Source: Hyphochytrium catenoides
Taxonomy: Eukaryota > Protista > Hyphochytriomycota
NCBI GenBank assembly: GCA_900088475.1
Contig: FLMG01001283.1
Span: 8,016-72,015 of the forward strand
Reading direction: 5' to 3'
Length of the DNA stretch: 64,000 bases
Both the position numbers and the translations under genes were made by a program. This document shows positions 1 through 64,000 of this stretch, one piece after another (positions within the stretch are counted from its first letter, which is position 1; each line of letters starts with the position of its first letter). The notes below the pieces were generated by a model. The model had not been told where the DNA came from. It did no database searches and saw only the letters and a list, made by a program, of their open reading frames with translations.

Positions 1-624
1 GCTCTTCTGCCACTCCTACCAACCAACACTCTACGAGCTCATCATGTCCGCACTGCTCTTAGTAGATACCGGAGACCACTAGGAGAGCCTGGAGCTTCAG
101 CCCTTTAAATAGTCAATCACCTTAGCGTCATGACTTCTTTCTTCTGGCCTCCGAGTGGGCTCTCTAGTCACCCTGTAACCTGAGAGCAGCTCAATATGCT
201 GGCACGGCAATAGCGAACCTGGAGAAGCTCAAAAGCTGGCACGGTCTGCCGATGAAGGCGGAGATGATGTGAAGATCTGTGCTTTTTTACCTTTGTTTAT
301 TTCAAGCGGCCGGATTGAAGGATTCAAGTGAGGGCACCTTTGTATTAATGTAAAGATATCTTTCACAGGCATGAACTCCTGAAACATTTCAGTATTGAAG
401 CACCGCCCCTAACAGCAATCAGAATCCACATCACGCTTCGTTCTTATATATTTTACAAATAAGCTTCATCAGCAGCCCCCGCCGCGCTTCTCAGAGCTAT
501 ACTCTCCAAGAGCCTGCACAGCTCTCCTATAGTCTGCTGAACGAGCCGTTGGCCTTTGAACACGGTGCTCCTTTAATCAGGCATGGACCCGATGGAGATC
601 AGTAGGGAAGTTCGCAGACTTCCC

Positions 625-3256
625 TTAGGCAGCTGCAAGCTTCCGCTGCTCTCGCAGAGCCTTGAACCTTTCGGCCAGTCGATCGTCAAACGTTCCCGCG
701 ACAAGCTGTGCAAGGACGTAGTTAGAATGAAGACGTAGGGACTAGAAGCATCTGCTGAAGCTCTGACCTCTCTGCTGCGCTGGTTGATCTGTGGTTTGAA
801 GGTACACTCTGGAGGCGGAGCCATCCTCTCTTCTCGAAGCTGCTCTAGCTTCTGCTCGAACACTTCACGTAAGGTGCCTTCATAGCCATGGTGACTCAAT
901 GAGCTGGCTTACCTCCTCTCTCAGGGCCATGTCTTCTTCCACTCTGTACATAAAATCATCCTTAACCTCATTCTATGGCATCCAAAACACGTTAGAGCCT
1001 GCGCTGCCTTCCAGTACCGATTGCGTTGTCTTACCCAAGTCTTTGCCTCCATTGGGACTTTGATAACCTTTCCTGTCCTTCTATCGTATAAGCACTTCTC
1101 AGTGACTCTGAAAGGTGGCCGTGTCTCCCTTTCCAGCTTTTTGATGTTCTCTCGCCTCCGCTCCTCACTAGAAGTTGCCCGCTTGAAGAACTTCTTCTCC
1201 ACCTCTCCCTGGCATGAAACAATTCATGGATGTAAACGAGACGCGAGGTGTCTTAGGGGCAGAGGGCCGGCTAAAAGGAGATAGAAAGACGAGTAACTCA
1301 GTGGTAGAACGGACCAGACAGCGAAAGGGAGATAAGGGCTTCTGAGTACCCAGGTGGTTGCGCTTCGGTACTCCACTGCGCAGTTTTGACATTTCTTTCG
1401 CTTCTGTATGACTTCATCGTAGGACTGTACCATCCCACACTTCGGACATGTCTGAGTAGGTCAAGAAGCATTATACAGTCTTCGCGGCCAGTCTGCTCTT
1501 ATAACAGTATGCACTCTTACCTTTTTGTCCAACTTCTTGGCATACTCTTGCTGACCTTGGGCCTTGTTGAGTTCCTATTTATAGAAGTTAAAGGAAGAGG
1601 GAAGTTTAGAGCAAAAAGAGATGCACAACGACTCATCCCAGGGCAAATGGTGATTTCTGTAACCTCTTCACGACAAGAACCATTCTAAGAGGAGCAGATT
1701 GTGCCATTTTATATCAAGTTGCTTTGCCTTACCGCCCTCATATTTCTGGTGTGTGTGTCCATCCTCCTCACGAAGTCAGCATCCATTCCCGAGTCGCCTT
1801 GGTCTTGCAGCTTTCGTACCCTCGGTTTGAACGTGCAGTTTTCCCTGTCATCCTCCTTGGCATAAAGACTGGAGAAAGAAGACGCCCGAGTTCAACGATG
1901 GGGAAGGGAGCGAGGTATTCAAGGACTTAACAAACCTTGTCGCTCTTTGTCTAGAGGATGGCTTGGCCTTAGAGAGCCTCTCAACCGTTTCCTATTCATC
2001 AGTAAAGATAAGTACTATAGAGCTTGTTTGGAAACTAGACGTTCTTTACCATTGGTGAGGTGTCTAGCGAAAAAACACAGTTCAGTGTCTACAGCAGGCA
2101 GGTTCTCACTAGACAAAGCCGCTTACCTTGTCGCTTTTTCGGAAGTTTTTGCGGCACTATCGTCCACGTCTTTGCTAGAAGACGGGCCTGGGAGGTGGAT
2201 AAGGAATCGAGACCAGAGGTCATGGCTCTCGAGCGCTGTGGATGCGTGGGCAGTGATGCTCTCAACTTTTTGGCGGCTAGCCTTTGCTGCATTGCTTGCT
2301 GGTGACGAGTTTAGACGAAGCGAACATGGAAATGGCTAACCCAACATCACTAACCTTTTTGTCTAGAGAAAAAGAGGGCGTGCTTCTTCGAAGTCCACCT
2401 GCTGGTCATGAAAATGAGACGGCGATAGGCATCTCAAGGTCGCCCTCCTTACCCTTCGATAAGCTCGCCAGCAAAGCGTCAAATGCTTTGTCCTTGACTG
2501 CGGAGTTCGTCACCGCCTCGGCTGCCTCTCTTAGTACTTGATCGATATTCTGTTTTCCCGAAGGGTCACTGCTTCTCACTTCCTTGGCTGCATTGCTCAG
2601 GATGGAGGCTACTGAAGCTTCTGCTGCCGCGCTACGAAGCAACTGGTCCACCGCTGGCCTACCTTGGACCTCTGCTACCGACGCTCGAAGAAGATCTCCG
2701 ACCCTCGCTCCGTCGGTGACAGAGGTCCGAAGGACATCACTAACGTGGTTTTGTGTTGCCTCAATACTCCTCTGAGTTGATGTCCTCTCAGAAAGTTCCT
2801 TTGCAGTAGAGGTCAGGAGAGCTGCAATACCCTTAGAGCTAACAGCTGACCTCTCCTCTTTCGCCAGGCTCGAATACTCTGTCCCGCCATCCCCTGCTGC
2901 TTCCCGGAGCTTTCCTTCCTTCACTACCTCAGCAAGGACACTTCCCGGATCGGCGGAGGTGGGATCCTTTTCCAGTGTTGAGTCTGTCATTCCTTGGGCC
3001 AGAGCGGACAGTACGGAGGCAACCCTCGTACTTGAATCCTTTGATGCCCCTTCGTATGGTTTGACTGCTTGCGAAGTGTCACCCACCGGAGCACCCGACT
3101 GGTTCGCGATAGCCATGTCAGCCACGGCTTTCTGAAGAGCATCTGCCGCGTTCATCCTGAAGTTGAGCAAGTTGTCTCTATGGTCGTCAGATCTCTGTTG
3201 GAAGTTCAGCAAATGTGCCCAGTTCTCATTAACATGCCTCTTTCTCTCCTAGTCTA
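625..3256 (-). CDS. Multi-exon uncharacterised protein with a low-complexity region, a CxxC..CxxC zinc-ribbon-like segment and a TFKPQIN motif; 5' end unresolved (may extend to ~4300)
   Basis: ORFs 2406-3212, 1224-1433 and its upstream extension (TCPKCGMVQSYDEVIQKRKKCQNC), 921-1202 and 573-899 can be joined by GT-AG introns; last exon reads ECTFKPQINQRSRE/LVAGTFDDRLAERFKALREQRKLAAA* with TAA at 625-627. Confidence 0.6.
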
Positions 3257-4949
3257 GCTGTAACTAGGTCCTGTCCTGAGCTGGCATCTCAGGCGCCACT
3301 GCCGTCGAACACTTCTTGGCTCTCGATGAGCCCAGACCGGGGCCATCATCCTCACGAACCCGAAGAAACTCACTCCTCAACATCAATGCATCTAATGCTG
3401 GATATTTGGGTAGAATATCAAGGACAAAATAAGTTAAAGCGTGACTATTCGGAATTAACCTTTCCGCTACCGGCTATCTGACAAGGGCGTTACGCTTTTT
3501 GTATGGCGATGACCTGATTCTGACCAGTACGGGGCTAACCACCATACTGCTGCTGCCAGTGGAAATGCAAGCTCTTACCAACATACCAATGAAGGCCATC
3601 TTGACTCCGTCGTGTGCTGCGCCAAAGCGCTGCGAAAGCTGATAGAACGTTACTTATGTCCGAAGTTTGGCTACATTGGCGTCTCACGTCGCTAGATGGA
3701 GCAGCACCACTACTAACTGCTTCTGTGTGCCAAAGAAGGCCACGGAATACAGTGGTGGAAGTACCTTGCGCAAAGCCCATGCAGCATTCTGCTTCGCTAT
3801 ATCTGAGTCTTACGCTGTAGCCCTCTCTGAAGCAGATATCTAAGTTCTGCTGCCTGAAGCCAAGTGCAACTCATTGGATACTCTGCCTGCAGAACCTTCT
3901 CTCTAGAAGAATCTTTTTGCTCTTATTGCCGTTCACAAAAGCGAACAGTAGTAATCACCTAACAACGGCGCATGCATGCATTAGCCTAGTGTCTAATCAG
4001 AGCCTCTATTGGTATAACTTTATGATAACAGCTTTTTGCGGAGACTGCCCAACTGGAACATGGCCACAGGCAACCTAACGAGAAAGATTGTTGCCAATAC
4101 AGCCTTCTTCTCGAAGAGCTTATGAGGACCATGAGTCTTCCTCTTCCTGCCCTACAATAACGACTGATGGCGACCAGAAAACCACCACTCCAAAGGTGAC
4201 CAAAGCTGCGCCGAGCGATGGTGTGCTGAGCTTCTTCCAGCTCTGTCAGCGATGTAGCGCCCGCGGCCTATTTAAAATCTTTACAAGTGATACAAGAGCT
4301 AGAGGACATGCCCGCGGTAAGTCGATCACCCGTTCTATGGTCTCAGCCTCTAATAAGAACCCATAGCTCTATGGCTATAACCTATAACCCTTCAGTGCCA
4401 TTCTATGCCCGCCCGGCCGCTCCATAAACTCCAATTCCCCCAAGTTCAACAAACTTCAATACGTTCAGCAGAGGTCTGCTAACGGCTAGACGGCGCGTAC
4501 TGAAGCTTGTAACCCCAGCAATTTGTCCTGATAAAGTTTTCGGTACGAAAAGCTAGCAGCCATGAACACAACTACTTCCTCTCCCAGTCATGCAAGCAAG
4601 GAATGCTTGCTAGCAGCTTTCGCCTGAACACAATTGACATTCGTGCCGTCCACTAGCAGAGACGATTCTCTGTTGACTCCTTCTATATCGCATTGAGAAA
4701 GCTGTAACGAAGAGGACCAGCCAAAGTACTTATTCCCTGTGCCGCGCCATCATGGAACCCCGAGATGCTACTGGGGTGTAGGTGGATATGGTGCTGGCCT
4801 GCTTTGGCTAACTCCGTCCTATAAAAATGGTTACGAGCCAGCAATCCCACTGTTTAGCAAGCTCTGCGTCATAAAGCGGCAGCGTGCACAACTCCACACG
4901 CAGGCTATCCCTAGCTATTCTTGAGGGCGATTGGTCCCTGGTTGATACC

Positions 4950-6319
4950 ATGGCTGCCACCATCAGCCAGTCCGTCACCCGTGTTCTGGGTGTGAGGTAC
5001 TCCCCATGGCGGTTGAGTCTTCAACCTGTGGTGCACGGCCGGGGCAAGAATCGAAGCCTCGTACCTATGAGCAATGGGCAGCTCTTTATGTCAACTCTTA
5101 GTGGGGATGACACAAGCGTCAGAAAGATGAAGGTGGGACCCAACCCATTTGATAAAGCTACAGAAGGTGGATCTTCGCCTCCGCATCTGGACGATGAATA
5201 TGAAGAGCCATCCTGGAAGCCAACGGGTCGAGCACGCCGTCCCAAGCGAATCATAGTAGTCAGGTATACAACCCCAACTTTTAAACCCCGTGCTCATCTC
5301 TCTGGTACCTTAGTAAGAGTGCTATGCAGGCATGAAGAGAGTGCAGGCAATGATAATGAGGCCGCCTACGTCCACACCCCTGACTGGAAAGTGCCTCTAA
5401 CTCTTAGAGGAGTTGAGAGGTCAAGATTGCTTGGAGTGAAGCTGAAAAAGCTCATTGGCGAGGATCCCGTATACTTTTACGTGTCACCGTATCTTAGGGC
5501 GCTACAGACATGTCAAGGGATCATCAATGCATTCCCAGGTAAGCCGAATTGATTTTGCACTGCTGTTATGCGCCTAACTTAGCTCTGTAAGTAGACGAGC
5601 AGATCGTTGGCGTTCGGGAAGAGCCACGGATAGTAGAGCAGCAGTTTGGCAACTTTCAGAATGTAGAAGAGATAAAAAAGGCCAAACGAGAGCGGTGGCG
5701 TTACGGCACTTTCTTTTTCCGATTCCCCAATGGTAAGGAGCTCAAGTACTTCCTCCTTTATCCAAGATTCTCATATCGGGTGAAGGCGAATCGGGTCTGG
5801 ACGTGTACAGCCGGGTAACGGATTTTATCGCCACTATGCATCGCGACTTTGGCAATGAGAACATCATGCGGGACGATCTGACAATGATTATCGTGACCCA
5901 CGGCTTGGCCCTGCGGCTCTTCCTGATGCGGTGGTTCTTGGTATGTAGGATCACTGCATATTTGTTCGTCGCTCCCCTGTCATGGCTTCCCCGTCACCTC
6001 GACTAAGTCCCTATTTCTAGTACACCGTGCACGATTTCGAGCAGACTCAGAACCCTATAAATGGGGGCTACGTAGTTATGGATAGGAACATAGATGCGAA
6101 GGTAGGGTGCATCGACATATGTCAGCCATGGAGGGATACAGATTCTCACTCTTTCCGATTCTTTTGATCTAGGGTAATGAATGGTTCGACCTGACAGAAG
6201 AGTCCTTGAAGATGGTAAAGTTCCCCAAATATACAAGACACGCCTTCCTTCTGTCGCCAAAGAGCCGGGACTTCTTCAATAGATATACAGAGGAAGCGGA
6301 GGATGAGATATGGGATTAG
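4950..6319 (+). CDS. Histidine phosphatase / phosphoglycerate mutase-like protein (DET1/AT74-like), spliced, with possible N-terminal transit peptide
   Basis: RPKRIIVVR|HEES, YVSPYLRALQT, REEPRIVEQQFGNFQ, RFPN|GESG.DVY.RV and IIVTHG motifs across GT-AG introns; stop TAG 6317-6319. Confidence 0.88.
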
Positions 6320-6472
6320 ATCTTGAGCTAGACATGGCCGCTTCACGGCCTCAAACAGTTCCCCAAGCTTCAGCATCAGATTTGAAGCTATATCTAACTA
6401 GGGTTGCGGGCACCACAGGATGGTTGACGTCTCTTTCTCGATTCTTTTCTCTCTTACCCTAACTCAAATAAC

Positions 6473-7135
6473 TCAAACAGCAAGAGCTGCAGCCACAACA
6501 GCTCCTGTGGCGCCTAAGAGATAGTAGTTTGTTCTCTCTACGTCTGGGACGGTTAGAGTTGAAGGTTCATTGTCCCAGTACTACGAGACGCGGATGAGCA
6601 TTGTGATGGTTAGTAACGGATAGATGACGCCCATACTCTTGTTTATAGATTCTTACCCAGTGACGGACGGCGGCCAAGTAGTGGTAAGTGACTGGAAAGG
6701 TAACTGCCACCTTGGACAGGGCAAGAAGGGCGGGGTAATCGTGGATGGCGGTCATAAGCTCTACAGGGTTGTAGCCAGCTAGAGAAGTTCCTGCGATAAC
6801 GCTGAGACCTGGAGGAAGGCGAAGTGCAAAAATTTAGTTGACTGGGAGGCGGCGTGGCTCCTTATAAGGGAAAGCTTACCTCCACTCATGACTACGCCGG
6901 TAATGCGCACCATGATCGATGTAATTGCGGATGGCGGGAAGGCATAGATAGTCAGGTGAGGAGAGACTGGGCGGCCCTTCCGAGCTTGCTTGGCGGTATA
7001 GGTTTCCTCTGGCGACGCAACGTTGGCATGACGACGGAAGACGATAGGGACTCCTCCCTTCTTAAGAGCAGGAACAGCTAGGGTCCGCCAGGTTGGCAAA
7101 GTCTTCAGCGATGTAGCGACACGTGCGACCGACAT
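6473..7135 (-). CDS. SDHC: Succinate dehydrogenase cytochrome b560 subunit (3 exons)
   Basis: Mitochondrial presequence, RPVSPHLTIY, SIMVRITG, YHYLAAVRHW|YWD, C-terminal TM helix; TGA at 6473-6475. Confidence 0.93.
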
Positions 7136-8112
7136 GTTTTCCAGAAAAGAAAAGCTACTGCTCGCTTCCGTATAACAGTGTTAAACAGGCTCAGAGCTTT
7201 TTATGGTACGGGAGTGTGAAGCTTTCTCATGCCAAGCTCTGCTCTCAGCAATCTGCAGACAGAGTTCTGAAAGTAAGAAAGTGTCAACAAGAAAGAGACA
7301 AGTGGAGTCAGAGAACATCGAGAAAGAGTAAGATTGAGATATGAGGTTCGTGGAATAAAAGCTATTTGAAACGAGAAGGGTGAGAGAGAAAGACCGGTCA
7401 AGAGCCAGCTGGAACAGCGTAAAGTGTGCTGTGTTGTAGAGCTTCCTACTCTAACTTTGCAGTATAAGCACTTACGTGCCCTAGTCAGGAGTCAACTTCA
7501 GCCTTTACCTTGCGGCCATTCCCTCATATCCCCTAAAAATAGCCCTAGGCGGCCAAGAAAGTATAGCCCAATCGTGAAATTCGCATCAGAGCGCACGTGG
7601 CTAAGGGTGATCTGTGGGAATATGCTACTCCCTTTAACGGTAATCATGATGACAAACAGTCGAGGATGCAAGAGGGACAGGGGGATCTACTAATGAGAGA
7701 GCGTTTTAGTGTCAAGATGGTGGTGACAAAGACGGCAAATGAGGAAGGAAAGCGCTTGATGTCGATGACCGGCCTCCAACAGCAGCTGCTGATGAGAGCT
7801 TCGGATCAGTCCACTCATAGAGTTCCGTGCTGATTTCTATCTCTGTCGCTGGAGCTATAGACACTCGGACGCAGTGACGAACCGTCATACAACTAACTAA
7901 GGCTGAGGTCAGAAGCTTCACGAGGACAGCCTTAAGGATTGGTTCAAGGAGACTGGCTAGAGAAAAAGGGCTTGTGCCATTCCCGTTAATTGCAGCACAG
8001 GTGAAAAGTTAGAGCCCGTGTTGAGGTGCAAGGCTGTCAAGGAAACTGATCACGTACTGCCTTTCTTCACCTTGGTGCATTGTTATTATGACAGATCCCA
8101 TCAGTCAGAACG

Positions 8113-8634
8113 ATGATGTCCACAAGAAGAGTGACCTCCTTGCTGAAGAAGCCAGCCTTCAATCTTGCCCGACCAGCGCTAAGGAGAGATTATCGCGCCG
8201 GAACACCTCTAAAGAAGTCGATGGACATTGTTCACGGTATGCGTTAGTTAGACAAGCTAATCGGGTCAGTGCCTTGGAGACGCTCACGCTCTTGTTCTAT
8301 AGCTGAGGTGGGCACGCACAAGCTCTTCCACAAGAATGTCTTGGCGCTCTTGGTCCTCACTCCGGTGGCCATCTTCTCCAGTCCTTCTATCATCTCAAAA
8401 TTTGCAGAGGTCCCGCTAGCGGTCCTCTTCCCGATGCACCTTCACCTGGGCCTCAATGCTATGGTCGCCGATTACGTCCCAAGACCCATTCAAGAGCCTT
8501 CGCGCTATGCCGTTCTCGCTATTTCCGCTTTTCTGACTCTAGGACTTCTCAAGGTGACAGTAACTGGGCCTGGACTTACGGAAACGCTGAAGGCCCTCTG
8601 GAAAAAGCCTGAGAAGAAGGAAGTGACAGCTTGA
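8113..8634 (+). CDS. SDHD: Succinate dehydrogenase small membrane anchor (CybS), 2 exons
   Basis: MMSTRRVTSLLKKP presequence, intron ~8238-8302, MHLHLGLNAMVADYVP heme/quinone motif, GPGLTETLKALW C-terminus. Confidence 0.92.
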
Positions 8635-9129
8635 AGGATATACTTATAACAAGTGGATTATTGGTCTCTTGAAAACTGGCATCCGCAGGGTCGTGCCTTC
8701 ATCAGTAGACAGCTAACACCTTGGGATGGGGATGCAGCTTAGGACTGCACATTGCCTCTTCTTGGCCAACGGATGGGAGTTTGTGAGTGTAATTGTAGCA
8801 TGTTTTACTGCCTTTCGACTCTCTAGAAGGGGCAAAGCCTCTGCCAGGGTCACTAGAGGCAACAGGTCACTTAAGCAATAATGTTTTGACGATTAAGCGT
8901 TGGAAATGAAAGGTGTTGCCTGGCTATGCTCTTCAAAACTGCATGACATCCTTCTAATGGCACAAATGGTAAGAAGCAGAGTTGACCCTCTTCCAATGCT
9001 CTAGCACCGTACCGTGGGTGGAGGCGATCGTAGGCACTCATCTAAGGCTATAAGGACATCTCTAATAGTATAGATAGGCATCCAGCCGTCACCGAGAATT
9101 GGCAGGTTTATCTGACCGCTTTGGTCAAT

Positions 9130-9930
9130 AAGATGCGAGGTAACCTGTCTTGGCTTCAACCAAAGATGGACGGTCCAAGCTTAGTCAGGTGGCATCACGA
9201 AAGCCAGCTAGCTGGTGGGGTCAACACACCTACCTCCAGAATATGGACTATGGGAGCCTTGTGCGGGTAATATTTGGAGACTTGCAAGGATATATGAGTA
9301 TTGCCTGGTACCAGGTTGGCAGGCAGCAAGCAGCGGTGAGGCTCCTTCACAGGAGCTCAGTCGGGAGGGATGGCGAGCGTTAACTTACCTAAGGACTTGA
9401 GGACAATGTGCAGCCTCATCGGGTCTGGCGTACGGCTGATGGCGACCAGTTCTCGGTCTTCTAGATCCTCGCATTCCTTGATGTCTAGCCGTACTATCTA
9501 TGAGTATGTTCTTCCATCCAGGAGAGCTAGTAGCGTGAGGATAAAAGAAGGGTCTTTACCTCGTCGAAGCCTGATTTCGCCTGCGGAGACTGTGATCCTC
9601 ACTTTCTTCAATGAATCGACTAAGTTGGGTCCCGTGTCCTCATACTTCCGCTTATCCGACCGCCGTAGCATAGCAGGGAAGAAGAAGAGCTCATCCCAAG
9701 CCTGCACCGCTTAAGCCTTGATTTATGCACCCTTTGCCATTTGCATGGAGATAGATCTAGTCAGGCTTCTAATTGTCTTTCACTCTTAGGCTTTGTCGCT
9801 GAGCAGTGAGTGGCCACGCGACCCGAGATCACCGGTGCGTTTTCCAGGGATGCATCTCACTTGTTTACTGAGTGATGGCGGTGATGGCGGCGGCAAAATA
9901 ATGTTCTTTCTCAAGAAAAACCACAATCTT
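9130..9930 (-). CDS. Probable multi-exon hypothetical protein, boundaries approximate
   Basis: Joinable exons AWDELFFFPAMLRRSDKRKYEDTGPNLVDSLKK / IVRLDIKECEDLEDRELVAISRTPDPMRLHIVLKSL with GT-AG borders; no family recognised. Confidence 0.35.
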
Positions 9931-10183
9931 CAAGTGATGATCCTCCACGAAAGCCGCCAACGGCGCGATAAGGCGAGTTTGTTCACGCTCGTGTGTCTCC
10001 AAATCTCCTTGGTAGAATGTTTCGCGTCGCGCGCTAGACAAGCAGCCGCCAGCTCTATGCATATCTTAGCTCATACGCAGACTCCTAGTCCTACGAGGCT
10101 GCCCACTGGGGAGGTATGGCGGGAGTAAAGCATACAGGCTTGTTGTGGGTGGTATCTAAGAAGTCTAGCGGGTCTATCTGTTC

Positions 10184-11285
10184 ATGGAGAGCGCCGTAGA
10201 CGAGGATGCGGACCGCTGGCCTTCAGCACCTCTAGACTGTCCTCGGATGGTCATCGATGCTGCTCTTACTGAGCATGTCAAGCTGCCCCTGCGAGAAAAT
10301 TCCTCGAGAAGGGCAGCAGAAGGTAGCGACCCAAATGCGCCGGTGACCTCGATCACCAGAGAGTACCTGACACTCAGAGTCCACCAGCATCCTCCGTCAG
10401 GTGTGGGAGGCGCCATATATAATGGGGGTGAGTGATCTCTTCTTTTGAAACACAGCAGGATTATTGATAACAGGGCACCTTTCAGCGCGGGATCTTGCCG
10501 TCTATCTCTGTGCATGTGACCTTCAGCTCCGTGGCAAGAGAGCGATAGAGTTAGGCAGCGGCACAGGCATTGTTGGCATCGTTGTTGCTCAGCTAGGAGG
10601 CTCCTCATTAATAACTGACTTGCCGGAGATGCTTCCCCTGATATCGTTAAATATCCAGGAGAACAATCTGCCGGATGAGGTGGCTCAAGAATGTCCGTTG
10701 GACTGGTTTCAGCCACGGAAAGCATGGGATCCTCTTATCCAGCCACCGTATGACTACGTCCTAGGCGCTGAGATCACGTACGATCCAGCGGTAGGTCCAG
10801 CACTGCTGAGGACCATTCTGTCGCTTAGCGGACCCGACACCATCATAGTATTGGCCCATAACGAACCAGCATTCAGTACGAAAGAGCTTTCTTCTGTCCT
10901 ACCCATTTTCCAGGAGAACTTGCATCAAGAGCTAAAGATGCAAGAGCAGGTTGGTCGGCGTCGCCGTGCCAAAGGCCGCTCAAAGTTTCTAACCATAAAT
11001 GGTTGTAGGGGTTCCCAGGCTTCAGTCAATGTCCTGGCTGGAGAGAAAGCTTCATTCCTTTGAGGAAGATCAGCACCGGCTGGCCCAACACCTTTATATG
11101 GCACTTTAAGGTCAGGCCCGAAGCCTGATCCTCTGTTAGAGCTTGATGTAGGGAGGAATCCCAACAATGACCCATAGCTTCATTCCATACCAAGTCTGGG
11201 CTGCTTTACGGTGCAAGCGCCTTATCACGTCATCGCTAGAGCAGCTTACCTCTATGAACACTGCATGCTGGAAGGCCAATCATAA
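10184..11285 (+). CDS. Seven-beta-strand lysine methyltransferase (Methyltransf_16 / METTL21-like); 3' end uncertain
   Basis: GVGGAIY, AIELGSGTGIVG motif I, ITDL, PLDW, YDYVLGAEITY motifs. Confidence 0.85.
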
Positions 11286-13384
11286 CTCTCTTTAACCAAT
11301 GCAAGGGAAACGGTCAAGTTTCTCTGCTGCAACGCCACATTGTCATCAGGACCAAATCATCGTGTCGGAAACTTGAAGAGCAACCGAAAGAACTAGGCGA
11401 GGGCCTCATCTAGTATGACCAAAGCAGGGATCGAAAGGGTGAGGCAAACGACTGTATTCTATTCTCCCCTTGGTGCGTTGTGATGAATGACCGTTTATTC
11501 TCCCCCATTTTTCCTAGAGCCATTTGAGCATCATTTATTATCACTTATCACTCGCCGCTAGGACTCCTATCAAGTGCGTTGTTATAGCCAGAATAAGGAG
11601 CAGTTCAGTCCCAATGAAACAAGAGATGTACAGTCCTAACGGGTTGCGCAGTGCCTTGAACACACTACTGGTCAGCATTACCAGCTAGACGTTAGTCCTC
11701 GCCGCATTTTGATATTCTATTAGCTAAAATCTTGTCTGTCTGATTCAGCTTTCAGTCGCTCTCTATCGAAGTGGCTATTCAACGAAGTTATTCCGGGCGC
11801 CAGTGTCAAAGAGATCAATAAAGCGAAAGCGTTTGCTGGGATGTAGCCCAAAAGCACCGAAGAGTCAGCTAGCCACCTTCTTTGAAGCGAAATTTGTCTC
11901 TCAGGCCGCCGTTTCTGACTCTAATTCAGAATGAACCGCACCATCCCAACAGAAGCCCCTGTCTGTGTCTACATTACATAACGCCTGAGTGGTCGACCGA
12001 TCAAGCTAAACAGAAATGCATGCGCTTTAGTTCACCATGCTCAGATGCAGTCTTGAAAGAAGAAAACGACGAGTAAACGCTATGTTGCCGCCGTCATAAA
12101 CTAGTTAAAAAGCGGAGGAATGGCAGGGACCTATGAATGGCTCTGGGACCACTTCACATAGTAAGAGCTCAAGGGCATCTTCTAAGTTGAGGCGTACTAT
12201 CGAGCCCATTGTTCCAAAGATTGTGTTTGATGTATCTTATAGTTTGGCTAGGATGTACCTCAACAATATTCGTCGCAATCGGCCTTCACTTGTAGCATGG
12301 TCAATGGACCTTTTAGCCTCAGGCACGGCTTGCCCCTAAATGTAGGGGAAAAAGGTGACCGAGATCACATCAGGAGATCGCCCCGTCGCGCCATTCTTAG
12401 TACTTCTCATCAGTGTCCTCAGTTACTACCTTCGCCTTCTTCCTCTGCTGCTGGTGGTGCCGTAGTCAGGAGTGATCAGTATCACTCTCAAAAGTAAGAC
12501 AAGTGAAGTAAGAAGAAGTCGTACCCATCGCTGCACTAAGAGAGGTAGTGAGACTTTCCTTTGGTCGTCGGGACAAATCTTTGATAAAAGGTACCAGCGG
12601 TTGCAGCTGTCTCAGGCAATGTAGGGTCTTCTAGCGCTTTCTTTCTGCTGCTGCTGCTGAAAGCACTTGATCATAGGTAAGAAGTAACACAACAGGTACT
12701 GGATATTAGAAGGATAAGTTCACCAACCAAGTCAGTGTTACTTACACCTGAGAAGGAGAAAAGAGCTTGATGCAGGATCCCCGGCAGCACTCTTCCGTAG
12801 GGAGCTAGTCTCCTTCACCTTCGGTAGTAAGAGAGCCTTCGAAGATGGCACACCTGCCCTGCTGATTGGTCCGAAAGATTTAAAATGTGTGGGCCTTCCT
12901 CAATTGCCTCTGGCGCATGCATCTTCCGCAAACCCGCATGTTGATCATTCCGAGCCGCGTCATTCCAGCCTTGCCAGGAATTGCGTTGCCCCGAACAGTC
13001 CTTGGTGGTCTGCAGCTAGTAGTGGCGTCTTAGTTAAGGATAGACGAGGGCGTAGTCGTTCTCGCCATCCTACTTCATGCCAGCTCCCTAGTTGCCGATT
13101 AGCTACTGTTGCTCACCCAAGTCCCAACAACCTCTTCTGCCTCATTGTCCTGTTCTGTAGGGTTTACTCCTTTCTACCAGGACAAAGCTCTTGATAGGTT
13201 CTTCTCTCTCTCTTCCAATAGGTAAGGTACGAAGGAGGATGTATGGTAGAGGCGACAAGGCGAGTTCGTCAGACAAGGAACTGTTTCCTGCTTGAACGCA
13301 GCCCATTTCCCATCATAGACTAAGGGTGGCATTGAGGAGTAATCGCGGTAGGGTACTGACCTGAATCATTAGTTCAGTCTGTTC

Positions 13385-15040
13385 TTATGTCTTCTTCATC
13401 CTGGCCTGCTTCAGCAATTTCATCTTGGCTCTATAACGCTGTCGCGGTGGGTCCTGGCAACCTTGTTCATGCCACTGGATCGGGACTGGAAGCTCTATCT
13501 CCTGACTAACTCCCGGAATGCTATAAAATATATTCTCCACTTCAAAAGGTGCAGCTCTGTCAGGGTTCGTTGGGGTTTTGGCGAGATTCTCAACAAGCTC
13601 TCTCCATAGCTGGACTTGCTTCGAAGCACCAAAAAGTTTCTTCCCTAGAAGTGCCTGCACAAACGTGTCGTTGGCTATTTGCTTTTCATCTATCGGCCAA
13701 TCGAAAGCGATTCCGTGGTAACCGGTAAAGGTGAAGGCTGTAGAGAGATTGGTGAACACCAAGTTGCAGTGTGCACAGCATTTCTTGGAAGTGCCAACGT
13801 AGCGAGGCTCACTTCCTGAAGACAAATAGTGGTGTAGGATTCTCATCTCAGCATGTACACCTGCCTTCAGGTCTTCCCCAACTGCCAGTATCCACTTATC
13901 ACGAGGGCTTGACGCCCACAACCTTTCGTGGAGAGTGTTGGGGATCCCTTCGTTCTTCCAAACGGCGTATTCAAGCCGATTCAACGCCACAATGTAGCTC
14001 GCACACCACAAATACTGTTTTGTCATGAAAGCATTATTTCTAAGACTTTTTGGAAACTGAAGACTTGGTCTACGATTCTCCAGCCACTTTTTCACTTCCT
14101 CAACGTCCAGCAACACGAAAGGATCTTGTTTGCTGGTGTAAAATTCCTTCAAAATGGGCTGGAAGAGTGCCCAACACTCTCGCGTAAGTTCGTTCCCTTC
14201 ATCTGGTTTCTTACGTTTGTTCTTCTTTACCCACATAGACGCTGCCCAAGCCAATGACTGACGAAAGAGCCTCTCTCTCAGTTGGATGAGAGCACTGATT
14301 AAATCCGCTTGGGTTTTCGTCTCTTTGTATCCTACTGCAAAGCGTGAGATATACCCAAGATGATCGATGAGGTATTCTGCACGTCTTTGGAGGGGATTCA
14401 GCGGTATATCTCGCGGTTCCATCTTGAAGATTACTGCTGCTGGGATAACCATGTTCTGCTTCCATTCTGGGCTGCGTCCTTGATTATTAGACTCAACAGT
14501 GTCTTGTGAGAAGAAGACACTAGGTGAGATCTTCTGCTGGAGCTCACCAATTACTGTCACCGTGAACCCGAATGCCTCTTCAACCTCCTTCAGGTCTTCC
14601 TTGAATATGCTATCCCCGTTGAGCACCAACATGCCTGAACAGTTGTCATAGTAGCGAAACGTTCTCTTCATCTCATGTTGAAAAGAAAATGGTTCCTCAT
14701 CCGTTACACTGCAACCTTTTCCGATGCGCTGTAAACTCACGTTGGCCACAACCTTGAATTCAACCTCCTTAAAGGGGCAACAAGGGCTTCTTCCTGTGCT
14801 CCAGGCTTCCAGGTGCCACGTGATCCTATTGAAGTGCTCGTGCTCATTGTTGGTAGCGATGAACAACTTCTTGTCTTTATCGTCCCACGATGCCGCACCA
14901 CATATCTCATCCCCAGCAACCAGGAGTGCCACACAATCTATGAACAGATCTCGATGCCGTGAATGGCCCCTCATTTCTGAGCTGTTCGCTTTAACCAAAC
15001 GGCGGTGGAACCTAGTTTCGAACCGCCTCTTTCCCTTCAT
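13385..15040 (-). CDS. Intronless OTT_1508-like nucleic acid/nucleotide deaminase domain protein (551 aa from first ATG)
   Basis: GVHAEMRIL (HxE), YVGTSKKCCAHC (SKxCCxxC), GYHG..F.W and N-terminal ID..A.L..GDEICGA....LFIATN segments; continuous ORF 13385-15136. Confidence 0.8.
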   Translation of the reverse strand: MKGKRRFETRFHRRLVKANSSEMRGHSRHRDLFIDCVALLVAGDEICGAASWDDKDKKLFIATNNEHEHFNRITWHLEAWSTGRSPCCPFKEVEFKVVANVSLQRIGKGCSVTDEEPFSFQHEMKRTFRYYDNCSGMLVLNGDSIFKEDLKEVEEAFGFTVTVIGELQQKISPSVFFSQDTVESNNQGRSPEWKQNMVIPAAVIFKMEPRDIPLNPLQRRAEYLIDHLGYISRFAVGYKETKTQADLISALIQLRERLFRQSLAWAASMWVKKNKRKKPDEGNELTRECWALFQPILKEFYTSKQDPFVLLDVEEVKKWLENRRPSLQFPKSLRNNAFMTKQYLWCASYIVALNRLEYAVWKNEGIPNTLHERLWASSPRDKWILAVGEDLKAGVHAEMRILHHYLSSGSEPRYVGTSKKCCAHCNLVFTNLSTAFTFTGYHGIAFDWPIDEKQIANDTFVQALLGKKLFGASKQVQLWRELVENLAKTPTNPDRAAPFEVENIFYSIPGVSQEIELPVPIQWHEQGCQDPPRQRYRAKMKLLKQARMKKT

Positions 15041-15425
15041 GCTACTACCGAAACACCGCAACAACACGCAACAGGGCTTCCGCCTCTCGAAAGAATGCAG
15101 CAGTTTCACAGAGCTGTGGATCTTGTAGTAGGCCAACTAACTCCAGCAACAAGTGAGCTCCCCAATTTGCAGCTGAGATGACGAACTGGACGAAGCTCGC
15201 TTTCCCCAGAAATCATCTACTACGAGTACAGGGTTTAGGGCGCCACAAGGGGAACACCCCAAGGAATACATCAACTAAAGTCTGTACTGTAAATAACAAC
15301 TCCAACATCCAGAAATTTCATCGAAAAGTGCGGTATTACTGTAGTAAGGCTTATCTGCTTTATTCTTAGTGGAAATATCTATGGAGTTGTGTGGGCTCTA
15401 GACTCTAGACCTCCCCTAAACGAAC

Positions 15426-15560
15426 GGGTAGGCTCTCGGCCTACCCATCCTTTTTGAGGTTTTTCTCTGCGAACCCCCGTAGTTTATACTCCTTGAGGCG
15501 CAATTCTTCTCCCAGACCTGCAATTCCTCTTCCAAAACCTGAAATTCTTCTCCCAGACCC
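15426..15560. repeat. GC-rich hairpin plus ~20-bp triple tandem repeat upstream of the deaminase
   Basis: GGGTAGGC-TCTCG-GCCTACCC at 15426-15446 followed by ATCCTTTTT; caattcttctcccagacctg / caattcctcttccaaaacctg / aaattcttctcccagaccc at 15501-15560. Confidence 0.7.
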
Positions 15561-16013
15561 TCCGAACGCATTACAGAATACATGAAGCCATGAAGCTATT
15601 ATTTATAACGTTCACGAATGGCCATACTGTTTTAGGATTTAGTTGTTGTTAGTTGTACTGTCGTATGAGCAAGCTCTTCGCCCTTGTAATAATAACCCTA
15701 CGAGTACTGTAGGCAATAGCAAGCTGCAAAATCTGCAACTTTTCAATGAAGATGCAACCAGGTTAGAAGACAGTCGGATCAAGGGTTGATGCAGCTGTTG
15801 ATGCTATCTACCCGCGGGTTAAGGTCGTCGCGCCACTGCCCTCCTAGAAATCTTGTTTGTCAGGGGTCATCAGTAGTGCGAATCAAAACCTCGCTGTCTG
15901 CTGGAAAAGGAAGTGAGAGGTCCTGGTAGGGGTAGCGGATTTCGTAGCACCGAGAACTCCTAAATAAAGCGGTTGGGAGCACGTCGTCTTCCGCTTTACC
16001 GAGGGAGGCAAGG

Positions 16014-17239
16014 ATGCTTTTGCCATCATGGCCGACACCTGCCCTCTTCTTCTCCTCTGCCTTAAGCGACGAGATTTTGGTGACGGCACAAGTGAAAAAC
16101 GGGTTCCCGAACGAGGCCCGTCTGGTTGACCCCCAGATTACGGACCGTTGGGTTGTTGGAGAAGCCAAGAATGTTCTTGTGGTAAACATCAAGCACATGT
16201 TCGACGGTGGTGACATCACAAACTTGAAACACTCGTCAGAGGTCAAGGATCAGCTGAAGCTGACATACGCTTATATATGGGAGATGGGCACCCGCCTTCT
16301 CCTGCCACAGGTATAAAGTACACGATGGTAGCCCTAACCTACTCTCGCCTCTCTGACAGCGCATCTTTTCCTGCTCAGCCAACAATTGCAAGTGCGGTTA
16401 TCTTCACCTATCGGTTCTTACTCTTGAGGAGGTACAAACCATGATAGAGAAGATTGCTTAAGCTGCTGCTGTCCTCTCCTTGTCAAAGCTGTCTCTCTTC
16501 ACTTTTCAGCTGTCGCTTATCTCTCTACAAAGAAGAGTAGCTCAGCTCCCCCTCACCCCTTTTGTCTGCTGTTTGCTCACCAATCCATCGCTCCTCTGGT
16601 GCTGTTTCCTTAGCGTTCGGGACTTCGACCTACACCTATTGGCAACCACAACTTTATTCATAGCCGCTAAGGTACGACCGCTCCTCGGCTGTGAGATCCA
16701 GCCGGCCTCACCGCCTCGCGACCGCTCGGTCCCTTTCCAGGTTGATGAAGTACCCCGGCGACTACGTGACGTTATTTCTATGGCCCATTATGTGCGCCAT
16801 CCCGAAGCTCCTCCTATTGCTGCTGATAAGGTAGAATGAACTCTGTGCAGCCTGCAACCAGGACTCACGAGATTGATCAGACACCCTAATCGATGTAGAT
16901 ATACTGGGATATGAAGGCCAAGATCATCGAAATGGAGCAAGTGGTAAGACCAGCAATGAGGCATGATAAGAAAGGATCTTCGCGGTGAATAAGTAACTCC
17001 TGATCCTCTTTCATGTCCTAAGATTTTGAGGGTGCTCAGGTTTGATGTGGACGTGCAGCACCCATATTCATTTCTCCTCAACTATTGCAGAGCCCTGAGG
17101 TAGGACAGAAGCCTGTGAGATCATGTCTCTTAGGCTGACTTGACCATCCGCCTTCAGAACACCCGCGATTGTAGCTCAGTCCGCTTGGGCTCTTTGCAAT
17201 GACAGCTTTCGATGTGTCAAGTGCTTCGCAGTACGTTGA
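16014..17239 (+). CDS. CCNQ: Cyclin Q (FAM58A)-like transcriptional cyclin, ~7 exons; C-terminus uncertain
   Basis: Spliced product YIWEMGTRL..TIASAVIF.YRF..LFIAAKVDEVPRRLRDVI..YWDMKAKII.ME..ILRVLRFDVDVQHPY.FLLNY..AQSAWALCNDS. Confidence 0.78.
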
Positions 17240-17407
17240 TATCTCATATCTAGCAGCTGTCAATATCAATATTCACTTACATCTTACATCTTTTAACGTA
17301 AACGCTTTGTTTAAACTTACCCTTGGAAAAAGGATTGCCTGAGCTCTTCTGTGTACCTGGGCCTGCTTACCTCTTCCTGTTTGTTCTCTCTAACAATCAC
17401 ATGAACA

Positions 17408-17770
17408 TCAGTCCTGGTTTCTTTTGCTAAGTGCCCCTGGGCCTTGCGAAGAGCCTCTTGCTGTTCTAAGCTCTTTTTCCTGTGGAGCAAGTACTCCGCG
17501 CCCAAATCTCACTAATCCTTCCTCTTCTTCAACACCTGTTCCAGTATCCGCCTCATGATATCGCGCTTTCCTGTCTCTGTGTGGCCTATGAACTGTCCGA
17601 GGTGCGTGCCAATTGCAAGAACTACTAGCGTGTTGCATTGGCTTTTTGCTAACACTTCCCATCTGTAGGAGGCACCGCCAACATTGTCAGAGACATCTCG
17701 GTGGTATACCGTCTTGGGAGGGAGGTGGGTAGTGAACGTATAGATTCTAAATTGATTACCTCATTGACAT
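17408..17770 (-). CDS. Putative small spliced protein (~69 aa) with one hydrophobic segment
   Basis: MSMR|WEVLAKSQCNTLVVLAIGTHLGQFIGHTETGKRDIMRRILEQ|EKELRTARGSSQGPGALSKRNQD* using two canonical frame-preserving introns. Confidence 0.35.
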
Positions 17771-18852
17771 GACTTTCTTTAAAAAGGGAAGAGGATATCC
17801 GCGAGCTTGTCTCTCTGCTGACCAACAACGTTCTTCTAGCGCTCTCATCCCCTGTTCACCGCCATCAGCCTTGATCTATGGGCAATAGAGCGCTATACCA
17901 GAGCGCTACACCTTCACGCCTGACACCCAACGTCGTTATTTATGAGTCAACCTCTCCATTATTTATGCCTTCCACGACAGCTGTCAACACAAGCATTATA
18001 GTAAATACTAATCCTAAACAGACGTTGACAACCGGTCCTTGGCGAGAGGCGGAAGTCTACTTTACTTGCCGATGTCGTGCCTAAACTGTCTGTCGTGCTT
18101 AAACTTGTGCTCCGGAGCCTCGGTAATAGTTTCTCCTGCGTGTGCTCTTCTCTTCTAAATCTCGCAGGATCGGGTGCAGACAGGCGCCTAACTTTGTATA
18201 TTGTCCTTGACGATACCGTCAGGTGTTGAGGTTAAGAGCGCATGCTCCGTTCCTGTGAGAGTGTGACTCAATATGCGGCGTTGGTATGTGTCCGTAAACG
18301 CGTTGAGAGTCTAGTAAGAACCGCTGCAGTCTGTTTCTAGCGATGTGAGGACGTGCAGCTGGCGGCCCCCTGTATTGGGACATAGGTTGTCAAGCTCGCA
18401 TGGCAATGGCACCCTGTCACCGTCATCCCAGCGTCAGCAGCCCTTCAGGGAGGATGAGACACAAAATCCTATGAATGACACAAACTGATTGCTTGACAAC
18501 ATATGTGCCAGCACACGCCCCTTGAGGCTTCACTTGGTGAATCTTTGAGCGTTTGATGTGCTGACTAGAGTCGGAAGGGATACTTGCTCGATGAGCAGGT
18601 GGTGGCCAGGTTGGATAGATGCAGGCTGTATATATATATCATTAGAATCTTTTTAGGTGTTTAGATTACCGTGGCCCCTGCATAGCTCTTATGCCCTTTC
18701 AGCTGCGAGAGAGTAATCCCGCTGTCCACGGTGCTGCTGTGTGACCATTTGTCCCAGTAATCTAACGGTGATTTGTAGCTAAAACAAGACTTTTAACGGC
18801 TGACAATGCGACCGGGTTGGTGCCGCCTGGCGTCGTGGATAGTATAGAGCAA

Positions 18853-19107
18853 TTACATCCCGTCGCGATTTCGTAAGTTCTTCATGGGAACATCATGAGG
18901 GACTTCCATCTTCTGCTCCTCGCTGTGCTGCTCGTCTGAGCTGTCATAGTTTGGATCATTCCGGTCCAGCACAGCGCCGTGCACCAGGTCATCAGCGCCT
19001 GCCACGCCCCAGACTCCCTTGCCTCCTGCTCCTCCTTTCTTGGGTGTGCCCGTGACACCAGTCCTAGAGCGCCTGTCTTTGTCTATGTTCTTGGGAGTCC
19101 GTGTCAT
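18853..19107 (-). CDS. 84-aa hydrophilic protein with Stf2/Tma10, SERBP1/HABP4 and PDCD4-N-like motif
   Basis: MTRTPKNIDKDRRSRTG..PKKGGAGGKGVWG..LDRNDPNYDS; ATG lies 1 nt after a 5'UTR intron (19109-19194). Confidence 0.8.
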   Translation of the reverse strand: MTRTPKNIDKDRRSRTGVTGTPKKGGAGGKGVWGVAGADDLVHGAVLDRNDPNYDSSDEQHSEEQKMEVPHDVPMKNLRNRDGM

Positions 19108-19381
19108 TCTGCAACAACAGTGTGAAGAGACAAGCCCATCAGTCAGCACACCAGATAGGCCTCAGGGAAGAGCACGTTCTCGTTGTTACCTTACCTTGCA
19201 AGGGCTGATAGATGAAGTTAGTGCTAATATTGATTCTTGGATGAGCTTGGATCTTGTTCACAAAGATTGTAGCCTTGTCAAGGGCTTCTCGGTGGCTGTG
19301 AAACTTCGTGACTGTGACCAACGCTGGGGAAGACAGATAGATAGCCCAGAAAAGACACGTGCATTGGCGGGTGGATCAACC

Positions 19382-19466
19382 AGGGAGAGAGGCAGAGAGC
19401 GAGAGAGGAAAGAGAGGAGAGCGAGCGAGAAGAGCGAGCGACAGGAGAGAGCGAGCGAGAGAGTGA

Positions 19467-19511
<45 letters not shown>

Positions 19512-19520
19512 TGAGTGTGT

Positions 19521-19554
<34 letters not shown>

Positions 19555-19557
19555 GAG
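19382..19557. repeat. (GA)n/(CT)n microsatellite
   Basis: Long GA runs with an internal gagagagtgagtgtgtga unit present twice. Confidence 0.95.
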
Positions 19558-20154
19558 GCTTCGCAGGGCGAACTTCCTTCCTTCTTACCTTATACTAGGA
19601 CGACAGGTGAGTGGGGCGTTTCTGTGCCCTTTCCAACCTGATAGATCTCACTATCTAGCGCTTGACTCTGTCTTTTTGACTCAAGCTGTCTAAGACTGGG
19701 CTCTTACGTTACAGTTGTTTCTTATCTCACATCTCGCCTGGCGCTCTGTCTGCTGCAAGTGATAAGAACAACTCCCTCTTCTTCAACTAGATCACCCCCC
19801 TTCTTTTTTGACCAACCACTGGGGAGGTTCACAACTGAATGAACGTATCCTAAAGGACTATCAGGCTTAATCGATCCACTAATGAGGACCCATTAGCTTC
19901 CCAGACCTTGCAGGATAATGAGGGGTAAGGGTTGAAAGACAGAGAATATCCTGATGAGACAGAAAGCATCCTGACGAGACAGAGAGGTTTTAGTAAAAGG
20001 GAGAGAGGGAGGAGAGATATTGAAAGGGAGAGGGAAAGCGCGCCATCAGATGGAAAGAGATGAGTCAGTGTTATTATTAGGGGAAGAACAACAGCAAGAA
20101 GGGCAAGGGAAGAAACAGGAGGGAGAAAGAGATGGAAGAAGTGAGTAGAAGGAG

Positions 20155-20326
20155 TGAGAGAAAGAGATGGGAACGGAGAGATAGAAAAAAGAGATAGAAA
20201 GAGAGAGNNNNNNNNNNNNNNNNNNNNNNNNNNNNNNNNNNNNNNNNNNNNNNNNNNNNGAGAGAGAGAGAAAGAAGAGAGAGAAAGAGGGAGAAGAGAG
20301 AGCGAGAGAGAGAGGGAGAGAGAGAC
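20155..20326. repeat. GA-rich simple repeat containing an assembly gap (N 20208-20259)
   Basis: GA repeats flank 52 N bases. Confidence 0.95.
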
Positions 20327-21138
20327 AAAAGTACTACTCGTAATAATTGAAAGGACGCAATCAGTAAGAACGAAAGGTAGGGAATCCAAAGCAGAAGTCA
20401 AGGAAGTACCGGCCTCACACTAGATTTCTTAGGCTCTGGAGGTCAAGATGCAGCCAGCAGCCAGTGCGCAAGAGAGCAGCAGGTTTCTGAAGCGCAACCT
20501 CGGCCCCTCAACAGCGGAGCTATAACGAGAGAGAGATTTTTCATTCTTGTGGGGACATTAGCTCATTCCCAGCGCGATGTTATCGCCAAGCGCAGTCTTT
20601 TATCGAGATAGTGATCTCCAGTTGCCATCTCCCCTTCACAGGGCCTCTCTGGTCATCATGACATGAGCCGCTATGCTTGAACATCGTAGCTTTTATCTCA
20701 CACTAGGGCCGATCACCTGCCCCCCAATGCTAAGTCTATGTTAAGCTGTCGTCTCCGCCTAATAAGGCTTTCTGCGCATAGAGTAATGCTGTTGGCCTTT
20801 CTCATAATAGGGATGACTTACTCTCGGTTGAAGGATGCTGTTTTAACCCTGCACAGACGGGGAAGTTAACATCATCGAAACATATTCAGGCGGAGTGAGG
20901 GCGTAGGTTAGCTCTGATCGTGCTTTCTGGCCCCTTAGTCATATCTCTCAAACAAAACTCGCAAGTTGCCCATGGACAAATTGTTGGTCGCCCATACTCT
21001 TGTCCACGGTGTGCTTTAGAAGGACGGAGAAGAGTTAAGTTGTGGAGGACTTTCTCATTCAGCCAAGTAGGCTATAAGACGTTCAAGCCAAGCGTGCATT
21101 GTCGACGCGAGGCTTATAAATAGAGACGAGACTAAATG

Positions 21139-22353
21139 TTAATGCTTCTTGTTGGCCATAGTGCTTCGACAGTCGTTGCAGTACCACTTTCCTACAGGCT
21201 GTGGTGTCGAAAAAGTATTGACCGAAGAAAGGAGCAAGGAGGTACAAGGGGAGAGAGCGAGAGACGCGTAGGTAGTAGGGAAGTTAGGCTTGTGTCTCTC
21301 ACGTAGTAGATCTGAAACTGAAACCTACCTGCTGTGTAAGCCCCACACACTCAAAGTGGAACCACTCGTACTTGCACTCATCATTGTCACAACCCACCAT
21401 CTGACCAAAGGACACCTGAGAAAGGAATACATCCTCAGTCAATGCGCAGACGTGAATACGACGAGAGCCCTGGCCCACTTACTCTTCGGCAAAAACAATA
21501 AATCGGCTCGTTGGGATCGACCGGCAAGTCGTCGGTACTAGGCACTTGAACCTACAAAATTCAAGAGAGAGGCACAGGAAAAGATGAAAGGCAATTTTGG
21601 TTAAGGGCCTGTTATACAAAGTTTGCCAAGAGTGACTTACCGCGGCAGTCTCTTCAGCAGTAGCCTTCCGTCGTCCTCCACCGGTGCTCTGCCGCTAAAA
21701 GGTTACTCCGCAATAAGGCATCATCCACAAAAGCGACTTTTTCCGCATAACCATACCTTGCGTTTCTTCTCCTTCTCATCTTCAAATTCCCCATTGGCTC
21801 TAAGGTTCTGTTCAAACTTGGCCAGGTCTGCATCTTTATAGCAAGAAGGATCAGCGCTCATGGTGCCCGTGTCATCGATGTACACAGACTAGTTACCTAG
21901 CCGCTGTATGTGTTGATCAACAAGGTCATAGGTCTGCATGGCGATAGCAATCTTCTCGTCACTCTTTTCTATAGCCTTTTGTCTTTTGGCACGGATCATG
22001 TGCATCAGCTCTTCATCCTCTATTGCTTTTTGTAGATCCGAACCAGACGGCTGCATTGAACGGTAAGGCGGATGCAGAAACTAAGCTGTTGCACGGCGAC
22101 GGGGCTAGTATCTACTTACGGCTTCCTTCACACGCTTCCTGGCCTGCTGTAAGAACTTTTTATGATGATCTTTGATGTCTTTGACGAGCGCGTTCGAGTC
22201 CTATAGCGGATTGTTTAGCAGACAAGGCGCTGAGCCTATATCCTCTTGGCAGCTGTTTACCTTATCGAGTTCTCGCATCAGATCAAAGTTACGCTTAATC
22301 TCCGCTGGCAAAGTGATGATTGAGTCTAGGTACTCCTCAAGATATGTCCCCAT
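21139..22353 (-). CDS. ING-family (inhibitor of growth) PHD-finger protein, 8 exons
   Basis: [31 protein letters not shown]-domain; [22 protein letters not shown]; [49 protein letters not shown] finger. Confidence 0.95.
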
Positions 22354-22886
22354 GACTCTACGTAGTCGTCCCTTTCAGAAAGGATCAATGCTTGCCGCGT
22401 GGCTAAAGTTCAAGGAAAGTTCTCGTAGGCGTGGCTCATGAACCAGCTACCGTTTTGGCCTTTATCGAGACCCTAATAGACATGAGCCGCTGTCCGGTGG
22501 CAGCGAGAGAAAGAGAAGGTAAGCGGAGTTACCTCAACCACCATAAGTGAGCCTGCCTTCGTACAGTGACGGTGCCCATGAAGGATAAAAATGCAATAAG
22601 AAGATCTGCAGATTTCTGGAAATCTCAAATTTTTGGATTTTATCGAGTACCAGACGCTTTTGGGAGAGGGAAAACCATTGGCGGCTATCCGTTAGCGGAC
22701 GGAGATAATAGCCCATGGTGAATAACGGGATGGTGTCGACATCAAGAGACACAGAGCAGCAAGCAAGACGCAAAGTGGTGGTTCGTCTCAACGATTGCAT
22801 CATGGCGACGACGAGGGAACTGGTGATAAGGAGGAGGATTATGATTTATGATGAAGACGTGTACATGCATACACCAGTAGTAGTAA

Positions 22887-23738
22887 GTGAATAGCGAGGT
22901 AAGAGCCTTCTTGGCCGATAATGGACGGAGGACGTCAATAGATATACTACCAAATGGCAAGGTGGTGGTGGTCCGATTGATGAGCGTAGCCTCGACGCAT
23001 GACACGACGATAAGAAAAGTCTCTCAGTCTGATGAGCTGGTGCCCTTAGTGGTAGGTGCTGTGACCTCTAACAGAACCCCGAAAACCAGAAGAAAGCAGC
23101 TTTAGAAGACGCCACTCCTCTGTTGATCGACCTATCTATTAGGAAGTGGATCTACTTATGAGAAGGAGGAAGCGGGATATGAACTGGCCAGACTGGTGGA
23201 GAAGAACACTGAGAATCTTCGTGCTCTCCACGCGGCTGGAGGCATTTCAGAGCTCCTCAACGTGATAAGAACTGGACCTGACAACACGTATGCAAGTGAA
23301 ATGGCCACGAATGCACTAGTGTGGGTGGTGCGCGACGATGCTGACACTGCAGTTGTATTGTACCAGGATGGAGGTCTTCCACTCTTTATCAATCTCATTA
23401 AGCACTTGTCAGAGCGGCAAAGAGAATGGGCATCCTTTATTGTTGGGCAGATGGCCATCTTAAGCTGGGACCACAAGAGGTTTGTCGGGGAGGCTGGAGC
23501 GGCGCAGGCTCTGCTGGATTATATTGTCAGTGTTGAACACGATGAGCAAAAGCTAGTTCCAGCTGCTAAAGCTCTCTCTAATTTAACGTATGACACTTCT
23601 ACCAATATGGCCACAGTTGTCAGTTTGGGAGGCGTTCCCATCTTTAAAGACATCTTGGATGAGGGCATAGCACCGCTCTTACAGGATTGCGTAAAGGCCA
23701 TCTTAAGAGAGATCGCGGTATGGCAAGCCCACCAATGA
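22887..23738 (+). pseudogene. Armadillo-repeat gene, apparently frameshifted
   Basis: ARM motifs (AGGISELLNVIRTG, GGLPLFINLI, LGGVPIF); upstream NPENQKKAALEDATPLLIDL lies in another frame and is rejoined by removing a CTAT duplication at ~23132-23139. Confidence 0.6.
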
Positions 23739-24286
23739 ACGACGATTGCGGTGCCGTTTACGTTATTGGTGCCTTCTTAGGAGCAGCCTTTCTGGAGACT
23801 TCCTTCCTGTGGAATGATCTCAATCAGAAGGAAGCGGCAATTGCGAAAGCTGATTGTTAATGAGGAGTCCGAACACCAGACTCCGGCTGTCCTTCACTCG
23901 TCCTTCTCGCCCGGACCATTGACCGCTATAACATTGGCCCCTACAACCAAGAACCTTTCCTTCTCCTCTTCCTGCCTCAGCCACGCAGAACCACCCTGCT
24001 GCAGCAGACATTCAGGTCACCACCAGAAGCATTTGTGACGCGTTTATTAGGTTGATGTGGAGCTGTCGTCGCTGCGGCTATAGTAGATAGTGGTGCAATC
24101 TAGAAAGAGCGAGCCGGATCTACTATCACACTCCTCACACCTCTGTCGTTGTTTCCTTTTTCTGTCGTCTTTCAACTCGTACTAGGCTCCCTCCCTCCAA
24201 CATCAAGCTGAAGCTTGCGCTAGAACCTCGCGCTTCTTTTGTTTTTGAAGCTTTTACTATCTATGTCATCATGTCATGCTTCTATC

Positions 24287-26190
24287 TTGGATAACTATCA
24301 CGGAGAAGGAGGAACATTTGCATTGTATGGTAAGCTCGTTGCCACGAAGAAGGTCACAGCGGCTGGAACTATGACTCTCATAGTTCTCACCTGCACTGCG
24401 GCGGCATTGTTGTTTGGATATGGTATCATCACTCCGGCCATATCCATCTTATCCGCCCTGGAAGGCATCTCACAGGTCGAGCCTTCATTCGGTAACTACA
24501 TCGTGGGAGTCGCAGTGGCCATCATCATTTTCCTCTTCATGGTACAGTATAGAGGCACCAGGGCAATGGGTGTGATTTTTGGTCCCATAGTCTTCGTTTG
24601 GTTCACATCTCTCACTGGACTTGGTCTCTACAATCTCTGTAGCTATGGCGCTACGGTGCTCGGAGCCTTGAACCCGTACGCGGCGTTCAATGGTGGACCA
24701 CAGGATCGTTTTCAGGGTACAAGGCGTTCCAAAGTATGGCGAACGTACTTCTTGCTGTTACAGGCGCAGAGACATTGTTCGCTGACATGGGTCACTTTGG
24801 GAGGAAAGCAGTTAACGTTTCCTGGTTCTTTGTTGCGTTTCCTGCAATACTGGTGCAGTACTTGGGACAAGGCGCTTATATTCTACCCCTGCTGGATCCC
24901 ACTGTTACGTCAATGTCCACAGAAGACAAAATGGCTGCGCTCACCAGTTCCGTCTTCTGGGCGTCAGTACTCAAGAGCTCTCTCGTCTTCTACTACTTTA
25001 TGGTTGCCATCGCGACGTCGGCAACCATTGTTGCGAGTCAGGCCGTCATTACGGGAGCCTTCACGCTGATGAATTAAGCGTCAAGCCTAGGCGTCTTCCC
25101 TCGACTTAAGGTCGTCCATACGATTGCACAACAAAAGGGTCAAGTTTACATTGCTGCCGTGGCGCTGGTACAAGGGATTCTATGTGCGGTTCTTGTCATA
25201 GCCTATGAACATTCCTCAAAGTTGGCTGTTGCGTATGGGGTCGCCGTGACTTCTGTCTTCGTAATCACCAGCACTATCCTCTGCTTCTTCATTGCGCCAA
25301 TTTGCTGGAACCTAGCATGGTATGTCTACCTTCCGATGTTCCTCATTTTTGGGGGCGTTGATCTTGTACTCTGGTCTTCAGCCATGCAGAGCGAGGGTGC
25401 CAACAGGAGGTTGGATGCCGATCCTTGTCGCCTTTGTGATAATGGGAATCATGTATATTTGGACCTCGACGAGAAGCTGGGTATCAGCTTCCTTGGAATC
25501 ATTGAGGGTTGTCTATTTCTCCTCTCCAATCACTGGAAATGGCAAATATGGGATGTCACTCAAAGATCAACTTGCACTGTTGCATGCAACATACAAACCT
25601 GTACGCGGTGTCGGCATAATACTTATGGCGGACTCTAAGTAATTGATGCCCTTATCACTAGTCAGGCTTTCAAGAAGGCTTCATGTGATTCCAAGAATTG
25701 TGCTGCTGGTCACAGTGGAGTTCATTAACCGGCCATTCATTGGAGATTGGGAGCGCACGGCTTTCAAGACCTTGTCTGAAGAGTCTGACGAAGAAAGCTT
25801 GTCGTGTTCTGTTGTTGTCCGGTATGGCTGGGCTGAGCCTTTGTCTGCACTAAACGTGGTTGAGTTCTTGAGGTCTGCAGTAGTAGACAACAATGGAGAC
25901 AACAACGTTGTTCCTCCGGCCCTCACTCAGCTGTTTGAGAGTCTACAGTACCAGGAAGATCAAGACCAACTGTCCGCCTTCTTTGCTAACGACGACGAGG
26001 AAGAGCCATTATCAATCTTCACGACCTCAAATATCATCAAGCCGAAGCCTAGCCGTGGCATCATTGGTTGCGCATCTGTCAAGGGCTATATTCTCTTAAA
26101 GCAACTACTGTCCCCTACAACCGTAAACTTCTTCGGACTCCAATACAACTGGGCGTGGTGGTTCTGGTGTGAGCCATAGACATCCTGAAC
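24287..26190 (+). pseudogene. KUP/HAK/KT potassium transporter pseudogene (intronless, 5'-truncated)
   Basis: GEGGTFALY, ITPAISILSALEG, TGAETLFADMGHFG, ASQAVITG, FPRLKVVHT..GQVYI, AYGVAV, RYG motifs; frameshifts at ~24690 and ~25392, in-frame TAA at 25075 and 25640. Confidence 0.88.
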
Positions 26191-26239
26191 AAACAGACGA
26201 GTGACCCAATTTTCGTGGTGACCGGGAGCTTCAATTCTT

Positions 26240-26418
26240 GAGCATGTCATCATGCTGCCTTCTTAGTGAAGCTGCGACGTCAGAAGAACCTCTTCAACAA
26301 GCGACAGCCACGACGATGGGATGTTCAGAAGTCTTACAAGAATCTGACTTCCGTCTGAAGTACATCAAAGACGAAGATCAAGGAGGAACTCATATTGTTG
26401 CTGACGCTTTGTCTTGAT
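26240..26418 (+). mobile_element. Degenerate Ty3/gypsy pol RNase H fragment
   Basis: LRRQKNLFNKRQPRRW then EVLQESDFRLKYIK..G..HIVADALS resembles the RQxRW...LQEYDFxIxYxxGxxNxVADALS consensus; frameshifted. Confidence 0.65.
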
Positions 26419-28254
26419 GTAGTTAGCCTTGACATGTGAAGGGGATGCTAACCTAGAAAAAGCTCTCAAGTCTATCAGGCCTCTCTAGCTGATGATCAGG
26501 ACGGACCTGAGCTTTCTTTCCTTGATTGGTGACCTGATGACTCAAAGGCTAGCGAAGATGGTCACCCCCGAACCTGCCTTATATGACTCGCTACGTTTTA
26601 AGTTCTAAACTCCAAAAAAACTTGGTCCTTTGTCGTTGAATGAGGAAAGGATTATTGGTTATGATGATGCTTATCGTCTTTAGCTACGGGTATAAAGTTC
26701 CCTCCGTATTACATCTTTCGCTGTCAGAGCCGTATACCATCAACTACCCATTTGACGTCGGGCGCGGGCACTTTCCCATGCCGGTCGTCGCTGGTCTTCC
26801 GCCCCACCCGCCGCGTGATGATGACAGAGCCAATCCCTGTTCAAACAATAAAATCTGTTTCTTAAAGCGCGCAGTAAGGGGTGAGAAGAGTCCTTATCTC
26901 GCCAAATGGGCGGGTAATACTTCGAAATCCAACGCTAGTTGGGAAGCTGCAGTGAAGTCTTGCCCTATGGACAAGCATAACAACCCATTGACGCTGTTTA
27001 TTCACTTGCTAGACACTGCCTTGTCCTGTCTTCGGCCATTCAACCCATGGTGTTGACTAATACTTTCCTTCTTGGTATTTTCCTTGTCAGGAGCTCAATT
27101 AATGAAGGATAAGAGAACTGGTTTTCCATCATCATCTCAGAAGGTCAGATGTCACTTCGGATTGAAAGAGGTCCAAGCAGGCGTATACTCTCTGTTTAGC
27201 CTGACAAGATTGATAGTGAAAGTCTGTGAAGAACAGCTACTGACCTTGGTTTGCAACGGCAACACTTACAGGAGGGCCGCCGTCAGACAATTTGTGTCTC
27301 TCGCTAAAGGAAAAGACATTGGATTTTTTTCTACTCTCCTACGATTAGCTTGCCCAATTTTGTCTGAGTGCTAGGTTCAAGCTCTCTTCTACCTTGCTCT
27401 TCAAATGTTTGAGTGCTTATCTGAAAGTGCTTGTGCAAACTGTGAGACATTACCTCTTGCGTGCGGGGACAATTCCTTGTTAAGAGGCTCTTAACAGTCT
27501 AAAACACCCAGCACGCGGTAATGTATACAACGGCAACCTAATGTGGCAATAAATCTGAGGCGCACTACTTGTTGTCCGAATAGTCTTCCCTACTATTGAC
27601 ATCTACATGGCTGTACATGTGCATTCCTCCTGGTACTTTGCAGTTCACCAGAGGACCTGAGGCAGCCTTCTCAGTAATGGCATCGCATGATGCTGTAGTA
27701 GCGTATGGCGACATTGGCACTTGATGCAGTTGCTATTTGTTGGCTTGGACTTGGAGTTATTCTTGCATGGCTTTAGAGACGGCGGGAGATAGAAGTGCTA
27801 AATGTATGCAAGTCTTCTTCATCCATATTTCATCCATATTTGGAGTATGGGTCAGTGTTGGCAACGTTCTTGTTGAACGAGAGAGCCAAGGACACTCCTC
27901 GCTGATGATAGTAAGCACTGAGAATAGGGCTCTTCATATGGTTTTCACTGTTAACGTTGAAGGGATTCGGAGTAACAAGTTTCAATTGCTGAAAGGTTGG
28001 GGCTGTGTGACTCCGTCGTTCAATGCATTTGTTTGGCCAGCATACTGTCACTTTAGTCGCAAAGGACCCATCGTGGCATCTTTTGGCAGGGGCAAGCTAA
28101 GGATGTGTGCCGATGATCCCTGGCTACCATAGGACGTTCACGTCGAGGGTATGGATACTAATCCGTTTAACTTGACATTCTTGTTGTTGTTGCCACCAAA
28201 TGGAATCTAGCTCCCGGGCCCCTCGTCAGTCTGTCGTTAGGTAGGCTTGTAGGT

Positions 28255-30914
28255 TTACTGCTTCTCCGTGTCCTTTCTGCTATCTACTTCCCCTGGGGTC
28301 TCCTGGAGTTGCTGCGGGAGCGTGCCCGAAGCCTCTCCTAGCAGCGCTTCAAGGTTACCCTGACCTTCCTCAGGTGGTGATGCCTTCGTTGACATTTCTT
28401 TTGGCGGCAAAGGCAAATCCAGCACGGATGGCGTCAAGTTTGCTATATCGCTCTTTTCTTTGTCGAGACCGTCCTCACTTGACATAAGCTCTTTGTCCGG
28501 AAGATGATGAATGCTGGTGCTTCCGTCTTGCTTAGCAGCAGCCTCGGTCAGCTGTGACTTCACAGCTTTCTGGTCACTGCTGTCTTTTATAGTGGGTTCT
28601 GACCGAAGCGGTTGTTTGTCCAGTCCTATCTGGTCGGTCTTCCCAGCATCGCTTGACGGCACGTCTGGGACTACGTATGTTGGTCTTTCTGAGTTCACGA
28701 GGACGATTGGCCGTGGTGGCGGCTTTTTCTTAGGTGGCTTGGGATGCTGCTCGCGGTATTTCTCCTCTTCTTGCTTGAAAAGCCGGTCGACAATATCATA
28801 GAACTGGGTCTTGTAAGGGCCATAGAAGGGATCGTTCACCCTGCTGAACCATCGAGGATCAGAAGCACTCTCCGCTACATCCGGGACCAGAAAGTTAAGA
28901 CCCAACCTAAAGGAGAACTGGTTGTTGTTGTTGAGCAAGGAGCAGGCCAGTCAGCCCTGGATTAGTACCATGACATGGGGAAGAGGCATAGAGGTAACGG
29001 TCAAGCAAAGAGACACACATTATTCATAGTTGGTCTTATTGAAGAAGCGCTTGGGCGGAGAGATTACTAGCAGATGTGTCCCAGCAACCAACATATTATG
29101 GCCCCTGGTCGCAGATGGGTAGTAAGGAAGTCTAGCAGCCCAAGGAGGCAAAGGACAAACTGTGTGGAGAATGGTCTTCGAGCGGCCAAAACCTACCTCG
29201 TAATCCTTCCCAATGCGTGCAGCATGGGCAAACTGTTGAGCAGCTTGGTGGTGGGTGTTGCAGCAGAAGTCGAGCTCATAGTCATAAACAGCCTTTAGCC
29301 GGGTTACCATATCGGCAGAGGTAAGGGTCCACTTGTACTCGGTGAGCTGCTGCAGCGTCTAAGAAGCAGCAGGACTTAGATGGCCCCCTAACCGCCGTCA
29401 TAGTGAAGAAATTGCGACAGAGAGGTGATACAGTCGACACAATTCTCTCCTTCCCTTTCATGACTCTACTAGATCTCGCTCAAGTATGGGCTAAGGATGG
29501 AGGAGCCTTCATCCTCTCTCGCTACCTCTATCACTTATAGTAGATCGCAATCTTTTGTCTATCGTTACCCTCAAACCTCTCCCCGCACCCGTCTTCCACA
29601 GTCTTCTAAAGCTGCACCTAACTAGGGCGACGGTCCCATACCTCTTTGTCCTTGACAACCAGCTCCATAGGTTTACTGCCACCACCACCAGCCGCACTTT
29701 CTGCCGCCTGCTGTACGTGACTGTGTTGCCTGTCTGTGGGGCCTGAAGTGACGGTAGTGATCTCTCGACGACGCACCTTGATGTGTTTCAAGCTTCCATT
29801 CCAAGGAGAAGTGGGAAAAGGATTGTTAGAGGCATTGACTAGATCATCATAGATGTGGGTCAATGATGAAACGATGAGGGTCAGAAAGTACTACGGCGCC
29901 TTAACGGTTTACTGGCAGCTGACGGCGTGCTTGCATGCTTATGGAGTTGGGCACACCCGTTATCATCATCCCTCTCGCTCGTCAACTTACTATTGCGGTT
30001 CAACTCTGTACTCCTTCACTAGAGGTGTGTCTGCCAGCTGCAAAGAGAACGCCAAATCAGCCTGCTTGCCTAGAATAAAGAGCTTCTGCTCTGCTTGGTG
30101 CTTCACTTCCAGCGCTTTTCTCTTTGTGGCCCTATACTGGGCCTTAGACTTGATCGTGGCCTCTTCTAAAGTGTGCACTGTGCGCTTGTAAGCTTCACTT
30201 TGCTTTGCTTCCTCAATCTGATGGGACAGTTTCTCCGCCGCCTGTGAAGACGTCTCTCTCACTGTGTGAAGGAGTTGCGTCGACTCCTTCTCTAGCTTAT
30301 CGATATAGGGCTTCGCCCGAGTCTGAACGTAGATGGTGGCCCTACGAGTGGGCTCCTGGGACAACAGAGAAAGAAGCAACTGCTTTAGGATGATAATGTA
30401 GGAAAAGAGTCGAGATGGATAGAAGAGAGGAGCGCGCAACACAGGGAGCAGTATCAAGCCTGTCGTAGCGCTACAATCTAACCGCTTGCCCCTACTCTTG
30501 TCCTTCCTGGTCCTCGTACCACTATCTTCTCCTGCAAAAGCTTGTCTGCTGCTGCAAAAGCCTCTTTTGCTCCATTTACTCCGCCAGCAGGTCTTGTTCC
30601 TGACTCCGCTTCAAGAACTTTGAGAAGTTCTTGAGGCGGCTCTAGAGACGGTAAAGGTCATTAGCAAAAGGACCATTGTCGCAGGGGATCGAGCAAGGAT
30701 TGGGCCTTGAAAGGCCATCGAACAGACTACTTATTTCCTGGTGCGCGGAGTCAAGTTCATTATTACCTAAAAGAGGGTCTTTGACCTCACTTCCTGCGGG
30801 CTTGTTTGCACCTTCCTGGCGCTTACCAGCACCGTCACTAGTCGTCGTGGCTCCGAAGCCTCCTGGAACTGGCTCTTGTTGCTCTTCTTTCTTCACGGAG
30901 GCAGCAGCTCCCAT
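28255..30914 (-). CDS. Multi-exon uncharacterised protein (possible Gly2 myristoylation, coiled-coil, low-complexity tail)
   Basis: ORFs 30642-30914, 29990-30457, 29618-29863, 29020-29310 and 28255-28938 bounded by GT-AG sites. Confidence 0.65.
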
Positions 30915-33185
30915 TGTAAACAGCTCAGCGAGTAATAGAAGAGCAACCCCGGACTTGTGAGGTTAAATATTGTTCTGGTGCATGCACTATAAACATCAAA
31001 GTATTGGTTGGATGCTGCGTAATCCTGTCGGTAAGAAGACAGCCCAGAAAACCAGGCTGGCTCAGTTCTTGACGAGAGAGGTGTCAAGGTCCTTTAGTAG
31101 AGACTAATAGTAGATAGTGGAAAGAAGCAGGCAAGAAGACGACGACAGCTGGAGGGACTAGTGAAGCAATGGCCAGCACCACCAGCAGCTGATCCACAGC
31201 ACGACTTGCCCATCCTCCGCCTTCAATTGAGGGCCCAAGATTCGTACTGATAGCAGAGTACAGGCAACAGAAGGAAAGCTCATCAACAAACTACCTAGTC
31301 GCCGCCAGAGGAGAAGAGGAGGAAAGAGGCATCATCCAGCAGAGGGCTACCGAGGGCGGACTGACGCGACGATCGAAGAAGACGTAAGATAGTCATCAGC
31401 CCTTGGCCGACCCAAGTGAGGCCGGCCTTCCTCTTCCCATGGACCACCATCCCCAAGCGATAGGCGGTCGAGGCCGAAAGGAGGAGGGACACAGAGGGCA
31501 CCACACAATGAGAATCATCAAGCTCTGTCCGTTACGTCCCGTCCCACAACCCGTTAACGCCAATGTGGCCCCGTCCTTCTCCTGCTACTCGTAGGATTGT
31601 CATCATCATCGCTCTGCTGCTGGCGAGCACTCGGCCACTTTGGTCATCCATTAAATGATGACGAGGATAGCAGACTCTCAGTCGTGAAGAACTGGCTCAG
31701 AGCTACGAGTCTACCTTGGCAGTCCCTATTGGCGGCCCCGCTGCTGCTATATCTGCGGCGTGAAGTACTACTATCGGCAGAAACAAGCACTATCATCATC
31801 TTCGCTCTTGCAAGCACATGATGACCTGTTGCTGCTGCTGGCTTTTCTCCGGCTCCGCCTCCTCTCTTCTTCCTGGATAGTAACAACATCTCAAATAGGG
31901 CAATCGTCGGGGAGATGGTGTTGGTGGCGATGATGACGTGGGGATGCTCTCCTTCCTACGAGCAATAGTAGAGGTGACTGTCGGGGCTGTCCTTCGGTCC
32001 ATCAACCCGCCTTGACTGCTGTGATTTGCAGTGAAGGGAGGAAGGGTCATCAACGCCTCTTGATATAGCGGGCCAGCAGGAGGAACATGATTGGACAAGA
32101 CGCAGAGAGCTCCAGCGCAGAATTGAAAGCTGTCAGCTCTCGTCACCCAGCAGCTTGGGCTGATTGTGGTGGATTCATTTTGTTTTTGCTTCTGCTCGTG
32201 CTTCCGTTATCGCAAGGTCCCAAAACATTCCATGATAATGATCTTCTTAGCGACGCTACTATTCATCAACTCGCTCTTGCTGTTGTTGCTGCTATTCCTG
32301 GTTGTTGCACTAGTCATCTCGGCATGCAGCCGCGGACCCGCCTGGTCTCACTGCTGTGACTGCTGAGAGAGGAATGCCTGGGTATATTATTAATGGCCAA
32401 CACACTCTCAGGATTCCTGGTGGTGCTTCTTAGGCTAGCTCGTTGAAGCTAAAGCAGCCAGCTTAACAATAGACTGAGGAAGTACAAGGGCCCAAGGAGT
32501 TTAGTCAGCTTGAAGGTCAAAGAGCTGAGAGAAGCATCTCCTCAGGCTCGTTCTCGCTCTTCCGAGGTGGAGCATTTCTGCACAATAAGCTGCAAGCCAT
32601 CCATATTGCGCGTTCCCTGTTAATGCTAAGAGCTAGAGTGGCGACAGTAGCTCTGTCTTGAGTCTGACTGACCAGGGATCGGTCGGGTCATAGCATGCCA
32701 AAGATGACTTTGTGATCGGCCCATTAAGAGCCTTCCTCAGGATGGCACGGAAGAGTTCCCTCAGAGATGGTGACATGAGGAATATCGAGTAGCACTAACA
32801 TAAAAGGCAGTGCTTAAAGGATGAGTAGAGGATTCTAACAGCTCATGAACCCTCCTCCGCCCCAGTAGTCAGCATCTGTGGACTCACTGGTAGAGTGGAG
32901 ACCAATACCTCGCTCTCGTCTGGTAGGCGTTGCCTCCCATAAAAATCTTGATATACTCTCACTTCCGTATTGAAAGCATTTGAAGGAGAAAGGAAGCGTT
33001 TAGCTCTTACTCTTACAAAAAAAAATGATGTCTCGGACCCAGTAATCACCTTGATGCCTTGCATCTTGTTTCTATTCTTGCATCAGTCCCTATCATCTTG
33101 CTGCCTCAGCCTCTTCTTTAGTCTGCGACTGGTGAGAAAGTTGATGCATGGCACTGCTAAGAGGGCCCGACTTCAAAAGCGCCGG

Positions 33186-34363
33186 TCACTCAGGTGCTCC
33201 GGGAAGAATGTTTCGGCACTTGCCTCGGCTGAAGGACGTCCCAGCTGTGCAGCCCATCTCGTCGTCAATAAAAGCCCGCAAACTGGAGATGCGGCTGTAA
33301 ACGCCGGGCTGAGAGCGCCCACAGCCAATTCCCCAGGAGGTTAGGCCCACAACAACCGGGATGCTTTGATCCACGAACATTGGGCCGCCTACTCAAGCAA
33401 AGCTTCAGGCTCTAAATGCATGATACGTACAGACAGGCCTTCTTTTAGCGTTGACCATGGTATACCTGAGTCTCCTTGGCAAGTATCGACCCCTGGCTTT
33501 CCTGCGCAGATCATGACCTCAGGATACAGAACCTTGAAAGTTGGCTCGTAGAGGGCCTTACACCTAGCGCTAGGGACGAGCTCTACTTCGCCTTCTAAGA
33601 GCTTCGAACTTTCTTTGCCATCTACGGCCGTAGCCCCCCATCTGGATCAAAGCACATGGAAAGAGACAAACCCAGAGTGAGGCAATCCCGGAGGAGGCTA
33701 CCATTGAAAAGCAGAGCCCAAGAGCGTAGAGCTAAACACATCATAAATTTTTTTCTTGCGTCCGAGAGAATGACACTAACCCGAGAACCTTGAACTCTCG
33801 CGGCTGAGACTCGTCAGAGCTCTGGCCATCATCAAGCTCCGGATAAACTAAGAGCTCTGGCCCTCCAGTCACTCTGATCACTGCGATGTCATTCTCAGAC
33901 GTCAACCTATTGTACTTCGGATGTTTAGTAATGCTGGTAACATTCATCCTTAGACCCTGCTCTCTGGTGTCAGACCAATCATGTCGTTGGGCCTCTACCC
34001 ACATCTCTGACGCGGTGAAGATGGAGAACAAACAATCTGCCATAAGAGGGCAATAGAGGTCAACTTAGGCTCAAGTCGTGGGTGATCATTGAAAGCAAGG
34101 GGAGGCTGGATGAACTTACGGGCCGCGGTCAGCACCACATTTTTGCCAATGTATGCAGCTCCGCAGAAAGGACGTTTTCCATAGAAGGAATATTCTGAGG
34201 GGTGGAGAAGTCCAACTGTCCAATTGGTGTACCTAAATGGAGGTGCTTCTGAGCCCCCTACGATAGAGGGCTCAATAGCGGAGACGGTGCACCATCCATG
34301 TATAGCAACCAGAAGAAGAAGGAGGAGAGTTGGGGCAAGGTAGTATGACGTTCGAGAGAGCAT
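33186..34363 (-). CDS. Secreted trypsin-like serine protease (S1A)
   Basis: Signal peptide, IVGG, FCG..VLTAAH|C, NDIAV, DTCQGDSG|GP, TSWGIGC..PGVYSRIS; catalytic triad intact after splicing; may have a short extra 3' exon ending near 33083. Confidence 0.93.
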
Positions 34364-34377
34364 CTCATAAGCACAGC

Positions 34378-34413
34378 TAAAGATGTCTGCTATGTAAAGA
34401 TGTCTGCTATGTA
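34378..34413. repeat. Perfect 17-bp tandem duplication just upstream of the trypsin ATG
   Basis: taaagatgtctgctatg x2. Confidence 0.9.
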
Positions 34414-35018
34414 CCGCGTTACACGTGCACTAGAAGGAAGCGAAGTGTGAGCCGAGAGTATGAAGTTTCCTGTGCGATGGAGGCACCTTCGTACGAGCTT
34501 GGAACAACAACTGAGCTCTTCATGCAGTTCCCTCACCCAGACAGTCAAACTTAGTTAAGATGTATCTTCCTCCTGCAAGCTTCGCATGCTGCCCTTGTTC
34601 TCCTAGTGAGCAAATAGCTCTGCTGCTGCTAGAGCTACTAAAGGGTCTATCATCTTGGCCTTATTGCCCTTGGTCGTGGCGCTTCCAAGGCAGAGCTACA
34701 ATCGGTTCTTGTACTGCAGGAGCACGCCTTTTGCCTGGAGCTCTGCGCATCTGCGATAGAGCTCTGGACTAGAACTACTGTTTTATGCTTTATAATTCGG
34801 TCATCGTCCATGATGGGTGCTTATTAGTGTTGTAGTTGTACAACGTTAATAGCGAACTACAACGCCGTCACCAAGGAAACATCGCCTTACAACAACGACG
34901 AGGCAGTCAAAGGATACGTGCCTATTTTCGGCTTGTTTCGGCAGCTTCTCGTATTTCAAGTTCAAAGAGCTGTCACAGAGGAGCCATAAGGAGCCCGAGT
35001 GAGGAAAGAGCGCACGTG

Positions 35019-38000
35019 ATGGAGACTGCCGACGGCAGTAGCAGCTCCTCGCTGAGCCTGCGTGAAGACGGTCAATACTTCCTCGTTGCGTCCAATGCCG
35101 GTGATTTCTTTAGCTGCTGGCCATCACAATGAACTTAATATCCGTCTGAGATTTCCACTGACGCCGCTGATTGGGTCATGTATGGTCTACGGAGGGATCC
35201 AGATTGTCATGGTCATTTAGAACGGCGCCTTTTGGAGGTTGGAGTATACATGGAGCCTCGTCTCTCTCTTTGGTAGCACCAAGCTATGGCAGAGACTGTA
35301 GCTTGGAGTGCTAGGAGATCCAAGAGCAATTTGTCTGCATCACACGGTAAGCCCGCAGCTAAGGAGTAGTCGCTTAGACTCTTGCCTTCTAATGTTCGTG
35401 ATCTCCTCCTGTTGTCTTGACCACTCGGGAGCTAGATGCTCAACGCAAGCAGCAGTCGCAGTCCCTGGTAGATAGCTTGAATTCTACCCGACGTAAGCGC
35501 AATCGAACTGAACGACCCGCAGCATCTGGATTGCAGACAGCGACTTCGGTAGCTTACCCTACTGACAGACCTTTAGACGAGCTGCCGCCAAGGACCTGGT
35601 GGCTGAGCCAGGAAGACTGCGGCATCGACGGTCCCTCCCCGCGTCCTCCCCCAAGCTTTAGGGCTGAGCAAGTAGTCGTGACCAACAATCACCCTTCTTC
35701 CGGCTGCCTCTCCAGCTATGCAGCCGCTAGTTTTAAGCGTCATCTGCCGAGCAAGACACCATTAGGCCTACTGAAAGACGAGACACCATCCCCAGAAGAG
35801 GTGGGACAGACAGACCATTGTACCGGCCCAGGAACAGCAGCCTGGAAAGCTACACCTCCTGTGGGAGGAAAGATCGTTGACCTGTGCCCAGAGGAGAAGG
35901 AAAAGATCGCAAAGCTTATCAAGGAACTGTTAAAGGTTAGTATCGACTGGTTCGCCGCTCCCTAGACTGCAGCTAGCTCATGAATCTGTTCTCTTATATA
36001 ATTTAGAAAGGTGGAGATTACCGAGCTGTCATGAGGGAACTGGAGGAGGAGCGTCAGCGGCACAAGACAGCGCTAGAGAGGCTGAAAGAACAGAACTTGC
36101 GAATCGCCGAAGAGTCAACCCATATCCTACTCAATCTTCCATCTTCAGGTCGCCTTAGTCCACTTCTCTCTCTCCCTCTCGTTGGGTCTTCTTGCGTCTC
36201 CTTAACTTCTCACACTGTTGAGGGCAAAGCTTAGTGAGAGTGTGGCGATGCTGCGGGCTTGCGAAAAGCGGTTATCTGAAGCCGAACAAGTGAAGGGACT
36301 GGCTGTTGGTGATAGTGAAGGGGGGACCTCATCTTCCTCAGAGACAGGGCAGCAGACACTGAAAGTATGGAGTTCTATCTATTCCTCTCTATTCACTTCT
36401 GTTAGGGGTCAAGGATGTTATGGTGACCACTCCTTTCAAACTTGACTCCTTTGAGACCCAGTAGTATCCTTGGATTGCTACCATGCTGCTAAACACTCTT
36501 GGATGGCTTAGGAGGAGATTGCAGCGCTGAAGAAACTCGTTGAAAAGCAGTATACCCTCCTGCAGAACTTGAAGAAGGCGGAAGAGGAAGGACAAGTTGC
36601 AGCACACCAGTCATCACAGAAAGCAAGAGGAGTAACGCACGATGAAGTCGCTGAGTCTGTTCAGGTACAGCATCTCATCCTGTACTGCGTACTTGGGCCC
36701 ACTAACAAGCTCCCAAGAGCTCAAGTCCAGAGCTCCCTCCGCTTTCTCCTAGGGTAGATCATTCTTTGAGCTCGAGTGCCTTAAGCTCTTGTCAGGGGAC
36801 CAAAGCTCCCCGTAGTCCTTCAGCCAGCAAAGTGGAGAGATCCGGACCTTCTTCGGCTAGATCAGAAAGGAAAGAAACAACAAAACCTGATTCTGAGGAG
36901 GAAAAGGCAGAGTACCATGGTCTGGACGACCTTACAGCTGATCAATCACTTGATGAAAGGGAAAGAACAGCTTTTGCCTACTTTCAGAAACTGTTGGCCA
37001 TCCAGGTACTCCTCCTCTCTGTCCTTTTTTGCCTCCTGTGTTGAACTCTATTTTATTTCCACACTCAGACCATGCGCTCCTCTATTTCTCCTCCATCCCA
37101 ATCTTTCTCCGGGTCTCCTCTTCGTTGTGACTCTCTCTCTTTGGCCGTAGAATCTAGCTCAAACAAAACTAGAACTTAGAAAGCCTTGTGAAACCCACAG
37201 GAGGCCAATTGGTCACCCAGCAGTAAAGTAAAAGCCGGCCTCTCTAGCTTCTCGCAAGAGACGGCCAACAAGTCACCTCATCCTCAGAAGCAAGAGATTC
37301 TGCAACGCGAGAGAGAGGTCGCTAAAGCAGAATGTGCGAAAGACGAGACGCAAAAAGATAGGAAACAAAGTGATCCGTGGTCGCCTAGAAAGCCAGAGAA
37401 GCTCGTCACTCACTGGGAGAGCAATGCGATTCCTCAACCCACCCTAAAGTCCCCGCCTCAAGTGCCGCGGATAAAAGTGCCTCAGCAAGAGTGTCGCAGC
37501 GACAGCGGGCCTTTGCCTTTCCGGGCTCACTCTCTGGACAAAAAAAATGCGCCCAAAAGAGAGAAGGTTGATGGAAGAAGAGCAAAGAGCTTCTTCAATC
37601 GTGGACCCTTCGCGGGACAGAGGTGCGTCTATTAGTTCTACTGTCCATTTATGGTTTGTCTCTGATTGCTGGCCTTCGTAGTCCATTAGACGTACTGAGC
37701 CTCATTGAGGACTTGGAGGAAGGGAAGGCACAACAAGAGGTGAAACCAAACCTGCATCTCCATCCCGCCCAAGCCCATCAATACATCCTCGAGAACCTGC
37801 CAAGACCGGCAACACGAGCTGAACAGCGAAAAGGAAGGTCCTGCGTGTCTCAGTCTCCTTCTACCGCGAGCAACTACTCCAGCACAGCCTCTTCTGGAGA
37901 TGAGCTTCCCTCTGGCATTGCTGAGTCTGCCAGTTGGTCTCAGGTCTCCTTTCTCTCCCCGCCCTCCTTCCTCGACTTGCCAAGAGGCCGCAACAACGGG

Positions 38001-38199
38001 CGTAGGCATCTCAGTCGACGAAAAGTTATGAAGGTAAATCCCTCACTACTCATATCTCATTCTTGGAAGCAGCATTTCTCATCTCACCATGAATCAGTCG
38101 CCGTCAAAGCAGTCGCTACGAAGAGACTATGGTGCTGATGCAGACGAGCTGGAGGAAGTTATTAACATCCTGGGCAACACTTCACTCATAGATGGCTGA
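35019..38199 (+). CDS. KIAA1328/hinderin-like coiled-coil protein, multi-exon
   Basis: IVDLCPEEKEKIAKLIKEL..LEEER...LERLKEQN..LRAKLSESVAML resembles the hinderin core (DLCxEDKxxIAxLIKEL); remainder low complexity. Confidence 0.65.
36122..36215 (+). other. U12-type (minor spliceosome) AT-AC intron
   Basis: 5' ATATCCTA, branch TCCTTAAC at 36199-36206, terminal AC; removal joins ORFs 36031 and 36218 in frame (EEST-L-LRAKL). Confidence 0.88.
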
Positions 38200-38446
38200 T
38201 TGCCGAGAAGAGCGGACATTCTTTGTGACTCGCCTTCACTCTTTATCTTAGTATTTATGGCTCAGAGAGAGATATTTGCCCGTTTCGCGTCTAACACATA
38301 TCTCATTACGCAAAGCATGTGAACTTAGGGTGGCCTCAGCTGACCCTTCACGCTCACCCTCTCTCTACTCTCGTAAGCTCGCATCCGTGTAAGGAGGAGA
38401 CACAGTCGCTCAAGCTTCTGTTAATAAAGGAGGGAATGCGACGTCC

Positions 38447-41400
38447 TCAGTCTATGGGATCCTCTATGGCTCTAGGTCTGGGGTTAAGTGAGGGAGTATC
38501 CTCGTCATGTTCTATAGCTGCCTTCACACCGGAGCAAACAGCATCTAGTCGATTAGATATTTCAACCTCTCTTTCTGGAAGCTCCAGTGAGTGGTAGACG
38601 TGCAGCAGCTGCTTGAGCATGCTTATCATATTTGGCCTGTCAGCCAGTCTAGACTCCAAGAGCTCTCTTGCCTCGTCCCAGTGGCTAGACGCGATGGCAC
38701 GGTCCATGTAGAGCTGTATTGAACGATATGAGCAAGAAGCACAACAAGCAGAGTTAACGAAAGGATGTGGAGGGACTCGAAATAGTTGACCGAGGATCCA
38801 AGAGAGCAGCGACAATGATAATAGATAAAGGATTGCTAAAAAAGGCCAGAGCGGCGTGGGAAGAGATAGACAATACCTCTATGATGCAGTCAAGCTGCTC
38901 GGAAGAACCGCCCAGGGCTCTTAGCTTGGGCTTCTCGGTCACCGCCGGTCGTAGGAGACGCAGTAACAATGCGTCGTCGCCTCGAGTGTAGGCTTCGAAA
39001 GCCTTAAAAGTCTCAATAACCGCGGGTACTAGACCATAACCAATCAAGCTTAGTCAGAGGAAATAAGTACCAGGCAAAAAGAGAGAGAGAGAGAGGAGTT
39101 CGGGAGCAAAGAGGTCTGGTCTTTTCATAGAGAAGGCGTGGTAGACAGAGTAGACTTTTAGAGAGTGACGAGTGGAAGCTGTTAAGAGGCTCAAGCAAGG
39201 CAAAGGAGTCATGCATAAGCTTGACTTATCCTCACTACCTTCCGTCGAGTCCTCCACCTTCTTTAGATACGCGGGGTCTTCTCTTCCTAGGTCTACCAGA
39301 GCACTCCAAAGCTATTGCCAGGAGAGAAGCCAGACCAGCGAGGCATAACAAAGTAAGGAGTGAGAGCGCATACTCTCGAATATAATCTGGCCCATAGGTA
39401 GCTTACCAGCACATCGTAGAGAGGGGTTCCTTGCTTCTTCGCGTCCCATTCCTTCGCGTCCATTATCTCCTTTAGCGTCTCTTTTATCTCCTGGCGCTTT
39501 GCCATGATATGTTCTGAAAAAGCAATGGTCAGCAAATCCCGGTTTCGGTTCTACCTCACAAATGCTGCTCCATCCTTTAATGGGCTGCCCAGCCTTGAAG
39601 CTCCTTTCTCGCTTTCTTACTTCTTCGCTCTCCCTTCTTCTCTCCCTCTCCTTTTCTCTGCTCTTCTCTCTCGTTTATGTACGTCTCTTTATCTCTGCCT
39701 GCTCCTTATCGGAACTTCTGACTCTATACCTTGAGGCATCTTCCACTCGCTCTTGATGGGAAGGTCCTCCATATTCATCCTCAGCCTAAGTCTAAATATC
39801 ATTCCGAGTGCGTCCAACTGCACCTCAGAACTCGTGCGGAAGTCTGGAATCCAGATTTTTGTACGAAGGATCCTGAGTACCTCGTCATAGTTGCCTAGAT
39901 AGCAGAGCCAAGCCAAAGAGACACTGGTTAGAAAGAAAACTACCGACTAGGAACGACAAAAACGACATAGGTAGAGGTGTAATATAGACGTAGCAGACAG
40001 AAAGACCAGATATCTTAGGCTGCATGCGTACCCAGTTCGAGCTCAAAGAGGGCGAGATGCCACCAATTGTGTGAGGTCATGAAAGGCATAAAGTTTGTCC
40101 AGTTGGACGAAAAGCTTCGGCTCCATGCTCTTCCCTCCAAAATTTGACCCTAGACGAGTTGACATTGACACTTTGCTGAGGACTGATCGGCAAGGAACAA
40201 TGCGTCTGGAGCCAAAGTGTGACGTGGACCAACTTCTTGGTAGCGTCCTGCCCATGCCCTCTGGTCTTACCTTTGCTAGTAATATGTGTGCTTCTGTATG
40301 CTGACTCCACGGGTCTGAGGATAGGATTTCTACCCCTTTTTTAGCTGCTACCTCGGCCTCGTTCACACGATCATTCTCTTCCAGCGCGAAAGCCTAGTCG
40401 AAGTGGGATTATAGAGGCTATGAGACGGGAGATCTTTAGGACCTCTCTAGGGAAGAAAGTTGTTAAGGCCAGGTAATGACTGGCTAGTGAACGTAAAGGG
40501 TACTGACAATAATCCTAACCTAGTATGACTCGGACATCTGGAAACTTACATACATCCCCTGGAAGTATTGCTTCTCTTTATTGGCCTGAATGACAGGCTC
40601 TGAGTCTATGATCCCAAGCATGCTTTCTGTATCTCCTCTCAGAAAGGCTAACAGCTGCCCCCTCTTCAATGCAAAGAGGTCGGATGGATATGAGGCCACT
40701 ATCTCTTGGTACAGTTCATAGGCCTTTTGTGTATCATGCTGGAGAAGCCTAAATCCCAAGAGGGGAGAGGAAAAACAGACCACCGTGAGGAAGATTGGTG
40801 AGATAGCAGGTGGAAGAAAGTGCAGGAAGCTAAAAGGTTGTGAGACGTCAGGTGGAAGGAAGTGCAGAAGCTGGTTGGCTTCAGGAGGTAAGGGCAACGG
40901 CTGACACGATGGTGAAGACTGAAAGAGGGGTAAGGGAGAGAAAAAGGAGAGAGAAATGAACAACTAACCATGCCTCACAAGCCTCGAGCAGAAGGATCTC
41001 CCTTTGAGTCACTGCTCGGGTTTGAAGCAAGGACCTTGCCCTCTTTAACGCCTGGACAACATCTTCTTGGGAGCCACTAGATATTAAATGAATTACCAGC
41101 TTAGCCTAACATCATAACCTTTGGACCTGAAGACTGAGGATAGGCTTACTCGACTACGACAAAATCTGCGTACAAGACATGAGCAGCCAAGCACTCCGGA
41201 TCTGACCGGACTGCCTTCTCAATTACTTTCCAGTTGTCCCCATATCTCAGCACCTCCTTCACATAGCTGTAGCAGGTCGCCCAGTAGACCAGCAGCGCCG
41301 GGTATCATAACGGCATAACGCAAGGAGGGGAGAAGAGGGGCATGTTAGTAACGCAAGAGAGAAGAAAGGCTTGCCACCATACTCATGTTGATTCTCGTCC

Positions 41401-41487
41401 GATACGCCGTCCCTTAGCTTACCTGGCAATGGCATCCCGACACTCCTCGGAGTGAGTGCTCCACTCAAGGCCCCACTCGTCCTTCAT
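38447..41487 (-). CDS. TTC38: Tetratricopeptide repeat protein 38-like, multi-exon
   Basis: MKDEWGLEWSTHSEECRDAIA|SYVKEVLRYG, YPSDLFALKRGQ, GM|AFALEE, DPWSQHTEAH, SHNWWHLAL, LGGSSEQLD motifs. Confidence 0.88.
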
Positions 41488-41503
41488 TGTCTTTGGATGT
41501 GTT

Positions 41504-41665
41504 TTACTCAGCACTCATTTCGTCCTCCTCACAGCAGTCGTCTTCCATGCCACACTCGTCGCCGCAAGGGCAGTCATCGCCACAGCAGTTGCATGAGCAG
41601 TCGCAGTCTTCAGCATGTCCGTGGCAGTCGCAGTCACACTCGTCTGGGTGATGGTGCATCCTCAT
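41504..41665 (-). CDS. Metallothionein-like 53-aa Cys/His/Asp/Glu-rich ORF directly upstream of TTC38
   Basis: Manual translation MRMHHHPDECDCDCHGHAEDCDCSCNCCGDDCPCGDECGMEDDCCEEDEMSAE*: 13 Cys in CxC/CC arrays, 5 His, 19 D/E, no F/W/Y. Confidence 0.8.
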   Translation of the reverse strand: MRMHHHPDECDCDCHGHAEDCDCSCNCCGDDCPCGDECGMEDDCCEEDEMSAE

Positions 41666-43131
41666 GTTTACGATTGACGATCTTGAGTTATACTAGGTAC
41701 AATTAGGTCTGACCTTGCGGAAGGAAATGACGAACTGAGGCTTTCTGTAGCCAGAAAGGACGGAATCTCTCCAGCCTCTGGTGGTGGGTTGCAGAGCAAG
41801 CGGTACAGACCAAAGGCAAGAAGGAACAGGACGAAGATCGCGGTCAGGCCAAATCTGAGTGCAACGGCCCTTCAAGTGTTCTTTTCTGCCTCCTCACCCC
41901 AGAGCAAGGAATCTTGCAAGGTCCTCGATAGATGTAAGACAAGGCATGAGAGACAGGGTGGGAATGACGCAGGGAGCGTGTTGAGGACGAGGTACAAGCG
42001 GAACAAGATGAGAGATAGGAGAGAGAGAAGAGAAGGGGAACACGGAGACTGAAGAGAGACGAAGTAGGGAGAGAACGAAGGGAGGATCATGGGGACAGCA
42101 AGATGGGAGGAAGGTACGTATCAGGCGGCAAAGAGGAGGAGGAGGAGGAGGAGGGAAGAGGAGAAAGGACAATTTCTTCTCATCGTCAAAGAAGAACACA
42201 GATCTTCCGAATCTTTAACGATCAAGCCACTTAGAGCGTTATTCCTAATAGAGACGTTTCTATCCAGAAATCTCAAACTCAGTTTCTTGTTTCATCAGTG
42301 CCCTGTTCGTTGTCCACCATCTTGCTTTTGTACTCTGTACAGAGGGTGGATAGGCGAAATTTATAGGTCTCTCGTTATGTATGGTACGGGGTGGGTGGGG
42401 GTTGACGGGTACGACAGAGGCACGCCCAGAGATTGCACAAACAACAGCAAACAACTAACAACGCAAGAGAGAAGACAATGACCCCATGAAGACTGACGCT
42501 AGACTGACGACGCTAGTGACTTGATAATCGCTATTGAAGCGCTCATAGTTACCAATAAAGTTAACTTTTGGTGAACTGATTACTCGATTCAGGATTGATT
42601 CGGTCTTGAAGTGTCCTTGTTGATCTCTTTCAAAAGAAAAGTTGGAACGTCACGATCGGCGAGGCTTCAGACTTCAGACTCCTGGCGAAGACAGAGCTCT
42701 CGCTTTGCTTACTACTAGGGCTTTCTCAGCTTAATCGTTCCAGTTCTGCTCAACAAGGGCTGGTCATCTTGAGACCATTAGCCTCGCCTTCTGATCTTCG
42801 GGCGCACAGAAACACCCTACAGGTGCCTGATCTTGTCCTAGTGTTGACTACGTTGACCGAAATACTCAGGGAGGACTAGTAGACCTTGACACACTTGTTC
42901 GCTGTTTATGGACCCTAGTCTAACGTGTCCAGCCAACAACCCACGCCTTGCGACGAGGTCATAACCCTCAATCACCCTACTTCTTCCCCAGCATGATTGC
43001 AAAGCTGGCACTGTCCTCTACCCGCAGATGTTCTGCCCCTGCCAATAGACGCTCACAGTAGCTTATTGATGATTAATCGTGCCTAAGACTGCACTGGAGC
43101 CTTAGACCTGTTACTTTGGCTTGTGCTTGGA

Positions 43132-46100
43132 ATGGCAACTGAAGCTGTTACAGGTGATTATTTAATCAAAGGTCCTTATCGCTCAATCTAACAGCTTTCA
43201 TAGAGTACAGAGACCTCATCAGGGAGCTGTTGGAGGTAGACACTGAGGCAGTCACATTGCCACGAGCCTATAATCCACAGGTCAGCCGCCAGATCAAGCA
43301 TCATTGCCCATGCTCCATAATATCGGTTTACACTCTCCTCTGTACAGGGTATTTCCTATCGCCGCGATTCAACTGAATCGTTAGAAGAGGGTCTACTCTC
43401 CCCTCTGCCCTCCAAGGATGACCACCAGGCTTCCAGGTCTCCCTCCCCGGCCGTCATCGAAGTATTAGTCCACGAAGCGGAGAGAAGCGACGCAGGCTCC
43501 AAAGCTGCCGAGAGGAGCCCAGCCTCCACAGTCTCTTATACTGAGATTGATTCGGTAGATGGAGAGGAGAAAAGAGTGGAATTACCAGGAGAATCTCTGC
43601 GATTTACAGGAGGTTCACCGCGTTCTCCCTCCACCCGCCATTATGAGGCCCCTTCCAAGGCCATTATAGGGGCAATGACCCCCTCTCCCGTCAGCTCTAG
43701 AGGCCAAGCATCTTCTGAGCCTCGTTTGCTGAGAAGAAGGTTAGATACTACCCACAGTCCTTACTTTTTGCACCCCGAAGAAAGTACTAATTCTTGCAAT
43801 ACTAGGAGTTCGGGTTTTGACTTCATCCAGCAAGCCGCGGAGGACCAGGGAAGCGAAGCGGTATGTAAGGTCATAGACACTTTGAGAGAAATGAAATAGA
43901 AGTTAGGGAGCGGGAATCAAGTTACCGAGCGCCCTTCGACGGTGGACTAGACGGAAATACCATAGCGAGAACGGGACTGCGAGAGAGGTAATGGCTAATC
44001 CCGTCTTTTAGTCTTTCAACCTACAATCGGAGGCGGACAGCAAAGAAATAGAGTCGCAGCTGACAGCTCTAGAGGGCATTTTGAGCAAGCAGAACCGTGA
44101 TGTACTGGAGCATGTTCGGGTGCTGGTAGCTGCAGAGCGTGCACATCTCCAAGGCCAGGAGGAAGAAAGGGACAGGCAGAGGACAGCTGCCCACTCGATG
44201 GAACTAGAAAGCTTGCGGGTAATATTCTCTCTTCATCGAGTGACCCCGCGTCTTCTAATTGCTGACTACTTCTAGGAAGACCTCACCGACCTGGCAGAGA
44301 GGTGTGGACAATTTGAGCGAATAGCAACAGTCCAGTCAAAGATCAAGCTAGCGTTGGCCGATTACGTTGGAGATAGAGTAAAGAAGATGGTAGGAGAGAA
44401 CCCAAGAACAGAGCACCCTTTTCCAACTTCTAACCAATAGAGCATAGTAATGGGAGGAAAGTGGTAACGGGAGGCAATGGGCAAGGAGAGATGTTCTGTG
44501 GAGCAATCAGAGTATGGAAGAAAGGGAGAGTGATACAGGATAAGAAAAGGCTTTGGACACAATTGATGGTGAAAGTGGCTGGTGAGAGTGATTTGCCTTG
44601 AACAGTACAGGGGGTGGGACCCTAAGCCAGAAGCGGAACCAGCTGTTGGTGGTAAGAGGCCTCTAACATTAGACACCGTGTTCCCCTGCCTCTTAGGAGC
44701 ATTTAATGAGGAAGCGGCGAGTATTCTCGGGTTGGACAGTATGGAAGGCTCGTAGTCGAAAGAAAACAATGGCCACACGGATAGCTATGTTGCACTACCA
44801 GAAGGTGGTACTCCAAATCTGTTCAACTCTCATCCTTTCTGACAACTTACCTTATAATCACCTTCCGATTATCTGGGGGAGCAGCGGCTCTTACAGACCA
44901 TGTTTGCGGCTTGGAGGATCCAAGTGTGGAATCTTAAGAACGACAAGATTCAACAGCGCCTTCAGGTGGGATGATCTTTTTATCGAACCGATTGTTGACT
45001 GGGCTCATATCTCGGGCGCTATATAGGTGGACATCGAAGCAGCAAATAAAGGACTGAAGGCTGAATATGAGGATCGGATACGCAAGGTGCGAACAGAATC
45101 TTCTAGCGTCATTCTATATATTCAAGTCCCGTCATCTCTCTGCTGATTGATTGCGTCCGTATTTCAGTGCGGTCACTCAGAAACCGCAGGGCGTCTAACC
45201 GCCACTGCTCTGCTTAAACGTGCAGCTAGAAGAGGAGCTTGGTCATGCAAAGATAGAGATAGAGACCGGTAAACGAGCAAGAATAAAGCTGGTAAGGATG
45301 CCGCTCACTTCGGGCTGGTTATCTCACCATACACTCTTCATGTTAGCTTTCGGTTCCCTTTCACTTTTTCTAGTTGTTCGACATCTTCATTTAATATTTG
45401 ATGCTTGAACTTTTCATTTTTTGTTCTGTCAGGAAGAGGATCTCAGAAGAGCCTTTCTGCGAGGTGTCTCCATTATGAACTTGGAAGCCCTCAACATTTT
45501 CAGAGCAGGGACGAGCTCAGCTGACACCACGACCGACAGCGCGGAAGTGGACAAGAACGTTGCAGAAAGAAAGGAAGATACTTCTACTTCTCTCTCTCAG
45601 CCCATTGGTCCGTTAGAAGATCCTCTTCCCTCATCTTCATTGTTCACGGGTGGTAAGTAGACTATTGAAGGTCTATATTGTTACTTTAGCTAAGCTTGCT
45701 GACTCCTTTCGCGTGTCTTTAGGTGAAGAATACGCTTTCGTTGAAGAGGTCACAGAAGGCCTTCTGGGAGAAACTGCTCTAGACGACATGTCCAATGGCC
45801 AATCGAGTCTTATCTATCCTCGATCTAGGAATAATGACCAGCCTGTTAATGGGATTGGTTCCTCTCTGGCAATGTAAGAAAATGGTCTCTTCCGCTTTAG
45901 TTTCAGTTATTGTCGTCTAAAAAGAATCCTCTCCCTGTCTTTCACTCTCTGCATCGCCTCCCTCTATTGCACACCCTATGAGAAGACGTCACAGCCTTGG
46001 ATATACCACGTCTGCGTCCCCCAAAAGAGTCGAACAACCACAAGAGGACGACGTGAACGAGGATGAGAGGGACCTCTCACTCTATCTACCTTCAAGAAAT

Positions 46101-46511
46101 TACTCACAACCGTCAATGCCAGTCAGTAGACCGTCGCTCCATACTGCGAAAGCGACTAACTCAAGCTTCGCCGATAGTAGAAGCGCAGCAAGGAAGAGAG
46201 ATCCTGGCCGCGCTAGCCACCCTGTGCAAACCTCTACTTCCCAAAGTGGGCCGAGAAGCGCCTCTAATAGTCGCAACCATTCCTCGCTTTTCTTGCGACA
46301 ATCCTCGTCCTCTCTTCCCGCTGGCCTCCCTGGCCAGTTTTCAGAAATAAAGGGTCTAGAGTTGGATTACAGAGAGACTACTGAAGACCAGCCTCGGCCT
46401 ACGCCACGGCCGATCCCTCAAGCAGTGGCGAAGAAGACCATTATATCTTCTAGGAAATCGACGGGGACTTCCAGAGCCAGTCAATCCGCACGAAGGGTGC
46501 TGACCCGATGA
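43132..46511 (+). CDS. POC5: POC5-like centriolar protein, multi-exon
   Basis: EEDLRRAFLRGVSIMNLEALNIF resembles the POC5 hallmark; Sfi1-type L.RRVFSGW and LLQTMFAAW segments; spliced start MATEAVT|EYRDLIRELLE|GISY. Confidence 0.78.
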
Positions 46512-46848
46512 GAAAGAGTTTCTTGGATAATGCTTTGATGCGGAAGCGGAGTTGGACCATAAGGACCAAAGGCCAGAGCTATATCTTTCTACCCATGAGA
46601 CCTTGTGAGAGCATCAGGTCAATGGCTTCGCCCATTCTATGCTTTGGCTCGACATTTACATCTATACATTAATACCCATTTGAAAGGGCTCAAAAGTGCC
46701 CTGAAGTTGTTCATCGAATCTCAAGGGGTGGCAAGAAGACAGCGAAGAAGGGAAGGCGCAGGGATGACATAGCGCGACTAGGCAGATTTCTATGTTATAC
46801 ATTATACAGAGGGAATATGAGTTACAAGGGCCGCCGTCATCCTGGAAC

Positions 46849-49800
46849 CTATGATCTCTACAAGCAAGAAAAAGAGTGTAAGGACTCACTATAGCTTTAT
46901 ATGGGAAATATCGGTCATCCAGAATAACAAACTGATAGGAAGTGTGACGGATGAAGGAGGAGTTCTGGATGGAGATAAAGTAGGATCGGTTGCCGACCTG
47001 ATCGCTTGACCCGTTGCCCGTGGTGCTGTCCTTGTCCTCTGCGTCCTTGATCATTACTAGGAAGTCGGCGTCCACCTAGAAGGCAAGAAACATACAAGAG
47101 TAGAGACAAGCCCGTTATGGACAACGCTAAGAAGAGGAAGAGCAATGGAGGCACTCCAAGATGTAGACAAGAGAACGGTTTGGCTAAAAGTTCGGGTTCA
47201 ATGACACAATAACGCAATGGAGGAGAAACAATAGAAGGTCCAAATATGAGCGGAGAGGCCAGGATCAATCAGAACTTTGGTCGTACCTTTCTTAGAAGCT
47301 CTTCCATCTTGTCATCTTTCTCTGTTGTGGCTGCATTCTCTTCTTGCTGAGCATCATAGGCAGCCCTAGAGATGATCCCAAGAATTAGGGACCCAGAAGA
47401 CAACCAAACTGGAAGTCGTGGCTAGCAGTACCTCTTTCTCCTAAGGTCTCGTTCTCTAATTTCCAGATTCTTCTCTCTCTTGGTCTCTCTCTCTAGCATT
47501 GACGCAATGGCCGCTTTCTCATTCGCCTGCTGGACTGCAAGCCCCTCGGACACCTAAATTGAGAAGAAGACGGAGATCTAAATGGCAGAACGCCGGGACA
47601 ATTGAACAAGAGAGGCATATGCCTGGGATAATGCACTCTTGGGATCAGAGGATCAATATATGCTCCAACGACATCAAAACAAACAGGAAAGAGGACTCAA
47701 AGTTTTTAGCCCATAGAAATAGTGGGACGAATCTTACCTCTAGCAGTGAAACCATGCCATTCTCATCACCCACCGCCACTAGCCTTCCGCCACTGGCGCT
47801 GTTTCCCTGTACGCAGATCGAAGAGAGGCCGGCATCGCTGACCTTGTGTGAATATGCTACCTCATTCTGGCGATAATGATAGTCCCAAATATCCACCACT
47901 CCGTCCATCCGTGTTACAAAGAAGACTCCGGCCCTGGTAGGTGACCAGCATGCTGCTGTGAGGTATGACTCATGGTACGTTGTGCTCATGATTGGACTCT
48001 TGATGTCCTCAGACCACATCTTAGCGGTCCAGTCCCCAACAGTGAGGAAGTACTTGTTATGCGTAGGATTGCGCTGTAGGGAGGAAGAGGTACGGTCTTT
48101 AGAGATACTAGAGAGTGTACGCTGGACTCTGTTCAACGTTGACAAATGCCAAGGAAGATAGGCACCAAACAAAATCCCAGCAAGGCCTGCTTAAGAACTT
48201 GACTTCTATGAGGAGAAAGAAAGCGGAAAGAGAAAGAGAGAAGAGCGGAGGCATGAAAGACTTCGCGCCAACCTGGATAGAGTAGATGGGTCCATGATGC
48301 TTCCCTGGTCCGTTATCGTAGACCGTGATCCCGTTATTCTGCTTCCTGTTCCTCAGATTGATGGACATGACCACACCCTGTTCCGTTCCCACAAGATATT
48401 TAGTCGGCCCTGCTTCAGTGTTATACTCTAACGAACTGCCGCCCAGGATGTTGCCTTCAGCCTCCAGAAGGAGAGAGTCTGTAGGTTCTCTAACAAGGGA
48501 CGACTATTAGCCGGGGAGATGGGCCAAGGGTAAAGCAAACGACAGCCGAACAAAGTGAAGGAAACAGCTGATGCTGCAGGACCAGTCAAGCGATCAGAGA
48601 ACAGATCAATATCGATAGGAGTCAGCGAACAAGAAGAGACTGCCAAAATTATCAAGACGTGTGCCTAGACAAAGAGAAACAACGAAGAGACAGCGCCTCC
48701 ACATCACAATGACAAGAGAAAGAAACGAAGGACCAGTTCTTCTGCTAGTTCGGCATTCGAGGAGCCAGTTTGCCTATCTCTTTCTTACCCTAGCCTCCTA
48801 GTATCCCACCAAAGCATCTGTCCGTCAGTGGAGACGCTGACGCACTGGTTTCCCGTCTTTGATGAAATCCAGTAAACATCATACACAGGATCGTGATGGC
48901 TCTTCTCAATGATTGAAGTCTCAACGGGGCTTGTGCCCTTTCGCAGATCGAAGAAAGAGATGAGGCCATTATAGCTGCCCCCAACTATGGAATCAGGAGA
49001 CTTTGGGTTGAAGCGCATGCAGACTAACGGAGAAGCAGGCTTCAGGGTCTTATCAGGAGTGTTTGGGTTGAGGATGTCCCAGATATAGGATGCTCTAGGT
49101 TAGGCGTGGAGAATCCATGGAGGACAAGAGCCGGAAGGCAGCACGATCCCACCAAGACGAGACAGCAGCGAGCAAAGGGAAGAAGCAAGGTGAAAACGGA
49201 GAGAAAATGAATAAGAAGGCGGGTCGGTTAGTTGAAGCTTGACAGACAGTCCCAGAAGACGAAATGGTGCATGGGCATGAAGGTGGTCAAATAGAGAAGT
49301 CATATCTTCACCATGGTGTCAGACAAAGACTATCAAGGACCACCGAGGGGTGAGAAGACGATGAAAGGAGGGGTTATTATGAAAGCGAACCCCGATGAAT
49401 TGAAGTGCCGATAGTCCAGAAGAGTTATTGGGAGCTCCAAGGCCTCAATCGGACCCTCGAAGACTTCCTCCGCTCACCTGGGCATACTATGAGTTGTGAA
49501 ACGGGGATCCTGAAAGGTGAGGAAGGAGTACGAGGCGGCGATCTTGTTTGGATTCTCCGGATGCCAGTCAATATTTGTCACTGTGCGCTTGATCTGGTTC
49601 GGGTCACGGAAGACAGCCAGTCCTTTGGCGCTGGGAGGCTCAACCTCGACATCAACCGCGTCTCCCTCAAAGTAATCGTCATAGATATCGATCGTGTTAT
49701 TTTGCTTTAGGCAGCGGTCAATGATGGGGCCCAGCATCTTGACGGAGAGCTTATAGTCTGCATGTTACCATGAGGAAGATTAGCCCGGAACAAGCTTAGA

Positions 49801-50281
49801 GCACACGGAGGAGAGCTACTCAGGGTGGCCACTTCACGCAACAAGGCGGAAAGGGATTAACAAGCGAGAGGAGATCAACTATGATAAGCTAAGGTACAAT
49901 GATAGTACCGTCATCCTTCTCAGCCTTCTTTCTGAATCGATTGACGTCACTCTGCTCTGTGGGGTCTACGTCCTTAGGCCATCCGCCCTCAATGTGCCGC
50001 ATGCTGCTGTTCTTGGTGACTAGGCGCTCTGTGTTTACCTCATGCTCAGAGTAGTCAGGCGTTGTCGCGAGGTTAGCGATAGAAGGTTGGCGTTTAACAT
50101 AATTCTTTTCAAACTCATCCGTAGAGGGAACAGAATCGATTATCCTGTAGCGTCGGTGAGTTACACTGCGCGTTAATGAGCTTAGATCTGTTGCCCTGGC
50201 TTACCTGGCCTCGTAATCAGAGAACTTAACCTGCTTGCCGAACTCACTCCTCGACTTCGTATAGAGATAGGCTACTTCCAT
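46849..50281 (-). CDS. DNAI2: Outer-arm axonemal dynein intermediate chain 2 (WD40)
   Basis: MEVAYLYTKSRSEFGKQVKFSD, HIEGGWPKDVD, KQNNTIDIY..YF, SHHDPVYDV.W, FLTVGDWTAKMWSED, WSPTRAGVFF; last small exon uncertain. Confidence 0.93.
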
Positions 50282-51134
50282 CGTGCGTATGTCGATGCCA
50301 GTAGCCGACTACTTAGGTGGATGATGGGTGAAGGAGAAGGTGGAGTAAGCTCGCCGTTCCGCGAGTGTACCTATCTGAAATAGCGGCTCCTCGGCGAACG
50401 ACGGTGGGCGAAGGAACGCTTCCAGTTCTCAGGCCCCTCTGCTGTCTTCAGTCTACGTGTCAATGGAGACCAGGAGCGAGGTCAAGGGAGAAAGCCTTCG
50501 GTTGAGGTCGATGAAGCTTCATCGGACCTTCATCAGACGCGGACTATGAAGCTCCCAGATGCTGCCGCTCCGCCGTCTTCCTTGACACTTTGCGTCGGTT
50601 CGCCCTGCCGCCTTACTACGGCGCCCTGTAATAGTTTTATAGGTTATTTGTATGTCTTGGGGCCCGACTATTACTACTGGTCATACATATTAGGGATAGT
50701 GGCTTTGCGTTCCGCTTAGAGCCTTCAGCTATTCCTGATACCGCTCTAAATCCCTCAGGGTGATGCTTCTGATGTTTTGCATACATCTTCCAAGAAGTTT
50801 AGCCATTGTTGCTCTTCTGATCTTCAGTGTCACGTCTTGAGTCAAGCGAGCCTACCTGGTCATGGTAGAAGATGCGCGATGGGGGAACGAACCTGCAAGG
50901 TCCGGTCTCTAGTCAAGCTTATGCCATAGGGGAGGTTATGTCTGGTGGGAACAGACACGGTGCGGTAGCAAGGTTAGGATGACTACGATATAGACTTCTG
51001 CATGATAGAGGTCCCCAAGGTAATTACGAGCTTTTGATGGAGCAGGCTCTATACCTGACCGCTAAGGAGATCCAAGGTGCATGTGAAGAGCAGCACAAGT
51101 TATCAAAACTTCCAACCATTTCAGACCGCCAGGC

Positions 51135-51845
51135 ATGACCTTGAGGACAGCTTCGCCAACGACTACTGACAGCTCATCGTGGTGGTCATTAGAGCGTGTC
51201 AGGATGAGACCACCCCACACCACTTTCCCGGCAAGAAGCTATCCGCTAGACTGGCGCTCCCTCCTGCGTCTAGTCGTAGCAGGTGTCATCATTGCTTTTC
51301 ATTTCGTCAACCTGTTGGTAACTGGGCCCAGAAGGCCAGTGCAGGAAATGTACAGCAGATACCTGTTGCTGGTTAACATGTTAGGGTTCTTCATCACTTG
51401 GTTTGACAAACAGATTGCAATATCGGGAGGAGGGAAGTCTCAGCGAGCTAGACCCAGGTTCGCATCTCTTGCTTACTTGTTTCAGCGGATCCCAGAAACG
51501 GCGTTGCATTTCCTAGTGTTTCTGGGAGGATGGCCAGGCTGTTCGATGGCTCAAGTATTGTCCCGTCATAAGATTCGAAAAGCAAGCTTCCAGGTTGTCA
51601 TGGCAGCGTGCTCCATCGCTCATCATCAGATTCTTTACTTTGTCTTCACTCCAGCGCTCTGCGGTGTACTAGAAGAACTTGGTGATGCACGCGGTACCTG
51701 CGTGCTGGCGAAGGCATGGTATCTGATGGTACAAGTGCTCGGCTATTATCTTTGGACAGAACTTGCCATCGCATCCTTTGGTTGGCTATTTTCAGTACCC
51801 GAGGTAAAGTTTGGGGCACGCAAAGAAGGGTTTAGAAGGGATTAA
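51135..51845 (+). CDS. DUF1294-family membrane protein
   Basis: FDKQIA..RIPETALH...LGGWPG...HKIRKASF motif with flanking TM segments. Confidence 0.75.
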   Translation: MTLRTASPTTTDSSSWWSLERVRMRPPHTTFPARSYPLDWRSLLRLVVAGVIIAFHFVNLLVTGPRRPVQEMYSRYLLLVNMLGFFITWFDKQIAISGGGKSQRARPRFASLAYLFQRIPETALHFLVFLGGWPGCSMAQVLSRHKIRKASFQVVMAACSIAHHQILYFVFTPALCGVLEELGDARGTCVLAKAWYLMVQVLGYYLWTELAIASFGWLFSVPEVKFGARKEGFRRD

Positions 51846-53721
51846 CGGATGACGACTGCGGCAGTTCCAGCTTCCTTTCCTTCCAGGTGAAGGAGGCTGC
51901 AAGCGCCGTTGTCCGTCCCGAATAGCAACTGTCGTAGCTTAAGCCAATTGAGGCAAAGTGAATGGGCAAACCGAACAAGGCAGGCTGCCCATTTGCAGAA
52001 AGGCATTCCGTTAGTCTACTGACAGAGCATGAATTGGACATACACCCCACGCTTAGATTCAACACTTTAGAGGAGGCATGCAAAGTTTATCCTGACTACC
52101 CCTGGGCTTCTGGCCCCGTGAATGGCGGGCAGTCACGGGAACAATTGTCGTAGTAGGTATGGCATGAAGTTCGGATCAGATCCACCACAGTTCTCATCGT
52201 AACGTGATGGAAGTGCCGACGACGGCGACTATTTTCGTCATTGTTAAATTGACCTCATACATTCTTGTGGTTTGTTGTCTTATGCGTTGATGTGTTTGCA
52301 TGACAACAGGTGTGGCCTCCTTCTCCGAGGATTCACCTGTGACTTGGGGAATAAATATCTGATAGTGTCTCTAAAAGGTCGGTGGCTAACTAAGGTTAAC
52401 GATTATTCCCTGCTGACAATAATACTATTTATCCATCCGGTGGCTGCTGCCTTCTTTCGTCATTTCTCTCTGTTCCGAACGATAACAATGACGAGAAGAC
52501 GGGAACATCTTTAGAAGCCAATCTAATACGGTAGCGTACCTCTACTGCTTTGATAGATGCTTCTGGTCCGCCGTTGTTGCTATTGGCACGGTGCGGAGGG
52601 CTATCTACCTCTAGGGAACAAAACAAGAAACATATTTAGAGAATAATATGAGGAGTAAGTCAGCAACAACTCTAAAACCCGGCTCGGTCTGCTTCACCTC
52701 CTTCTTCCTTTCTCTCTCTCTCTCTGGTCTCTCTCTCTCTTCTGGAGGATGCTGCTATTTCTAAGGGAAGCTGCTGCCCTCACAGTAGTCTTACTCTTCT
52801 AAGAACGTGTTTTATCTGTTTCACTCTAGGTCTTATCATCATCATGTTATTTATTGATAAAAGTCCATGCATGCCGGCTATCAAGGTCATTCGTCTGAGA
52901 ATTCCAAGATGAGAGTTATGAGGCTCGTTGTAAGGCTGGGGGGCTGCAATTTGCGGCGTTAGTCTATAGTCTTTATTCGGAAGGAGCTATGCCTTGTGAC
53001 CTCGCCTGTGCGCAGCAGCGGCTTTTTGAAGCTTCAAGTGGTCGCTCTTCACTTGATGCTTCTCGCCATTTCGGGTCATGGTCTAATTTGGTGGTGATGG
53101 ATGGCTTTTTAAAAATAAAGTCAGTCTTCATAGTAGAGTCCCTTATTATCCGTCAGCTATGGAGGAAATTGCGTATTCCACTTACAGCATGTGGACTACT
53201 CTTGCCTGCTTGCCTCGTCGGGTGATGGTCTTGGCGCTTCATCTTCTCATCATCCTCCTTCTCGTATTGCTACATTGTTACTGCCAAGGGCATCATCATT
53301 GATACTTCCTTATGTTATTATGATAATGATGGTGGCGACGCCGGAGCAATAATAATGAAAAAGACCCCTTCTTTCTGGGTTCATTTCAGAAGAATCATGA
53401 AATCGTTGTTGTTATACGTAGTACGGTACTTTATACAGAGTACGGAGTAAATTTTGTTGTGTTCGAGGCTGTTAGTTACTAGCGTCTAGTTATTTTTGGT
53501 TCTACTATGTTTTACCGGCTAACCGATGTTGGCTGGGACGAAGGATTGGTGGCTGTGAGTTATTCCTAGGAGCGAGAGGGCTGGTGTCTCGTTCTAGTTG
53601 GCTTCCTATGGCGGTCCGCGCCGCTTGCTGAGCTTTGCTGCGCCCTCTGTATGTTGCGGTTTACTTCCGGCAGTGCTGTCCTTCACAACTCGTGTCGCAT
53701 CGAAGCTCAAAGTCAAGCACC

Positions 53722-54602
<881 letters not shown>

Positions 54603-55687
54603 ATGCTCGGCAGAAGGATGATAGCCAAGCTTCACATTAATAAAGCTGCGACATGCACCCTATTGGTCTTACTGTGAACCGTCTTTGCTCATTATGCATG
54701 CAGTTGAATATCTGGTCGTTTTAGACCTGTCAGGAGGACTATTCCTAGCCAGAGCGTAGGGTGGTTTCTATTGAGAAATGAGGCAGAGGCGGCATCTTTA
54801 GAGAAAGCTCAGGACGGTATCCATAACCGGGCCATCCCGGAAGCCAGTGGCATGTTTACTGCTTTGCCTCCTGATGAAGTTATCGATTAAGTCCATCTAT
54901 TGGTCCACGATTTCCTGGCCTCTTCCATCCTTATCCCTATGTTCCTGCGCTCTACCAAGCATCATCCTTTCACATCGCAGTTATTACATTATGCTTGTTG
55001 AGCAAGGGGCCTGTCTGGTCAGGAGGTTGATGCAGAAGCCTGGACCGGTTATCTGCCATGACTGAGATGGCATCAAGCCATCTTTCTAAGAGTTGGGCCC
55101 TAGCCCAGTACTGTAGCCTATAATCCCATACATAGGACTAGACTCCACACTGTCCTTTTATCACTCAGCAGCCAGAGAGTTCTTATTTTCAATGAGGGTT
55201 TCCAATTAATGAAATGTTTCGCTGTGGAAGTCGGTATGAATAACTGAAGAAATATTGTTTCTTCCGAGGAAGAAAGGTTTGAAACTTATGGAAGAGAGAT
55301 TTGGAGCTGTACAGTTTTGGTGTGTCATCCCCATCAACAGCTCTCTCTCCCTCTTCTCTCAGCTCATCATCATCATCAAGAAGCCTTCAACCCCGTTAGT
55401 TCTTTGGACAGCTAGGAAGTCCATCAGGAAGCTTCTTCTTGGTGCTTCGCTATGGCCTTCTGCTGACCTTTCACCTGCTGGTTGGACGCCATCACCCATC
55501 ACCCAGCACGCAGCGCAACGGTGCACCTCAAAAGGGCAAACTTTATCGACAGGAAGAGGATAGAAACGGCACCAGTGCTGACATCCCATCATCCAGACAT
55601 CCCGTCATCCAGACTTCCCATCATCCAGTTTCCTTTCTGACACGTAGTAGACAGTGCTCCTCTCCGCGCATTGGAAAGAAGCCAATT

Positions 55688-57462
55688 ATGAGCGGTGTTA
55701 TCCGTTTTCGCTCCTCCTCAGGCAACTTAGACAGCGTTATTCCTCATGTGCCCAACTCAAGGTTCTCGGATGCATTCCTCCAAGCCATTCCTAAGACGGT
55801 ACTCGTTGGCTCCCTTGCATCGGACACACCTTATGCCTGCGTTCAATTAATGCAATACTCTCTATAGGACCTCCACCTTCACTTAGATGGCTCACTGAGG
55901 ATCGAAACTATCATTGAGCTAGCGCAGAAATACAACGTCGCTCTACCTGGGTACACAGTGGCAGAGATGAAGGAGAAGGTGTTTAAGTCCCATTATAGCT
56001 CCTTAGTGGAATATCTGGAGTGCTTCAAATACATGTCAGCTGTCATGTGCAATGAAGAAGCTATCGAGAGGATTGCCTACGAGCTGGCGGAAGATGTGGG
56101 TCCTGACTGCTTCTACTCTTGGTTCTAAAGACTGTTCGCACCATCGATCCCACCTTCTGAGACTCTTTCTGTGCCTGATCTCTGTTACGCAGCTTTCTGT
56201 TCTTCCTTCTCGCTCCCGCATACTTCTACTCCTTTTGTAGTGTGTCCGTTTCCTAGGCGACGGCTTCGTGTCCTCTCACCACTTCCGCGTTGGCTTTTCC
56301 TTGTAAACTCAGAACTTTTTGGAAGGCGTGCGATATTTTGAAGCCAGATTCGCCCCCCAGCTTCTGGCGGTACCCGGCAAATTAGAGATAGAAGCGATCT
56401 TGGTGGCCGTAAACAATGGCTTTCGGCGGGCAGCGAAGAAGTTCAACGCCAGCAACCCGAACGTGGTGGACGGCCTGGAACCAGAGTATGCCTACGGCAT
56501 AATCGTTTGCGGCATGAGGATGTTCACACCTCAGATGTCCTCGTACTTCTCCTACTTTTGGGAAGTTCACAAGGGAGAGGAGCCTCACAAGATTTACGGG
56601 ATGGCTTCCATGGCACTGGTTACGCAAGCTGTTGCTGCTAAGAACGCACACAAGATCCCTATTGTGGGGATTGATATTGCGGGAGCCGAAGCGGTAGGTT
56701 TGACGTTGACACTCTTAAGAGTTTCCTACTTCATCTCCTTCCTATAATTTCCGTCCTTCTTCTGACCTCCTTCAGCTTATATTAAGCGATCTATCCGGGT
56801 TCTATCGTGTCTTTTGACATCCTTCTCTTGCCTCTATGCGTTTTCCCATGACTGCATTTGACTTTGGGTGCTTCTAGGGCTTTCCTGCGCAGGATCACAA
56901 GGAAGCCTTCATGTATGCCCATGCGCACTTTCTAAGGAAAACGGTCCATGCAGGAGAAGCATATGGTCCTGAGAGTATATTTCAGGCTATTAATGACTGT
57001 TTTGCTGAACGCATTGGTCATGGGTTTCACGTGTTCAACACGAAGCTTGTTCACTCCTTGAAGAGATCAAATCAGAAAGACGAGTTCGTCCAACATCTAG
57101 CCGACTATATCGCTGATAGGAATATCCTGATGGAGGTTTGCATGTCCAGCAATTTGCAGACCATGCCTGAGCTAGAGAATGACCCTTCAAATCATAACCT
57201 GGGACGTATGTTGGGCCACAAAATGAAGGTTTCCATCTGTACGGATAACCGCACTGTCTCACACACATCCGTTGTGAAGGAGCTACGGCTTGCTGTGGAT
57301 ACCTTCGACATGACAACGGAGGAGCTGAAGGACTGCATTATTAGCGGTTTCCGCTATTCCTTCATGAATGTGCCCTTTCCTGAAAAGAACGCATACATCT
57401 CCAAGGTGGTTGCTATGTATGAGAAGTTGGAGGCAGAATATGCCATGAATGGGTACTCTTAG
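55688..57462 (+). CDS. Adenosine/AMP deaminase-family enzyme, 4 exons
   Basis: PKT|DLHLHLDGS, YFEARFAP, GIDIAGAE, TVHAGE, RIGHG, EVCMSSN, SICTDN motifs. Confidence 0.93.
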
Positions 57463-57662
57463 CGCTATATCTTCTTAGTCTCACTCCGAAAAGCTAGCGC
57501 ACAGAAGACAACCTTAGCTGAATTTTTTGCCAAATAATGAAAGAAAGCTTTATTGATAGAGATTAATATTTATCTTGTGTGATGTGAAGATAACACTGAC
57601 AAGACTGAGTGCTTGTTATTCTTATGTGAGAGGGAGCGTAGTTCTGTGGCCCCCTGATTAGG

Positions 57663-58919
57663 CTATTTCAACGCCTTCTCCTCAAGGTAGCGATCCAGCA
57701 CCTGCAGGCCCTCTTTGAAGTTGGATCGGCCAAAGCCCATCCTAAAGAACTTTTGGTACGCTGAGCCATAACAGCTTCCAGGAAGTAGCAAGACGCCAGT
57801 TTCCTCCACTAAAAAATTGCAAAATGTATCGCAACTACCATTTGCATCCAGGAGTGGTCCTTTGGCCTCTACAAATGACAGGCAGCCTGCCGCAGACTCC
57901 TCTTGCCATCCAAACAGAGACTCATGCTTCTTCATGAAAGCCCGAAGATGTACCCTATTATCTAGCACAATAGACTTATTCCGCTCGCGGATGTCTTTCC
58001 AGGCTTGCAGAGCTTTTAACGCGAGGAACTCGCTTGGTGCAGAGTTGCAGATGGTTGTATAGTCCTTCACTGCTGCTACCTGAGCAAGCAGTCCCTTGTC
58101 CTGACTAGCTATCCAACCTATCCGTAGCCCTGGCAAGCCGAAGGTCTTGCTCATGACCCCCAGAGAGATTCCTTTCTCATATATTTCACATATTCCAGGG
58201 AGAGTGAGAGCATCGTCTGAGCCCACAGTCTCTTGCCCACGGTCTTTATCGTGGTACTCGAGAAATCGGTAGACTTCGTCTGACAGGACATAGATCCCAT
58301 GGCTGCCGGCTATCTCAGCAACTCGTTGGAAGTCCTTCAGAGGGAGCTGGTAGCCAGTAGGATTATGGGGAGAGTTGAAGATGATGAGCTTGACCTTTGG
58401 AGAGATTAGCTGGACGAGCTCCTCAATCCTGAGAGACCACCTTCGGGCCACTGGGTCCCAGTGGGTCCTCCATTCCTTCACAGCAGCACCAATGTACTCC
58501 GGTACAGACACTGAACTCTGGTAAGCAGGCACTTGGACGATTACCTCATCACCTGGACTGAGGATGGCAGTGCAGACGGTGAATATCGCCTCCTCTGCTC
58601 CGGAGTGAACAAGAATGGACTCGGGAGAAATATTACGTCCGCCGTGATAGAGTGAGGAGGCAATAGTCTCACGCAGTGCAGGGTTTCCCCACGTCTCGGT
58701 ATAACCGCACCAAACCTTCCCAAACTCTTCGTATAGTTGGCTAGTAGGTACATCATGCTTGCGGGCAACTAGCTGCAGCAGATCTTCGACTGTCATTGAT
58801 TGACTGTCTGAGCTTGCGAGAAGGAACTTCGCGGCAAACTCATGCTTTGCAAAAAATCTCTCTAGCTTGAAATCTTCAAGCCTATTCCCCGATCTCTCCG
58901 CTTGTAGCAGTGGTCTCAT
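57663..58919 (-). CDS. PLP-dependent aminotransferase class I/II, intronless
   Basis: FNSPHNPTG, SDEVY, MSKTFGLPGLRIGW (PLP lysine), FRMGFG. Confidence 0.93.
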   Translation of the reverse strand: MRPLLQAERSGNRLEDFKLERFFAKHEFAAKFLLASSDSQSMTVEDLLQLVARKHDVPTSQLYEEFGKVWCGYTETWGNPALRETIASSLYHGGRNISPESILVHSGAEEAIFTVCTAILSPGDEVIVQVPAYQSSVSVPEYIGAAVKEWRTHWDPVARRWSLRIEELVQLISPKVKLIIFNSPHNPTGYQLPLKDFQRVAEIAGSHGIYVLSDEVYRFLEYHDKDRGQETVGSDDALTLPGICEIYEKGISLGVMSKTFGLPGLRIGWIASQDKGLLAQVAAVKDYTTICNSAPSEFLALKALQAWKDIRERNKSIVLDNRVHLRAFMKKHESLFGWQEESAAGCLSFVEAKGPLLDANGSCDTFCNFLVEETGVLLLPGSCYGSAYQKFFRMGFGRSNFKEGLQVLDRYLEEKALK

Positions 58920-59313
58920 TGCGCTTAGAGCTAGGGTAACCCTGGTGGTATCCCTGTATCCCTGACGGTTTTACTATACTTGCTCGCGGGGCCGCCACCT
59001 CCTGAATGAAAAGCTTACTGTCAGGGTCTGGACTAACAGCAAGCAGGGTCAAGATCTATGTAAAAAGCTCCAGAATATCTACTTCCTGACACAGATAGAG
59101 TTTGCCAGGCCTCCGCTCTCTGCTGATGATCGATCAGCTTCACCTCATCCTGGCTTTTGGCCTTTCCAGACACACACTCTCGTTGGTAATCCCCTCAAAG
59201 ATCCTTCTCCTCCTTGCCGTCAATCATCAGAATCCATCATGAGAATTGTGGCACGACCTTTTCCTACAATTATGGTTCTTATGGTTTGGAAAAAAGGGAA
59301 GGGTATCTGCAAT

Positions 59314-59386
59314 TCCTCTATAGCTCAGCAGGTAGAGCGTGTGGCTGTTAACCACAAGGTCGGAGGTTCGAGCCCTCCTGGAGGAG
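59314..59386 (+). tRNA. tRNA-Asn(GTT)
   Basis: Full cloverleaf: TCCTCTA/TGGAGGA acceptor stem, TGTGG-CTGTTAA-CCACA anticodon arm, GGAGG-TTCGAGC-CCTCC T arm; downstream T run. Confidence 0.97.
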
Positions 59387-60528
59387 TTACTTTTTGCCCT
59401 TACCTCTTCATGTTGTAGAATGGAACAATGATGCTGCTGGTGCCAGGCGCCAGGAGGGGCGAACTTCTGCGTGGTGCATAGAACAACGACGATGATATCA
59501 AGAAGAAGTTAGAAAGACAGAATATTGCGAAGACGACGATGGAGGGAAACTATTATTGCGTCTCCTCTTCCTCCACTACTTCTGCTTGCCAAAATAGAAG
59601 ACAGCCTAATCTTTGCTCCCACTCTAAGCGGGGTTCTATTTATTATGTTGTTCTTCTTCGTTTTCTGCTGATTATTAGCAAACAAGTATGGACTGAGTAA
59701 TAGGTGGATAGCTGGTGCTTCTAATTCAAATTCTTTGGTGGAGCGCTCGCTCCTCTTGGGCAGCAGCAGTAGTATTATCAATTGTGGGCGGCGTTGCAGC
59801 AGTAGGTTCCTAGTAGTAGTGGTGTGTGATAGCACAGTTGATGAATAGTGACATCCTCCTCCATTTGATCGATGACCTGACTCCGTAGTAGAACAAAGAA
59901 GAGGCCGGGTCCTTCGGCGCCAGAAGGACGACCGCAAAATGGCGCGATGATGTCCTAATTGTTGTGGCTGAAGTTTGCTAATAGCAATATCGATCCTCCC
60001 TTGATCATCAAGTCCCTCCTTTCGTTCCTCCTCCTCCTCCTCCTTTTTCTGTTGCTTGCTGCTTTCTCTCCCTCATCTCTTTGTTGCTGCTGGTGGTGGT
60101 GGGTGGTGCATGTTGTCGCCGTGTTGATGATGACCTATATTATCGACTCAGCCTTTTTCCGTTCTTCTTGCTTCGTCTCTAACAAAGTCCATACCATCCC
60201 CACCATCTTCTTGTTGTGCCGTTAAGTGGGCACCTTCATACAACTAACTACCATTCAGCCCTGCTTGAGCCGTACTCACAAAAGGAGAAGGAACTTTATT
60301 TAACTAATCTCAAGAACCCTAGCGAGCTGTTCAACTGACACAATGACACTTTTGGTTTTTACAGGCAACATACTCATCATAGCTTCCAGGATCACAGCTT
60401 CCACTTCATCATTAGTTTAATTCTTCTTCTTCTTCTCTTCTGTCCGCCTCTTGAGAAGCAATTTTTTTTGGGGGGAAAGCAAGAGTGAGTACAACACTCC
60501 AAGGCCTACCAGCTAGTTTCGGAAACCA

Positions 60529-60601
60529 TCCTCTATAGCTCAGCAGGTAGAGCGTGTGGCTGTTAACCACAAGGTCGGAGGTTCGAGCCCTCCTGGAGGA
60601 G
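60529..60601 (+). tRNA. tRNA-Asn(GTT)
   Basis: Identical 73-nt copy with T-run terminator. Confidence 0.97.
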
Positions 60602-60822
60602 TTTCTTTTTCCCTCCGCCCTGCCTTCATCAAGTCGCTACAAGTACAGGAACCCCACACTGGAAGGTTATTATTAGGCAAGTATTTGCGATCAGGCTCAC
60701 GCCTAACATTTTTACGGCACAGTTGTACCAGAGGGTTGGTCGATTGATTTCGACATGATGAGAGTCAAAATGAAGGACATGCCCCTTTCTTCAAAATGAG
60801 CTTTTGATGGGCAAAAATTTAG

Positions 60823-60895
60823 CTCCTCCAGGAGGGCTCGAACCTCCGACCTTGTGGTTAACAGCCACACGCTCTACCTGCTGAGCTATAGAGGA
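60823..60895 (-). tRNA. tRNA-Asn(GTT)
   Basis: Identical 73-nt copy on the minus strand with T-run terminator. Confidence 0.97.
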
Positions 60896-61404
60896 CCTCA
60901 ACTGATACGAGCTGAAAGTTGCAGAATCTTAGATACCTTGGACTGCTAGTACTGCGATCTGCTTCTGGAGGAGTTCTCAATCCGCGTCATACAACCTCAA
61001 TAGCCATCATCCAGCTTCTGATGGTTCTGATGGATAGACGAGGGTTGTCTCCGTCTCAAGTTCAACTAGAGTGCGACAATAATCTATAGAACAAAGAACT
61101 AGAAACAGACCGTACCAAAGTGTTTGTCTTGCTTTGCCGTCGTCGGGATGCTATCGTGTAAGCCATTGCTAGGGTCCTATACCTCTGGTTAAGTGTGGAC
61201 GTCCCAGAGACAAGCCTGCCTCTCTGCCATCGCCGTGTGCGCCTTTGACCTTAGCACGAGATTTAGTGAGCTAGGAAGCATACTACGTTCTCGAGCGCTT
61301 CGTGTGGCAGTATCAGGAAGAGGAGCGTGCCGTCTAAATCATCTTCTTTTAAACCTACAGTGAGCAGCAGCGGCGTGTGGAGAAAGGGATACCAAGACGA
61401 AAGG

Positions 61405-62655
61405 ATGGTCGCCGAGAATAGCGTCACTTACATCTCAGAGAACATTCCCGTAGTGCTTCTGGACTACAAAGACCTAGTTAATGAAGAAGCAGACCTTTCT
61501 CATGCAGGTACGTGTTACTGAAATGTGGGAGCTATGGGATTATTGTCTGACCCTTTCCTGACATCATCAGTCGGTGTGGCATTCGGAACCGATGGACTGG
61601 GGGTGCTGGCAGTCAAGAACGTACCTGGTATTGTTGAGTGCCGTTCTAGAATTTTGCCCCTCGCTTGGCAATTTTCCCAGCTAGATGATGCTGTCAAGGC
61701 CAAGTACGAGGTCCCTCCGTACTACCAGCGAGGTTGGGATTGCGGTAAGGCCGAAATCTTCCCATTACCTTCAAAGGGCCACAGTTTAACTTATCAACTC
61801 CTTCATCCAGGCCACGAGGCAATGAAGGATGGCAAACCTGACCACTCTAAGGGTTCCTTTTACGCAAACCCTTTAGTGGACTCCTTCGCCGAGGTTGACC
61901 AAGCCGTATTGGCTAAATATCCAGGGTTCTTTGGAGACAACGTGTTTCCAAAAGAGGAGATTCCGGACTTTGAAGATGCCTTAAAGTGTGCCAGTCGGCT
62001 AATGATTGAGACCGGGAAGCTTGTGGCTAAGCATTGTGATAAGTTCGTCCGGAAATCAGTTTCCGACTACAAGGATGAGTACCTTCGTAGCATCATCACT
62101 AGCTCCAACTATCACGTTTGCCGGCTTCTGCACTATTTCCCGGTGGCGGAACAGAGCACCCAGGCTGATGGGGATAATGCCGACAGCTGGTGTGGATGGC
62201 ACAATGATCATGGTAGCCTCACAGCTCTCCTACCTGCAATGTACCACGACGCAGCGGGCAAGGAGATTAAGTGCCCTGACCCATCTGCGGGGCTCCATAT
62301 CAAGTCTAGATCAGGGACCATCGTTCATGTGACATGCCCAACCGACTACATGCTATTTCAAATAGGAGAAACTGCGCAAATCCACTCAGGGGGCTATATG
62401 AAAGCGACACCTCATATGGTAAAGGCTGCCAACAAACCGGGAGTATCACGCTCTACCCTAGCGGTGTTTATGGAACCTGGTCCTAAAGAGCCCATGCAAA
62501 CGCCTGAGGGCTGCACAACGGAGGAGACAGCAGCAGTGAAGCACCTACCTCCAGGTGTGCCTACTCTTAGTAGTCGGTGGCGTAATGAGACTGACGACAA
62601 CTTTGGAGAGTTCAGTGTTCGCACCATAAAAGCCTATTATGGGTCTTCTATGTAA
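61405..62655 (+). CDS. 2-oxoglutarate/Fe(II)-dependent dioxygenase (DIOX_N / IPNS-like fold)
   Basis: AFGTDGLGVLAV, KGSFYANP, RLLHYFP, WCGWHNDHGSLT (HxD), ATPH, SRSTLAVF; intron ~61508-61570 and a probable in-frame intron ~61745-61810. Confidence 0.92.
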
Positions 62656-63382
62656 GAGCTAGGCTCCTTAACATTCGTTTTGGACAGTACAGCGGTTCAT
62701 GATGTTAGCATATAATGGCAACAATTGACTTTTTCAACTGTCTTCTTCTCATGCGCGATTATAGATGATGGGGTTATCAAAAGCAGGTTCTGAGGGCCGA
62801 CATGGTTGAGGAGCGCGGTACCTCTGCTCAACAATCTGTCTAGTGGCCACTTTTGAGGTTAGTTGTCAAAACCCAAAGAGTGTTATTTAGAGCTCTAACA
62901 AGAGGAGGAGGTAAAATGCGTCTCTGTAGGGAATGATGGCTAAAGGTCGCCTCCTCCTCAGCACGAGCTGGCCTACCCAAGGAAGCAGGGTGACGATTGT
63001 ATACTACTACCGGGCAATCTGGTAAAGTCTACTTGTTGTGGGGAAAGACAGATCTCAACTTTCCTCGACGCGTTGTTTTTTTGGTTGCCAACCACTAGCG
63101 CTAGTCAAACACAAAGTGAAAAGAAAGCCAGCAGTAATGTAACCTGCTAGGAAGGCGGGCGAGCATTAATAGGATTATGCCTGTTCCTTCCCTTCTTCTC
63201 TACTTTTGATGATGGACTGAGAAATGCATCCGTTCGCAGCTCGATGTGGTCGCCAAAGGCATTTTCATAAGCTCTGCTGAATCGCTTGAAGTGAGGTGAC
63301 GATGCCCGTTTTGACCATTACTAGATCGAGGTTTGACAAGTAGGTTTCCCGTTAGGTCAAAGAACAATCTGATAAAAAGCAA

Positions 63383-63455
63383 CTCCTCCAGGAGGGCTCG
63401 AACCTCCGACCTTGTGGTTAACAGCCACACGCTCTACCTGCTGAGCTATAGAGGA
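63383..63455 (-). tRNA. tRNA-Asn(GTT)
   Basis: Identical 73-nt copy on the minus strand followed by a T run. Confidence 0.97.
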
Positions 63456-63573
63456 AGCTTGATAATACAGCCGATAAAGCTGAATATATAACTGGGACAC
63501 TGCGTAGGCCTGGGGAGGTTCTGAGGTCTCTGCCTCTGTACTTGTACTTTTATTTAGTTACTAGTTGGAGAAA

Positions 63574-63885
63574 CTAATAAGCGGAGTTGTACTTGTGTTC
63601 TGGGTAAACAGACTGCAGGAATCCCTCGGAGTGCTTTGTGATACTTGGGGGATGGACAGGCAGCAGTAGAGCTTCCCTATCCTTCGAGGGCAGCGAGTAG
63701 TGCAAGGCGACAGCAGCAGTGATCTCTAGAACTACATGCGATTGCAGGACGGTCCTGCAGACACAGGAACGGTGCAAGAGCTACCTTGAGGAGCTCAGGT
63801 TGTAACAACCACCTGATATGACCGTCAAAACACGCCTCAGAAGGCTGAAGGAAGTGCTTCACGATAAAGTCCCAAAGTAAGCTTT
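63574..63885 (-). CDS. Possible 3' exons of a gene entering from beyond the window edge
   Basis: LLWDFIVKHFLQPSEACFDGHIRWLLQPELLK bounded by AG/GT; no family recognised. Confidence 0.3.
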
Positions 63886-64000
63886 TACAGCGAAGACAGT
63901 ATGAGCCGTCATGTTACAGTCAGAAGTGATACATGGGCACGGAGGGATAGGTAAGCATGGATTAGATTACTGCATACAATTGGACAGAGCCTGCTACAGC

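Follow-up and report, generated by a model that had tools for sequence, protein, structure and literature searches.

A short cysteine-rich open reading frame directly upstream of a TTC38-like gene in Hyphochytrium catenoides: a possible lineage-restricted upstream cistron

Nuclear loci at which one capped transcript carries two coding regions are described in green algae, where the first open reading frame (ORF 1) has a median length of 291-357 nt and the distance between the two ORFs has a median of 40-183 nt (PMC7896298, PMC11291117). At these loci the start context of ORF 1 is weak and ATGs are depleted ahead of ORF 2, with an observed/expected ratio of ~0.45, which suits leaky scanning (PMC11291117; PMC7896298). 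Gallaher et al. (PMC7896298) also cite Onishi and Pringle for the efficient expression of two ORFs lying 6-10 nt apart in Chlamydomonas. As to peptides that bind metals, phytochelatins are products of enzymes and not of the ribosome, the engineered (Glu-Cys)n peptides EC11/EC20 are synthetic (PMC4292183, PMC4611968), and the de novo ORFs which have been proposed as metal chelators take their His-x-His from (CA)n microsatellites and have no Cys motifs (Lee 2026, PMC13756084).

Here we analyze a locus of Hyphochytrium catenoides at which a Cys-rich ORF lies immediately ahead of a TTC38-like gene, both on the minus strand of the window, that is, the whole stretch of 64,000 nt under study, to which all positions refer. 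The locus had been pointed out by a model reading the letters without database searches, and the ORF which this sequence-only reading described was verified in the sequence with all the stated properties, namely a frame from 41665 to 41504 of 53 amino acids (aa) with 13 Cys, 19 acidic residues, no Lys, and the motifs HHH and HGH. In full, the Cys-rich ORF (41504..41665, minus strand) has 53 codons from the ATG at 41665 to the TAA at 41506-41504, and its product, beginning with MRMHHHPDEC and ending with EEDEMSAE, contains 11 Asp, 8 Glu, 5 His, a single Arg and no aromatic residue (Phe, Tyr or Trp). Cys makes up 24.5% of the residues, arranged in six to seven CxC and two CC motifs, and in 8 of the 13 cases an acidic residue stands directly before the Cys. 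When all six frames of the 64-kb window were surveyed, no other open segment had at least 8 Cys per 45 aa, and the 99.9th percentile of 53-codon windows in this stretch is 7 Cys, as against the 13 found here.

Three short direct repeats occur within the ORF at 41522-41644, with lengths of 12, 17 and 10 nt and spacings of 27, 51 and 84 nt; the 12-nt element GACTGCGACTGC is present twice. Every spacing is a multiple of three and hence in frame, which suggests that the peptide may have grown via internal duplication of its Cys motifs. A tandem-repeat origin was rejected, as TRF detects no array. The remaining reading frames across this stretch are open too, because TGY and GAN codons open them automatically.

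The inter-ORF spacer (41488..41503, minus strand; AACACATCCAAAGACA) has 16 nt, and beyond it the TTC38-like ATG at 41487 is in a frame different from that of the Cys-rich ORF, with a TGA in the TTC38 frame 30 nt upstream of this ATG; the geometry proposed earlier is thus the one that the sequence has. Exon 1 of the TTC38-like gene (41423..41487, minus strand) consists of MKDEWGLEWSTHSEECRDAIA and the first two bases of a Ser codon, its 3' end being set by a joint in RNA contigs. It is followed on the same strand by intron 1 (41267..41422; 156 nt, GT..AG, thus CT..AC on the plus strand), by exon 2 (41150..41266), which is recognized from tblastn matches of TTC38 homologues at 49-56% identity as well as from RNA contigs, and by intron 2 (41077..41149; 73 nt, donor GA/GTAAGC), the retention of which would bring an in-frame TAA immediately 3' of exon 2. 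Exon 3 occupies 41076-40965, and the remaining exons together extend over 38447..41076 (minus strand), with boundaries worked out in part. Since the tblastn matches of the homologues run from the N- to the C-terminus across the exons, the similarity to the TTC38 family is full-length, and one homologue (P0030) falls into clusters named "Tetratricopeptide repeat protein 38" with a score of 0.97. The gene is apparently intact, and as the N-terminal motif of the family starts at most three residues from the ATG at 41487, the start of the TTC38 frame is well placed.

The stop codon of the Cys-rich ORF lies within a donor-like GA/GTAAAA (window 41502-41509; GA/GTAAGA in the strain of run X3), which has the phase of the exon 1 donor and the GA/GTAAG form of the intron 2 donor. 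If this site were spliced to exon 2, the Cys-rich peptide would be joined in frame to a TTC38 without its first 22 residues; no such joint is present in the contigs of runs X1, X2, X3 and X7.

Transcript evidence was taken from the contigs of these four sequencing runs, aligned to 40900-42700. The runs were picked for containing the ORF region, so that the 3' parts of mRNAs are unfairly sampled, and the contigs are short-read assemblies with a depth of ~4-7 rather than single molecules, in which overlapping transcripts could be merged; the kinds of the runs are guessed labels ("RNA?", "DNA?"), and X7 bears the label "DNA?". The search of public runs had also returned the probable source DNA runs (X4-X6, with shares of 0.69-0.84) and ~20 runs under the labels of other organisms, mostly of RNA or unknown kind, each with a small share of 41400-41960; among the latter are three true plant metatranscriptomes (X10, X13 and X14), which contain words of this region. 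Near-identical pieces of the locus are found in runs labelled as about ten other organisms and in the plant metatranscriptomes, which suggests that the source organism, or close relatives of it, are widely present in other samples as associates or contaminants.

In all four runs the contigs have a single joint, 41266/41423, which removes intron 1, and then continue unbroken through exon 1 and the spacer into the Cys-rich ORF. Upstream they end at 41573 (X1), 41631 (X2), 41689 (X7) and 41713 (X3), and hence the ORF is covered in part by X1 and X2 and in full by X7 and X3, which reach beyond its ATG. Downstream they end at 41149, 41136, 41107 and 41093, i.e. at or within intron 2, which the contigs of X2, X3 and X7 include in part; the depth of exon 3 is zero in all four runs, though this exon is inside the aligned stretch, and no poly(A) loose ends are reported at the downstream contig ends of the four runs. 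Such ends could be due to retention of the intron, to termination within it, or simply to low depth. At the level of contigs it is supported that the Cys-rich ORF is transcribed on RNA which also carries the correctly spliced exons 1 and 2 of TTC38. The earlier argument that both ORFs share one RNA is borne out to this extent: it holds for four runs and as far as exon 2, with the contigs stopping before exon 3.

The 5' leader that immediately precedes the ORF can be given as 41666..41713 (minus strand), which is as far as the RNA contigs extend (X3 to 41713, X7 to 41689). On the minus strand no ATG occurs between 41947 and 41665, i.e. over 281 nt upstream of the ORF ATG; as gaps of such length account for 2% of all ATG-to-ATG gaps and take up 11% of the sequence, the absence is only mildly unusual. 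In the sequence-only reading the leader had contained a long pyrimidine-rich intron (41693..42552, minus strand, 860 nt) behind an ATG-free first exon. The motifs for it do exist, and the acceptor at 41693 resembles the real acceptors of the TTC38-like gene, but the donor near 42552 is a weak one, a GTAACT without the G at +5 that the donors of introns 1, 2 and 4 have (GTAAGC, GTAAGC and GTAAGT). The corresponding joint is absent from the contigs of X1, X2, X3 and X7, the X3 contig is colinear with the window for 20 nt past the proposed acceptor, and the depth in the four runs is zero upstream of 41753, over ~950 nt; the leader intron and its first exon are therefore not supported. What fits best is a start of transcription shortly upstream of 41713. 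A motif TCATTTCC at 41730-41723 resembles the oomycete initiator element and makes a candidate transcription start; it precedes the ORF ATG by 58-65 nt and lies 10-17 nt further upstream than the longest of the contigs extends. Beyond it, at 41960-42170, the minus strand is pyrimidine-rich over a long tract, to which a (GAG)10 microsatellite (42133-42163) belongs and which has no RNA coverage in the four runs. This tract is perhaps a promoter or an intergenic stretch in common with a possibly divergent plus-strand gene starting near 43576, the latter being a guess from mechanical ORFs alone.

With respect to translation, the 178 nt that separate the start of ORF 1 from that of ORF 2 contain 7 ATGs, whereas 2.8 are expected, and all the ORFs which they open terminate before 41487. 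Leaky scanning to the TTC38 AUG past seven upstream AUGs is implausible, and therefore TTC38 would be made on the ORF-bearing RNA only via reinitiation, or else from other transcripts. The start of the Cys-rich ORF has the context AAACATGA, with an A at -3. The arrangement would suit stop-start coupling, as ORF 2 starts 16 nt past the stop of ORF 1 with no ATG in the spacer of the window. Reinitiation after an ORF of 53 codons and a spacer of 16 nt is usually inefficient, and the Cys-rich ORF should therefore depress the output of TTC38.

Variation among strains provides a view of what is maintained at the locus. The variants fall into one set shared by X2 and X7 and a more diverged one in X3, both 95-99% identical to the window. 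In X3, changes affect 6 of the 16 positions of the spacer, 5 of 162 in the Cys-rich ORF, which is similar to the 2 of 183 in TTC38 exons 1-2, and none of the 34 nt immediately ahead of the ORF ATG (41666-41699), where no difference is listed in X7 either. The excess in the spacer over the ORF is significant (Fisher p = 7e-5), the ORF changing 12-fold more slowly, and the spacer nevertheless has a length of 16 nt in all strains. Three of the five changes in the ORF are synonymous (H17H, S24S and E41E) and two are not (C25S, by which one Cys is lost, and N26S); against a share of 14% synonymous sites this gives p = 0.023, a value from five substitutions between close relatives. In the X2/X7 set, 2 of the 16 spacer positions are changed and both changes in the ORF are synonymous. 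Taken together, the Cys-rich ORF looks to be under a coding-like purifying selection beside an unconstrained spacer of fixed length, though the numbers are small. There is no stable RNA fold at the locus (z = +1.66), nor a conserved one, therefore RNA structure does not explain the conservation of the ORF, and a search of Rfam gave a chance-level snoRNA match only. The X3 spacer, GATGCAGTCGAAGACA, arises via six substitutions and reads TAA-G-ATG-CAG-TCG-AAG-ACA-ATG with the flanking stop and start; the ATG that it contains lies 1 nt after the ORF stop in the TTC38 frame, and would add MQSKT to the protein.

To what family the Cys-rich peptide could belong was asked with several resources. A word-indexed search of 5.8 billion protein clusters found no homologue, an exact-sequence look-up of the contigs encoding the peptide returned nothing, and at E <= 10 neither a Pfam family nor a PDB chain was matched. 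In the ESM Atlas the top score of 0.82 is within the range of shuffled sequences, and the best metallothionein cluster, at 0.69, is below the lead threshold. A scan of JGI metagenomes yielded 53 pattern matches of which 0 were confirmed, where tblastn may have masked the low-complexity query, which makes this negative outcome a weak one. Looking from the side of TTC38, an acidic Cys-rich ORF is absent upstream of five distant homologues in other eukaryotes; the loci surveyed, L001 and L003-L007, are at most ~50% identical, and at this distance the absence shows lineage restriction only. One of these loci, from a GC-rich relative (64.5%), has an open frame with 7 Cys, no Met and no acidic character 160 nt upstream of its TTC38 start (L003:3840-4000), which we judge as chance. 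A Cys-rich N-terminus occurs in 0 of 49 TTC38-like or TPR matches in a Rosetta-stone test; a metagenome scan with TTC38 exon 4 confirmed no relative, and one with a 40-aa version of the exon 2 query gave no short products. By these searches the Cys-rich element appears restricted to this lineage, and as the ORF is missing at the distant TTC38 loci, any link to the function of TTC38 is lineage-specific and not ancient.

The proposal that the ORF encodes a metallothionein needs to be divided accordingly. In composition the peptide agrees with what defines metallothioneins (15-30% Cys, CxC/CC/CxxC motifs, few or no aromatic residues), but its membership in a family is not supported, since no described metallothionein family is matched in Pfam, PDB or the ESM Atlas. 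The label would thus hold only in the sense of "works like" a metallothionein. The composition of the peptide leads us to expect chelation of metals of the soft or borderline type (Zn, Cu, Cd); metal sensing by it is speculation.

From an ORF, a geometry, spliced contigs shared with TTC38 exons 1-2 and a coding-like conservation that are all directly observed, we arrive at a reading to which we give a little less than an even chance: the Cys-rich ORF is a lineage-restricted upstream cistron, or a long peptide uORF, which is kept by selection and lies on RNA from the TTC38 promoter. Transcription would start from this promoter some tens of nucleotides ahead of 41713, for which a leader intron is unneeded. 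Scanning ribosomes would meet the AUG of the Cys-rich ORF first, after an AUG-free leader and with an A at -3, and would make a strongly acidic peptide of 53 aa rich in thiolate and imidazole ligands, which may behave as a metallothionein does, or as a phytochelatin encoded by a gene, outside the described families. We infer that the ORF is present on the full-length TTC38 mRNA as well, where TTC38 would come only from ribosomes that reinitiate immediately past the stop, at a distance of 16 nt here and of 1 nt in the X3 strain, and the Cys-rich ORF would throttle the output of TTC38. A stronger version, which we consider quite unlikely, takes the locus as a true stop-start bicistron of a stramenopile-like protist, in which a recent, selected, phytochelatin-like peptide comes first and TTC38 follows either in stoichiometric amounts, by reinitiation 1-16 nt on, or under a metal gate set by the nascent chain.

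The main and serious rival concerns the extent of the RNA. The contigs may stem from a separate RNA of ~470 nt, which starts at ~41715-41730, has intron 1 spliced from its 3' UTR and ends in TTC38 intron 2, so that the Cys-rich ORF is its sole working cistron; the full-length TTC38 mRNA would then come from other molecules, and the two would share DNA and a promoter without forming a functional bicistron. That all four contig sets end at or inside intron 2, that exon 3 has zero depth in all four runs and that a retained intron 2 gives a TAA directly after exon 2 speak for such an RNA, but no poly(A) loose end is reported at the contig ends, the ends are spread over 56 nt at low depth, intron 2 contains no AATAAA, and runs selected by the ORF region sample the 3' parts of mRNAs unfairly; on this balance we regard the short RNA as improbable though worth serious attention. 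A more radical doubt is that the contigs are genomic DNA of strains without intron 1, in which case they would be no transcript evidence at all. The label "DNA?" of X7 and the intron 2 sequence in three contigs speak for it; the X1 contig, however, matches the window with 100% identity along 269 nt but is without an intron that is present there, which means that it is derived from RNA, and what is skipped corresponds exactly to a GT..AG intron. The contigs are moreover short (237-428 nt) and aligned over their whole length, with no unlike continuation and nothing aligned up- or downstream, where the depth is zero; this is unlike genomic DNA and again indicates RNA, and the occurrence of words of the locus in the metatranscriptomes X10, X13 and X14 points in the same direction. 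We hold a genomic origin to be very improbable.

A further rival accepts the RNA and denies the peptide a role: the ORF may be an ordinary repressive uORF or a fortuitous leader ORF, perhaps translated but with a functionless product, whose Cys and Asp come from GACTGC-like low-complexity DNA. Long uORFs are common in eukaryotic leaders, and the double occurrence of GACTGCGACTGC, the openness of all other frames, the failure of our searches to find a homologue of the peptide and the absence of the ORF at the distant TTC38 loci are all compatible with it. Yet TRF detects no array, open alternative frames are automatic with TGY/GAN codons, and for a uORF neutral in its peptide neither the excess of synonymous changes nor the 12-fold slower change than in the spacer is expected. 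This explanation is accordingly unlikely in our estimate, and slightly more so than the short RNA.

If the peptide is made, the locus of the preferred reading would be a compact natural case, beyond green algae and fungi, of a eukaryotic mRNA that carries two coding regions, at which the start codons rule out leaky scanning, and reinitiation downstream of a long ORF could readily be tested on it. Its product would be an orphan micropeptide rich in metal ligands, of a kind that is missed by annotation and, with 1 Arg and 0 Lys, by tryptic proteomics, as trypsin leaves a fragment of 51 residues. For the uncharacterised TTC38 this would be a first, lineage-specific, handle; and were the metal-gated or coupled bicistron true, the TTC38 family would have its first functional link, namely to metal or thiol homeostasis. 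If the rivals hold, the ORF is an ordinary uORF or a small overlapping gene.

Compared with the described systems, the locus shares with the green-algal bicistrons (Gallaher et al. 2021; Duenas et al. 2024) a small ORF 1 (162 nt) shortly (16 nt) before an ORF 2 of normal size, which is known here from contigs to exon 2, and a small ORF 1 product easily missed by proteomics. It differs from them in the A at -3 of ORF 1 and in ATGs that are enriched (7 vs 2.8 expected) instead of depleted, and the host is not a green alga. To the CPuORFs of plants, fungi and insects (PMC3426882, PMC2276209) it is similar as a putative leader ORF whose amino-acid sequence itself is apparently conserved; in contrast to them, the conservation is among very close strains only, no ligand-dependent stalling is known, and the ORF is long (53 codons) and lacks a recognisable arrest-type C-terminus. 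The peptide resembles metallothioneins in its small size, in 24.5% Cys in CxC/CC motifs, in having no aromatic residues and in its in-frame duplications of Cys motifs, and departs from them by matching none of their families, by its strongly negative charge, and by having no Lys and five His. Its carboxylate-flanked thiolates, with 8 of 13 Cys after Asp or Glu, recall phytochelatins and the engineered EC11/EC20 (PMC4292183, PMC4611968), although the pattern here is irregular and includes His and Gly. With the proposed de novo metal-chelator ORFs (Lee 2026, PMC13756084) it has in common that it is lineage-restricted, short, without homologues, rich in metal ligands and probably disordered, but unlike that class it is based on Cys, does not come from a microsatellite and is an upstream cistron.
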